A DNA stretch of 64,000 nt from Candidatus Heimdallarchaeota archaeon. GTDB lineage: Archaea > Asgardarchaeota > Heimdallarchaeia > Heimdallarchaeales > Heimdallarchaeaceae. The number at the start of each line of letters is the position of its first letter. The stretch's first letter is position 1. The notes under the pieces are model-generated. The model worked only from the letters and a program-made list of their open reading frames with translations, was not told where the DNA came from and did no database searches. The translations under genes were made by a program, and so were the position numbers. The stretch covers positions 32,001-96,000 of the forward strand of contig JAHLWR010000007.1 of NCBI GenBank assembly GCA_019057815.1. Direction: 5' to 3'. Positions 1 to 64,000 of the stretch are shown here, in pieces.

Positions 1-10025: not shown

Positions 10026-10165
10026 GCAACAATTCAAACGGATAATTGAAACAGATGAAACTATAAGTTTCAGTATCTAGAATTTCAGCTTTTTGAAAAC
10101 TTCAAAGAATATGTAACCATACATTTAAAAATGTTTGAAGAATTTTATTTCTCGGAGATAATTCA

Positions 10166-10348
10166 ATGGCTGATCCAATCTTTATTCCGTCATTAGTATC
10201 AATGTTCATAACAATGGGATTTTTCGGTTTAGTTATATTCCTCCTTACTACAGGTGTGAGAACTTTAAACAGGAGAATATCGAACGTACGTTTGAGAAGG
10301 AAATTAACAGCAGCTAAGATGATTGGAGAGCAAAAAAAAGCTCTATAA
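10166..10348 (+). CDS. Small single-TM membrane protein
   Basis: GGAG upstream; hydrophobic segment followed by basic tail. Confidence 0.5.
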   Translation: MADPIFIPSLVSMFITMGFFGLVIFLLTTGVRTLNRRISNVRLRRKLTAAKMIGEQKKAL

Positions 10349-10442
10349 ATTGTTAGTTTTTTCTCAAAGCTATATTTAGTCCTACAGTCATGTTATAGGT
10401 GAGTTAATTTTTGTTTTAGCATAATTATATAAACCAGTGTGA

Positions 10443-10655
10443 GTGCTACAATTCATGAGTCTAGTGGGAATATTAAAAATTACTTTTGGTGTAATAATAG
10501 GAATCATGGTTTTTCCAATCGTTTTAGGTTTAGGTCTTGCTGTTTTAGCAGTTATACTTACTATCATAGTTGTTCTTAAGGTATTTAACATTATAACATT
10601 TCAGTTTTTACGCAAGAAAAAAATAACCAGTAAAGATTTCTCTATAAAAGAATAA
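10443..10655 (+). CDS. Small hydrophobic membrane protein
   Basis: Long hydrophobic stretch followed by basic tail. Confidence 0.45.
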   Translation: MLQFMSLVGILKITFGVIIGIMVFPIVLGLGLAVLAVILTIIVVLKVFNIITFQFLRKKKITSKDFSIKE

Positions 10656-10676
10656 AAGAAAGAAAAGAGAGTAGTA

Positions 10677-11996
10677 TTATTTTAATTTTGATTTTCTTAT
10701 TCTAATATAAACCAATATTAAAACAGGTAAAAGAACAGACAAATAAAATGGAGCGGAGTATGTTTTTTCTAGTTTTTCATTTAAGGCATATAAATCAATA
10801 GATTCCGCTGTTCCATTGATGTAATATTCGTGTGTGTCTCCGATATCAGACCAGTAATTTCCTTCTTCCTTACCTTCTTCAAACCAAACATTAGTAGTAC
10901 CGTCATCTTTTGCTTGCGATGCACCATCGATATTGTTTTCAATGAAAAAGTTATGATGAATAGAGTTTTCTTCTGATACATCAAGGCATGTAATCGCGTA
11001 TTCATCATTTTGATAGAATTTGTTGAAATAGAATTCTGATGTACTTGCTTCGATCATCATTCCTTGAATGTTTTCACAAATTGTGTTATTGAAAACTTCA
11101 TGGTCTGAACCTATAATTGTGATACCTCCTGCATTACTATTACATGTGTTATTGAAAATACGCGCTTCAGAAGTAATCACACGTATCCCTTCCAAGTTAT
11201 CAAAACAAGTGTTATTTTCAACATTTAAAGAAGAACTCGATGTTGAATAAATACCTATTCTGTTATTTGAACATATATTATTTATTACTTCACACATATA
11301 GCTATTATCTATTAAAATGCCATGAACTTTGCTGTATTCACAGGTATTATTTTCGAAAGTAGAAAGATCAGATTGCACTGCATATATCCCATATTCATTG
11401 TTACCTGCATAGTTATGCATCACTTTTGATCTAGCAGAATCGAGTATCTCTATTCCTTTATAGCAGTTCAAGAGAAGATTAAGAGTTACTTCACAGTAGA
11501 GAGAACTGAGAATTAGAATTCCATCTGTACAATCATAACATTCATTTTCTTCTATAATTGAGAGAGTAGATTCTTGATTCACTATTCCAGCAACACAATC
11601 CCAAAAGACATTCTGTTCAATTCTGGTATTCGAAGCGCTTGTTGCATTAACTACAATTCCATAATAACTTAAGGAGAAATAGCAATTCCTTACAATAAAA
11701 GACTTCGTGGTTCCTTCTATATAAACCCCATAAAATCCTGTATTAGTAAAATTATAACCTTCAATAATGTAGGGATCCTCTATTGTTCCTGAACCTGGAA
11801 AGACCTCAAAATCACTGTCTTGGACAATAATTAAAGGTTCATGAGTTACAAAGTTCAGATTGTTAATTATTCTTGAGCTTGAATTCTCGTGTGAATTAAC
11901 AGCAGTCGTGCTTTGACTAATAATAAATAATATAAATGCTGTTGAGAGCAAAAATATCTTCGTTCTTTTACTTTTGAATTTCAATTGGCATTTCAC
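10677..11996 (-). CDS. NosD/right-handed parallel beta-helix surface protein
   Basis: Signal peptide, GSGTIEDPYIIEGY, NNTC repeats, GNYWSD, C-terminal TM plus basic tail. Confidence 0.85.
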   Translation of the reverse strand: MKCQLKFKSKRTKIFLLSTAFILFIISQSTTAVNSHENSSSRIINNLNFVTHEPLIIVQDSDFEVFPGSGTIEDPYIIEGYNFTNTGFYGVYIEGTTKSFIVRNCYFSLSYYGIVVNATSASNTRIEQNVFWDCVAGIVNQESTLSIIEENECYDCTDGILILSSLYCEVTLNLLLNCYKGIEILDSARSKVMHNYAGNNEYGIYAVQSDLSTFENNTCEYSKVHGILIDNSYMCEVINNICSNNRIGIYSTSSSSLNVENNTCFDNLEGIRVITSEARIFNNTCNSNAGGITIIGSDHEVFNNTICENIQGMMIEASTSEFYFNKFYQNDEYAITCLDVSEENSIHHNFFIENNIDGASQAKDDGTTNVWFEEGKEEGNYWSDIGDTHEYYINGTAESIDLYALNEKLEKTYSAPFYLSVLLPVLILVYIRIRKSKLK

Positions 11997-12127
11997 CTTT
12001 TTAGTAGAGTTATTGAAAGAATGAAGGAAGGAAATTTAACCTTTATGCATCAAAATTTTATAAGAAAAAGAAAAAAAATTACTGTTACTGGAAATCATTT
12101 ATAAAAGAGTAATTACTGTTTGGTTTT

Positions 12128-13009
12128 ATGTCAAAACAGAAGGTTAAATTATCAGCTGATTCCAGCTGCATGCAAAAAGAAGTTTTTTATAGTGAAGGAA
12201 TAGCTCCTTTGCAATCTCAACTGTTTTTCAATGAGAAACACCATAAAGATTTAGATGATCTAGATAGGGATGATTTTGTATCCAAAGTGGCTAAAATAGA
12301 CCCTTACCCTACTTCAGCTCTCGCTAGTCCACAAGATGCTTTAGATATTTTTACACAAGCAGAGAAAGATGGTTTCGATGAAGTACTTTACATTGGTTTA
12401 CATCCCAATGTGAGTAATCAGTACAATACTGCAAAAGTTGCTGCTAAGAAATACGAAAAAGAAGGAGGAAAAACAAAAGTCCATCTCTACCAATCAGGTT
12501 TAATGTGCATAGCTCAAGGTGCAATGGCATATTCAGCTTCGCAACTTGCAAAGAAAGGTAAAACAAGTGAAGAGATCATCAAATATTTAGATTCAATCAA
12601 AGAAAATGTACATGAAGCTGGTTGCTCAGCTAATTTCCAAATCCTATTCAAAACCGGAAAAATCAAAAAAGGCTTTAAGATTTCCATGATTTCTACTCTT
12701 ATGAGGTTGAAACCACTGACAGAAGTAAACCTGAAAGTTGGTCCTACTGGTGTTGGGGGTGCCCCAGGTTATAAAAAAGCACTTAAAAGTGTAATCAAGA
12801 ATCTTGAAGGAAAAGCTCAACCTGATACTGTTTATGATCTTTATGTAGCTGATGCATTAGCACCAAAATTAAAAAAGAAATTTATTGAAACGATTCCTAA
12901 ACACATTAAGATCAATAAAATACATGATTGGAAGCTGCCACCCATAACTTCTTGGGCTTGGGGTAAAGGAGCTGTTATGGCAGCTATAGCTCCTACAATG
13001 GAAGAATAG
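12128..13009 (+). CDS. DegV family (fatty-acid-binding, FakB-like) protein
   Basis: ADSSC N-terminus, PTSA..SP, LKP motif, WGKGAV C-terminus; typical length. Confidence 0.75.
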   Translation: MSKQKVKLSADSSCMQKEVFYSEGIAPLQSQLFFNEKHHKDLDDLDRDDFVSKVAKIDPYPTSALASPQDALDIFTQAEKDGFDEVLYIGLHPNVSNQYNTAKVAAKKYEKEGGKTKVHLYQSGLMCIAQGAMAYSASQLAKKGKTSEEIIKYLDSIKENVHEAGCSANFQILFKTGKIKKGFKISMISTLMRLKPLTEVNLKVGPTGVGGAPGYKKALKSVIKNLEGKAQPDTVYDLYVADALAPKLKKKFIETIPKHIKINKIHDWKLPPITSWAWGKGAVMAAIAPTMEE

Positions 13010-13141
13010 TGAATTTAGAAAAAAATTCACTTTCTATTTTCTTTTTATAAAATATTTTGAGAACTATGAAAGAGTAATATTAATCTGAAAACATAATGTT
13101 CATACCATAAAAGTAAAGAAGTTCTTAGTCGTGTAAAATAT

Positions 13142-14698
13142 ATGGGCTCTAGAAAAAATAAACTCTTTACTATTATTATTATGCTAATTATTTTGTCTCC
13201 TCTTAGCTCTTTATTCAATAACGTTATTGCAGCAGATGAATCTCCCAAATACATTCATCTATCATGGCAACATGACCCTAAAACCACCATGACAATAAGC
13301 TGGAGAACAAACATTGAAACAGAATCAATTGTCCAATATGGTATTGATAACTCATCAACATTCGAGCAAATTGGATCATCTGGACAATGGCACTCAGTTG
13401 AACTTACAAGTCTTCATCCTGATACAAAATACCTTTATCGTGTTGGAAATGGTGAGATTTGGTGCGCAGAAAATAATTTCAAAACGGGGACAGAAGGAAA
13501 CCATACGACATTTGTTGCTTGGGGGGATTCGAGACACTATCGTCCTGAAAGACGATCTGTTGTAGAAATAGTAAATAGTTTGTTTTATGACTTCAGTGTA
13601 TTTACAGGAGATTTTATTAATAATGGTTTATACATTGAACAATGGTACAATTTGTTAGCTGATTTTAAACCTGTTATGGAAAATACATCTTTAATGCCAC
13701 TTTTAGGTAATCATGAAGAAAACAGTTCAATTTACTACGATATTTTTGCTCTTCCAGGAAAAGAGGAGTACTACTCATTTGACTATGGCCCAATTCACTT
13801 TGCAGTATTACATAGTTGCGTCGAACGTTATGATGGAAATATGACTGAACAATTTGAATGGATTCAACAAGATCTTGAGGATAATCAAGATTCCATCTGG
13901 AAAGTAGTTATGGTACATCGACCTGTATTTGCTTCATCAGCAAGAGACCTAAACGGAGATTATGATGATTTGAAAGAAGGACTTATCCCAATTCTTGAAC
14001 AATGTGGTGTTGATATAGTTTTATCAGGACATGACCATTTTTATGAGAGGTTATTGCACAACAACATAACATATATTGTTACTGGGGGCGCAGGAGCTCC
14101 ACTTAAAAAAATAATAAGTACTTATATACTTGAACAATCACAATATGCCGAATCGACATTACATGTTGTTTTAATAGATGTATATGAAAATCAGATGGAT
14201 TTGCGAGCAATAAATACTAGCTATGGAATAATAGATCGATTTACAATAAATAGAATCAACAAACCAGATTTACATGTTGAAAACCTACCTAGTACTCGAG
14301 AAATGCTGCTATCAGAAGCTGGTACTATTGATATTATCATTAACAATATAGGAGAAGAAGATATTCTTGTAGAAACAACTGCAATAGTTGAGTGTTCTAA
14401 TGGTGAGGAATGGATTCTAAATGTACCAGCATTAGCGAAAAATGAAAAAACTGTTTTCAGTTTAGATACGAATTATACGGATGTAGGGTCATATATATGG
14501 ACAGTTAGACTAGACACAGAAGAGGAAGTAGATGAGGTAGTAGAAGAAAATAATGAAGTGTCTTTTATCTTTAATATATGTGAAGTAACCGAGGAATCTC
14601 CGTTCTTTGGGGAAAACATCTGGAGTATAATTAGTATTTCAACTACTATTCTATTAGTTGCTACTATAAGAGTAAAAATCAGAAAGAAAAAGAATTAA
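13142..14698 (+). CDS. Secreted purple-acid-phosphatase-like metallophosphoesterase with FN3 and CARDB-like domains and C-terminal anchor
   Basis: WGDSR, TGDF, GNHE, HRP, GHDH, TGGAGAP motifs; EVDEVVEENN. Confidence 0.85.
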   Translation: MGSRKNKLFTIIIMLIILSPLSSLFNNVIAADESPKYIHLSWQHDPKTTMTISWRTNIETESIVQYGIDNSSTFEQIGSSGQWHSVELTSLHPDTKYLYRVGNGEIWCAENNFKTGTEGNHTTFVAWGDSRHYRPERRSVVEIVNSLFYDFSVFTGDFINNGLYIEQWYNLLADFKPVMENTSLMPLLGNHEENSSIYYDIFALPGKEEYYSFDYGPIHFAVLHSCVERYDGNMTEQFEWIQQDLEDNQDSIWKVVMVHRPVFASSARDLNGDYDDLKEGLIPILEQCGVDIVLSGHDHFYERLLHNNITYIVTGGAGAPLKKIISTYILEQSQYAESTLHVVLIDVYENQMDLRAINTSYGIIDRFTINRINKPDLHVENLPSTREMLLSEAGTIDIIINNIGEEDILVETTAIVECSNGEEWILNVPALAKNEKTVFSLDTNYTDVGSYIWTVRLDTEEEVDEVVEENNEVSFIFNICEVTEESPFFGENIWSIISISTTILLVATIRVKIRKKKN

Positions 14699-14947
14699 TC
14701 ATACCTCTTCTCCTCTTTTTTGTAATTTTATTGATTTAACCTTGTCTCAAGGTCCCCTTATTAGATAAAGACCCATCCAAGAAGAAAGGTGGTAGAGAGA
14801 GAGAAGTAAGGCAAATAAAAAATAGTGGATAAATGATTGTTTCAAATCTTCTAAAAGGGAAAGTTGATTTTCCTTTCTTTGAGAAGTACGTTAAAACATT
14901 ACTTATTATTAGAAATTATAATATATTATAGCACACTATAATTAATA

Positions 14948-15166
14948 ATGAGTAAAACTACGATTCAAATTGACAGTGAGCTTAAAGCTATGTTAGAACG
15001 ACTCAAAATTCATCCTAGGGAACCTTATTCCGATGTAATAGCTCGTTTGCTCTCTCTTAATCTTGAATCCGCTGAAGAAACCCTCAAAACAGTAAACATG
15101 GTCCAAAAGGAAAAGATGAGAGAACTCTGGAATAATGAAGACGACGAGGTTTGGAACAATGTATGA
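14948..15166 (+). CDS. Small antitoxin-like (RHH-type) protein
   Basis: TTIQI..ELK..L..LK.HPREPYSDVI.RL; WNNEDDEVW tail; overlaps a toxin-like start. Confidence 0.65.
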   Translation: MSKTTIQIDSELKAMLERLKIHPREPYSDVIARLLSLNLESAEETLKTVNMVQKEKMRELWNNEDDEVWNNV

Positions 15167-15197
15167 GTTTGGGGATGTTATTCTAACAGAGATATAA
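15159..15197 (+). pseudogene. Truncated PemK/MazF-like toxin N-terminus (MYEFGDVILTEI*)
   Basis: ATG overlaps the antitoxin stop; GDVIL resembles PemK starts; ends at a duplication junction. Confidence 0.5.
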
Positions 15198-15200
15198 TTG

Positions 15201-15286
15201 GTGCCTTTGCTTTGTCGTTCTTTGTTACTCGAATTCGCAAGAAAAATTCTAAACCGAACTAGTTTTAACTAGTTTTTCCTTTTTTT
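15201..15286 (+). repeat. Duplicated segment A1 (copy of 17532-17616)
   Basis: gtgcctttg...ttctttgttactcga.ttcg.aagaaaaa...gaactagttttaactagtt is shared by both copies. Confidence 0.85.
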
Positions 15287-15481
15287 CTTTAATTTATAAA
15301 TGTCTCAGGACACTTTTTCTATCTGTTATCAGAGCTTAATTCTAAATATCTTTGAATTATCAACATTTAAAAATATGAGAAAACCTTGATTCTTGACGTC
15401 AATTTTTTTGTAATAAGTGAATAGTTATAAGATTTCTCTTTTTATGTTTATTATTATTGGATTTCTACTGGGAGAATTAAG

Positions 15482-16357
15482 ATGTTTAGTGTTGTTAGCT
15501 TTCTAATTACTCTACGAGAAACTATTGAAGCTGCTTTAATCATTGGTATCTTGTTGATTTATGTTATCAAAATAGATAAGAGGAAATTATCTCGAGATAT
15601 CTGGATTGGTACTATCGTTGGAATTCTGGTCTCTATTGGTGCAGCTTTCGCTTTCAACTACCTCTTGGGTGGTTTTGATCAATATGAGAAGTATATTGAA
15701 GGATTTTCAATGGTAATTGTAGCTATTATTTTAACTTGGATGATCATTTGGATGCAACTTACTAGTAAAAACATTAAATCTAAACTGGAATCAAGGATTA
15801 ATCAATCTATTAAAAACGAACAAAGATTTGGTCTGATGTTTTTAGCTTTCATTACTGTCCTAAGGGAAGGTATAGAGACTGTTCTTTTCCTTTCAGGGAT
15901 TGAAGCATCAGGAGAAGAAGGTGTAACTATTCTAATCTCTGGCTTAGTAGGTATATTGGTTGCATTAATCATTACTATCATCATTTTTTTTAGTGGAAAA
16001 AGTATTAACATTAAGCTATTCTTCAATATAACTAGCATTCTGTTAGTGTTATTTGCAGCAGGTATGTTAGCTTATGGTTTTCATGAATTTCAAGAATTAA
16101 ATTGGTTTGGGACAGAAAATAGCTGGTTAAATAGTATCGTTTGGGACACAAGTACATTTTTCAATGACAAAACTAACGAGTTTGGAAAGTTCTTGAGAGC
16201 TCTTTTTGGTTATCAAGATAAGCCCACTTGGATAGAATTAATTGTTTATTTTGGATATTACCTATTATTAGCTGTAATATTTGTAATAGTCAAAAAGAAA
16301 TCAAAGAATAAAAGAAATCTAATGATCAAAAATGAGCAGAGAGTAGAAAATGTATAA
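15482..16357 (+). CDS. FTR1-family high-affinity iron permease
   Basis: Two REXXE motifs (LRETIEA, LREGIET); about 7 TM; HEFQE. Confidence 0.9.
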   Translation: MFSVVSFLITLRETIEAALIIGILLIYVIKIDKRKLSRDIWIGTIVGILVSIGAAFAFNYLLGGFDQYEKYIEGFSMVIVAIILTWMIIWMQLTSKNIKSKLESRINQSIKNEQRFGLMFLAFITVLREGIETVLFLSGIEASGEEGVTILISGLVGILVALIITIIIFFSGKSINIKLFFNITSILLVLFAAGMLAYGFHEFQELNWFGTENSWLNSIVWDTSTFFNDKTNEFGKFLRALFGYQDKPTWIELIVYFGYYLLLAVIFVIVKKKSKNKRNLMIKNEQRVENV

Positions 16358-16359
16358 GG

Positions 16360-16612
16360 TTTTTTACATTTTTCGTTTTCTTTTTCTCTTCTGATTAATG
16401 TCTTTTAGCTTTTCTAATTTCATTTCAGTGTTCTTATGAGGATTACAAGGAGGATCAGCTGCTCTTAAAGAACAGTTTTTACACAAGATAGTGTTCTTGC
16501 TTTTACGTATATCATTATATAGAATTGTTGCAAAAAATAGCATTACAAAAAGACTTATTTTCAGATTCCATGATGGAATTAAGACTACAAGTGCTACATA
16601 TCCTCCTAATCC
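16360..16612 (-). pseudogene. Duplicated 3' part (segment A2) of gene 17595-18245, matching 17611-17867
   Basis: About 250 bp of high identity, e.g. cttaaagaacagtttttacacaagatagtgttcttg and caaaaaatagcattacaaaaagacttattttcagattccatgatggaa. Confidence 0.9.
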
Positions 16613-16673
16613 TATAGGTCATTTCTCTTTTTCTACACTAAAACATAATGTGGGTGGGAATATTTAAATATCC

Positions 16674-17003
16674 ATGTGGGACATTAAATGTGGGAATATA
16701 ATGACTTCAGATATTAAAACTAGAAAAGTTGATTCAAAAGGTAGAGTTATTATTCCTCTAAGAAATGAAGAACAGGTTTTCATGGCTGAAAAGGAGGGAG
16801 TGATACTTATCAGTCCAAGTGAATCTTCTTTAGAATTAGCACTAAAATCATTAGAAAAGAAGACAAAAGAAGAACAAACTAAGATGATAAATGATTGGTT
16901 TCAACTTATAACAGAAGCTGGACTTGAAGATATGTGTTCAAATAAAATTCATGGGAGTATTGGTAAAAGCCTTGTTAAGAAGAAAAACAAAATGGAGGAA
17001 TAA
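16674..17003 (+). CDS. AbrB/MazE-like antitoxin (start likely 16701)
   Basis: RKVDSKGRVIIP; directly upstream of a PIN toxin. Confidence 0.75.
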   Translation: MWDIKCGNIMTSDIKTRKVDSKGRVIIPLRNEEQVFMAEKEGVILISPSESSLELALKSLEKKTKEEQTKMINDWFQLITEAGLEDMCSNKIHGSIGKSLVKKKNKMEE

Positions 17004-17008
17004 TTACC

Positions 17009-17464
17009 TTGACAAGAGCAATAAAAACCATATTTATCGATACAACAGCATGGTTTTCTTCTAGAGCACAATTTCAGAGTGTAATTCTTAATCAGTGGGA
17101 ATTAGTTACTAGTTCGTTAGTTGTTTATGAATTTTTAAAAATAATAGAACAGGAATTAGAGATTGCAACTCAAAAAGCCAACAATAATAGATACAATCTT
17201 TTAATGAATTTAAAAGGAAGATTTCCTGAATTACTCTCTTTTTGTAATGTGAAAATCCTTCCGCTTGATATTAAAGTGATTGATTTGAATTCAGTCTACA
17301 AGCTTATTAAGAAGCATCAAATTGACGTTGGTGATGCTTTGAATTATTTATTACTACAACGAAAAGAAATAAACTATATTTTATCTGATGATAAAGACTG
17401 GAATCGATTACCTAATGTAACAGTAGTAGATGATGAACTTCTGAGAAAAGAAAAAAAGAAATGA
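17009..17464 (+). CDS. vapC: VapC/PIN-domain toxin
   Basis: IFIDTTA, VVYE, GDAL, ILSDDKDW acidic PIN tetrad. Confidence 0.8.
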   Translation: MTRAIKTIFIDTTAWFSSRAQFQSVILNQWELVTSSLVVYEFLKIIEQELEIATQKANNNRYNLLMNLKGRFPELLSFCNVKILPLDIKVIDLNSVYKLIKKHQIDVGDALNYLLLQRKEINYILSDDKDWNRLPNVTVVDDELLRKEKKK

Positions 17465-17594
17465 AAAAAGATTCAGGAAAGATAATATTCTAATTTACGA
17501 GGGATTGTCATATTTGCAAGTTTGATAGTTTGTGCCTTTGTTTTTAGTTCTTTGTTACTCGAGTTCGTAAGAAAAAATCAAAACAGAACTAGTT

Positions 17595-18245
17595 TTAACT
17601 AGTTCTTACTTTTTTTACATTTTTCTTTTTCTTTTCTTTTTCTTTGTTTTTAATGTCTTTTAGTTTTTCCAATTTCATTTCAGTGTTCCTATGAGGATTA
17701 CAAGGGGGATCAGCTTTTCTTAAAGAACAGTTTTTACACAAGATAGTGTTCTTGTTTTTACGTATATCATTATATAGAATTGATGCAAAAAATAGCATTA
17801 CAAAAAGACTTATTTTCAGATTCCATGATGGAACTAGTACTACAAGTGCTACATATCCTCCTAATCCCAACCCTAGAGAAAAGCGCATGAATGCTTTAAT
17901 CCACTTGTTTTGAGGATTGAGCATAAGCTGGATTAATGCTAATAGAACCCCGAAAATAGTTACATATCCGTTATTTATTGGATTAGTTTTAAAAAACTCC
18001 ATGAATGAATAAAAGACGATTGAATAAATTATGAAGCCAATTATTGAACTTGTACAACCTACACAAAGGTACATAGAACCTATTTTAAAGATGTGATTTC
18101 TGTATCTACTGCATGTCGGATGATGTGCTAAATATGTCCAAGAAGAGATCTTAAATTTATTCCATAAATAGTGTAGTTGTGAAGATTTGTTGACTTCAAT
18201 ATCTGTTTCTCTATACGGTGAGAATATTTTTTCTTCTTTCTCCAT
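17595..18245 (-). CDS. Membrane protein with Cys/His motifs
   Basis: LAHHPTC, LCVGC, 4 TM segments, CKNC...PC. Confidence 0.7.
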   Translation of the reverse strand: MEKEEKIFSPYRETDIEVNKSSQLHYLWNKFKISSWTYLAHHPTCSRYRNHIFKIGSMYLCVGCTSSIIGFIIYSIVFYSFMEFFKTNPINNGYVTIFGVLLALIQLMLNPQNKWIKAFMRFSLGLGLGGYVALVVLVPSWNLKISLFVMLFFASILYNDIRKNKNTILCKNCSLRKADPPCNPHRNTEMKLEKLKDIKNKEKEKKKKNVKKVRTS

Positions 18246-18304
18246 TAGATAACCTTGGTGTTCTTTGTTCTTGAATCCTTACAACATTAATAAAAGATGA
18301 GCTT

Positions 18305-19051
18305 TCAATCAAATTTTACGTTTTTACTCTTCAAATCTATTTCAATTAAAACTTCATTTTCTATAATTTTTGCAGGTTTTCCTAATGTTGGCAATAATGA
18401 TGAACTAATAACTAGAGCTGTAGAACTTTCGTATAATTTCATTTTATAATAATTCGGATGACTCTTATGGAACACACCCACCCATACTTTTTCTGGTGAA
18501 GCTAGTACAAAATTAGCTCCAGAATAATCCCAACCATCTAAAGTTGCTTCAACTATTTTCCTATTCAATGTCCAATTATTCTTTTTCATTCCTGTTAAGA
18601 GTGAAAAGAAAAATAGTTCTGAATCTGTTGACCCTTCAAGGTGAAATACTTCTTCATCATACTTTTCGATTTGATTTTTTATTGTACCATTATGTGCAAA
18701 AACAAATTCCTTGTTACTATTGTGCCAATAAAAAGGATGATTGTTGTGAACATTAACTTCTATACCTGGAGATGCTCGTCTGGCATGTAAAAGAAGAAAT
18801 TTAGAGCGTAAATTTATCCATTCATCTATTGGAGCATTTTGAAAAATCGGTTCTACGAAGCAATGAGTCGCAAAGTGACCTTTTTCATAAAATGCATATC
18901 CGAAACCATCAGCATGATTATATGATTTGTCTTGATTGTGCTCATGTAAGTCTCTTTTTATCCCTTCAGGATAATCAGCACAAGAATCCAAAAAATCCTT
19001 ATAAACACTTTTTTTCAATGGTTTCCCAATTTGTACTAAGATTCTGCACAT
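18305..19051 (-). CDS. Class II glutamine amidotransferase-like protein (Ntn hydrolase)
   Basis: N-terminal MC, HADGFG, HARRAS, NNHPF, FAHNGT, TDSE. Confidence 0.88.
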   Translation of the reverse strand: MCRILVQIGKPLKKSVYKDFLDSCADYPEGIKRDLHEHNQDKSYNHADGFGYAFYEKGHFATHCFVEPIFQNAPIDEWINLRSKFLLLHARRASPGIEVNVHNNHPFYWHNSNKEFVFAHNGTIKNQIEKYDEEVFHLEGSTDSELFFFSLLTGMKKNNWTLNRKIVEATLDGWDYSGANFVLASPEKVWVGVFHKSHPNYYKMKLYESSTALVISSSLLPTLGKPAKIIENEVLIEIDLKSKNVKFD

Positions 19052-19116
19052 TAACTTCCATTACGGTTATTTTAATCCCTATATTTCTTTTTTTCCCTAA
19101 GAAGGTTATTATTCAT

Positions 19117-20469
19117 CTATCTTTGAATTAAATGGGTTTTCGTTACTAAATCTTTCTTTTTCACAAAGAATCCAATTACAATAGCAGAGATGAAAGCTAA
19201 AATGGTTGTGACTATCATAATCACTTGAATACCAAAAACTTCTACATTCCCAAACGTCCATGTGTGGGGTGCAAAAAGATCATACATGATTCCACCTAGT
19301 AATGGTCCGAAGATTGCACCTATATTATGAAACATCTGTACATTTCCAAATTCTAACCCTCTTTTTTCAGCTTCAACTAAATCTGCTTGCAATGCCCTGA
19401 AGGCAGGCATGTTGGTTTGTTGTACCATTTGTCTTACTATAAAAAGTGATAATAATGCAAAAGATGCCATCTTGAACCCAAGGAAGAAAAGAAGCGAACC
19501 TGATAACACAGCTGTAACTATAACTACAGCTTTTTTATTGGTTTTATCGCTAAGATATCCCCCAATAGGACTAAATATTACTCCTGCTATCCCAGCTATT
19601 CCAAAAACAATTCCAATATATTCTTCTGATAGATAATAATACTCATTTAAGAAAAGTGCTAGTACTGGAAAAATCATTGAGAATCCGAAACCGTTGGAGA
19701 AAGCCATTACAAATATAGCTCTAAGGCTTCCTGTTCTTTCTCTCCAAAATGAGGGTTTAAGGAAACTAGGAATATTTAACCTAATAGATGCAGAAGATTT
19801 GATTACTTCCTTGATTGCTATCCATATTTCTTTCAAAGACATTTTTGCTGTACCTGTCTTAGGATCTACAACTAACAGATTAAAGATTACAAAAGATAAG
19901 GATGTTAAAGCTCCCATGAGGAAGAAAGTTACCTGAAAAGCAGCAATTTCAGAATTAACTATCAATCTAGAAAGACTCAACAAGCCACTACCTAGAAAAG
20001 GACCGATTGACCATCCAAGTGTCATCGAAAGAATAAACCATCCGAGATTTCTCCCTCTCGTATTTTCCTCTGAAATATCAACAACTGTTGACTCAGCTAC
20101 AGGCCACACTAAGGCTGATGCGACACCTTGTAGGAATCTGACTGTGAAAAGAGACCAAAAAGCAGTAGCTAGACCGAAACCAAAAGTTAAGATTGCATAC
20201 ATTGCGAAACCGACAACCATAATAGGTTTCCGACCAGCCTTATCGCTTAATTTACCAAAAAAGGGGGCTAGAAAAGCTCTAGAAATCATCATTGCCGATG
20301 TTAGTAAGCCAATTTGTGTTACAACACCAATCCTCACAAAACCCCAGTCCCACTCGTAAAAAAACAATCTAGCATACAATGAAAGGAAAGGCAAAATAGC
20401 TCCAAACCCTAAGTTAACCACAAAACTAGATAACATTAAACCCATTAGAGTTTGAGTCTGTTTTCGCAT
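19117..20469 (-). CDS. MFS transporter
   Basis: GKLSDKAGRK motif A; 12 TM. Confidence 0.9.
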   Translation of the reverse strand: MRKQTQTLMGLMLSSFVVNLGFGAILPFLSLYARLFFYEWDWGFVRIGVVTQIGLLTSAMMISRAFLAPFFGKLSDKAGRKPIMVVGFAMYAILTFGFGLATAFWSLFTVRFLQGVASALVWPVAESTVVDISEENTRGRNLGWFILSMTLGWSIGPFLGSGLLSLSRLIVNSEIAAFQVTFFLMGALTSLSFVIFNLLVVDPKTGTAKMSLKEIWIAIKEVIKSSASIRLNIPSFLKPSFWRERTGSLRAIFVMAFSNGFGFSMIFPVLALFLNEYYYLSEEYIGIVFGIAGIAGVIFSPIGGYLSDKTNKKAVVIVTAVLSGSLLFFLGFKMASFALLSLFIVRQMVQQTNMPAFRALQADLVEAEKRGLEFGNVQMFHNIGAIFGPLLGGIMYDLFAPHTWTFGNVEVFGIQVIMIVTTILAFISAIVIGFFVKKKDLVTKTHLIQR

Positions 20470-20639
20470 TTAATCTTCGTTTAAAATTTTATTTAAAAAT
20501 ATGTTCATAAGAAAAAAATGTTTTTGCATTAGAGAAAATCCTTACTTTTCATTTATTTCTCTTTGTTTATACAATTGTTTTACACGCTGAAAATATTCTT
20601 TACCTCAACATTTTTGAATAAGTGTACAAATGTGCGTTT

Positions 20640-21935
20640 ATGACAAATCTTGGATTCACGCACGTAAAGGATGTGTCTCCCAATCTTGAAGAAGTGCAAC
20701 TTAGAGGTTGGGTTTATAGAATAAGAAAAATGAAAGGTAAGATTTTCGTGGTATTACGAGATTCAACTGGTATAATGCAATGTGTTGGATCTGTCGACAA
20801 ACTTTCTGAAGAAGCTTGGTTAGATTTGAACAACTCAGCTATTGAAAACACCATTTCTGTTAAAGGTGTTCCTAAAGAAGATAACCGTGCAGTGAATAAT
20901 GTTGAGCTTCATCTTGATGATTACAATCTTATGCACAGAGGGGAAATGTTTCCTACAGCGAAAGATCAATCTAAAGAATTCTGGCTCGATTATAGACATT
21001 TGTGGCTTCGTACAACAAGAGCTACGCACATTATGAAAGTGAAAGCTTCGGTTCTTAGAGCTTCAAGAGAGTGGTTCTTTGAAAACGACTTTCATGAAAC
21101 TACACCACCGATAATATCAACAGGAGCTGTCGAAGGTGGATCTACCCTTTTCAATTTCAAGTATTTCGAACACGATGCTTGTCTCAGCCAAAGTGCTCAA
21201 TTATATTTAGAAGCCTTAATCTTTGGTCTAGAAAAAGTTTATGCCATTACACCTAGTTTCAGAGCTGAAAAAATGAGGACTAGGAGACATATTAATGAGT
21301 TTTGGCATATAGAAGGAGAAGAAGCTTTTGTAGATTTCTACGAAAACATGAAGATTCAAGAAGAATTAGTATCATACATTGTTCATTATGTTCTTGATAA
21401 CAATAAATATGAGCTAAAAGAACTAAAAAGAGATACTTCTATCCTTGAGGAAATAAAAACACCATTCAAGAAAATCACCTACGAAGAAGCTGTTAATCTG
21501 CTTAACGAAGATGGTTTTACCTTGACTATTAATGACGACATTAAAACTGAAGAAGAAAGGCATTTATCCAACAAATTTGGGGAACTATTCTTTATAACTC
21601 TCGCTCCATCTCATCATAAACCATTTTACACTAAAGAATATGAGAAAGACCCTAAATGGGTTTATTCTGCTGATTTAGTCGCACCTGAAGGTTATGGTGA
21701 AATGATTACAGGGGGACAAAGAGAGGACATACTAGATGTTTTAGTGAAGAGAATTAAAGCTGAAGGTTTTGAACCTGAGAATTATGGCTGGTACCTTGAT
21801 CTTAGAAGATATGGTTCAGCTCCCCATTCAGGCTTTGGATTAGGAGCAGAACGTCTAACATGGTGGATCTGTGGGTTGGAAGATATTCAAGACACTTGTG
21901 CATTCCCCAGAACACGAAATAGGGTATATCCTTAG
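20640..21935 (+). CDS. asnS: Asparagine--tRNA ligase
   Basis: LRGWV, LRDSTG, LSQSAQLYLE, FRAEK.RTRRH..EFW, PHSGFGLG.ER, FPR. Confidence 0.9.
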   Translation: MTNLGFTHVKDVSPNLEEVQLRGWVYRIRKMKGKIFVVLRDSTGIMQCVGSVDKLSEEAWLDLNNSAIENTISVKGVPKEDNRAVNNVELHLDDYNLMHRGEMFPTAKDQSKEFWLDYRHLWLRTTRATHIMKVKASVLRASREWFFENDFHETTPPIISTGAVEGGSTLFNFKYFEHDACLSQSAQLYLEALIFGLEKVYAITPSFRAEKMRTRRHINEFWHIEGEEAFVDFYENMKIQEELVSYIVHYVLDNNKYELKELKRDTSILEEIKTPFKKITYEEAVNLLNEDGFTLTINDDIKTEEERHLSNKFGELFFITLAPSHHKPFYTKEYEKDPKWVYSADLVAPEGYGEMITGGQREDILDVLVKRIKAEGFEPENYGWYLDLRRYGSAPHSGFGLGAERLTWWICGLEDIQDTCAFPRTRNRVYP

Positions 21936-21958
21936 AGAACTAAATTCAAGAATCTGAT

Positions 21959-22951
21959 CTAATTATCAAGTTTTTTTCTTCTTTTTTCAATGAAATTTAT
22001 CCATACTTGCATTGCACTGTTTCCTCTATTTCCCCATAAAAAATATGGTATAGCCAGTAAGGTTCTATCGTTACTATCTTTTACTCTAATATTAGAAAAA
22101 CTATCAAATAATCTGCTCTTTTCGGTTTCAAGTGAAGAGTTTTTCTTTATTGTTGCATTAGGAATACATGCACTTGGGTTATCTATGCTCTCAAAACAAT
22201 ATACAATTGGTCCTCTTGAAAAAGCTATTTTATTTAGATTAGTTTTAACTTTGCGATGTGAATAGTTCATTTTTACCGAAACGGGAAAATCAATTTCTAG
22301 TTTATTTGTTTCGATTAAATCATCTTGTATTTTGAAGTAATATGACTTATAAGGTGAATATCCTGAAGCTGTTTGGTTATCCTTACTTAGCTGGGTCTTT
22401 ATTTCTATAATTCTGTCATTTACTTTAATTGAAGGATTTGAAGTCCATGAAGGGATTCTTAAGTACAAGTTCTTTTCCTTAAAACCTTCAAAAGAAATAG
22501 AAATATTCGTTTTACCATAATAAGGGATTTCAGTGTCCATTTTGCATGAAATTCTTTTTTTATTTTTTTCATCTACTGTAATTGTTGTTTCGTTTCCTAT
22601 ATATTGATGAATCCATAGAGAGTTCTCATTATAGCTATAAATTAACCTTCCAAGCTTTGCTAATGTTCTGGAGATGTTTGAAGGGCAACAAGCAGTTTTG
22701 TACCACTCTTTTCTTTCAAGATTTCCATTAGTCTCCAAAGGATTTTGATAGAAATAGGATTTCCCATCTAATGACATACTTACATTAAGGGCATTATATA
22801 ACTGCCATTCAATTAAATCAGCGTATTTAGCATCTCCTGTATTTAGAAGCATCTCAAAACTCCACAATATCGAACTTATAGCTGCGCAAGTCTCACAATA
22901 TGCAGATTTGTTATCCAACTCATAATCTTTGCCAAAACCCTCTATTATAGG
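21959..22951 (-). pseudogene. 3' half of a GH127 beta-L-arabinofuranosidase-like gene
   Basis: PIIEGFGKDYEL, YCETCAA, YFYQNPL, ACCPSN, LRIPSW, RGPIVYC, IPYFLWGNRG; the first ~58 aa of the tracked ORF are not homologous. Confidence 0.88.
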
Positions 22952-24011
22952 GTCAACAGATAGCTTTATAAGGGAATCTTTTAGTCGAAGGGAAAATTCG
23001 ACTGAATTGTTGAACCCTCCAAACATTCTTAAATTCGAAATGACAAAACCTAAAAAATATTCTATCGGTATGTCCATAGTGGTATATGATGAAACGGGTT
23101 GGAACGTTAAACACTCTATCCTCAATAATGAAGTCGTTGATTGTATAAATGGATCAAATATTATTGAATCTTATATAATTACAAGTATAGTGGAAATATC
23201 AACATTTAATATCTCATCTGAACAAATGGGGTTAGGATATACAGAAAATCTAGATTATTCTGTTTCTATAGTCAATCCTCTGTTTATAGATAACACAATT
23301 GTAATGAATTATATATCTGAAAATTGGACCTTTTTGTGTTCTAATATCTATATTGAAGATATTAATGGTAAAGAAATCAACGATAATAGTGAAGTTGAAG
23401 TTTATTTTATAGATAAATATAGTTATGAAATCGTAGATGTTTTTACTTTGAAATATTTAATAGATATTTATTGGAATGGTAACTATAGTCTTCAACATCT
23501 CCATGAGAGTGAGATTATAGTAAAAATAATCGCTTTTGGAGAACAACAATATGGATCATTAGTTGTAGGTAATATAACTATACAACATCAATTAGTTGTT
23601 GAACAACCTACAATAAATAAAATAGGTGTAGATGTGTTTAATATAAGTGTAGGAGCTACATATTCTAAGTTGAATGAAAGGAATATTTTCACTCAAAATG
23701 TTTATGCATCTATTGTGTTATACAGATTAAAGGGTGATTTTATAAATAGTTTTGATATAGAACATTGCCTCCACCAAGATATGTGGGTAATATCTCTAAA
23801 TTTTAGCTCTTATCCAGAAGGAGAGTATTATGTTAAGGCAAATTTTTATTATATTGGAAAGATAGTTATCTCTCTTTCATCATTGACCTTTATTATTGGA
23901 GAGACAGAATCTACAACATCATTTACAAGTTTAAATGTTTTCTGGGGTGTTTTTGTTCTTTTATCATTAGAGGTAGTTATATTTATTGTTAAAAAACATA
24001 ATAAAATATAA
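22952..24011 (+). pseudogene. 5'-truncated surface protein with C-terminal TM and basic tail
   Basis: No credible start or signal peptide; begins head-to-head at the GH127 junction. Confidence 0.55.
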
Positions 24012-24025
24012 CAATTTTTTTCAAA

Positions 24026-24877
24026 CTATGTTCTTTTTACGTCCCTTTTTATATCTGAATAATAATCTAAAAAAAGTTCTTTAAGGCCTTTAGGTAAATT
24101 TTTATCAAGTAAAAGTTTTTTGGATATAGTTTTTCCATTCCATTTTAAAGTACCAGATTTATAGAAGAATCCACTTTCACATCCATATCCATCGTAAGGA
24201 CAAAGGTTATTATCAAAAAGACATATATCCTCTAAAGTAGGACATTTAGCTAAAGGTGCTAAATCTATAGTTTTTAGATTGTTGGAATGGATGTTAATTT
24301 CGGATAAACTTGAGCATCCTTCCAGAGGTTTTAAGTCTATGGTTTGAAGTTTATTTTCATAGATCCTAACATACCTAAAAGAGGTACTATGAGATATAGA
24401 AGGTAAGGTGATTTTAGTTAATAGGTTATGATCAAAAAAAATTCCCAGTAAGTTTGGGCAATTGCTTAGGGGGGTACAATCTACATTAGTAAGTTGATTC
24501 CAATTGAGATAGATGTGTTTTAGTGTAGGATGATTTTCGAAAGGGCTTAAATCAATACTAGTTAATTTGTTATTTGACAGGTCAATCTTTTCCAATGCTG
24601 GACATTTAGATAGGGGTTTTAAATCAATACTAGTTAATTTGTTTTCTGAAAGGTTAATCTCTTTTAAATTAGGACTGTTGGCTAAAGGTTGAAGATTGAT
24701 ACTTTTTAAATAATTATAAGAGAATTTCATAGATATTACTTTTTTACTCTCCTTAAAACCACTAAAATCGACACTATCCAGTTGTTTGTTATAATAATCT
24801 AAATGGTAAGGATTATATCCACACTCAAATCTTTCAACTTTTTTACCTTTTATTTTAGACAACTTTAAATCATCCAT
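24026..24877 (-). CDS. Leucine-rich repeat protein (~24-aa LRRs)
   Basis: Repeated L..I.L..N.L.SIDL.PL..C..L; 72-bp DNA repeat at 24549/24621. Confidence 0.9.
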   Translation of the reverse strand: MDDLKLSKIKGKKVERFECGYNPYHLDYYNKQLDSVDFSGFKESKKVISMKFSYNYLKSINLQPLANSPNLKEINLSENKLTSIDLKPLSKCPALEKIDLSNNKLTSIDLSPFENHPTLKHIYLNWNQLTNVDCTPLSNCPNLLGIFFDHNLLTKITLPSISHSTSFRYVRIYENKLQTIDLKPLEGCSSLSEINIHSNNLKTIDLAPLAKCPTLEDICLFDNNLCPYDGYGCESGFFYKSGTLKWNGKTISKKLLLDKNLPKGLKELFLDYYSDIKRDVKRT

Positions 24878-25215
24878 TTTATTCTTAATATAATATTAGT
24901 ATTTTGTGATAAAAACCTATCTAAACATTCGTTCGAGGATTTTGTGTTTTTTAATTTGTAAAATATCAATGAATCTAGAGTTTTTTAGCGATGGTTTTGG
25001 TGTTATTGTGATTTTTAACTTTTTGTTTATCAGAATTGTTATAAAAACAATGTTGATTACTTTAGATTATGGTAATATTAAACATAAGAGATTCTTTTTC
25101 CTAAATGTGCAAATAATCTTGGATATTGACAGAATGATGAGACAATTATTAAATTATAATTAAAAAAGTGTAAGAAAAAAAAAGAAGAAGTATAGATTAG
25201 GTTTAAAGATAATAA

Positions 25216-26751
25216 TCAAGTGTTTTTTTGACCAAAAAATCCTCCACGTGCCCATGAATCAACATATCTCCTAATAAAATAAGCCCAATTATTATCTTTA
25301 TCTATTTTATAAGGTCCTTGATCATTTACATTTTCATACTTGTGTGCTTGTTTATAGGGTTTGTGAAAAGACAGCATAGCCCTCTCAAATTGTCCGAAAA
25401 GTTCAGGATAACGGTTATTGAAACTTAAAGCTTCAGGAACAAGATAACGTAAATTTTCTAGGATATTAAAAATCTTCAAACTAGTAATTTTTGGATTTGT
25501 TACCAAATTTATTTCTATCTTAAACGTTTTTGATCCTGGGTTTGTTTCCACAAGTTTAATATCTATAGCTCGTAAGTCTGTAGGTCTTATACTAGGTGGT
25601 ATATATGTTGATTTTCTATCTTTAATAAATGAACAATAATCGTCTAATTTTTCAATCATACCTATAATTTCTACGGTGTCAATAATTTCTTGGTCAGATA
25701 TTCCTTTTAAAGATAGATAAAATCTCGTCGGACTACTTTTACACGGTGAATCATTTCGAAGGCCTTTAAAAACTAACTCTAAAGCATCTCTAGCGGTTGT
25801 TAAACCTAGTCCCCTTCCGTTATCAAGAGAGTTAATAAGGTTCATTAAAGCGAAATCTTTGAAATTTTTATTTGAGTCAAAAGCAGTTGTAGGCCATACT
25901 ACTTCCGAAGTACCTATTATATTTCCGCCTAATTTTTCAATAAGGGATAATAAAGTGTTTCGTTCACATCTAATCCCATCCTCCCCTATGCTAAAAACTC
26001 TTTTTCCTTCCTTTCCTTTTTCTACGAAGAAAATTTTAACACTTGCACCACTTTCTAGTATTACCATCATGTCTTTTTTTAATGCAATTTTGAGATAGTC
26101 ATTACCTTCAAAATGGGCGTCAATGCGGTCATATAGTATTTTTCTAGCATCTATTAACTTATCAGCGTTAATATTCTCTTTTATGTTATTAACAAAATCA
26201 ACGTTGTTTTTTTTGTTTATCGCATCTCTGAAATCTTTATAGAAATAGTTCTGTTTAAGGCATTCGTAATAAGTTTCTCTAATGTGTGTGTGTAGAAGAT
26301 TGAGCCTATTGGGTCTGAACCTTGAATTATAAGGTTGGTATTTTTTTATTATATCTCTTAGGGAAACACTAGGGTCTTTAATATCTTTATGTATATAGCG
26401 TGTATGAATATCAGTTATCAAAGAGCTTTGAAAGTAATCTATAGCGTCAGCAGCATTTGTACGATAACGCCAAGGATCAGTTTCTTCACCTAGTAGATTT
26501 GCCTCTTTGAGTCTTATATATGCTCCGTCACCCCCCATAACAACTTTCCTAGCGTTAGTATTTTCTTTGAAGGCATTAGTTAAGAAATCCATATGTTTAT
26601 CATAAAGACTAATAGCATCATCAAGGTCTAATATAGATGAGTCCATAACATTACAGTGTTTGTAACCAAGATAAAAAGGATTGAAGATTCTTTCATACAC
26701 TTCTGTTTCGGTATCAATATCAAACTTGGGAGTGATTTTAGTATACTGGTT
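25216..26751 (-). CDS. Hypothetical soluble protein, probably 5'-truncated
   Basis: Frame stays open upstream of the GTG at 26700 until a stop at 26752-26754; no recognisable family. Confidence 0.6.
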   Translation of the reverse strand, partial: NQYTKITPKFDIDTETEVYERIFNPFYLGYKHCNVMDSSILDLDDAISLYDKHMDFLTNAFKENTNARKVVMGGDGAYIRLKEANLLGEETDPWRYRTNAADAIDYFQSSLITDIHTRYIHKDIKDPSVSLRDIIKKYQPYNSRFRPNRLNLLHTHIRETYYECLKQNYFYKDFRDAINKKNNVDFVNNIKENINADKLIDARKILYDRIDAHFEGNDYLKIALKKDMMVILESGASVKIFFVEKGKEGKRVFSIGEDGIRCERNTLLSLIEKLGGNIIGTSEVVWPTTAFDSNKNFKDFALMNLINSLDNGRGLGLTTARDALELVFKGLRNDSPCKSSPTRFYLSLKGISDQEIIDTVEIIGMIEKLDDYCSFIKDRKSTYIPPSIRPTDLRAIDIKLVETNPGSKTFKIEINLVTNPKITSLKIFNILENLRYLVPEALSFNNRYPELFGQFERAMLSFHKPYKQAHKYENVNDQGPYKIDKDNNWAYFIRRYVDSWARGGFFGQKNT

Positions 26752-26771
26752 TTACTATAATAACGAAGCCC

Positions 26772-27971
26772 GTGGAACCAGAAGAAAATGGGATGTTAAT
26801 CATAAATGCTACTCTCAATACACCTATGAACAGATATGTTATTCTTTTGGGAATAGATGATTTTAATTCAAATAAAACATTTGATGAAGGCATTGATCTT
26901 ACGGATACTCACTTTTGCATACTTATATGGTATGAACACTTGCGTAGAACTTTTGGGATTCCAGATGATAATTTCACAATACTAACAGATAGAGATCCTG
27001 AAAATTCGTGTCTTGATGGAGATACAAATTCTATACAAGGTGTGGATTATTCCTCTTCTCGCTATACCAAACTCCTTACTAATTCATCAACTCAAGCTGC
27101 AACTCGAAATAACACATTGGATGCGCTTGAAGATATACTATGGGACAAAGCTGGAGAGAATGATAGTGTAATAATGTGTTTTATCACTCATGGAAAAGAT
27201 ACCGAAAATGATTTCAGTTTCACCCTTTTAGAGCCTGAGGTGGGTGGAACATGTGAGAAATTGAATGATACTGATATATCAAATATTATAGCTGATAATC
27301 GGTGTGAAACTGGAAAAATTTTCATTTATACACATGCTTGCCATGGAGGAAAACTAGGTGAAATCCTAATGAATAACACAAAGAAAGAGCGTATTTATGT
27401 TACCACAGGATGTGTAGCAGAAGGAATAGTATTAGAGAGATGGCTAAATACATTTCTAGGTAAAGTCTGGATGACTGGGTCTTCACATCCCTATATGAAT
27501 AGACCAACAGTTGCTATGGAGGCTGTTTTTCAAGAAGCAATCTACGAATTTTATTCTCAAATTATGATCAAAATATCCTATTCCTATCTTTATCATATCA
27601 ATAATCCTTCAGAGAGAATTTACTCCTACGTAACTAATGGAATATCATATCATGGTTGGAATGAAAAAGAGTTTATTTCAAACATCCCTGACGAGTATAA
27701 TTACCAGAATGGTTACAGATTCAATTGCTCAACTTTCGCTCTTAATAATGATACTAAGGAATATTATTTCTGCCTTTGGGATAATTGTACAAACAAATAT
27801 ATCTATTTCTTTGATAATTATACACGCTTTGTGGAGCTAGCAGCAGAAAAAGACTATAGTATTAAAACTAATCCAAATATAAGGATTACAGCTATTGATA
27901 TTCATGGATGGGAACACCTTATGCCTTGTGAGTATGATGGTAAACTCTTTAATTACTTCTATCATGGGTGA
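26772..27971 (+). CDS. Caspase-hemoglobinase-fold (C13/C14-like) cysteine peptidase, probably 5'-truncated
   Basis: YVILLGIDDF, ATRNN.LDAL, VIMCFITHG (catalytic His), IYTHACHGG (catalytic Cys). Confidence 0.7.
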   Translation: MEPEENGMLIINATLNTPMNRYVILLGIDDFNSNKTFDEGIDLTDTHFCILIWYEHLRRTFGIPDDNFTILTDRDPENSCLDGDTNSIQGVDYSSSRYTKLLTNSSTQAATRNNTLDALEDILWDKAGENDSVIMCFITHGKDTENDFSFTLLEPEVGGTCEKLNDTDISNIIADNRCETGKIFIYTHACHGGKLGEILMNNTKKERIYVTTGCVAEGIVLERWLNTFLGKVWMTGSSHPYMNRPTVAMEAVFQEAIYEFYSQIMIKISYSYLYHINNPSERIYSYVTNGISYHGWNEKEFISNIPDEYNYQNGYRFNCSTFALNNDTKEYYFCLWDNCTNKYIYFFDNYTRFVELAAEKDYSIKTNPNIRITAIDIHGWEHLMPCEYDGKLFNYFYHG

Positions 27972-28131
27972 AATATCATGTTTGCCTACTCTAATGAACT
28001 TCTTACAGAACAAAATGAAGTTAAGAATCAATAAATAAACATTTTAGAGATTAAAAATATAACAAAAGAAAAGAAAACATAGATAAATGTTTAAAAAGAA
28101 ATATTAACAGTAAAGTAGCTGAGTGAACTAA

Positions 28132-30102
28132 ATGAAAAAGCTAATATTTCAACAAATTGTAATAGCTAAAATCGCGCTAATTGCTATGATAATACTTGTA
28201 GGAACTTCTATCTTTATGCCTACGTTTACTCCTTCTTTTTGTAGATCCGAACCATCATTAGTGAAACTCCTCTTAACTCCTCATGATCCAATTCGTATAA
28301 CCTCTGATAGCGAATTAGAAGTTTTTAATGGTTCAGGAACTGCTGAAGATCCTTACATCATTGAAGGATACAATATTACGTCATTAGCAGAATGTGGTAT
28401 CTTTATTATAGGGACAACTAAGTTTTTCAGCATATCTAATTGCTATATTGATGCTAAAACAGTAGGTATCGATCTTTATTATGTTGCTCCTGGAACAGCT
28501 ACTGTAATAAATAACACCTGTGTCAACAATGATGTAGTTGGTATCGCATTAGTGAATGTTGGTTATGCATCTATAACAAATAATACTTGTATTAACAATG
28601 GAAATGGATTAATTATTCATGAAAATTCTAATGCTGTAAATGTAAATAATAATGATTTTAGCAATAACGAGGGTGAGGGCATTTCGATTAGAGATTCGGA
28701 TTCGTTAACAATTACAAACAATATTTGTAATAATAATAAGATGAAAGGTATTTATGCTTACGATTCTGATTCCTCAACTTTCGTTAATAACACATGCAAC
28801 TTCAACTTCAACGATGATGGCATTCGTCTTCATGAATCTGATTCTTCAACTATCGCAAATAATACCTGCAACTTTAACGATGATGGCATTTGTCTTTATG
28901 AATCTGATTCTTCAACTATCGCAAATAATACCTGCAACAATAATAAAAAGGGCATCTCAGTGTATGATTCTAGATTTTCAATTGTATCCAATAACACTTG
29001 CAATTTTAACGAATATGCCATTCTCATTGTATATGATTCATATCATCCCACTCTTCCTTATCCTGGGTATGCTACGGTTAGAGATAACATCTGCTCAAAT
29101 AACGACTTTGGAATATGGTTAGATGACGCTGATGATTCAGTTTTAACAGGTAATCGATGTTCTGAAAACAATAAAGGGATCTATCTACTGCACTCAAGTT
29201 ATTCAACTGTAACTAATAACACATGTAACGATAATGACCAAGGACTTATTTTGGATAATTCTGGTGTTATCCCCGTCGTTAATAATAGTTTTTATAATAA
29301 CAATAGAAGTATTGTTATTTATAATAGTGGGTCTACAACCCTTACCAATAATACCATGATCAAAGGAGGGTTAGCTGTCTGGGATAATTCATGTCCAGGT
29401 TATCTTTCTCAAAAATTTACCAAAGACAGTAACTGGGTCAATGGTCGCCCTGTAGGTTACTTTACTAACCTCAATGATCTTTCGTTTAACACCTCAGTCT
29501 ATGGTCAACTCTTTTTTATTAACTGCAAGGATATAACCGTGAGTAACCAAAACTTCACTGATGTTACTACTGGAATACTCTTAGCTTATAGTGACTCTTG
29601 TAGAGTCGAAAACTCTCTCTTTGCTGAAAATGTCTGGGGAACTTATTTAGACCATACTCTTTCTACCACACTTACTAACAACTCTTACAAAAATAACAAC
29701 TACGGAGTTTTTCTGCGGGATTCTGACTCTAATATTCTCACTTATAACCACTTTGAAGAAAATGAGCAATATGGAGTTTACTTGGATTCTGCATCCTCTA
29801 ATAATCTTATTCACCACAATGCTTTCATCGACAACAACCCCGAAGGTACTAGTCAAGCTTATGATGGAGGTACGGATAACCTTTGGTATGAGAAGCGAAA
29901 AGGTAACTACTGGTCAGACTATGAAAAAGGAGATTACTTGATTGATGGAATAGCTAACTCTACTGATCGTCATCCTCTAACTGATATTCCTACCGCTTCA
30001 ACTCCTCTATCCTCAGTTTTTATAGTGGGTGTTATTATCCTCGCTTGTATAGTTTCATTAAGGAGTAGCGTTAGAAAGAAGAAGAAAACAACAAAACTAT
30101 AA
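28132..30102 (+). CDS. NosD/beta-helix surface protein
   Basis: GSGTAEDPYIIEGY, NNTC repeats, GNYWSD, TM plus basic tail. Confidence 0.88.
   Translation: MKKLIFQQIVIAKIALIAMIILVGTSIFMPTFTPSFCRSEPSLVKLLLTPHDPIRITSDSELEVFNGSGTAEDPYIIEGYNITSLAECGIFIIGTTKFFSISNCYIDAKTVGIDLYYVAPGTATVINNTCVNNDVVGIALVNVGYASITNNTCINNGNGLIIHENSNAVNVNNNDFSNNEGEGISIRDSDSLTITNNICNNNKMKGIYAYDSDSSTFVNNTCNFNFNDDGIRLHESDSSTIANNTCNFNDDGICLYESDSSTIANNTCNNNKKGISVYDSRFSIVSNNTCNFNEYAILIVYDSYHPTLPYPGYATVRDNICSNNDFGIWLDDADDSVLTGNRCSENNKGIYLLHSSYSTVTNNTCNDNDQGLILDNSGVIPVVNNSFYNNNRSIVIYNSGSTTLTNNTMIKGGLAVWDNSCPGYLSQKFTKDSNWVNGRPVGYFTNLNDLSFNTSVYGQLFFINCKDITVSNQNFTDVTTGILLAYSDSCRVENSLFAENVWGTYLDHTLSTTLTNNSYKNNNYGVFLRDSDSNILTYNHFEENEQYGVYLDSASSNNLIHHNAFIDNNPEGTSQAYDGGTDNLWYEKRKGNYWSDYEKGDYLIDGIANSTDRHPLTDIPTASTPLSSVFIVGVIILACIVSLRSSVRKKKKTTKL
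28810..28938 (+). repeat. Near-identical 66-bp tandem duplication (one beta-helix rung)
   Basis: aacgatgatggcatt.gtctt.atgaatctgattcttcaactatcgcaaataatacctgcaac x2. Confidence 0.9.
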
Positions 30103-30222
30103 TAATAAATTAAAGTGTTTTTTCTTCTTTTTCGCCCTCTTTTCCATTCCAAATAGATTAGTGTCAAAACAATGCTACAACAATTTTGTCCTCAAAGGAT
30201 TATAGGGCACCCAAACACGATA

Positions 30223-30263
30223 TAATATCTTCCTATCTTCAAAAAAACCAATAAAGAAAGACT
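30223..30263 (+). repeat. 41-bp direct repeat, copy 1
   Basis: taatatcttcctatcttcaaaaaaaccaataaagaaagact; 37/41 identical to 32123-32163. Confidence 0.85.
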
Positions 30264-30379
30264 TTAGATGTGATTCACTTATATCTATTGTCTCATATAT
30301 TAAGGATGTAAAAAAGAGGAAGAGTTGAAGGGCATGTTCCTGTTATGACTACGTTTCCATTCTGTTTCTAACAGCTGTT

Positions 30380-32002
30380 CTATTTCTTTGTCTTCTTTGA
30401 GATAATCCTTGCGAGTAATAAAGGAAATACTAACATTAGTAGAGTAAATATAAAATATATTTGAGTTTCATCTGTATAATACTCAACAAGTTCATCAAGT
30501 GGGTATAAGTCAATTGAATTCGCAGCACTATCAATGGAATAAGAACCTTCTCCTGACCAATCCGACCAGTAGTTTCCTTCAAGTGTTTCAGTATCATACC
30601 AATAGTTATTAGCTCCATCATCTCTTGCTTGAGAAGTTCCAACTAGAAAATTGTCTACAAAGGTATTATGGTGAATAAGATTATTATCAGAGCCATACTC
30701 TAAGAAAATCCCATATCCTTCATTTTCTTGTAGAAGATTGTAAGTAACGACACAAGAAACAGAATAGGAAAGATAGATACCATTACCATAACCGTTATTG
30801 TTGTAGTTACACGTGTTGTTGACCACTATCGAACTATCAGAAAACCAAAGCCAGATGCCATGGTTGTTATTGTTATTGCACGTATTGTTATTGCACGTAT
30901 TGTTAATGACAGTAGAACTAACAGAATACCAAAGCCTGATACCATGGACGTTGTTGTTGCACGTGCTGTTGGTAACAGTAGAACTAACAGAAGAGGAAAG
31001 ATAGATGCCGTCCCAGTTGTTGCTGCACGTGTTGTTAATAATAACTGAATATGTACAGGAGTAGAGAAATAGACCTATTGTAGCGTTATTTAATATTTGG
31101 TCACGTACTGTAACATTAGTACAATTGACTAATATCAGCTGCCCATAAACTGGTTCAGCAATTATCGTAGAGTCAAGATTGATGTAAAAACCTATTATTT
31201 CACCATTCACCCAATTATTTTCAACAGTATTATATGATATGTAAGCATCAATGGTATCTTCGTCTATATATAAACCACAATTGGTAAAAGTGTTATTTGC
31301 AACCGTTGAACTCCCAGAATTCCCAAGCCAGATGCCATTGGCATTATTGTTGCTGCACGTATTATTCGCGACAGTAGAACTACCAGAAGAGGAAAGCCTG
31401 ATGCCATCCCCATTGTGGTTGTTGCACGTATTATTTGCGACAGTAGAACTACCAGAATCTCCAAGATAGATGCCATGATAATTATTGTTACATGTGTTGT
31501 TAGTAACAGTAGAATTATCAGAATAATCAAGCAAGATACCTTGGTCATTGTTGCTGCACGTGTTGTTTGCAACAGTAGAACTACCAGAACCCCAAAGATA
31601 GATGCCGTAGCCAGCGACATTGTTGCTGCACGTGTTGTTAATGACAATTGCTGTTCCATCAGCAACATCATCAATATAAATGCCACAGACTTCTGCATCA
31701 ACATAGCAATTACGAATAACGAAATGTTTCGTTGTGTAAGCAATATAAATACCGCTAAAAGCTGTTGTTGAAATGTTATAACCTTCAATAAGATAAGGAC
31801 CTTCTTCCGTTCCTGTTCCTGGAAAAAACTCAAAATCGCTATCGCTTATTATTTCAATAGGATCATGAGGTGTCAACTCTAACGAATTAGGTCTATAACT
31901 ATTCTCTTCAGCAGTTATTTGTACATTGACATTCAATGCGTAGATTGACAATGTCAGTATTAATAGAATTAATATTGTTCTCTTTTTCATAAAGTCACAC
32001 AA
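30380..32002 (-). CDS. NosD/beta-helix surface protein
   Basis: GTGTEEGPYLIEGY, many SSTVANNTC repeats, GNYWSDW, TM plus basic tail. Confidence 0.88.
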   Translation of the reverse strand: MCDFMKKRTILILLILTLSIYALNVNVQITAEENSYRPNSLELTPHDPIEIISDSDFEFFPGTGTEEGPYLIEGYNISTTAFSGIYIAYTTKHFVIRNCYVDAEVCGIYIDDVADGTAIVINNTCSNNVAGYGIYLWGSGSSTVANNTCSNNDQGILLDYSDNSTVTNNTCNNNYHGIYLGDSGSSTVANNTCNNHNGDGIRLSSSGSSTVANNTCSNNNANGIWLGNSGSSTVANNTFTNCGLYIDEDTIDAYISYNTVENNWVNGEIIGFYINLDSTIIAEPVYGQLILVNCTNVTVRDQILNNATIGLFLYSCTYSVIINNTCSNNWDGIYLSSSVSSTVTNSTCNNNVHGIRLWYSVSSTVINNTCNNNTCNNNNNHGIWLWFSDSSIVVNNTCNYNNNGYGNGIYLSYSVSCVVTYNLLQENEGYGIFLEYGSDNNLIHHNTFVDNFLVGTSQARDDGANNYWYDTETLEGNYWSDWSGEGSYSIDSAANSIDLYPLDELVEYYTDETQIYFIFTLLMLVFPLLLARIISKKTKK

Positions 32003-32122
32003 AATTAAACTCTTTATCTAATATATATTTTATGCAACAGATTCTTCTGTTAATATTCCTAACTAGAATATTTCTCTGGTTTATATACCAATTTGAGAAT
32101 AATGAGGTAAACCCATCCGTTC

Positions 32123-32163
32123 TAATATCTTCCTATCTTCAAAAAATCTAATAAAGAATAACT
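32123..32163 (+). repeat. 41-bp direct repeat, copy 2
   Basis: taatatcttcctatcttcaaaaaatctaataaagaataact. Confidence 0.85.
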
Positions 32164-32181
32164 CAAGGGTTAGAATCTCTT

Positions 32182-32595
32182 ATGATGGAAGAACTCTTAG
32201 AACGTCAATCTTCAAGAACTTTTAGTATTCTAGAAAAGGTTCTTTTCGTCCTTTTCACTATTCTTTCTGTTATTGCTTCTGTTCTTTCCTTTACTTATTC
32301 TTCTGATAATTCTTCTTATTCCCTTGTTTTTAAAATCTTCATCGTTTTCTTGACTCTCTTAATCTTTCTCTACTCTTTCACCATCACTATCCTTATTCCT
32401 GTAATTACTAAGAACATTCTTCCAAAAGTGGTTGTCTTGCTTAACTACAATATTAATTCTTTCAAGTTTTTTTCTACTGAAAGGGTGGAATCTTTCCATT
32501 ACAAGAATTTCCAAGAGTTAGATCTATTTGAGGAAATTAGATTTGAAGAGAATAAGGATATGGATGAATTAACATTTTCAGGAGGTATTAACTAA
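32182..32595 (+). CDS. Hypothetical membrane protein (low-complexity, pyrimidine-rich)
   Basis: Two hydrophobic segments; may be spurious. Confidence 0.35.
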   Translation: MMEELLERQSSRTFSILEKVLFVLFTILSVIASVLSFTYSSDNSSYSLVFKIFIVFLTLLIFLYSFTITILIPVITKNILPKVVVLLNYNINSFKFFSTERVESFHYKNFQELDLFEEIRFEENKDMDELTFSGGIN

Positions 32596-32597
32596 CT

Positions 32598-32864
32598 ATG
32601 TCATGGGAATTAATTTTCGAGATAGAACATAAATTTAAGAATAAAACTGTCGGTTTAGCTAATTATAAAATCTCTACCAGAAACGATTTGGAATACTTTT
32701 TAGCTCATTGTGTGAATGTTTCTAACAATTCTGACGATTTATGGTTTTACAGAGCTTTTCTTCTTGATCAAGAAGGTAAAAGTGTTCTCTTGACTAACCT
32801 TAATGATATTATTATTAACAAGGACAAATGTTTTAATTCTGATATTCTTTCAACTTGTGTCTAA
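32598..32864 (+). CDS. Hypothetical protein
   Basis: GGAGGT SD upstream of ATG. Confidence 0.55.
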   Translation: MSWELIFEIEHKFKNKTVGLANYKISTRNDLEYFLAHCVNVSNNSDDLWFYRAFLLDQEGKSVLLTNLNDIIINKDKCFNSDILSTCV

Positions 32865-33068
32865 AGTGATTATATAAAAATCTCAAAAAACAACAGAACA
32901 AGGTAATAATCAATGTCCTATTACGAATTATTTTACAAGAGAATAAACTATAATCCCTAATTAACCATGGAAAAGACATTCAAATTAAATGAAGTGAAAG
33001 AATTTGATCTTGTGAACAATAACTATATAATTCGAAGGACCATATAACTATACCAAATGTGAAAATAG

Positions 33069-34022
33069 GTGTATTTATTGGAAGAAATTAATAGTGTTAT
33101 TGCGATGTTACAAGCTGATAATGTGTCACATAAAGAAATGGAAATTATATTATTGAAAATTATTGAAGTACAAGATATTGCAAATTTTTTAACCAATTTT
33201 TGTAATAAAATCGAGAATATGGAAAATTTAATTATACTTATGAAAAACCTTCTAATATTAGCAACTTATACTACTAAAGAATCTTTAACGGATTTCATTA
33301 TTGGAAAACTTGTAGTGAAGATAGAAAATACAATAGGTTACCAAAAGAGTATTCCTATTTATATCACCCCTCTTCAAGATGATGAATATTCACTAATGGG
33401 TGACTATCCTATGATTTATTTAGAATCAATCACTACTTCGGACGCTATTGAAACATTTAGAACTATTTTAAACAATAAGAACGATTTAATTGATTTTTCA
33501 AAAGGTTTTATTGAAGAAAAGATAAAAGAATTAGAAATTTTAAAGAAAGAACGAGAAAAATTAGAAAAAGGGGAAATAAAAACCCCAATAAAATTTATTT
33601 TATATGGTAAGGAGGTCGATTTTGAAAAAATTAATCCATTATCTAAAAAAAACATTTTGAAAAACCGAAAAATAATTAATACTATCATTACTAATTTATC
33701 AGGGTTGGAATTTAGCGATGAACTCCCTGTTGAATTGTCAATTGAAGAAATGAAAAAAGTAATCGACTGGCAACATCCTGAATTACCAAATTTTCCAGAA
33801 AACAAATATGGTGATGTTGGCCTCGTATCTTTACAAGATGAAATAGTATACAACATTGTCGAAGAAAAACTAGAAACTGAATATAATATTCTTATAGACT
33901 ATTTCGATGATTGTTGCGAGGACACTTTTGATATCTATACTTTTTATGGTTTTGAAAGAAAAATAGTAAAAAATATTTGTAATAAAATTCTTAATGAGTG
34001 TGGTCTAATTGAAAGAAAATAA
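33069..34022 (+). CDS. Hypothetical acidic protein
   Basis: 317-aa ORF with host-like codon usage. Confidence 0.65.
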   Translation: MYLLEEINSVIAMLQADNVSHKEMEIILLKIIEVQDIANFLTNFCNKIENMENLIILMKNLLILATYTTKESLTDFIIGKLVVKIENTIGYQKSIPIYITPLQDDEYSLMGDYPMIYLESITTSDAIETFRTILNNKNDLIDFSKGFIEEKIKELEILKKEREKLEKGEIKTPIKFILYGKEVDFEKINPLSKKNILKNRKIINTIITNLSGLEFSDELPVELSIEEMKKVIDWQHPELPNFPENKYGDVGLVSLQDEIVYNIVEEKLETEYNILIDYFDDCCEDTFDIYTFYGFERKIVKNICNKILNECGLIERK

Positions 34023-34144
34023 AGAAACTACTCCCATTAGTACTTGACAAAAATCCTGAATGTGTAATCCTACACTATAAACCGAAGATGAAACAAGAAA
34101 ACAGTGTTTCATAGTTTAAATATCCAAATCTTAATGACAAAATA

Positions 34145-34372
34145 ATGGATTCTAATTTTTACTCTGATTTTCAATTAGGAATGATACAAACAGAAACTGA
34201 GAAAGCTTATTTTGCTAGTATTTTTAAATTAACAGATGACCCCGTCTGGATTCCTAAGAGTGTTGTTGAACCTAAGACTATGAAACTCAAAAAGTGGTTT
34301 ATCAATCAATTACAACACGAACTCAAAACCATTAAACAAACAACTTTGGCTGATTATTTTCTTACAAAGTAG
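34145..34372 (+). CDS. Small virus/MGE-like hypothetical protein
   Basis: ETEKA...VWIPKS pattern recalled from small phage proteins. Confidence 0.5.
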   Translation: MDSNFYSDFQLGMIQTETEKAYFASIFKLTDDPVWIPKSVVEPKTMKLKKWFINQLQHELKTIKQTTLADYFLTK

Positions 34373-34580
34373 TTTGATACATTCATCCTCCAATCATCTG
34401 TTTTTGGTTAGCTTCCCAATTGTGCAGTTTTCTATAGAAAAATATTAGTGGTAATAAGTGTAAATATTCATTTCTACCTCTAGATAACCAAGATCTCTAG
34501 ATATATTTGGTTATCACATGATTGAAGGAATGAAGATATTATTAGAAAAACAAATAATAACAAGACTGAAGATTAAAAAC

Positions 34581-35999
34581 TTAAACGTAAATAAATTTAG
34601 GTTCAGTGATTTCTCCAACAATCCACATTATCATTTCTTTTAGATCATGTTGCATATTTTCAATATGAGGTATTAGATCTAACCATCCATATTTTGGTAG
34701 TGTTTTCTTCACCTGTTCTAATTTTTCTATATATTTATTGTATACTTCTATTTCTTTTTTCTTTTTGTTCTCAAAATAGATTTTTAATTCGGGTTTATTC
34801 GCAATTTTAGGTTTTATTATTTTAATAAAGAATTTATGACATTGACAGAAACCAACAGTTATAACTAATACATCAACTGGCAAATCACTCAAATACAATT
34901 CAGCTATATACTCACGTTGTTTTATATTTAAAGCAAACTTAGGTTTTGTTGTGTGTTCTTCACAACTTTCCATAAGATAAGATTTTGACTCAACAAAATA
35001 CATAGTATTATCTTTGATAAAATCAAACTCACTGTTATTTCCAGAAATAAACCAATAATCCATAAGCCACTCATAAATATTAAAAAAAGAGTAATGTTTA
35101 GCTAAAAGATTATTATAAAATTCTTTAGGTAAAATAGTTTCTAATGTTTTTGTACTTATTTTTATGGTTTTATATTTCAATAATTGTCGAAACATTCCTT
35201 CTAAAATCTTTCCTTCTTCTGAAATCGATTGAATTACGTCATCAATAGATATTTCAACAAAATCCTTTCCCGATATTTTTTCATAATCTTTCAACTTTTC
35301 TTTTTCTATTTTCTTCCACTTCTTAAAAACAAGTTCAAGAATAAGATCAGTGATATTTTTGTGCCATATTTCTAATTTCATTTGATTTGGCTTCAAGAAC
35401 CCCCCTCTTACATAATAAAACGCATCTCCTTCTCCGGTTATAGATAATCCTCTTTCACATTTTAACACTTGTTCTTCTTTTATAGTATCAAAATTCACTG
35501 TATTTGAACATTTATCGCATCGTAATTTTTGCTTATCTTCGGAATAGAAATCTAAGTACCCTTTACAATTTTCTATTGTACATTTAATTGAAAGGTAACT
35601 TGGCCACTTATCAGGATTTTTTAATACATTTTTTATGTTACTTTTTCTTGTTTCTTCAAAATTACGTATCTTTATTGATTCTTCTGTTTCAGCGAGTAAA
35701 ATCAGTATTAAGTTTTTAATATCATTATAATCAGAATTATATACTCTACTTCCTCCTACCCTTTGTTCTTTATTTGTAACAAACATTTTGAAGCCTTTAA
35801 AAAATTCTTTTTCTATAACCTTTTCTGCAATCTTTCCTCTTATTTGTCTGTAGTTTATTGTTTTATTAGAAAGTATATCTTGGATGGTAGCTCTCTTCTC
35901 ATCAGTTAATATATATCTATCAAATAGCTCTAATTCTCTATATTTCTCAAAAGGATAAGTTTTTTCCCATATTACTTCATATTTGAATCCCTTAACCAT
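34581..35999 (-). CDS. Hypothetical protein with Zn-ribbon-like Cys cluster and C-terminal PD-(D/E)XK-like motif
   Basis: CTIENC...CDKC; EFDFIKDNTMYFVESKS. Confidence 0.6.
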   Translation of the reverse strand: MVKGFKYEVIWEKTYPFEKYRELELFDRYILTDEKRATIQDILSNKTINYRQIRGKIAEKVIEKEFFKGFKMFVTNKEQRVGGSRVYNSDYNDIKNLILILLAETEESIKIRNFEETRKSNIKNVLKNPDKWPSYLSIKCTIENCKGYLDFYSEDKQKLRCDKCSNTVNFDTIKEEQVLKCERGLSITGEGDAFYYVRGGFLKPNQMKLEIWHKNITDLILELVFKKWKKIEKEKLKDYEKISGKDFVEISIDDVIQSISEEGKILEGMFRQLLKYKTIKISTKTLETILPKEFYNNLLAKHYSFFNIYEWLMDYWFISGNNSEFDFIKDNTMYFVESKSYLMESCEEHTTKPKFALNIKQREYIAELYLSDLPVDVLVITVGFCQCHKFFIKIIKPKIANKPELKIYFENKKKKEIEVYNKYIEKLEQVKKTLPKYGWLDLIPHIENMQHDLKEMIMWIVGEITEPKFIYV

Positions 36000-36207
36000 T
36001 TAATTCAACTTAGAACAATCAATTGTGATTATATTAATTATAGTATCTGGAATATAAATTGTTCTTTATTCTCATAGAAGTCAGCATGAATCTTTTCTAG
36101 TTGAATAGATTACTTCATGCATGTTTAACTTCCTTTCATCTTTTCCATTCATCTGAAAATAAAAAAGGAAAAAAGATGACTAAAAAAGCAATATGAACTT
36201 TATCTTC

Positions 36208-36660
36208 CTAATATACTCCATATGTTTGGATTTTTTGCTTGTAATCTCTTATCGTTTGTTTCAACTCTTTTTGATTAATCCAGCTTTTTTCTCTTATCAA
36301 GTTTAGATAAATACGATATATTCTTTCTCCACATGTTAGTGAGAGTAACGATAACACAATTACTAGTGCATGTTCCTCTGGATCTACAAAGTCTTGTTCT
36401 TCTTGTTCTACCGACTCTATCGCTAATTCCTCGATACTATCGAAAAAAGTCTTTTCTAACTTGAATTTTGTCTTTAAATGTTTTATTAATTCCTTTATTT
36501 TCTCTTTTACTCCCTCTTGTACTATATTCTTTTTTCCTCTTATTTTCTTCTCTGAACTCTCTATTTCTGTATCAAAAAAAATTTGCACATTGTTAGAAGT
36601 TCCCAAATCCCTTAGTAATGTGCATTTATGTTTTGACCCTTGAACCATTTCTATAGCCAT
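36208..36660 (-). CDS. Hypothetical helical protein (weak resemblance to a TFB cyclin repeat)
   Basis: 150-aa ORF; helical pattern IKELIKHL..KFKL...DPEEHAL...KQTIRDYK. Confidence 0.5.
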   Translation of the reverse strand: MAIEMVQGSKHKCTLLRDLGTSNNVQIFFDTEIESSEKKIRGKKNIVQEGVKEKIKELIKHLKTKFKLEKTFFDSIEELAIESVEQEEQDFVDPEEHALVIVLSLLSLTCGERIYRIYLNLIREKSWINQKELKQTIRDYKQKIQTYGVY

Positions 36661-36969
36661 GTCAACTTATTCTTTCTCTTTTTCTTTTTAAATACCTATC
36701 GTACCAGATTGCAGTTAGATTGCAGTTTTTCTTTTTTTTCCTAATATTTTTATTATTTTTTATCATTTAATGACGAAAATTATCTACAAATCATTATTAC
36801 TACATCTATTACTCCCTTTATTCCTTACTTTTCCTTCTTTTCTTGTAATCTAACTGTTACCTTTTCTTACTTCCTTTATATTTCTTATCAGTAACTTTTT
36901 TCAATTTCAGTTTTATTTAGAACCAAACTAATTCATTTAAATAATGTAAATAGTGAACTGTGAGATAAC

Positions 36970-38088
36970 ATGAAAGATTTTTATAAAGAATGGAATGAAC
37001 TAGAGAAATTCCATAAAGTAACTAGTTCTAGTAATCCATTAAAAAATGAAGGGATTAAAGCGTTTTTAGAATTATCTAAGTTTGCCAAAAAACTCGAACT
37101 TAAAGTCCCTAAAAACCCATCATTTTATTTTAGGTTTGGTAGTAATGCTCACTATAATTGGTTAATTAAAACTAACAAATTGGTTAAGATCATTTCAGAA
37201 ATTCCAAATTATGAACCACGAATCAAGAAATTTTTCAACAATGATAATTATTTTGATTCTCTATCTGCACTTTATGAACTGGAAATGGCTTTAAAATTCA
37301 AATTACAAGGTTTTGAAGTTGTTTTTACAGATGAAAATACTCCTGATAAAATACCAGATATAGAGATTAAACTAGCTGATAAAGTTTTTAATCTTGAAGT
37401 TACTTCTTTAAACAATCCTGATCAAGATAAAGAGATACAAGAATTTTATTCGCAGTTATTGAATTTAATATTGAGGCATAAGGTAGAGATTGCTGGTAAT
37501 ATAATTGATGTTCCCAAAAATATGCATAGCAATCTTTTACAAGAGATTGAAAATAGAATAATAGAATCCAAAGAAAAGGGAGAAATAACTAAGATAATAG
37601 AAGAAGGAAAATTAATTCTTGAAATTGCTCCTAATCGGAGTACTGAAAAATTAACTCTTACAGGATTCCATTTTGTTAATAAGGAATTAAAAAATATCGA
37701 AGATAAGGTCAATCAGGTTATCAAAGATAAAAGCGGTCAACTCTCTGTTAACCAAAACCCAGGTATTCTTTGTATTTATAGCGGGAGTAGAACCATTAAT
37801 ATTGAAAAATTATATACTAAAGCTTACGATAAAATTAATCCTTATCTTCAGACCATGCCAAACCTATCAGCTTTAGTTCTTAGTTCATACTCGGACTTTT
37901 ATCCTCTTAAAACATTAAATCATTTGAAATCATCAATTGGTTCTAAAGTGTTATGTGTATTAGAACCTAGATTTGGTGAAACTGAACAGTCAATTATTTG
38001 GAAAAACAGTACTGCTTCCTATGAGTTACCTCCTGAATTTATTGAATCCTATGAAACTTTTGATCATCAAGTATCAGAGATTATATAA
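36970..38088 (+). CDS. PD-(D/E)XK-like nuclease-fold protein
   Basis: LYELEMA, KIPDIEIKLADKVFNLEVTS, KSGQL. Confidence 0.6.
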   Translation: MKDFYKEWNELEKFHKVTSSSNPLKNEGIKAFLELSKFAKKLELKVPKNPSFYFRFGSNAHYNWLIKTNKLVKIISEIPNYEPRIKKFFNNDNYFDSLSALYELEMALKFKLQGFEVVFTDENTPDKIPDIEIKLADKVFNLEVTSLNNPDQDKEIQEFYSQLLNLILRHKVEIAGNIIDVPKNMHSNLLQEIENRIIESKEKGEITKIIEEGKLILEIAPNRSTEKLTLTGFHFVNKELKNIEDKVNQVIKDKSGQLSVNQNPGILCIYSGSRTINIEKLYTKAYDKINPYLQTMPNLSALVLSSYSDFYPLKTLNHLKSSIGSKVLCVLEPRFGETEQSIIWKNSTASYELPPEFIESYETFDHQVSEII

Positions 38089-38227
38089 TTTTTCCTCTCG
38101 TTACTGCTAATAAGAAAAAAAAGAGGAACTCAAATTTTTTTTGGATACTCCACATATTGTTCTTTCATTTGCTAAAGAAATCTTTATTTTCAAAAATGAT
38201 TAAATAGAAGAGACAGATGGTTTTTTA

Positions 38228-38605
38228 TTAATAATTAGGACTAAATGTAAAAAATATCAAAATTGAAATATACATTACCGTACCCAAATACAAATAACAA
38301 ATAAATTTTGTAGGTTTCTTTTTTATCATTTTTTTTCTGTTTGAAAGGTAATTAAAGCAATTATTTGAGAAATAAAATCCGAGAGGTATTGCTCCCAAAG
38401 TAATTCCTACATATCCAAAATCACTATATAAATACCAAGGGATACTCTCAATTAATCCTCGGGCTGCAATTCCAATAAAGGTTATGCTCATAACAACTAA
38501 CCAGATAATAGTACAAAATCCCAGTCTCTTAAGCAATACTTGTTTTTCTTCGTCTAATTCTTGAAACTTTGTTTTCATATATTTTTTAATTTTTAATTTA
38601 CTCAT
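38228..38605 (-). CDS. Small 3-TM membrane protein
   Basis: Three hydrophobic segments. Confidence 0.55.
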   Translation of the reverse strand: MSKLKIKKYMKTKFQELDEEKQVLLKRLGFCTIIWLVVMSITFIGIAARGLIESIPWYLYSDFGYVGITLGAIPLGFYFSNNCFNYLSNRKKMIKKKPTKFICYLYLGTVMYISILIFFTFSPNY

Positions 38606-39026
38606 TAGATCTTACTCTTTCAGTTTATCTCCCCACAATACTTACTTGTAAGCTATTATCCTTCTTTTGTATTATTTAGTAATACAAACTCTTCTGTTAA
38701 AGCTGTTCTCTTTGTTTGTTCCTTACAACTCCATCATGTTGTTCTGAACTCATACACTCTCAGAACTCTTCTAGGTATAAATAGAATCTATTGTTCTTTC
38801 TGTTCTTGTTCTAACTCACCCATCTCTAATTGAGTGTTTTTTCACTATAAAAACTTACTATCCATTTCAAATAGGAGTTTAAAACCATTCAGGATAAAAA
38901 GAAGAACGGAGATGAACAAATGACTGTTAACTTGATCGAGAGAATCTACATTTTTACAGAGATCTGATTAATTTCAAAAAACTGAAATATTCTTGAAACT
39001 AAGTATTCTTTAGATAAATTTGAGAT

Positions 39027-40052
39027 GTGATTATATTGGATATTCAAGTACTATTCAATTTTGAACAGTTTTTAATCCAAAATCAATATGCAAACAACAC
39101 TCATGGATTTATTTCAAGTTTTTTATCAAATTGTCAATATAGCAGTTGTTATAATAAAATAATGGAATTTGATAATAATTTAAATTCATGGATAAATAGC
39201 AGGAAACAGATAGAACCACCAATAGGTTTGTTTCTTGAGTTAAGGTTGTTTAATTATTTACATAATCTGAATGCATCTTTTATTAATTCAAGTTCAAATG
39301 AAATTGCGGATATTGAAGTAAGAACTGATGAAATAGTCTTCCAGATTGAATGCACTCATTCTTTAAGAAAAAATATGAGAGACTTTGATAATAAAACTAC
39401 CTTAAGAATCACTAATCCTCTCAACGAAAAAGAAGGAATGAAAAAAGCTAATGAAGCTGTTGGAGCTGTAGATCCTTTCTATACTGATTGGCATATTAGA
39501 AAAAGACTAGCTGAAAAAGCTTACAAACATATTCAACAACCTTTTATCATCTATTTTTGGTACCCTTCTAATGGGTTTAGTCTTGATTCTACAGATTTCG
39601 AAGACATACTGAATTGTGACTTCCATAAGATAATTACTTTTGATCGTAGTCAATGGGGTAAAATTGATGAACTATTAGATAAATTAGAAAAAAATATGAA
39701 TTTGATGGATTTTAAAGAAGCAAGTGATGATTTAGATGATAGTACAAGAAAACAATTTTACGACCTTATTACTCAGGAGAGAGTAATACACGAACATGAA
39801 CATCTTGCAAATCTTTGGCAAACAGAGGCGAATGTCGAACTTTATCGAAAACATAGACCTACTGATGAGCAAATTAAGGAATATTTAACCAATTCATTGA
39901 TATTCACATACATGATTCAAACATCTGAAAATCTTGCTGGTATTATTATCGATAATACAAAATTAGATCTATCTCCAAATCTCCAACCTATAGACAATAA
40001 TAAGAAAAAAAATATGTTTATCACAATAATGAACGTGATAAAGAATGCATAA
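39027..40052 (+). CDS. PD-(D/E)XK-like nuclease-fold protein
   Basis: FLELRL, ADIEVRTDEIVFQIECT. Confidence 0.5.
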   Translation: MIILDIQVLFNFEQFLIQNQYANNTHGFISSFLSNCQYSSCYNKIMEFDNNLNSWINSRKQIEPPIGLFLELRLFNYLHNLNASFINSSSNEIADIEVRTDEIVFQIECTHSLRKNMRDFDNKTTLRITNPLNEKEGMKKANEAVGAVDPFYTDWHIRKRLAEKAYKHIQQPFIIYFWYPSNGFSLDSTDFEDILNCDFHKIITFDRSQWGKIDELLDKLEKNMNLMDFKEASDDLDDSTRKQFYDLITQERVIHEHEHLANLWQTEANVELYRKHRPTDEQIKEYLTNSLIFTYMIQTSENLAGIIIDNTKLDLSPNLQPIDNNKKKNMFITIMNVIKNA

Positions 40053-40148
40053 AGGACAAGAAGTGAGAAGAAAAAAAAGAGTGATAATATGACAGAAGAA
40101 ACAAAGAAACTATGATAGAGTTATTTTTCGAAATTGTATTCATTCTAT

Positions 40149-40640
40149 TTAATGTAAAAAAAACAATTCTTTTTCCATCATACAATCTATTGCCCATTCT
40201 CTCTCTATTTTTTCTACAATCTTAAAACCTGATTTTTCATAAAATCTTATTACCTTTTGATTATTACTCCAAATTGTTAACAATCGAAGCTTCCTTAGAT
40301 TAAGTTTTTTTGCTTTTATTTCGAGATATTCCATTAGTCTAGTTCCTATTCCTTTATTTTGATATTCAAGAAGAATATACAACTTACATATAACGCCAAT
40401 ATTTTCATTAATCATCAAAGCTGAAATACCAACAGTTTCTGATTCTATTTTAAATAGGTAAAAATCCATTTTATTAAAATCCTCTAAAATCTCTTCAAGA
40501 GATACAACTGGGTCTTTGAAGTACTCCTTTGAAATCATGTTTTTGTAATGTTCTCTATTACTTTTATTAATTACATAAGTAATTCTTTCTGCATCGTTGA
40601 TAGTTGCTTTTTCAATCATTATTTCTAAAACTAGTTTCAT
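40149..40640 (-). CDS. GNAT N-acetyltransferase
   Basis: LYILLEYQNKGIGTRLM, RFYEKSGF. Confidence 0.85.
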   Translation of the reverse strand: MKLVLEIMIEKATINDAERITYVINKSNREHYKNMISKEYFKDPVVSLEEILEDFNKMDFYLFKIESETVGISALMINENIGVICKLYILLEYQNKGIGTRLMEYLEIKAKKLNLRKLRLLTIWSNNQKVIRFYEKSGFKIVEKIEREWAIDCMMEKELFFLH

Positions 40641-40861
40641 GTTATTTATAAATTAGTTTTTTGAGTTTTTCAGATAAATTAATTTGATGCTTAATATCTA
40701 TTATTTTTTTTGATAATATGAGATTAGAACTAGTATTAGCAAGAAATTCTGTTGGTGAAGAAATATCCTGAAAAAGAAGAATTTTATCTGAAATGTACAA
40801 CAGAGGAAATAGATTTCTGCAAAGAGAATAAAAATAGAGTGTCACATAAAGTAAGGCACAA

Positions 40862-41836
40862 TTAGTCCAATGATTTAACATCTTCAATTTTTTTTGTGGT
40901 TTTCATCCTCTGTAATTTTGTCTCAACTAATTTCTTAAGCTCATTCTTGATTTTTTCAAAATCGACTTCTTCAATTATCTCATCTATAATACCTTCAAGT
41001 AGATATTGACTATAAAATTGACCTTCAAGATTATCCTCTAGCCAATTTATTGCATTCTGTGTCAGTTTTGCTATTCGTGGAAAATTCTTTATAATCTCTG
41101 AATCTTCATTTAACTGACTGGTATAGAGCATTTCATTTGGGTATCTCGTTACAGCTTCATATGGTGCTGTTAGGATTGTTAGAAGGATAACAGGCACAAA
41201 TCGTTCTGACATATCCAAGATATATTCATCTAGGAAAGATATGATATAATCTCCTATGTTTTTGTATTTGTCTGATAATCTGATTGAAAAGGAAGAGATA
41301 ACCATTTCAAGAAAAGAAATTGTTAGTGAACCATATTCTTTTGAATTTTCAGCATAATCAACTAATTGCTGAACAACTCCTTCTTGTTGAATTGATTCTA
41401 AGATATCTTTTGACATCTGTTTGTATATTGGTTTCAGCTTATTTGGTTTCTTCTCAATGATGTGTTTGATATATTTGCCTTCTATATTTCTTGTTGATGT
41501 CATCTGATTCAATATTTGATTAAACGAATCTTCCAGGTCTTCGCTACCAATCAGTTTGAATAATCTTGTGAATATATTTGTTAACCTAGGTAATCCTTCT
41601 TCAATCATCAAATAGATAACTCTATATGAATCATGCCCTATTCTAAACATCAATTTCTCATGTTCCAGTCTAGTATAGGTTGTTAAAGCCCAAATCTTCA
41701 TAATTTTTTCAACAGCTTGCTGCATATGATATAGAGCATTTCCATAGGATTGTGTGTTGTAGAGAGTGTTAGCGTCCACTATGTCTTGTTTGGCAAATGT
41801 AACTAATTCAGTGATAGTATCTTGTCTATTTTTCAT
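40862..41836 (-). CDS. HEPN-domain protein with large helical insertion
   Basis: A..L.....YGNALYHMQQAVEKIMK, IGHD, TRYP. Confidence 0.75.
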   Translation of the reverse strand: MKNRQDTITELVTFAKQDIVDANTLYNTQSYGNALYHMQQAVEKIMKIWALTTYTRLEHEKLMFRIGHDSYRVIYLMIEEGLPRLTNIFTRLFKLIGSEDLEDSFNQILNQMTSTRNIEGKYIKHIIEKKPNKLKPIYKQMSKDILESIQQEGVVQQLVDYAENSKEYGSLTISFLEMVISSFSIRLSDKYKNIGDYIISFLDEYILDMSERFVPVILLTILTAPYEAVTRYPNEMLYTSQLNEDSEIIKNFPRIAKLTQNAINWLEDNLEGQFYSQYLLEGIIDEIIEEVDFEKIKNELKKLVETKLQRMKTTKKIEDVKSLD

Positions 41837-42026
41837 TTATATGGTTTTAAGAAGAGTGACGTGTTTTTAAGATATTGATTGTTGATAGGACACAAGAAAG
41901 AATCCTTTTTTGTCTTAATTAAGTTAAACGAATTTGAAAGATAATAGAACTTTTTTGTCAATGAAATTAATGAAAGACTTGAGTTCTGAAAAACAAAAAT
42001 AGCGAAAAGTGTAAGGAAGATTAAAA

Positions 42027-42190
42027 TTACTCTTTTTCATTTTTCTTTTGTGTTAGTTTTTCAAGTCTTTCTTGATAATTTTTTATCGTTTCTAGATCGT
42101 CCTTTGTATATTTCCAGATAATTGTAGTACTATAATTTTTGATTTCTGCCAAAGTAAAACATCTAAAATCAAAATAATCCTTATCTAAAA
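42027..42190 (-). pseudogene. 3' fragment of an unknown gene fused at the island's right junction
   Basis: Short coding-like tail continuing out of frame from the GH127 5' half. Confidence 0.35.
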
Positions 42191-43198
42191 TCTTTTTTGA
42201 ACCATTGAATCCCATAGTTTTTCCAATGTAGTTATTATACTTCTATCTCCATTCTCTTTATATAACATCGCTACCGCTGTGACAAAATATCCAAACCTCA
42301 CACTATGGCCTTCTGGCTTCTTCATTTTCCTTATTGGTCTATATTGTTGGAAATATTTACCTGTAAATCTTGATATATAGAATCGCGTTTTTGATCCTCT
42401 TATAACTGTAGAACTCAAATCGCTCATTTTTTTTTCTACTTTATCACTCTTATTATAAAAATATCTTCTTCTCTGTTCTGCAACGATTTCACTTCTTTTT
42501 CCAACAGAATGTTTATCTTTAGTTAGCTTTAAAAAGAAGAATCTGTTTTTTCCTCTCTTTTCAATAAATTTCTCAGCTAATTCCAGATAATCACTGTTTT
42601 TAGTTAATCTATATAATTTTATCAGAGCGAGTTCTATTTCTTCGTGTCCAGGAGTTTCCGATGGTGATAAGGACTTAAACCGATCTACCAATAAATCTGC
42701 AGCTTTAATACCAATTTTCAAAATATTGTCCTTTTTTGTAACAGCATAATAAGCAATTACTGCTTCTATTAAATGACCAATGACATACAATTCATGTTCA
42801 AATTGAAAATTTAACCATCGCTTGTTTGGGAAATGAAATTGATTGTAAGTAAAAATATATCCGTCATCATCTTGTGCATTTTCTACTAATTTAAAAAAAG
42901 AATCTAAAAGTTCCTCCAATTCCAGATTTCTATTTCGCTCTAAAATGTTTGCAGCTGCTTCTGCCCATTTATGAGCATCTGAATCAGAATAAAAGTAACC
43001 TTCTCGAAAACCCTCCTTCTCTTTTGCAACGAGACGGAAGTTATCAATAGTGTAACTTTTTTCTAGTTGTGTATATTGGTGAAATATTGCTTTCTCAGTA
43101 TTTGTTCGTTGAATCGATGACCAGAAGGAATCACTCACTTCTACTTGAGAAAAAGGTATAGTTCTAGACTTAGAATAAGGAGGTTGATACTCTTTCAT
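42185..43198 (-). pseudogene. 5' half of the GH127 glycoside hydrolase gene
   Basis: SDSDAHKWAEA, AQDDDGY, HELYVIGHLIEA, GHEEIELALIKLY, GHSVR; ends abruptly at LWDSMVQKR. Confidence 0.88.
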
Positions 43199-43255
43199 TT
43201 ATGTTTCGTTGTCTAATGTTGGCTGTATTTAATATTTTCTGGTAAAAAAACACAA

Positions 43256-43303
43256 TGAACTACTCCTACATGAAGTAAGTGGACTTCTGCAATCAACAGT
43301 TAA
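43256..43303 (-). mobile_element. IS200/IS605 (TnpB-type) right-end relic
   Basis: Minus strand ttaactgttgattgcagaagtccacttacttcatgtaggagtagttca; similar to 47916-47962; ends in TAGTTCA. Confidence 0.55.
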
Positions 43304-43359
43304 ACCATGGTTTTGAAGAATAAAAAGAAAAGAAAGAGAAAAAAGAAGATTGAGACTAT

Positions 43360-45525
43360 TTACTTTCTTTTTCGTAGCATAATTGGAACAACACTCAAAC
43401 ATACGAAACTAAGCGTTATTATTAGGATATTAGGTGCGTCAATTCCTATTGTAGTCGTATCATCAGTTGTTGTATTTGATGATCCATCTTCAGAAACATA
43501 GACTTCAACAGTATCAACAGCATAGTTATAGTAATCATCTTCGACATAAATCTCAAAGAAATAATGACCTATACCTAGAGTACTAAGATCTATTTCAACT
43601 ACATATGAAGGATAGTGCCATATTTCATTCATTATCTCTGTCCCGTTTTGCTTCACAGAAAAGTATCCAGGATGATCATCATAGATTTCCCATTTTAGTT
43701 TCATCGGGTCATGTATTTTGAGGTAGATTGGTTGATCAGGACTATTTATTACAGGATCAGTTATATCAATTATTTCTCCTTCTGCATGAATCTTTAGATA
43801 TAGAGTAGATTCATGACCAGAGAAGTCATAGGCATAGAATTCAAGATAGAATGTAGCAGAACCGAAAATATACTCCTCAAGATAGACATTTACCCAGTCA
43901 CCATCATAGTAATCACCGTTTAGTATCAGAGAATCATTCAAATATACTTCATAATAAGATGGATCATCATCGAATAGCTGATAATAAAGGATCTTAGGTG
44001 TACCAACACTATAATAGAAATCTCCATGAGGACCTTCAATTACTGGTGATCCTGGTGGTGTTCCTGGTATTACTCCTACATTGAGATAGTGCTCAAAGTA
44101 GTTACCTCCATCATCAAGTAATTCTAGTCTATAGGAATAATTACCTATCATTAGACCATAATCCCATAACCAATAAGTATCATTCAGATAACCTTCCCAT
44201 GTCTCATAGTGATTCCAAACAGAGGTACCATAATCATATTTATACACATTTAATGTCCAATTAGTATCAGCATAGATATCGAACCACTCATTGAAATCAC
44301 CTTCTACTACTTGTATAACGGTAGGTCCTTCAATATAACATGGCCATTCAGGTACTCTAGTTCTGAAATCTTCGACCCAGAAACGCCAAGTTGAGTTATG
44401 ATTGACATTATTTGAATCATATAGTTCTACTTGTATTTCATAATAGCTATATGGACCCCAGTATTCAAAATATGTTTCTGGTATTACTATCGAGTATATA
44501 CCCGCAGGAACATTACTCAAATAAGTATATGGTACTCCATCAACAAATAATTCGAAATCGATGATATCACCAAAATCAACTAGTGCAAAAGCAATAAATA
44601 AATCTGGTGTTAAATCAGTTAAGTCATTACAAGAAATCATGCCAAATGCAGGTATATCAGCATCTGTTACTGGATAATATGCAAATGAACACTCTCTAAG
44701 TAACCATGTTATCTTACCGATATATTCACCATGCTCATGTCCAGAAACAAAACAACCTAGAATTGAACTAAAACCTTCAAATTCATGGTCATAGCTATCG
44801 TACATATCTAAGAAATATCTAATTAGAGTACCTGTTGAATTATCTATGTAGAAAGTAAAATTATACTCATAATACTCATAATGAATATAATTAATATCAT
44901 AGTAGCTCCAATCATACTCGTAAGAATAAGCTTCCGAGTACCCATATTTATCTAGATAAAGCTCTTGTTCTACTCCATTAATAGTTACATTTTCAAACTC
45001 AGAACCAATATATATAGCTCCACCAAAATCAGTTGTTACATCCAAGTTAAGAACTGTAGAATAGACATCATAGGAAGATGCTTCAAAGAAACTTTCGCGA
45101 ACATCATCATAATGGAATGAGCTATCGTAATATTCTTCTTCCCACATTTCTGATATGAAGTTATATATGTAACTGGTTGATTCAGATTCTTGGTAACGAC
45201 CATATGATGATCGCGTATGGTTAGCATAAGCAATAGAGCCAACAACACCACTTGTAACATAACTACGTAATTCGTTCTGTGTTATTGAATCATGATATAC
45301 ATAATACCAATTGTCAAGACTTTCATTATACTGTGCATCTACTGCCAAAGTACTTTGATCACCGTGATATTCATCGTAGATTTCAACTGAGTAAAGCAGT
45401 TGATCACCATCAGTGAGAGTTTGATATGAGTTTACTGCATAATTTGAGGAAAATACTCCCACTAGAAGAGAAAATACTATACTTGCTATTATTAAAGAAC
45501 CCCTTTTATTCATCATGGTTTTCAC
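43360..45525 (-). CDS. Large acidic Tyr-rich surface protein with Ig-like repeats
   Basis: Signal peptide; D.NP/DDDP Ig-like repeats; Thr linker, IGIDAP, TM, RKRK; paralog of 49084-51297. Confidence 0.8.
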   Translation of the reverse strand: MKTMMNKRGSLIIASIVFSLLVGVFSSNYAVNSYQTLTDGDQLLYSVEIYDEYHGDQSTLAVDAQYNESLDNWYYVYHDSITQNELRSYVTSGVVGSIAYANHTRSSYGRYQESESTSYIYNFISEMWEEEYYDSSFHYDDVRESFFEASSYDVYSTVLNLDVTTDFGGAIYIGSEFENVTINGVEQELYLDKYGYSEAYSYEYDWSYYDINYIHYEYYEYNFTFYIDNSTGTLIRYFLDMYDSYDHEFEGFSSILGCFVSGHEHGEYIGKITWLLRECSFAYYPVTDADIPAFGMISCNDLTDLTPDLFIAFALVDFGDIIDFELFVDGVPYTYLSNVPAGIYSIVIPETYFEYWGPYSYYEIQVELYDSNNVNHNSTWRFWVEDFRTRVPEWPCYIEGPTVIQVVEGDFNEWFDIYADTNWTLNVYKYDYGTSVWNHYETWEGYLNDTYWLWDYGLMIGNYSYRLELLDDGGNYFEHYLNVGVIPGTPPGSPVIEGPHGDFYYSVGTPKILYYQLFDDDPSYYEVYLNDSLILNGDYYDGDWVNVYLEEYIFGSATFYLEFYAYDFSGHESTLYLKIHAEGEIIDITDPVINSPDQPIYLKIHDPMKLKWEIYDDHPGYFSVKQNGTEIMNEIWHYPSYVVEIDLSTLGIGHYFFEIYVEDDYYNYAVDTVEVYVSEDGSSNTTTDDTTTIGIDAPNILIITLSFVCLSVVPIMLRKRK

Positions 45526-45630
45526 CTAACTTAATATATTCACATTCTAATATATAAAAACTGTTAACAGCATGACCTCTATTAAGTAGATGAATATCAT
45601 TAACAAAAGAGAAAAAAAAGAAGTTGAGAT

Positions 45631-46464
45631 TTATTGCTTTTCATGAGCTTCATCATAGAAATGAAGTTTGTGCAACCATTTACCATCTTTAGCATGTGGA
45701 AGTTTTATTAAATGATTAGTACCTTTCTCTAACTCTCTTATTTCATCCGCAAGAAGACTTGCCTGTCTAACCATTTCATGAGCTGCTGCAAGTTTGATTA
45801 AGGAAACATTTCGATCTTTTTCAACGTACATCCCATTGACATTTTGTTTTCCTGCTTGTTTAAGTATCTCAAGAGCAGCCATTGCTTTTGACGCAGAATA
45901 ACCATTAGAAAATGGATGATCTGTAACTATAGCTTTCGAGGATAAGAGTTTAAATGGTAACTTAGGTTCTTCACTATTCTTAAGATTTTCAATTACTGAA
46001 TCTAGCTGTTTAGTGATGAATGAAAAGACACCACAAGCACTAAAAGCAGATATGATATGTCCGTTGAATATTCCCATTTCTGAAGGATCTAAGAAATCTT
46101 TCTTAGCGCCTATCATGGGATCAAAGGGAGCTATCATGTAACCAATCCCTGCTTCTTTCCATGATGCACGTAATTCTTTGTCTGCTTCGTCTGAGATAAC
46201 GATTAAAGGATATTTTCCTTTTAATTTTTCAACCAAGTATTTAGGTCCTTCAAGATTCGCATTTGGTGAAACAGCAACAACTAAGTCTGTAGGAATATGT
46301 TCCAACAAATCTATCAATTCTTGTGCATTGGCTTCTTTCAATTTAGTCGAAGATGAAATAACTTTACAGTTGATATCTGTTCGACTTGCCCGTTCGTCTA
46401 GCATAATATCTACTAGAGTTGTAAGAGTTATATTACCTAGTTTAATGAATGTTATATTAACCAT
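45631..46464 (-). CDS. mtd: F420-dependent methylene-H4MPT dehydrogenase
   Basis: KLGNI, LDERA.R.DI, SPNA..EGP, DPMIGAKKDFLDPSEM, AAHEM. Confidence 0.88.
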   Translation of the reverse strand: MVNITFIKLGNITLTTLVDIMLDERASRTDINCKVISSSTKLKEANAQELIDLLEHIPTDLVVAVSPNANLEGPKYLVEKLKGKYPLIVISDEADKELRASWKEAGIGYMIAPFDPMIGAKKDFLDPSEMGIFNGHIISAFSACGVFSFITKQLDSVIENLKNSEEPKLPFKLLSSKAIVTDHPFSNGYSASKAMAALEILKQAGKQNVNGMYVEKDRNVSLIKLAAAHEMVRQASLLADEIRELEKGTNHLIKLPHAKDGKWLHKLHFYDEAHEKQ

Positions 46465-46551
46465 TGTAATCGAAAAAAATTATTTATTCTCTTTAAAAAG
46501 TTCTTTGGTCTACCTCGAAAGAAAAGTAAAAATGGATATTTTTAAGAATGA

Positions 46552-47289
46552 TTGAATTTAATAGAATGTAGAATGAAAAAAGACGCTGTACTAATCGGGA
46601 CTGTTTCAGTGATTATCATCACTCTTACTTTATCTCTTCTCAATATTTACGTGTTCCCAGATTTGTATTTTAAGCTTGATATCTATAGAAACACGGATAA
46701 CCCAATTAAGCGTGATATTCTACTAGACTTAGAGGGTATTGGAGTTAATTCGTCTTTTTTCGATGATTTGAATAGAACAGCATATGAAGATTTTATGGAA
46801 TATGCGATTGTGAATATATCTAGAATGATAACTCTAGCTGAAGAACGTAAATCAGCTGCTTATGATATGGATACTTCTATCCTACTCAAAAGGAACAAAC
46901 TTATCTATAACGGGACGATTATAGGAGTTACACCAAATTCTACAATTTACAAGAACTGGATAGAAGAGATTTATAAGGAAAGCTCTAACATTAATTATTT
47001 TGGTTATACAAATGAAACTTATGACTTTAATATATCCTCAAACTTTGAAGAATTAGGTACTTATCCTTTCGATTTTGAACCCATTTTCAACGCCATAGAT
47101 GACATATTTAATGATACAAATAGAGATTTAACTTATATTATCTTTCAGTCTGTATCTTATTCCGAAAATAGAGGATTTCTTTCTGATTACTCTACAGATT
47201 TCCAACGTCTAATTTTCACCAATTCCCATGGAGACATCATCTTTTTCCTCTCAAATGAAGGAGTTTGGGTGGAACCTTCACTATTCTAA
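46552..47289 (+). CDS. Hypothetical protein with N-terminal membrane anchor
   Basis: N-terminal TM followed by a soluble domain. Confidence 0.6.
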   Translation: MNLIECRMKKDAVLIGTVSVIIITLTLSLLNIYVFPDLYFKLDIYRNTDNPIKRDILLDLEGIGVNSSFFDDLNRTAYEDFMEYAIVNISRMITLAEERKSAAYDMDTSILLKRNKLIYNGTIIGVTPNSTIYKNWIEEIYKESSNINYFGYTNETYDFNISSNFEELGTYPFDFEPIFNAIDDIFNDTNRDLTYIIFQSVSYSENRGFLSDYSTDFQRLIFTNSHGDIIFFLSNEGVWVEPSLF

Positions 47290-47362
47290 TTGGCATCATT
47301 TTTTATTCCAATTCTTTTGCATCTCACTAAAGCTTTTTATTTGGATATATTTATGTTAATTT

Positions 47363-47875
47363 ATGGCTCAAGTTAATCAAGATAGTAGACCATACAGTTT
47401 CAAAGTTAGGGAAAGATTTTTCACTTTCTTTCGAAAGTCATTTGATATTTTTGACGAAGCAACTGACCAAAAGATCTATCAGGCAACTAGAGTGTTTTTC
47501 TCTTTCACACCCACTTTACTGATCAAAGATATGGCAGGAGTAGTTATTGCTAAATTGAAATCGAACTACTTTTTTCAAAATCGTTGGAAAATAAACATGG
47601 GAGAAAACCTAGTTGGTGAGATTGAATTCCCAATCATCAGATTCTGTGGAATAAAATTCACTGTTCATCTTGCTGGAGATATTTATGAAGCATCTGATAT
47701 TGTAGGTTGGAATTTTACTGCTAGAAACACACAAGGAGTTATCGGTTTCACTCTTGATAGAAAGTTTTTCAGAATAAGAGATACCTACAAAGTAACAGTA
47801 TTCCAACCCATGGATCCTATTTTTGGACTTGCATGTGCTTTAGCTATAGATAGTAAATTCTACAGAGATAAATAA
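47363..47875 (+). CDS. LURP-one/scramblase (Tubby C-like) protein
   Basis: FKVRERFF, F.I.D, RKFFRIRDTY.V, ALAID. Confidence 0.8.
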   Translation: MAQVNQDSRPYSFKVRERFFTFFRKSFDIFDEATDQKIYQATRVFFSFTPTLLIKDMAGVVIAKLKSNYFFQNRWKINMGENLVGEIEFPIIRFCGIKFTVHLAGDIYEASDIVGWNFTARNTQGVIGFTLDRKFFRIRDTYKVTVFQPMDPIFGLACALAIDSKFYRDK

Positions 47876-47915
47876 TAGAAAGCTTAAAATTTATAAAAAC
47901 CTATTTTTGTTTTTT

Positions 47916-47962
47916 TTAACTGTTTGTAGCAGAAGTCCCCTTTCTTTATGTAGGAGTATTTC
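47916..47962 (+). mobile_element. IS200/IS605 (TnpB-type) right-end relic
   Basis: ttaactgtttgtagcagaagtcccctttctttatgtaggagtatttc; inverted homolog of 43256-43303. Confidence 0.55.
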
Positions 47963-48004
47963 TTTTGGGAGAATATTTAAGAGTTATAAATTACTTCTTT
48001 TATT

Positions 48005-49075
48005 GTGCGAATCAAAAGCTTAGGTTTAGAGAATGTGCGTGCTGTAGAATGGATTGACACAACACAGGAAATACGTCTAATTGATCAACGATTAATACCT
48101 TTTGAAATATCTTTCACCAATCTGTCTACTACATTGGAAGTAAATGATGCAATTAAAACAATGGTGGTTAGGGGAGCTCCAGCTATTGGTGTTACAGCCG
48201 CATATGGAATGGTTTTAGCAGTCAAAGAAACTCTTGATTTTCCCCCTGAAAAAAGGTTCTATGTCATCAAAGAGAAATATGATGAATTGATTACAACCCG
48301 TCCTACAGCTGTAGATTTAGAGAATTGTGCAAGAAAAGTTTTGGATGTAGCTATTGAATCCAATTATTCGATAGAAAAAGCTCTTAAAAGTGCCCAAAAC
48401 ATTACAGAAGAAATTTTGACGCAATGTAAACAGATAGGGATAGAAGGAGAAAGGATAATAGAAGACAACGATTCTATACTCACTCATTGTCATGCTGGAG
48501 CACTAGCTACTGTCGATTACGGTACTGCTTTAGCCCCGATTCATCGTGCTCATAATAATGGAAAAAACCTAATAGTTTTTGTGGATGAAACAAGACCAAG
48601 GTTACAAGGAGCAAAGATTACAGCGTGGGAACTTTCAGAAAATGGTATTAATCATCATATTATAACAGATAATATGGCAGCACACTTCATGTCAGAAGGT
48701 AGAATTAAGAAAGTAATTCTAGGAGCTGATAGATGCTTGTTAGATGGATCTATAGTAAATAAAATAGGGACACTCAACGTAGCTATAATTGCTAAACATT
48801 ATGACATTCCTTTTTATTCAGCTTTTCCATGGTCAACAATTGACTATAACTCAGAATCAGCTGAAGATGTAGAAATTGAATATAGAGATGAGAACGAAGT
48901 TAAATATGTAAAAATAAATAAGGAAGAAATCTTGATAGCTAATGACTCATCACCTGCACTGAATCCTGCTTTTGATATTACTCCTCAAAATCTAATAACA
49001 GGATATATAACACCAAAAGGCGTAATTGATAGATTAGAATTAAAAGAATATATAGAAAAAGAAAGAAAAAATTAA
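48005..49075 (+). CDS. mtnA: S-methyl-5-thioribose-1-phosphate isomerase
   Basis: IDQR, VRGAPAIG, RPTAV, THCHAGALAT, ETRPRLQG, NKIGT, NPAFDITP. Confidence 0.9.
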   Translation: MRIKSLGLENVRAVEWIDTTQEIRLIDQRLIPFEISFTNLSTTLEVNDAIKTMVVRGAPAIGVTAAYGMVLAVKETLDFPPEKRFYVIKEKYDELITTRPTAVDLENCARKVLDVAIESNYSIEKALKSAQNITEEILTQCKQIGIEGERIIEDNDSILTHCHAGALATVDYGTALAPIHRAHNNGKNLIVFVDETRPRLQGAKITAWELSENGINHHIITDNMAAHFMSEGRIKKVILGADRCLLDGSIVNKIGTLNVAIIAKHYDIPFYSAFPWSTIDYNSESAEDVEIEYRDENEVKYVKINKEEILIANDSSPALNPAFDITPQNLITGYITPKGVIDRLELKEYIEKERKN

Positions 49076-49083
49076 GAAGGATT

Positions 49084-51297
49084 TTACCTTCTACGTTTGA
49101 GTATTATTGCAAGTCCTGAAACACTGAGAACACTTAATAAGGCAATGAGCGCAGTAGGAGCTTCTATACCAATGGTTTGTGTATCAGTTGTTTCTGTAGT
49201 TTCTGTAGTTTCTGTGGTATTTGTTGGGGTAGTTGTTGAGGTAGTTGTTGGGGTAGTTGTAGTTGATATGATGGTGTCACCAAGAGCATATATATCTAGG
49301 TGTATTTCAGTCGTGTAACCATCATTGTCAAATGCTTCTAACACCAGATGATAAGTACCATTTGTAAATATGTAGGAATCTAAATCAATTGAAATCCATT
49401 CACCACCATAATAATCATCTGTGAATACCATAATACCGTTTATCCACAATTTGTAGTGCGTAGGATTATCGTCTTTAAGTTGATATGAGAGAGTTTCACC
49501 AGTTCCCACATCATAATAATAATCACCAGTAGGACCAAGTATCTCGGGAGGTGAGATAATTCCATTATTAGCATACAAATCTAGATGGATCGTAGTCATG
49601 TAATTATCACCGTCAGCTGCGTCTATCATAAGATGATAAGTACCACTTGTAGAAATGTAGGAATCTAGATCAATTGAAATCCATTCACCATCATAATAAT
49701 CATCAGTTAGGATAACGTAACCATCTAGCCATACAGTGTAAATGGTAGGATTATCGTCTTTGAATTGATATAAGAGAGTTTCACCAGTTCCCACATCATA
49801 GTAATAATCTCCTGTTGGACCCATTATCACTGGAGTATCAGCTGGATTTACATGAACGTGCAAGATTATTTCAGAAGTTTCATTAACAACATCTATCAGT
49901 TGAAGTTTGTAGTAATAGTCTCCTACAGTTAGTCCATAATCCCATAGCCAAATATCAGTTGTTTTATAACCAGAATGATAATCATAAGAGAAGAAACCAA
50001 ATCCATCATCTTTGAATATTTCAAGTACCCAAGAAGTATCAGAGTTAATTCTAAACATTACGTCAAGTTCTTCGTTTTCATTTATTTCGATGTAATTTGG
50101 TCCGTCTAACCATGAAGGCCAATCAGGAATTACATACCTTTTATCATAAATGTCTAGCCACCAGGATGAGTTGTGTTCAAAGTTGAATTCATCATAAACA
50201 ACAATATCAACATAATGATAGTTATAAAAACCATCAAAAGGCAGATCTGCTACAAGGATATTGAAAGTGTAATATCCTGACACCATATGGTGATAAGTAG
50301 AATATAGAACATCATTGACATATATCTCAACCATCATATCGTTAGAAGAATCTTGAAGTATTACTTCTATAGGCACAATAACGGTACTATTGTCCACTTC
50401 AGGATAGTTTTGAATTAAAACTAATGGAAGGCTAGCATCCATTACAGGAGAGAATGCTGCTGTTGTTTCAAATAGTCTTCCGTTAAGGAAATAAATACTG
50501 TAAGATTGTATATCTATCTCAACATTACATCCTAAATCAGAACTATAGCCATAAAAATACCCATTGGTGTAGGATTCATAAGTTACCTCGTAACCTAGTA
50601 GAAAACCATTTACTGCATCAACGTAATAGATGTAAGTATCAATAGTAATTTCTTCACAACTGAAACTGATATCAAAGAATGAAACATCATAGTAATAGTA
50701 ATTGGTTACTTGACCTGCATAAACATCAACAATGAATGCTTGCTCTATACCATTGATAATGTAACTTTCCGGAACAGTATAATCTAAAATAGTATCACTG
50801 AAACTATACATTGGATCAAAATTCAATGTGTCATTATAAACATCCATACCCCAATAGAGTTCATAATAGCTATAAACATCGTCATGATCCCAATAGTAAT
50901 CATTTTCGTAATCCAAAAACCATGTTTCTGATGGATAATCATACGATTCATGTCGGAAGTATTCGTGACCATAATAACCATAGCTTGTGGTTGTTGAGTT
51001 ATAATTACCACTTGAAACGAAAGCCCAGTTGATGTTGTAACTTCTTACAGCATCTTCATCCCACTCATAAAAACTAGTTTCACTATAAGAGTGAAATATA
51101 GGATCGGTTTCTAGTTCAGACCAATACATATAATCAGAAGTGTATTCACTACTAAAATGTTCTTGATATAACAGCTCGTCACCAGCATTAAGGTCTTGAT
51201 AAAAAATCCCTGCTGGAACGCTTGAAATACTCCCAAGACTAAGTGTTGAGAGTACTAATATAATAAATACAATTGAACCCCTTTTCAAAAGCATCAC
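49084..51297 (-). CDS. Large acidic Tyr-rich surface protein with a duplicated Ig-like domain
   Basis: GPTGDYYYDVGTGETL..Q.KDDNPT x2; Thr-rich tandem repeats (~49190-49266); IGIEAP, TM, KRRR. Confidence 0.82.
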   Translation of the reverse strand: MMLLKRGSIVFIILVLSTLSLGSISSVPAGIFYQDLNAGDELLYQEHFSSEYTSDYMYWSELETDPIFHSYSETSFYEWDEDAVRSYNINWAFVSSGNYNSTTTSYGYYGHEYFRHESYDYPSETWFLDYENDYYWDHDDVYSYYELYWGMDVYNDTLNFDPMYSFSDTILDYTVPESYIINGIEQAFIVDVYAGQVTNYYYYDVSFFDISFSCEEITIDTYIYYVDAVNGFLLGYEVTYESYTNGYFYGYSSDLGCNVEIDIQSYSIYFLNGRLFETTAAFSPVMDASLPLVLIQNYPEVDNSTVIVPIEVILQDSSNDMMVEIYVNDVLYSTYHHMVSGYYTFNILVADLPFDGFYNYHYVDIVVYDEFNFEHNSSWWLDIYDKRYVIPDWPSWLDGPNYIEINENEELDVMFRINSDTSWVLEIFKDDGFGFFSYDYHSGYKTTDIWLWDYGLTVGDYYYKLQLIDVVNETSEIILHVHVNPADTPVIMGPTGDYYYDVGTGETLLYQFKDDNPTIYTVWLDGYVILTDDYYDGEWISIDLDSYISTSGTYHLMIDAADGDNYMTTIHLDLYANNGIISPPEILGPTGDYYYDVGTGETLSYQLKDDNPTHYKLWINGIMVFTDDYYGGEWISIDLDSYIFTNGTYHLVLEAFDNDGYTTEIHLDIYALGDTIISTTTTPTTTSTTTPTNTTETTETTETTDTQTIGIEAPTALIALLSVLSVSGLAIILKRRR

Positions 51298-51453
51298 TAG
51301 GTAAAATAAGGATATTATTACTTATAAACTCAATGTTTTAGGAAAGATTACAAAGTAAAAAAAGGAAAAAGAGGTTATTAGAATTTTATCAGTTTATCTT
51401 ACTAGAACAAATTTTATAAGGAAAAAACTGAAGATTAGAGAGAGCAAAGCTTG

Positions 51454-52296
51454 CTATTTAGCTATAAGCTTAGAAGAGATTTTCGTTTGTTCAACATATT
51501 TTTTGAGTATCTCATAATCTTCTGGAAGATCCATGTCCATAGCAAAACCAGGGTCTTCAACTAATATTATATCCACTTTACATTTGAATGCTCTTTCAAT
51601 ACCAATTATAGCATCTCTTACTTTTGCTACTTTGAGCAAGACTTTCAGAATCCTGTACCATGACCTAGGAGCTCGAGCAACGAATTTTACCATTACATTA
51701 AACGATCTTTGCTTTCTTCTATTTGAAAATTCTTGGATTATTTCTCCTTTTTCTTCTATAATTTTTGGGCTCATTGCTAACATCTCTCCTTGAATCAAAT
51801 TACAATCTCTAAATTTGGCTGGGGCTCTTTTTGAGTCTGGAAAAGCTAGCTCAACTATTTCTTGTTCAACAACGCCTAGAAGAACATCATATTTTTCGTA
51901 TTTTTGTAACTGCGAGTAGAATGAATCTATACTTTTAACACTTATTCCTGGTACATCAGCATTTACAAAAACAATATTCACCGGATCTTCACCTTTATTC
52001 TTCAAATATTCTAATCCTTCTTTAGCTTTAACAATAAAATCAGATGCAGTTTCTACAGGAATGAACTCTATATCTCCTTTTAATTCAACGTCCTCTTCTT
52101 TTAAACCCACCACATATATTTTCTCTACAAATTGTGATTTTAATAATTCGTCTAGAACCCATTGAATTACAGGTTTTCCCAACATTGGTAGTAAAATTTT
52201 AGATTTGTATTTCTCTTCAGGATCTAGAATTTCCATAATCTTTCTTCTCTTTACATCTCTCCCAGCCATCAGAAAAGTAGGATATTTGACTACCAT
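51454..52296 (-). CDS. MobA-like NTP-transferase family protein
   Basis: LMAG, K.LLPMLGKPVIQWVL, NADVP, MDMDLPEDY. Confidence 0.75.
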   Translation of the reverse strand: MVVKYPTFLMAGRDVKRRKIMEILDPEEKYKSKILLPMLGKPVIQWVLDELLKSQFVEKIYVVGLKEEDVELKGDIEFIPVETASDFIVKAKEGLEYLKNKGEDPVNIVFVNADVPGISVKSIDSFYSQLQKYEKYDVLLGVVEQEIVELAFPDSKRAPAKFRDCNLIQGEMLAMSPKIIEEKGEIIQEFSNRRKQRSFNVMVKFVARAPRSWYRILKVLLKVAKVRDAIIGIERAFKCKVDIILVEDPGFAMDMDLPEDYEILKKYVEQTKISSKLIAK

Positions 52297-52524
52297 ATTA
52301 AACTCACAATTTCCTTTTTAATAAGGAAAACTAGCATCTATTTATGCTTTTCTTCTCGTTTATCCAATAAAAAATAATGCTCTGTCAAACCTTTACGTTA
52401 GAACTTTAATAGAATTATTTTGCGGGAAGAGTCAAAATCCTTGTTTGATTTTATTTTTTTTTCTAAAACAATATTTAAACTATAAGGGAATCATTTATAT
52501 GGAATTCTTTTTACAAAAAAGCTA

Positions 52525-53211
52525 ATGTTACCCGGAACATTATCTCTAATTATTTTCTCTATAGAATTTATTATATTGTTAGGGGTTATAATATTCAACC
52601 GCGACCATAAATTGTTTTGGTCAATAGTTGCAATGTTAACTCTGCTACAATTGTACCAGCTATCTGAATTTCTAATCTGTATAGGTATAGGTTTAAACAT
52701 AACAGGCAGGATAGGATATGTGATAATCACTTTCTTACCAGCTACAGGATATTACATGGCTTCAAGAATTGTTAAGTGGAAATATCCCGATTATTTAGTT
52801 TTTTTTGCTTTAGCAACAGGATTTTCACTGTACTACTTGATTGTACCCACATCTATCAGTTTAGTTAACTGCAACCCACTTTATGCTATATATCAAAGCG
52901 AAATATCCATTTTGTATACATCCTACTATATGAGTTCAATACTTTATAGCATCTTGTTCTTACTTGCTCATCTGATTTGGAGAAAAGATAAAATAGACTC
53001 AAAAACGAGTTTAATATTTATAATAGGCTACCTATCATTTCTAGTTCCCATGATCTTAATGATTTGGATCGATTCTGCTTTCAAAATGAAAGTAACTAGT
53101 ATTATGTGCAAATATGCTTTATCTCTTGCTGTTATTCTAGGCGCATTCTCTTTCGTGAAACCTAAAAATATAGATGAAGTTGAAGAAGTAGTGGAGGAGA
53201 AACTTGACTAA
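52525..53211 (+). CDS. 7-TM membrane protein
   Basis: Seven hydrophobic segments; LQLYQLSEFLIC, S.MCKYA. Confidence 0.7.
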   Translation: MLPGTLSLIIFSIEFIILLGVIIFNRDHKLFWSIVAMLTLLQLYQLSEFLICIGIGLNITGRIGYVIITFLPATGYYMASRIVKWKYPDYLVFFALATGFSLYYLIVPTSISLVNCNPLYAIYQSEISILYTSYYMSSILYSILFLLAHLIWRKDKIDSKTSLIFIIGYLSFLVPMILMIWIDSAFKMKVTSIMCKYALSLAVILGAFSFVKPKNIDEVEEVVEEKLD

Positions 53212-53251
53212 ATTTTATGTTCTACAATTTTACTTATTTCATTTCTTCTTT

Positions 53252-54145
53252 TCATTTCATTTTTATGATTATCTCATTTTTTGGAGGGGATACTTTTTTT
53301 GTTTTCATTACATATAGGCGTAAACGTTCGTAATCCTCTGGTAGATCCATGTCCATTCCAAAACCTGCATCTCTTATGATTATAGTTTTTACGACGCCAT
53401 TGAACAAAATAGATACTAGTTTTTCTCCACCTTTTAGTTTTAGTAGTCCTAGAAGATATTTAAGTATAATAGGCCAAACCCTCGGTTTCTTAAATATCAT
53501 TTTCATTATAACTGTTAATTCTCCTCCTCTTTTCCTTCTTTTAATTTTCTGCCTCCTCTCCCCTATTTCATCAATAATTTTTTTCCCTATTTCTATTCCA
53601 TATCGTGATAGACTAAAAAGCTCTCCTGGATACACATTGTAATCTCTAAATCTTGCAACTACTCTCTTAGCATCTGGAAATTCTTCTTCTGTTATATCCT
53701 CTGGAACTAAGGAAGCAACATAATCTGCTTTACCTATTTTAGTTAGCTTTTCGAAGAATTCATTAATACTCTCGACAGTTATACCTGGAGTATCTGAAGA
53801 ACTAATAATAAAAGTGTCAGCTTTTTTACCAAGAGAGTCAAAGTATTCTATTCCAGCTATGAGTTTATCTGCAAAATTTGCAAGAGTATCGACTGGAACA
53901 TGATGTACAGGGTAATCGAATTTTGCCATCTCCTCTGAAAGTCCTATAATGTAGATATCCTCAACATAAGGCGATTTATTGATCTCTTCAAGCTGCCAAT
54001 CAATTACTCTCTTCCCTAGAAATGGAAGAAGTGATTTAACCTCGTATTTATTATCAGGATCAAGTACTTCTAGTAGTTCCCTCTTTTTTTTGTCTCTACC
54101 GCACATCACAAAAACAGGATATTTTTTCACCATTTCGATTACCAA
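53252..54145 (-). CDS. MobA-like NTP-transferase family protein (paralog of 51454-52296)
   Basis: KYPVFVMCGRD, KSLLPFLGK, SSDTP, MDMDLPEDY. Confidence 0.75.
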   Translation of the reverse strand: MVIEMVKKYPVFVMCGRDKKKRELLEVLDPDNKYEVKSLLPFLGKRVIDWQLEEINKSPYVEDIYIIGLSEEMAKFDYPVHHVPVDTLANFADKLIAGIEYFDSLGKKADTFIISSSDTPGITVESINEFFEKLTKIGKADYVASLVPEDITEEEFPDAKRVVARFRDYNVYPGELFSLSRYGIEIGKKIIDEIGERRQKIKRRKRGGELTVIMKMIFKKPRVWPIILKYLLGLLKLKGGEKLVSILFNGVVKTIIIRDAGFGMDMDLPEDYERLRLYVMKTKKVSPPKNEIIIKMK

Positions 54146-54224
54146 GGTTGATTATGAGTTGTTATTTAAAAATGTTAGTCAAATCCTAACATATCCATCT
54201 TTACTAGATGAAGTGGAAAAAAGA

Positions 54225-54965
54225 TTACTCCTTTTTACCAACTGCAGCAAGATATATTACAAATTGGTTTTCACCATCGATTTCTAGTAATTCATTTAAT
54301 TCTTCATCATTAAAGGCAGCAATTGCACAGACACCACAATCAATATTTGCAGCCGCTAAATATAGGTTTTGACAGACATGACCTGCATCAATATGCAAAT
54401 ACCGATACCCTCTTTGTGAATATCGCCATGTCATTCTGTATGGGACAGCTGTCCAAATGAATGTTGTTGCTGAGTTTTTTATGAATTTTTGATTAAGTAC
54501 AGCAGTAACAACTTTATCAGCAATTTTTTTGTCTATATTAATCTCAATGAGCTTATGTTCAAATGCCAGAAATCTGTAAATACCGGTTTTTAGACCTTCA
54601 ACATTGTTTATTAATAAATAGGTTTCAAAGGCATGCCTAGCACCAGCAGAAGGGACATTTCTCATAGTTATTAAATTCTGATAAATTTCTCTTACACCTT
54701 GCGTGCTCCACAATAACCATGAGAGCTCTGAGAGTGTTATAGTCTCCTCTGAATATTTTCTCACACTTTTCCTTCCTTCAATGACTTCTCTCAAATTCAC
54801 ATCGCTAATTTTAATAGTATCAGGTTTTGGTAAGTCAATTATTCTTAAACTCTCATCATATTCGAGTTGATATGGAGGTTGAGGTAATCCCTTTCTTTGA
54901 TCAGGGGCTTCAAGAAACTTGTATTTAGTTTTAAACATGAACTCTTTGCCAATATAATTACTCAT
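54225..54965 (-). CDS. SagB/ThcOx-family nitroreductase-like oxidase
   Basis: RKSVRKYS, PSAGARH, RGYRY..IDAGH..QN. Confidence 0.88.
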   Translation of the reverse strand: MSNYIGKEFMFKTKYKFLEAPDQRKGLPQPPYQLEYDESLRIIDLPKPDTIKISDVNLREVIEGRKSVRKYSEETITLSELSWLLWSTQGVREIYQNLITMRNVPSAGARHAFETYLLINNVEGLKTGIYRFLAFEHKLIEINIDKKIADKVVTAVLNQKFIKNSATTFIWTAVPYRMTWRYSQRGYRYLHIDAGHVCQNLYLAAANIDCGVCAIAAFNDEELNELLEIDGENQFVIYLAAVGKKE

Positions 54966-55069
54966 GAGATTTCAACTTCAGTAATAAGATAATGCAGTTT
55001 TTTAATTATTTGAAATTTTCGTGTAAATATGATGTTTCTTACTAGCATAAACAATATTAATAAGAGCAA

Positions 55070-55660
55070 ATGATTGTTCTTATGCTTCCAAATTCTCTGA
55101 AGAAATCTCCCTACACAGGAGCAAAAATTAAACTTAGAGCACTAGAATTGAGTGATCTGTCATCTATTATGGAACATTGGAACACTTATGAGGTGAGAAT
55201 AGGTCTAGGGAAGTATATTCCTGAATCTAGTACTCAGAGAGAAGAATGGATAAAAACTCAAACACAGAAAGCTAGCAAAGGAGAGGGATATACTTTTGCA
55301 ATTGAAACATTGGAAACAAAGAACTTTCTTGGAACTTGTAGTTTAAATAAAGTAAATAATGTTAGCCAAACAGCTTTTCTTAGTGTAGTTATTCTTAATC
55401 CTGAAAATCATGGTAAAGGATATGGAACTGATGCTGTACGGTGCTTACTCGAAGTTGCTTTTAAGGTGTTAAATTTGCATAGAGTTGAACTACATGTTTA
55501 TTCGTTCATGAAAGAAGCGATTCATGTGTATGAGAAAGTAGGTTTCAAACATACAGGAGTTAGAAGAGAAGCTTCCTATATTGATGGCGAATATAGAGAC
55601 GACTTAGTTATGGACATCCTTAGAAGAGAGTATGAGGAAATTACGAAAAAAATGCTATGA
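55070..55660 (+). CDS. RimL/RimJ-type GNAT acetyltransferase
   Basis: GKGYGTDA, LNLHRVEL, YEKVGF. Confidence 0.85.
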   Translation: MIVLMLPNSLKKSPYTGAKIKLRALELSDLSSIMEHWNTYEVRIGLGKYIPESSTQREEWIKTQTQKASKGEGYTFAIETLETKNFLGTCSLNKVNNVSQTAFLSVVILNPENHGKGYGTDAVRCLLEVAFKVLNLHRVELHVYSFMKEAIHVYEKVGFKHTGVRREASYIDGEYRDDLVMDILRREYEEITKKML

Positions 55661-55673
55661 GAAGGATGGTAAA

Positions 55674-56075
55674 ATGACAGAACAGACTCATCTAAAGAAA
55701 ATGAATAATGATAAGACAATTATTTCTGTATTTTTGTTCTTTATTCTAACCTATGTAATTACATGGGGATGGGCTTTAATGATAATCTACTTGTTCTCCG
55801 ATATATACCAACTTTCGCGGTTATGATAGTTTCATAGGAATGCTATGCACAATATTTGTAGGAATACAATCTTTTGGTCCAGCATTCGCAGCTATCATTA
55901 TCACATCTTATTACGAGGGAAAAGAAGGTTTGAAGAAATTTGCTAAACGTCTGATAAAATTCAAGGTAAAATATTTATCACTGAAGAAGAAACTTTTTCT
56001 GATGAAATATCAGCAATTACCAACAATGAAGATACTGTTAGCGAGGATATCTTATTTAAGGAGCAAATAAGTTGA
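55674..56075 (+). pseudogene. CPBP/CAAX intramembrane protease pseudogene (frameshift plus apparent internal deletion)
   Basis: FFILTYVITW...FGPAFAAII...GKEGLKKF N-terminus split by a frameshift near 55810; no EE..R core; followed by an acidic tail in another frame. Confidence 0.6.
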
Positions 56076-56098
56076 CTTTTGAAATAGCAATAAATAAA

Positions 56099-56506
56099 TC
56101 ATTTATCGAAAAATTGTTCTCTTATAGGTTTAAAGTCTAGATATTTGTGATAAACTTGTTCCTTAAATTGAGCTAATAATCCCCTATTTTTACAAACTAT
56201 TTTTTTTCCTTTTAATATTGCATATTGAAATTGTATTGGAGAATCATTGACAATTTTCACGTCACATTCATAATTTACTACCTTTGTAAGTTCAATCGAA
56301 AGCTCTTTCTCTAACCCTTTGTCTATTTCCTGATTGCTATCGTCTTTTACAAAAATACCTATATCTATATCTCTGAAATAATTAGCATTGATAAAACTAC
56401 CATGAATATAAGCAAAGTTTATATTTCTATTTTCAGTAAGTAGATGACTTATAGCTGTTATTATTTCTGCTTTTTCATTATCTTCTAAACTATGAAAGGT
56501 TTGCAT
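56099..56506 (-). CDS. MntA-like minimal nucleotidyltransferase antitoxin
   Basis: AYIHGSF...RDIDIG; ATG at 56506 is adjacent to the HEPN stop. Confidence 0.85.
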   Translation of the reverse strand: MQTFHSLEDNEKAEIITAISHLLTENRNINFAYIHGSFINANYFRDIDIGIFVKDDSNQEIDKGLEKELSIELTKVVNYECDVKIVNDSPIQFQYAILKGKKIVCKNRGLLAQFKEQVYHKYLDFKPIREQFFDK

Positions 56507-56507
56507 A

Positions 56508-56948
56508 CTAATTCTCCAATAGTTGTTTAATATCTTTAATAAATTCAAGAATAAAAGAATGATCAATCTGCGCTATTTCGTATATTTTTTCATCGTCGAT
56601 TATCCAATATTGATGAATTAAGATATTTCTAAATTGTATCATTTTAACCATTTTTTCAATTAATGTATTTGAGGATATTCCTAGTTCTGCTAGTCTTCTG
56701 AAACAATCAGCATATGTTGAAGGAGGAGAAACTTCTGACCTTGAAATAATGTGATTGCATAAAGATACTAAACCTTCAATCAAAGAAAGTAACCTATATT
56801 TTAACGCATCTTTTCTAATATCATCTTTAAGAAATTCTTCAAAGGTTAAATTCTTCAAATAATCAATTTGGTTTATTCTTTGTTCAACATCTACAATTCG
56901 GTCTAACATAAAATCCTTATTGATCTCCTTCTTATCCAAATAGCTCAA
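56508..56948 (-). CDS. HepT/DUF86 HEPN RNase toxin
   Basis: FRNILIHQY (RX4HXY). Confidence 0.85.
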   Translation of the reverse strand: MSYLDKKEINKDFMLDRIVDVEQRINQIDYLKNLTFEEFLKDDIRKDALKYRLLSLIEGLVSLCNHIISRSEVSPPSTYADCFRRLAELGISSNTLIEKMVKMIQFRNILIHQYWIIDDEKIYEIAQIDHSFILEFIKDIKQLLEN

Positions 56949-58134
56949 CTCCTTGTTTTATTGATAGGTTCTTATCTTAAATAATTTTGCGCAATAATGT
57001 CCTTTAATCACGATTAGTTTACTCCTATATATAAAGTATAAAAATTCATACTAAGAAACTATAATCTGCTAAATCGATTAAATTGAAGATGTTCGAGATG
57101 TTCATAGAAATCTTTCCCAAGGACAACAAATGAGAGTCTATTAAATCAGTTCCTTATTTATTTTTCAATTGGGAGGTTGATTTTCTTATTTTATTCTTGT
57201 CATAATCAAAGAGCATCGTGTTTATTATTTTTCTTCATGACTCTTAATTTCTTTCGCTTCTTTCAAAAAAGTACAAAAAAAAAGGCGAAATAAACTATTT
57301 ATTTCGTTTTTTAATATAAATTGAAACTGTTCCTAGAAATGCTAACATTAAGGGTATTGCAATGAAACCTAAACTTCCTTCATCTGTTGGTGTTGGAGGT
57401 ATCAATTCTTTAGCTGTAGTAGCTATATATTCCACTAAATCTTTAGTTTTTCCATGAAAACCTTCTCCAAAAAAACCTTGATTGGTAAAAACAATTAATC
57501 CCATGTTAGCTTTAGTTAACATATAAGCAGCACCAATCCAATTTCCCCATGTTAATCCGTGATAACCTTTGTTTAAGGCATTATTGTTCCAACCAAGACC
57601 ATAATTTTTATCAACAGTGGTATGCATTAGTTGTATAGTGGATTCTTCTAGAATTCTTACTGTATCGTAAACTCCATTGTTCATATGAGCTATGAGGAAT
57701 TTAGATAAATCTACAACAGTAGATAGTATTCTTACAGAACCAGGCCCAGGATAATCTTTGAAACTCTGTTCTTCATTTACTCCAGAGGCTGAATTCCATA
57801 TATATTGTTTAGCTAGTTGACTAAGTGTGTAGTTTGTATAAGTGAATTCAGTATTAGTCATTCCTAAAGGAGTAAAAATATTGTTCTTAACGTATTGTTC
57901 ATATGGTTCGCCGGATATTAGTTCAACTAAGAAAGCTATTAAGTCATAATAAAGCCAAGAAAATATACGAACTGTTCCTGGTACAAGATACAACCATGAG
58001 TCAATAGTATAATCTAAACCGTTCTCATTAAACACTTCGTAGAGGAAATCTGGAAACGGATAAAGATCATTATAAAAAACTTCGTGCTGTTCATCGGATG
58101 ATCCTATCCCTGCTCGTTGAGAAAGTAAATCATG

Positions 58135-58483
58135 AGTTATTTTTCCCACTTTACCCACTTAAGGGTAGTGGTAAATAATTTTGAGGACTCTTCCCAACCC
58201 AAGAACGTACAAGGTAGCGTTGCATCAAGCAGTAGCGTATGGGAGCTTCAAGCTCTGGGATTACACCTCCAACACACAGTGTTAGCGGAGGTGAGGGGGG
58301 TCATCTCCTCCCCGGGACTCATTACTGAAGACAGTGTTATTGAGAACCTTAGGTTCTCACTCCAGCTCCGGGTGTAAGCAGATGACTCTGCTTTGTCTCT
58401 AGCCATTGGCTTAAGACAGTACTAATACTAGACTTTCCTATAAAAAGCTAACAGAAATATGGGGAAAATGGGGAAAAACAACC
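58135..58483. mobile_element. MITE-like non-autonomous element with ~25-bp imperfect TIRs and 3-bp TSD (ATG)
   Basis: atg[agttatttttcccactttacccact ... tatggggaaaatggggaaaaacaacc]atg; GC-rich interior with many hairpins. Confidence 0.85.
58183..58435 (+). ncRNA. Candidate structured RNA inside the MITE
   Basis: Hairpins cacctcc/ggaggtg, gagggg/ctcctc, tgagaacc/ggttctca, aagcaga/tctgctt, tgtct..agcc/ggct..agaca; mismatches are G-U on the + strand. Confidence 0.45.
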
Positions 58484-59062
58484 ATGTATTGTTATATCTA
58501 TGCTAGGATAGTAAGGATTCCTAAGTATCCAAGGTAGATGATCATTCACAGAATCGTTCATTTCAAATAGTCCGTCATCCATGAGCTGTAAAAGAGCTGT
58601 TGTAGCAACAACACCACTTATCATTGATATATAATAAACAATATCTGTCCCTGGTTGTTCACCATAACCTGTTGAATAATATTCTTCAGTTCCATTAATA
58701 GCACATAGAGCTAAGGATTCTACCTTAGCTGTATTCATAAGAACTTCAACTTGAGTATCAAATTCAGCATCGAATATATCTGTAGGAGCAATTGTAACTG
58801 CTTTAGAAGGTGAGAGTATTGTAGATAACATAAGGGTAGTCAAAATAAAACTGAAAAAGACAATTTTTCTTAAGTGTTTTTTCTTCATATTTTTCACCAT
58901 TAAATAATTTTTCACCATTAGATATTACGTGTTCTTTTCTAATGAAATATTGGACGAGTTCTTTTCGGGAGTATTTTGAGACCATTTCAAGATTATTTAT
59001 TCTATCACTCTCTCTCCTTTTTTTGAAAGTGCGACTTTTTGAGTAGAGAAAAAAGAAAGTAA

Positions 59063-59293
59063 CTACAGAGGACTTGAATTCAGAGGGTAAGGGTCAGAGT
59101 TCGAAGTTTCACCACTATAACTATCTAGTTCATATACACCAATTCCTGACCAATCTGACCAATAGTTGCCCTCTAAAGATATGTCATTATACCAGTTATT
59201 ATTTTGTCCCCAATCAAAAGCTTGAGAAGTATACTCAACATCTAAATCTTGCCAACTATTGTTGATGAAGGCATTATGAATATTAAGCAACAA
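59063..59293 (-). pseudogene. C-terminal remnant of a NosD-type beta-helix protein
   Basis: IHNAFINN...SQAFD.G.NN.W...EGNYWSDW...DPYPL with no N-terminal part. Confidence 0.7.
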
Positions 59294-59568
59294 AAGTATA
59301 AGAAAAATCAGTTGTGATTAATTCATGACATAAATGAAACAGTTCAAAATGTAATAAATAGGAATGGAGTAATGAGAAATAGAATAATCTATCTACAAAT
59401 CTCAACTATAAAATATTTTTACTCTTCAACTTTTTATTGTTCTAATTTCTTTCGGTAATTAAACAAACTTTATAGTAGCTAGATTCATTAATTTTATTCA
59501 CAGCAGACTTTAATTGAATCTACTTCAACGATTTGGAGAGAAAAAGGTAAATAGTATATTAATAATTT

Positions 59569-61158
59569 ATGTCTATGAACTTGGTCAGGAAAAAAATTTT
59601 TCTTGGTTTTGTGGCTCTAATACTTCTAAATTCAGTATTTAGTGTAAATAAATTACAAATATATGCTGAAAATCAATTATTATCAGTAGAACCAAATGTT
59701 ATAACTGGGGGAGAATATTTCGATGGATACAATCTATTTGTCCTTGAAAGAAGAGATTTATTAACTTATGAAACTGTTGATATGAACATCTATTTCTATG
59801 ATATGGAGGGAAAAGTTGTCATTCAGAAAGATATAGGTCAATATGGTTTTCATGATGTCGAATTTATCAACTCAACAACTTTACTTTATGGCACTTCAGA
59901 GAGTGCAGCTTTATGGAATATAGAAACTGATAAAATTGAGCTTCTGGGTTTCTATGGACATCACGATTATGAATATAATCCTGCAAATAACACTTATTTT
60001 ACATTGAAGGTTTATTTCCTTGATCTTGGAGAAGATGAACTTTATGCATATGATAGAATTGAAGAATATAATTCTACAGGAAGTTTAGTATGGTATACAA
60101 ATACTCATGATTTCATATCTCCTGACTGTTGGTGTCCTTTCAGAGATATAGATTATGGAGATAAAAGAGATTTAACACATTCTAACACGGTTATATATGA
60201 TGATCGAGAAGACGTCATCTATCTCAATTGCAGAAATACAAACACGTTCTATAAAATTGACCATAAAACCGGTGAAATGATTTGGTCTCTTGGTGAGTAT
60301 GGAAATTTCACTATGTATGATATTGATGGAATAGAGAAGGATATTTTATTCTATCATGGCCATTCCTTAGAGTTTGTAGATGATGATACTTTCATTTATT
60401 TTGATAATGATCAACATAATCAGACTAATGCAGTGAATAGACAAAGTAGAATGATAGAAATTACAATCGATGAAGAGAAATTAGTAGCCAACATTACTTG
60501 GGAATGGCGTTCATCCGAGGAATACCATTCTGCTTGGTGGGGAGATGCAGATAGATTACCAAATGGGAATCGTTTAGGAGCTTTTGGAACACTAGGTCAC
60601 AGTGGTACTACAGATATTGGTGCAAGGTTAGTTGAAGTAAATGACGAGGGTGAAATTGTTTGGGAGATGAATTTCGATAAAATAGGAGAAATAGGGCATG
60701 GAGTCTATCGAATGGAGAGAGTGAGATTCTCGCCTATTATCGGGGTTGAAGACACTTTATGGAGTAAATCAGGAGAAGAAGCCTCTATCCTTTTTCAGTC
60801 TTGGTATAATTTTAGGTACAAATATGATATGACAGGTAATTACATAATTGAATTAGATGGGCAAAAAATAGAAGAACAAGAATTTATTTTTGAGAGATAC
60901 TGGCAACCAAAGGATTTAGAGATCAATTTAGGATTCTTAGATGATGGAAAATATAATCTTACGATAACTGTTGAAGATGAGGGAAAGCATAAAACAGTCA
61001 AGGAAATTGAATTTGTAGTTTCAGAGGAAGATCCTACAATGACGGAACCTAATAATATTCCATTTTCCATATTTATAGTGACCACATTAATTCTAGGAAT
61101 TATAACAATATTCAGGAAAAATAGAAAAGGGAAACAGTATGGAGACAAAATTAGGTAA
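59569..61158 (+). CDS. Arylsulfotransferase (ASST)-like beta-propeller surface protein 1
   Basis: GHHDY, D.THSN, RN, FYHGH, FDN, WGDADRLPNGN; TM plus basic tail. Confidence 0.82.
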   Translation: MSMNLVRKKIFLGFVALILLNSVFSVNKLQIYAENQLLSVEPNVITGGEYFDGYNLFVLERRDLLTYETVDMNIYFYDMEGKVVIQKDIGQYGFHDVEFINSTTLLYGTSESAALWNIETDKIELLGFYGHHDYEYNPANNTYFTLKVYFLDLGEDELYAYDRIEEYNSTGSLVWYTNTHDFISPDCWCPFRDIDYGDKRDLTHSNTVIYDDREDVIYLNCRNTNTFYKIDHKTGEMIWSLGEYGNFTMYDIDGIEKDILFYHGHSLEFVDDDTFIYFDNDQHNQTNAVNRQSRMIEITIDEEKLVANITWEWRSSEEYHSAWWGDADRLPNGNRLGAFGTLGHSGTTDIGARLVEVNDEGEIVWEMNFDKIGEIGHGVYRMERVRFSPIIGVEDTLWSKSGEEASILFQSWYNFRYKYDMTGNYIIELDGQKIEEQEFIFERYWQPKDLEINLGFLDDGKYNLTITVEDEGKHKTVKEIEFVVSEEDPTMTEPNNIPFSIFIVTTLILGIITIFRKNRKGKQYGDKIR

Positions 61159-62761
61159 AATACTAGAGATTATCAAAGTAAACAAAAAGAAAGTTCTAGT
61201 TACATCTTTAATTGTCTCAATTATTCTAGCTACATTGATTTCTATCCTTGTAATATTTGTTGGAAATGAGGTCTGTACATTATTAATTATACCGGATGTA
61301 GAGAAACAAACTGGATATTTTGATGGTTACAATTTATATGTTGTAGAAAAAAGAAGCAAAATTGATTACAAGACTTTAAATCGTTCATTAATCATCTGCG
61401 ATATGAATGGTACTATAATTTTTAACAGAAATTTAAGCAGTGAATCAGCGTTAGCCAATTTCAATACAGAATTTATAAATTCAACAACATTGATTTTTGG
61501 TGACATAAATGGGGTCAATCTCTGGAATATAGAGACAGATGAAGTTGTTTCTCTAGGAATCTATGGACACCATGATTATGAATTTAATCCTGCTAATAAT
61601 ACTTATTTTACTTTTAGTACCTACTTTGTTGAAGATAATGGTACAGAGTATATCTTTGATAGAATTCAAGAATATAATTTGAATGCAGAAGTAGTTTGGA
61701 CACTCGATACAAGTGATTTTGTTTCAACTGATGATTGGTGCCCATATGAAGATAAAGAAGGTGACAGAGCTGATGTTACGCATTCTAACTCAATCATTTA
61801 CGATGATAGAGAGGATGTAATCTATATTAACATGAGAAATACTAACACTTTTTACAAAATTGACCACAAAACGGGTAATTTAATCTGGGCTTTAGGTGAA
61901 CATGGAAACTTCACTTTGTACGATATTAATGGTAAAGAGAAAGATATTCTGTTTTACCATGGGCATGCCTTAGAAATGATAGGACACAATTCTTTTATCT
62001 ATTTTGACAACGATGAACATAATCAGACAGATTATCAAAATCGTCGTTCTAGGATATTAGAAATTGAGATTGATGAAGATACCATGACTGCTTATACAAC
62101 TTGGGAATGGATCGCACCTTTGGAATATTTCTCTGCTTGGTGGGGGGATGCAGATAGACTCCCTAATTCTAATCGTTTGGGATGTTTCGGAACTATTGAT
62201 CATCCACAAACTGACATAGGAGCGAGATTAGTTGAAATTAATGGAACAGGTGATATTGTCTGGGAACTAAATTACAATAGAACTGGCGATTACAGTTATG
62301 GAATCTATCAAGTTGAAAGAATAAGATTCTCTCCTTTAATAGAAGTTATACCTTCAATAATCCATGATTTTGAGGAAACGGCATGTATAAACTGGAAAAC
62401 ATGGTATAATTTTCGAAATAAATATGATTTTAATGGGAATTATTCTGTGATACTTAATGGAAATGTAACAAATTCAAGTTTTTTCATTTTTGAACGTTTT
62501 TGGAACCCTACATATTTTGAAACAAATATAAGCCTTCTAGAAAAAGGAAACCACACATTAACAATTGTTGTTGAAGATGAAGGAGGACATCAAACTTCGC
62601 AAAATGTTAGCATAGCAATCATTACTACAATACCCAAGATTACGAAATTAATGGAAGACAGTAGTTCTCGACCTAAAATCATTTTTGCAATAACGTTAGT
62701 CTCACTTTCTAATGATAGAAAATTAAAACTTAGATTTTGGAAAAAATCTAAATATGGGTAA
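61139..62761 (+). CDS. Arylsulfotransferase-like protein 2
   Basis: Same motifs; overlaps gene 1. Confidence 0.82.
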   Translation: METKLGKILEIIKVNKKKVLVTSLIVSIILATLISILVIFVGNEVCTLLIIPDVEKQTGYFDGYNLYVVEKRSKIDYKTLNRSLIICDMNGTIIFNRNLSSESALANFNTEFINSTTLIFGDINGVNLWNIETDEVVSLGIYGHHDYEFNPANNTYFTFSTYFVEDNGTEYIFDRIQEYNLNAEVVWTLDTSDFVSTDDWCPYEDKEGDRADVTHSNSIIYDDREDVIYINMRNTNTFYKIDHKTGNLIWALGEHGNFTLYDINGKEKDILFYHGHALEMIGHNSFIYFDNDEHNQTDYQNRRSRILEIEIDEDTMTAYTTWEWIAPLEYFSAWWGDADRLPNSNRLGCFGTIDHPQTDIGARLVEINGTGDIVWELNYNRTGDYSYGIYQVERIRFSPLIEVIPSIIHDFEETACINWKTWYNFRNKYDFNGNYSVILNGNVTNSSFFIFERFWNPTYFETNISLLEKGNHTLTIVVEDEGGHQTSQNVSIAIITTIPKITKLMEDSSSRPKIIFAITLVSLSNDRKLKLRFWKKSKYG

Positions 62762-62773
62762 GAAAAGCTAAAA

Positions 62774-64000
62774 ATGATGTCAAAGAAGAAGTTTTGTGGT
62801 ATTTTAATCTTGTTAATTACTATTTCAAGCAGTTTTGTGGTTTTTCAAACATCGATTCTACGAACTGATACCAGATTAGTACCAGCATTATCACCTAGTT
62901 TACCATTCGACATGAAATTTGATTCAACATTACCAGTAAACATTACCACAAGTTCAAATTATTTTGATGGTTATAATCTGTTTGTTTTAGAAAATATCAA
63001 TATGGCTACACAACAAGTTGTTGAGCAAGTTCTATACATAACCGATATGAAAGGAACCATAATTTATCAAAAGAAGGTAGGTAGCACGACACTCCCTGAT
63101 GTTGAATCTTATAGCGTGGAATTCATCAATTCTAAGACTGTGATTTGTGGTTTAGCAAATAGTGTAATTCTGTTGAATATTGAAACTAACGAAGTTGTTG
63201 ATTTGGGCTTTAAAGGGCATCATGATTACGAGCTAAATCCTATAAATAATACTTATTTCACTTTAATTATTTATCAAACGTGGGTTGACGAAGAACCAGT
63301 TGTCTTTGATATAGTAAGGGAACATGATTTTGATGGAAATATAGTTTGGGAGTCAAGTACATGGAATTATGTTAATTTAGATCACTGGTGTCCTTTTGAG
63401 GATAAATTCGATGTAAGAGTTGACCTTACACATACAAACACGATTATCTTTGACGACAAAGAAGATGTTTTGTACATCAATTGTCGAAATACTAATACTT
63501 TCTATAAAATAGATCATAAGACTGGAGACCTTTTATGGTCTCAAGGTCAGTTTGGTAATTTTACTCTTCGTGATATTCATTGAAACATTAAGGACACATT
63601 ATTTTACCATTCTCACGCTTTAGAAATCGTAGATAAAGACACTTTCATTCTCTTTGATAATGATTATCATAACCAAACTAATGCCTTAAATGAACAATCA
63701 AGAATGGTTGAAATAACAATAGATGAAGAAACTTTGACTGCTAACGTAACTTGGGAATGGACAGCTCCAAAAGAGTATTATTCCAGTATCTGGGGAGATT
63801 CAGATAGACTTCCTAATTCTAATCGTCTAGGATGCTTTGGAACTAGAACTCATGGGGATTTTGAAGATATCAGCGCTAGACTAGTTGAAGTAAATGATAC
63901 TGGGAAAATTGTCTGGGAAATGAATTTTCCTAAAAAGGGAAACATAGCTTATGGCATATACAGAGTTGAAAGATTCAGTTTTTCACCTTATGTTGATATT
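62774..64000 (+). pseudogene. Arylsulfotransferase-like protein 3 with in-frame TGA at 63581-63583; runs off the window
   Basis: RDIH*NIKDTLFYHSH continues in frame to WGDSDRLPNSNRLG; paralogs have Gly at the stop position. Confidence 0.8.

What the first reader, a model, noticed from the sequence alone, without database searches (positions are those of the whole stretch)
58135..58483. 349-bp TIR/TSD element whose interior looks like a folded RNA with complementary loops
Seen: a clean insertion (ATG duplicated; excision restores ITIH-DLLS) with ~25-bp TIRs built from two (T)TTTCCC-like units. The interior is much more GC-rich than the host and has at least 7 stems. Long-range pairings include ttacacc 58261/ggtgtaa 58371 and cccggg/tccggg. 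Two hairpin loops are complementary (gtca ~58300 and tgac ~58383, extendable to gggtcatct/agatgactc). Internal mismatches are G-U on the + strand, antisense to the host gene. Inference: not just a deleted IS but a non-autonomous element carrying a functional RNA (guide, bridge or omega-like, or a ribozyme) mobilised in trans.
Basis: partly seen in the sequence, partly recalled or inferred. Interest (0 to 1): 0.72.

Follow-up and report, generated by a model that had tools for sequence, protein, structure and literature searches.

The report
Gene-less TnpB guide-RNA mini-transposon
The 349-base insert is a stripped-down copy of a small jumping element of a Heimdall (Asgard) archaeon that kept only its two mirror-image ends, a promoter and the folded guide RNA of the RNA-guided nuclease TnpB; such guide-only elements are known, but this family's mirror-image ends and its missing transposase are unusual.

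Summary
The insertion is real. Removing 58135-58483 plus one ATG restores a 425-aa beta-lactamase-family ORF. The genome (Heimdallarchaeon, 3.7 Mb) holds 6 such about 348-bp copies and 5 full-length 1.77-kb parents. The parents encode only TnpB, intact in 3, on the window's minus strand.

The mini-element is an internal deletion. It keeps 58 bp of the left end (TIR plus TATA box) and 285 bp of the right end, which is the last 70 nt of tnpB plus 215 nt. That right-end part is the TnpB omegaRNA. Evidence for this:
- 13 helices, with 12 pairs showing compensatory changes against 2.9 in shuffles.
- A guide-adjacent long-range helix (AUGAGU/ACUCAU) that covaries in relatives.
- G-U intermediates only on the minus strand.

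Its strand call and its two special pairings are not supported.

All copies, and relatives with 44-63% identical TnpB, are flanked by CAT on both sides. Their 25-bp TIRs have repeat units that change together at both ends from lineage to lineage. I found no transposase with matching ends, including in two closed relatives. How the family moves stays open.

Guide-only omegaRNA elements are already published. Earlier follow-ups in this scan reached the same reading on other copies of this family.

The parts
58135..58483 (-). Whole mini-element (349 bp), written in the orientation of the parent's tnpB (minus strand): LE 58483->58426, deletion joint about 58425-58420, RE part 58419->58135
   Evidence: Six copies of about 348 bp (342-350 bp) and five 1.77-kb parents in the genome. 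Bases 1-285 and 292-349 of the + strand match the two ends of the parents.
58132..58134 (.). Flanking ATG (CAT on the minus strand) next to the right end. On the RNA it is the last three bases (CAU) of the scaffold.
   Evidence: CAT follows the RE in all 25 distinct RE junctions that were collected by a pattern requiring a terminal CAT, and in the unfiltered alignment of 11 genome copies. It pairs with the internal AUG in the long-range helix.
58484..58486 (.). Flanking ATG (CAT on the minus strand) next to the left end: the target/TAM-side copy
   Evidence: CAT precedes the LE in all copies. The base before it is never T in 16 hand-picked sites, whereas the RE ends TCAT.
58460..58483 (.). Left-end terminal inverted repeat (two GGGGAAAA units on the + strand)
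   Evidence: The units covary with the RE TIR in related lineages.
58135..58158 (.). Right-end terminal inverted repeat. Its inner unit is also the 3' arm of the last omegaRNA hairpin.
58439..58446 (-). TTTTTATA box of the parent's tnpB promoter (inferred). The predicted start is about 25 nt downstream, at the deletion joint, so that it drives the omegaRNA in the mini-element.
   Evidence: The box is conserved at the same place in all copies and in family D. Promoter function is inferred from the archaeal TATA consensus, not tested.
58349..58419 (-). Remnant of the last about 70 nt of tnpB including its stop codon (TAA = 58351->58349). It also forms the first omegaRNA hairpins.
58132..58419 (-). 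omegaRNA scaffold (about 288 nt, 5' 58419 -> 3' 58132)
   Evidence: Consensus fold of 21 family members gives 70 pairs in 13 helices, 97.5% paired. Twelve pairs have compensatory changes against 2.9 +/- 1.2 in shuffles and 2-5 in slid controls.
58317..58322 (-). Internal AUGAGU, partner of the scaffold's 3' end ACUCAU (58137->58132): a guide-adjacent long-range helix, counterpart of the TnpB/Cas12 pseudoknot
   Evidence: The helix covaries. It reads AUGAUU/AAUCAU in family B and AUAAGU/ACUUAU in L027. It is unchanged in group C and family D. ISDra2 pairs -5..-3 with -103..-105 (PMC10097598).
58112..58131 (-). Predicted guide (GATTTACTTTCTCAACGAGC), which is host-gene sequence just outside the right end
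   Evidence: This position is unrelated between copies. Guide length and use are inferred by analogy with ISDra2.
57295..58134 (-). C-terminal part of the disrupted host gene (beta-lactamase-family serine hydrolase)
58484..58918 (-). N-terminal part of the disrupted host gene

Best explanation
The element is a protein-less deletion derivative (MITE / PATE-like 'stand-alone omegaRNA' element) of a 1.77-kb TnpB-only transposon family of a Heimdallarchaeon.

Shown:
- It shares both ends with the parents and lacks the tnpB body.
- It inserted cleanly at a CAT inside a hydrolase gene.
- The retained 285-nt right-end block is the region downstream of, and overlapping, the tnpB stop codon.
- That block has a conserved, covarying secondary structure whose 3' end abuts the element boundary.

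Inferred:
- The block is the omegaRNA, transcribed from the minus strand by the parent's own TATA promoter, which the deletion brought right in front of it.
- The RNA reads on into the flanking 16-20 nt, which become the guide.
- TnpB made by the three intact parents (contigs C10, C39, C40) loads this RNA in trans. It would cut the empty site (non-T + CAT followed by the guide match) whenever the mini-element is lost, so that recombination with a filled copy restores it.
- The RE ends TCAT while targets are (A/G/C)CAT. This would spare the occupied site.

Open: movement itself needs an enzyme that recognises the 25-bp TIRs and joins at CAT (a 3-bp duplication or a shared 2-bp crossover core). 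That enzyme is not identified.
For: - Copies and parents.
- Parents encode only TnpB (PF07282, NF040570), intact in 3 of 5.
- RuvC-I GIDLG, the zinc ribbon and NADxN RuvC-III align to solved TnpB/Cas12f.
- Clean insertion.
- Structure: the consensus fold is -68.7 kcal/mol on the tnpB strand against -51.6 on the other. It has 12 compensatory pairs against 2.9 in shuffles, 0/500.
- Compensation inside the mini-element lineage itself: C-G goes to U-G (C36 copy) and then U-A (C9 and C38 copies) at columns 37/48.
- In the 12 covarying pairs there are 28 G-U cells on the minus strand and 0 A-C cells.
- The guide-adjacent helix covaries in family B and in L027, as expected of the conserved TnpB/Cas12 pseudoknot (PMC10097598).
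- Group C relatives have the same closing helix and 15 of 45 pairs with compensatory changes.
- Flanks after CAT are unrelated between copies.
- Published precedent exists: stand-alone mobilised omegaRNAs acting in trans, and PATE-like omegaRNA elements (PMC10691335; PMC10055086).
Against: - There is no expression data. Promoter, RNA ends, guide length and TAM are all inferred.
- The mini-element copies are 92-93% alike, so much of the structure conservation among them is recency. The covariation comes mostly from the few divergent members.
- In helices predicted on both strands the G-U/A-C tally is neutral (10 against 8).
- The TnpB lacks the canonical RuvC-II glutamate (VVVGFP, read by eye). 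It is presumed active only by analogy with the rearranged clades of PMC10691335.
- CAT also ends the RE, so self-avoidance rests on a single position (-4).
- No Rfam family matches.
Confidence: 0.85

Rival explanations
1. Inert relic. The mini-element is only a decaying deletion product whose RNA is no longer made or used, and its fold is inherited from the parent without present function.
For: Copies are only 7-8% diverged. One related genome holds a still shorter derivative lacking most of the scaffold (L039). There is no expression evidence.
Against: All six copies, plus copies in two other genomes (G016 and G017, genus g3), share one deletion joint that sets the TATA box in front of the scaffold. 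A C-G to U-G to U-A compensation arose within the mini-element lineage. Six independent insertions show it was mobilised after the deletion.
Confidence: 0.1
2. A plus-strand structured RNA (bridge/seek RNA for a recombinase, or a ribozyme), antisense to the host gene, with kissing loops.
For: The plus strand of this one copy folds as well as the minus strand (-115.9 against -116.9 kcal/mol). The loop complementarity is present in the close copies.
Against: The parent carries tnpB on the minus strand and no IS110-type gene. The consensus fold is 17 kcal/mol weaker on the plus strand. G-U intermediates would be A-C mismatches on the plus strand. Both proposed special pairings fail in divergent members. 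There is no Rfam hit.
Confidence: 0.03
3. IStron-like element. The insert is spliced out of the host mRNA, in which it lies in sense, so that the hydrolase gene still works.
For: The insert has the same orientation as the host gene. TnpB elements with group I introns exist in bacteria (PMC13521648, abstract only).
Against: No group I or II intron or any ribozyme model matches, even at E<=10. The fold is explained by omegaRNA features. Other copies sit in unrelated contexts and orientations.
Confidence: 0.02

Closest known systems
Stand-alone mobilised omegaRNAs and PATE-like protein-less IS200/IS605 elements (Altae-Tran 2021 as summarised in PMC10691335; Meers 2023, PMC10055086)
   Same: A protein-less element bounded by the ends of a TnpB transposon. 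It keeps the omegaRNA scaffold at the right end with the guide just outside, occurs in several copies beside effector-encoding copies, and depends on TnpB and a transposase in trans.
   Different: The ends are 25-bp terminal inverted repeats with CAT on both sides, not asymmetric hairpin ends. No Y1 TnpA with matching ends exists. The host is an Asgard archaeon.
IS1341-group (tnpB-only) members of IS200/IS605, e.g. the hairpin-ended TnpB-only copies in this same genome
   Same: A single tnpB gene with the omegaRNA overlapping its 3' end and reaching the right end, in multiple copies.
   Different: The canonical copies here have subterminal hairpins, an RE ending TAGTTCA and ends like the resident Y1 TnpA element. 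The family studied has true TIRs, no LE hairpin and CAT junctions.
DDE-transposase-associated TnpB elements with inverted terminal repeats (IS630-linked 'DDE' branches, PMC10691335) and eukaryotic Fanzor-carrying TIR transposons (PMC3627910)
   Same: TnpB-family nuclease inside an element with symmetric ends. The tnpB 3' end lies within about 250 bp of an end.
   Different: No DDE gene lies in or near the element. No IS630-type DDE_3 or DDE_Tnp_4 gene was found in the genome. The four DDE_Tnp_1 elements have unrelated TIRs. The flank is CAT, not TA.
IS607 family (serine-recombinase TnpA + TnpB)
   Same: Double-strand, seamless joining at a short core shared by both junctions would give the look of a 2-3-bp duplication. 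TnpB and the right-end omegaRNA are present.
   Different: Published IS607 elements have no TIRs. The IS607-like family of this genome has asymmetric ends (ACCGTCGTCC... / ...AACGTGCGT) and no CAT.

Membership tests
TnpB omegaRNA (OMEGA guide RNA) | Encoded at the 3' end of tnpB, overlapping the coding end and running to the transposon right end, on the tnpB strand | tested here: met
   In the parents the tnpB stop lies 215 nt from the RE. The mini-element keeps exactly this block plus 70 nt of coding sequence. The strand is supported by the consensus energy and by G-U-only intermediates.
TnpB omegaRNA (OMEGA guide RNA) | Conserved scaffold structure supported by covariation | tested here: met
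   Twelve of 70 pairs are compensatory against 2.9 in shuffles, 0/500. Group C shows 15 of 45.
TnpB omegaRNA (OMEGA guide RNA) | Pseudoknot-type long-range pairing of the bases just 5' of the guide | tested here: met
   AUGAGU/ACUCAU closes the scaffold. There are two independent compensatory variants. The three-dimensional pseudoknot itself cannot be shown from sequence.
TnpB omegaRNA (OMEGA guide RNA) | Guide lies outside the element and differs between copies | tested here: met
   Sequences after CAT are unrelated in all distinct insertions.
TnpB omegaRNA (OMEGA guide RNA) | RNA is expressed, bound by TnpB and directs TAM-dependent cleavage | not testable with these tools
   No transcriptome or biochemistry is available.
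IS200/IS605 (Y1 HUH, peel-and-paste) | Subterminal hairpins at both ends on one strand, no TIRs | tested here: not met
   The RE has a hairpin, but the LE has none that is conserved. The ends are true inverted repeats.
IS200/IS605 (Y1 HUH, peel-and-paste) | A Y1 TnpA element with matching ends able to act in trans | tested here: not met
   The two Y1 TnpA elements have different, hairpin-type ends and an RE ending TTCAAA.
IS607 (serine recombinase) | Serine TnpA in the element or in a relative with the same ends | tested here: not met
   The six resolvase-domain genes comprise three IS607-type TnpA genes and three resolvase-like ORFs in other contexts. The IS607-like family has unrelated asymmetric ends.
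Classical MITE of a DDE transposon | TIRs, short target duplication, no coding capacity, many copies | tested here: met
   Whether CAT is a true duplication or a shared core cannot be told from sequence.
Classical MITE of a DDE transposon | Autonomous parent with the same TIRs encoding a transposase | tested here: not met
   The only longer elements with these TIRs encode TnpB alone. The same holds for family B in two closed genomes.
IS110/IS1111 bridge or seek RNA | Structured RNA next to a DEDD recombinase gene; element without TIRs | tested here: not met
   The parent encodes TnpB only. TIRs are present. There is no Rfam match.
Group I/II intron or other ribozyme | Match to a catalytic RNA model | tested here: not met
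   cmscan at E<=10 gave only two chance-level snoRNA/U4 hits outside or across the boundary.

The most novel reading that the evidence does not exclude
The TIR-bounded, TnpB-only elements may be autonomous. The RuvC-rearranged TnpB, alone or with the 3' part of its omegaRNA, would itself recognise the two ends and move the element. That RNA segment is identical to the RE TIR and complementary to the LE TIR.

Grounds:
- The TIR repeat unit changes at both ends together from lineage to lineage: TTTTCCCCAC here, TTTCCGAC in family D, TTTTTTACGTAA in family B. The CAT junction stays the same.
- Each lineage's only gene is tnpB.
- No other element with these ends exists in this genome or in the two closed Heimdallarchaeum genomes.

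A lost, plasmid- or virus-borne, or host-encoded transposase explains the same facts more simply.
Probability: 0.07. Interest if true: 0.9.

Novelty: new variant of a known kind. Interest (0 to 1): 0.4.

Why it matters
Guide-only TnpB elements are already known, so the mini-element itself is a clear new example and not a new system.

What is less ordinary is the family it belongs to. This is an Asgard-restricted TnpB clade whose elements have symmetric inverted-repeat ends and a fixed CAT junction. The end motifs co-evolve lineage by lineage, and no transposase can be found even in closed genomes. Three consequences follow:
- It bears on the old question of how the very abundant tnpB-only elements move.
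- It offers a prokaryotic parallel to eukaryotic Fanzor genes, which ride in TIR transposons.
- It gives a compact, testable TnpB/omegaRNA pair with a predicted short TAM (non-T + CAT).

Tried and rejected
- Rfam at E<=10 over 57900-58700 gave nothing meaningful.
- Search for a partner with the same TIRs: a pattern scan of the own genome and of five relatives, and a family-B TIR scan of two closed genomes. Only TnpB-only elements, mini-elements and solo ends turned up.
- Candidate transposases in the own genome:
  - Y1 TnpA has different hairpin ends.
  - Serine recombinases: the IS607-like family has asymmetric ends.
  - Cas1: two loci are CRISPR-linked and one is a broken gene.
  - IS630 DDE_3 and Harbinger DDE_Tnp_4: none found.
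  - IS4/IS5 DDE_Tnp_1: four genes with unrelated TIRs.
- Abutted RE-CAT-LE junctions (tandem or circle-like): none in the genome.
- TIR and LE boundary of the single divergent copies L027 and L034 could not be fixed.
- Structure-aware alignment across families (mafft-qinsi) was not installed, so the families were folded separately.
- P0018's contig could not be read because the file was too large.
- The ttacacc/ggtgtaa and loop-loop pairings were tested and rejected.
- The neighbour genes of distant relatives (a 910-aa ATPase and a >=1654-aa protein) were looked at as possible transposases. They were left as side notes.

Full report
**The observation.** The element occupies 58135-58483 and is flanked by ATG on both sides. 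It sits in a minus-strand gene. Cutting out the 349 bp plus one ATG gives one open frame of 425 aa reading ...SIDITIHDLLSQRAG.... The two halves match Pfam Beta-lactamase at profile positions 2-86 and 98-313, so the insertion is clean. The interior is 46-51% G+C in a 27-35% neighbourhood (genome 32.8%). Both strands of this copy fold better than shuffles, with z -3.9 and -4.5. Rfam gives nothing, even at E<=10.

**Copies and parent.** The assembly is 3.74 Mb in 48 contigs. Relatives are named Candidatus Heimdallarchaeota. It holds six copies of about 348 bp, five copies of 1.76-1.77 kb and one end fragment.
- Plus-strand bases 1-285 and 292-349 of the mini-element match the two ends of the long copies.
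- The long copies encode a single protein on the opposite strand. It is a 492-aa TnpB (PF07282; NF040570 below its cut-off), intact in C10, C39 and C40 and frameshifted in C26 and C30.
- It aligns to solved TnpB/Cas12f over RuvC-I (GIDLG), the zinc ribbon and a NADxN RuvC-III.
- By eye, the canonical RuvC-II glutamate is a glycine (VVVGFP) and a conserved glutamate precedes the zinc ribbon (GESWTS). This matches the 'rearranged' clades described in PMC10691335. That last point is an inference.

**What the mini-element kept.** The description below uses tnpB orientation, which is the window's minus strand.
- It keeps 58 bp of the left end: the TIR and a TTTTTATA box.
- After a 6-bp joint it keeps 285 bp of the right end: the last about 70 nt of tnpB, its stop codon, and 215 nt down to the boundary.
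- The TATA box is conserved in all copies and in a 63%-identical family.
- With the usual archaeal spacing, transcription would start at the deletion joint, at the first hairpin of the retained block. This promoter reading is inferred.

**The RNA.** I aligned 21 distinct right-end regions: 11 from this genome, 8 from related genomes, and the two divergent copies L027 and L034.
- The consensus fold has 70 pairs in 13 helices, 97.5% paired.
- Twelve pairs have changes on both sides, against 2.9 +/- 1.2 in column shuffles (0 of 500 as high) and 2-5 when partners are slid.
- The consensus energy is -68.7 kcal/mol on the tnpB strand and -51.6 on the other.
- In helices that both strands predict, the G-U/A-C tally is neutral, 10 against 8. 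In the 12 covarying pairs every one-sided intermediate is G-U on the minus strand: 28 cells against no A-C.
- One compensation happened inside the mini-element lineage. Columns 37/48 are C-G in most copies, U-G in the C36 copy, and U-A in the C9 and C38 copies.
- The strand call therefore rests on context (the tnpB strand, with the scaffold ending at the right end), consensus energy and these intermediates.

**The guide-adjacent helix.** The last six bases before the flank (ACUCAU, including the flanking CAU) pair with AUGAGU about 190 nt upstream and close the whole scaffold (helix 6).
- Family B (TnpB 43-44% identical, from closed genomes named Ca. Heimdallarchaeum aukensis and endolithica) has AUGAUU/AAUCAU.
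- L027 (64% identical) has AUAAGU/ACUUAU once its end is shifted by three columns.
- Group C and family D keep AUGAGU/ACUCAU.
- In ISDra2 the bases -5 to -3 pair with -103 to -105 to form the pseudoknot conserved in all Cas12 guide RNAs (PMC10097598). The helix found here is its counterpart by position.
- Group C folded on its own shows the same closing helix and 15 of 45 pairs with compensatory changes.
- The sequences beyond CAT are unrelated between insertions, as expected of guides.

- ttacacc/ggtgtaa: the central pair is broken in 15 of 21 members, there is no compensation, and it overlaps a covarying hairpin.
- Loop-loop complementarity: six pairs hold in the close copies, but L027 and L034 lose them while keeping the local hairpins, and a slide of three columns pairs as well.

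**Ends and target.** All 11 copies here read (non-T)CAT | LE ... RE=...AACT | CAT(R).
- All 25 distinct RE junctions collected with a pattern that required the terminal CAT are followed by G (15), A (8), C (1) or T (1).
- In 16 LE junctions picked by hand from a loose pattern scan, the base before CAT is G, A or C and never T, in a genome with 34% T.
- The RE itself ends TCAT. This fits a TAM of the form non-T + CAT that spares the occupied site. That reading is an inference.
- A 4-bp duplication is excluded, because copies with CATA at the RE side still have CATG at the LE side.
- Whether CAT is a 3-bp duplication or a shared crossover core cannot be told from sequence.

**The TIRs.** The TIRs are real, and they co-evolve between the two ends.

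| Lineage | LE | Reverse complement of RE |
|---|---|---|
| This family | GGTTGTTTTTCCCCACTTTTCCCAC | GAGTTATTTTCCCCACTTTTCCCAG |
| Family D | GACTAATTTTTCCGACTTTTCCCGAC | GAGTTATGTTTCCGACCTGTTCCGAC |
| Family B | GCGTCTATTTTTTACGTA... | GATTTACTTTTTTACGTA... |

The CAT junction is the same in all three lineages.

**Who moves it.** I found no partner.
- The TIR motif occurs only in this family in the own genome and in five relatives.
- In the two closed genomes the family-B motif pairs up only around TnpB-only elements.
- The resident Y1 TnpA element, and a TnpB-only group like it, have classical hairpin ends.
- The IS607-like family (serine TnpA plus a 652-aa TnpB) has asymmetric ends and its own mini-elements.
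- Of the three Cas1 loci, two belong to CRISPR loci and one is a broken gene.
- No IS630-type or Harbinger-type DDE gene was found, and the four IS4/IS5-type elements have unrelated TIRs.
- No abutted RE-CAT-LE junction exists.
- The assembly is 95% complete, so a missing or extrachromosomal transposase cannot be excluded.

**Comparison with what is known.** Stand-alone, mobilised omegaRNAs that work in trans, and PATE-like omegaRNA elements, are published (PMC10691335; PMC10055086). TnpBs associated with DDE transposases have inverted ends (PMC10691335). The mini-element is therefore a new example of a known kind. The family's TIR-plus-CAT architecture without any transposase, confined so far to Asgard archaea, is a variant not covered by the IS605, IS607 or IS630 descriptions I could read.

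Earlier follow-ups in this scan reached the same reading on other copies of this family in this genome. I re-derived each point here.

**Verdict.** Interest is moderate. The open and more interesting question is the mobilising enzyme.

Noticed in passing
L104-L111 (metagenome contigs; element ends at e.g. L105 about 215 and about 1995): A recently active sister family (TnpB 63% identical, identical protein on 8 contigs with several different flanks). Its TIR unit is TTTCCGAC at both ends, and it has the same CAT junction, TATA box and closing helix. Some contigs combine flanks of different insertions, probably assembly chimeras across the repeat.
   Followed up: partly
L090 3343-6075 and 1477-3045 (G022); also L064, L068: TnpB homologues of 43-46% identity begin right after the stop codon (..TTGTCAT|AA) of a 910-aa membrane P-loop ATPase gene in three genomes. 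C-terminal fragments of that gene accompany other copies. No TIR was seen in this group.
   Followed up: partly
L097 3103-8064 (G362), likewise L070, L073, L078, L080: In family f31 relatives, whose closest database hits are named Thor- and Lokiarchaeota (TnpB 37-41% identical, 560-630 aa), the gene lies head-to-head with a very large ORF (>=1654 aa). That ORF carries a PD-(D/E)xK-like motif (GKIDLV...ILEVKT) and has no family assigned here.
   Followed up: no
G000 C27:145854-148591; mini-elements at C8:42394-42767 and C1:35384-35757: An IS607-like family (MerR-type serine TnpA plus a 652-aa TnpB-like protein) with asymmetric ends, and its own about 370-bp protein-less derivatives that keep the right-end block.
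   Followed up: partly
G000 C8:about 9950-11750 and C4:about 62370-64170; TnpB-only copies e.g. C4:58849, C38:12674: A canonical IS605 (Y1 TnpA + TnpB) with subterminal hairpins and an RE ending TAGTTCAAA. TnpB-only copies have the same end type. This is a useful internal contrast to the TIR family.
   Followed up: partly
G000 C12:about 126750-128150 and C1:about 95570-96970: Another TnpB-only family (419 aa) whose right end also reads ...AGCTCAT and whose ends share a TTTGTACAA-like inverted motif. It is possibly a further member of the TIR/CAT type.
   Followed up: no
G007 (Ca. Heimdallarchaeum endolithica), e.g. C1:499114, 798956, 1123995, 1129117: The 16-nt palindrome TTTTTTACGTAAAAAA, which contains the family-B TIR unit, recurs at 8 or more sites outside recognisable elements.
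   Followed up: no
window 56099-56948 (-): Two overlapping small ORFs look by eye like a nucleotidyltransferase (MNT) / HEPN (FRNILIHQY) toxin-antitoxin pair.
   Followed up: no
G000 C19:about 25540-25590 and C27:90272-90313: Solo right-end fragments of the family (…GTGGGAAAAATAATTCAT|G; 42-bp RE tip) without the rest of an element.
   Followed up: no
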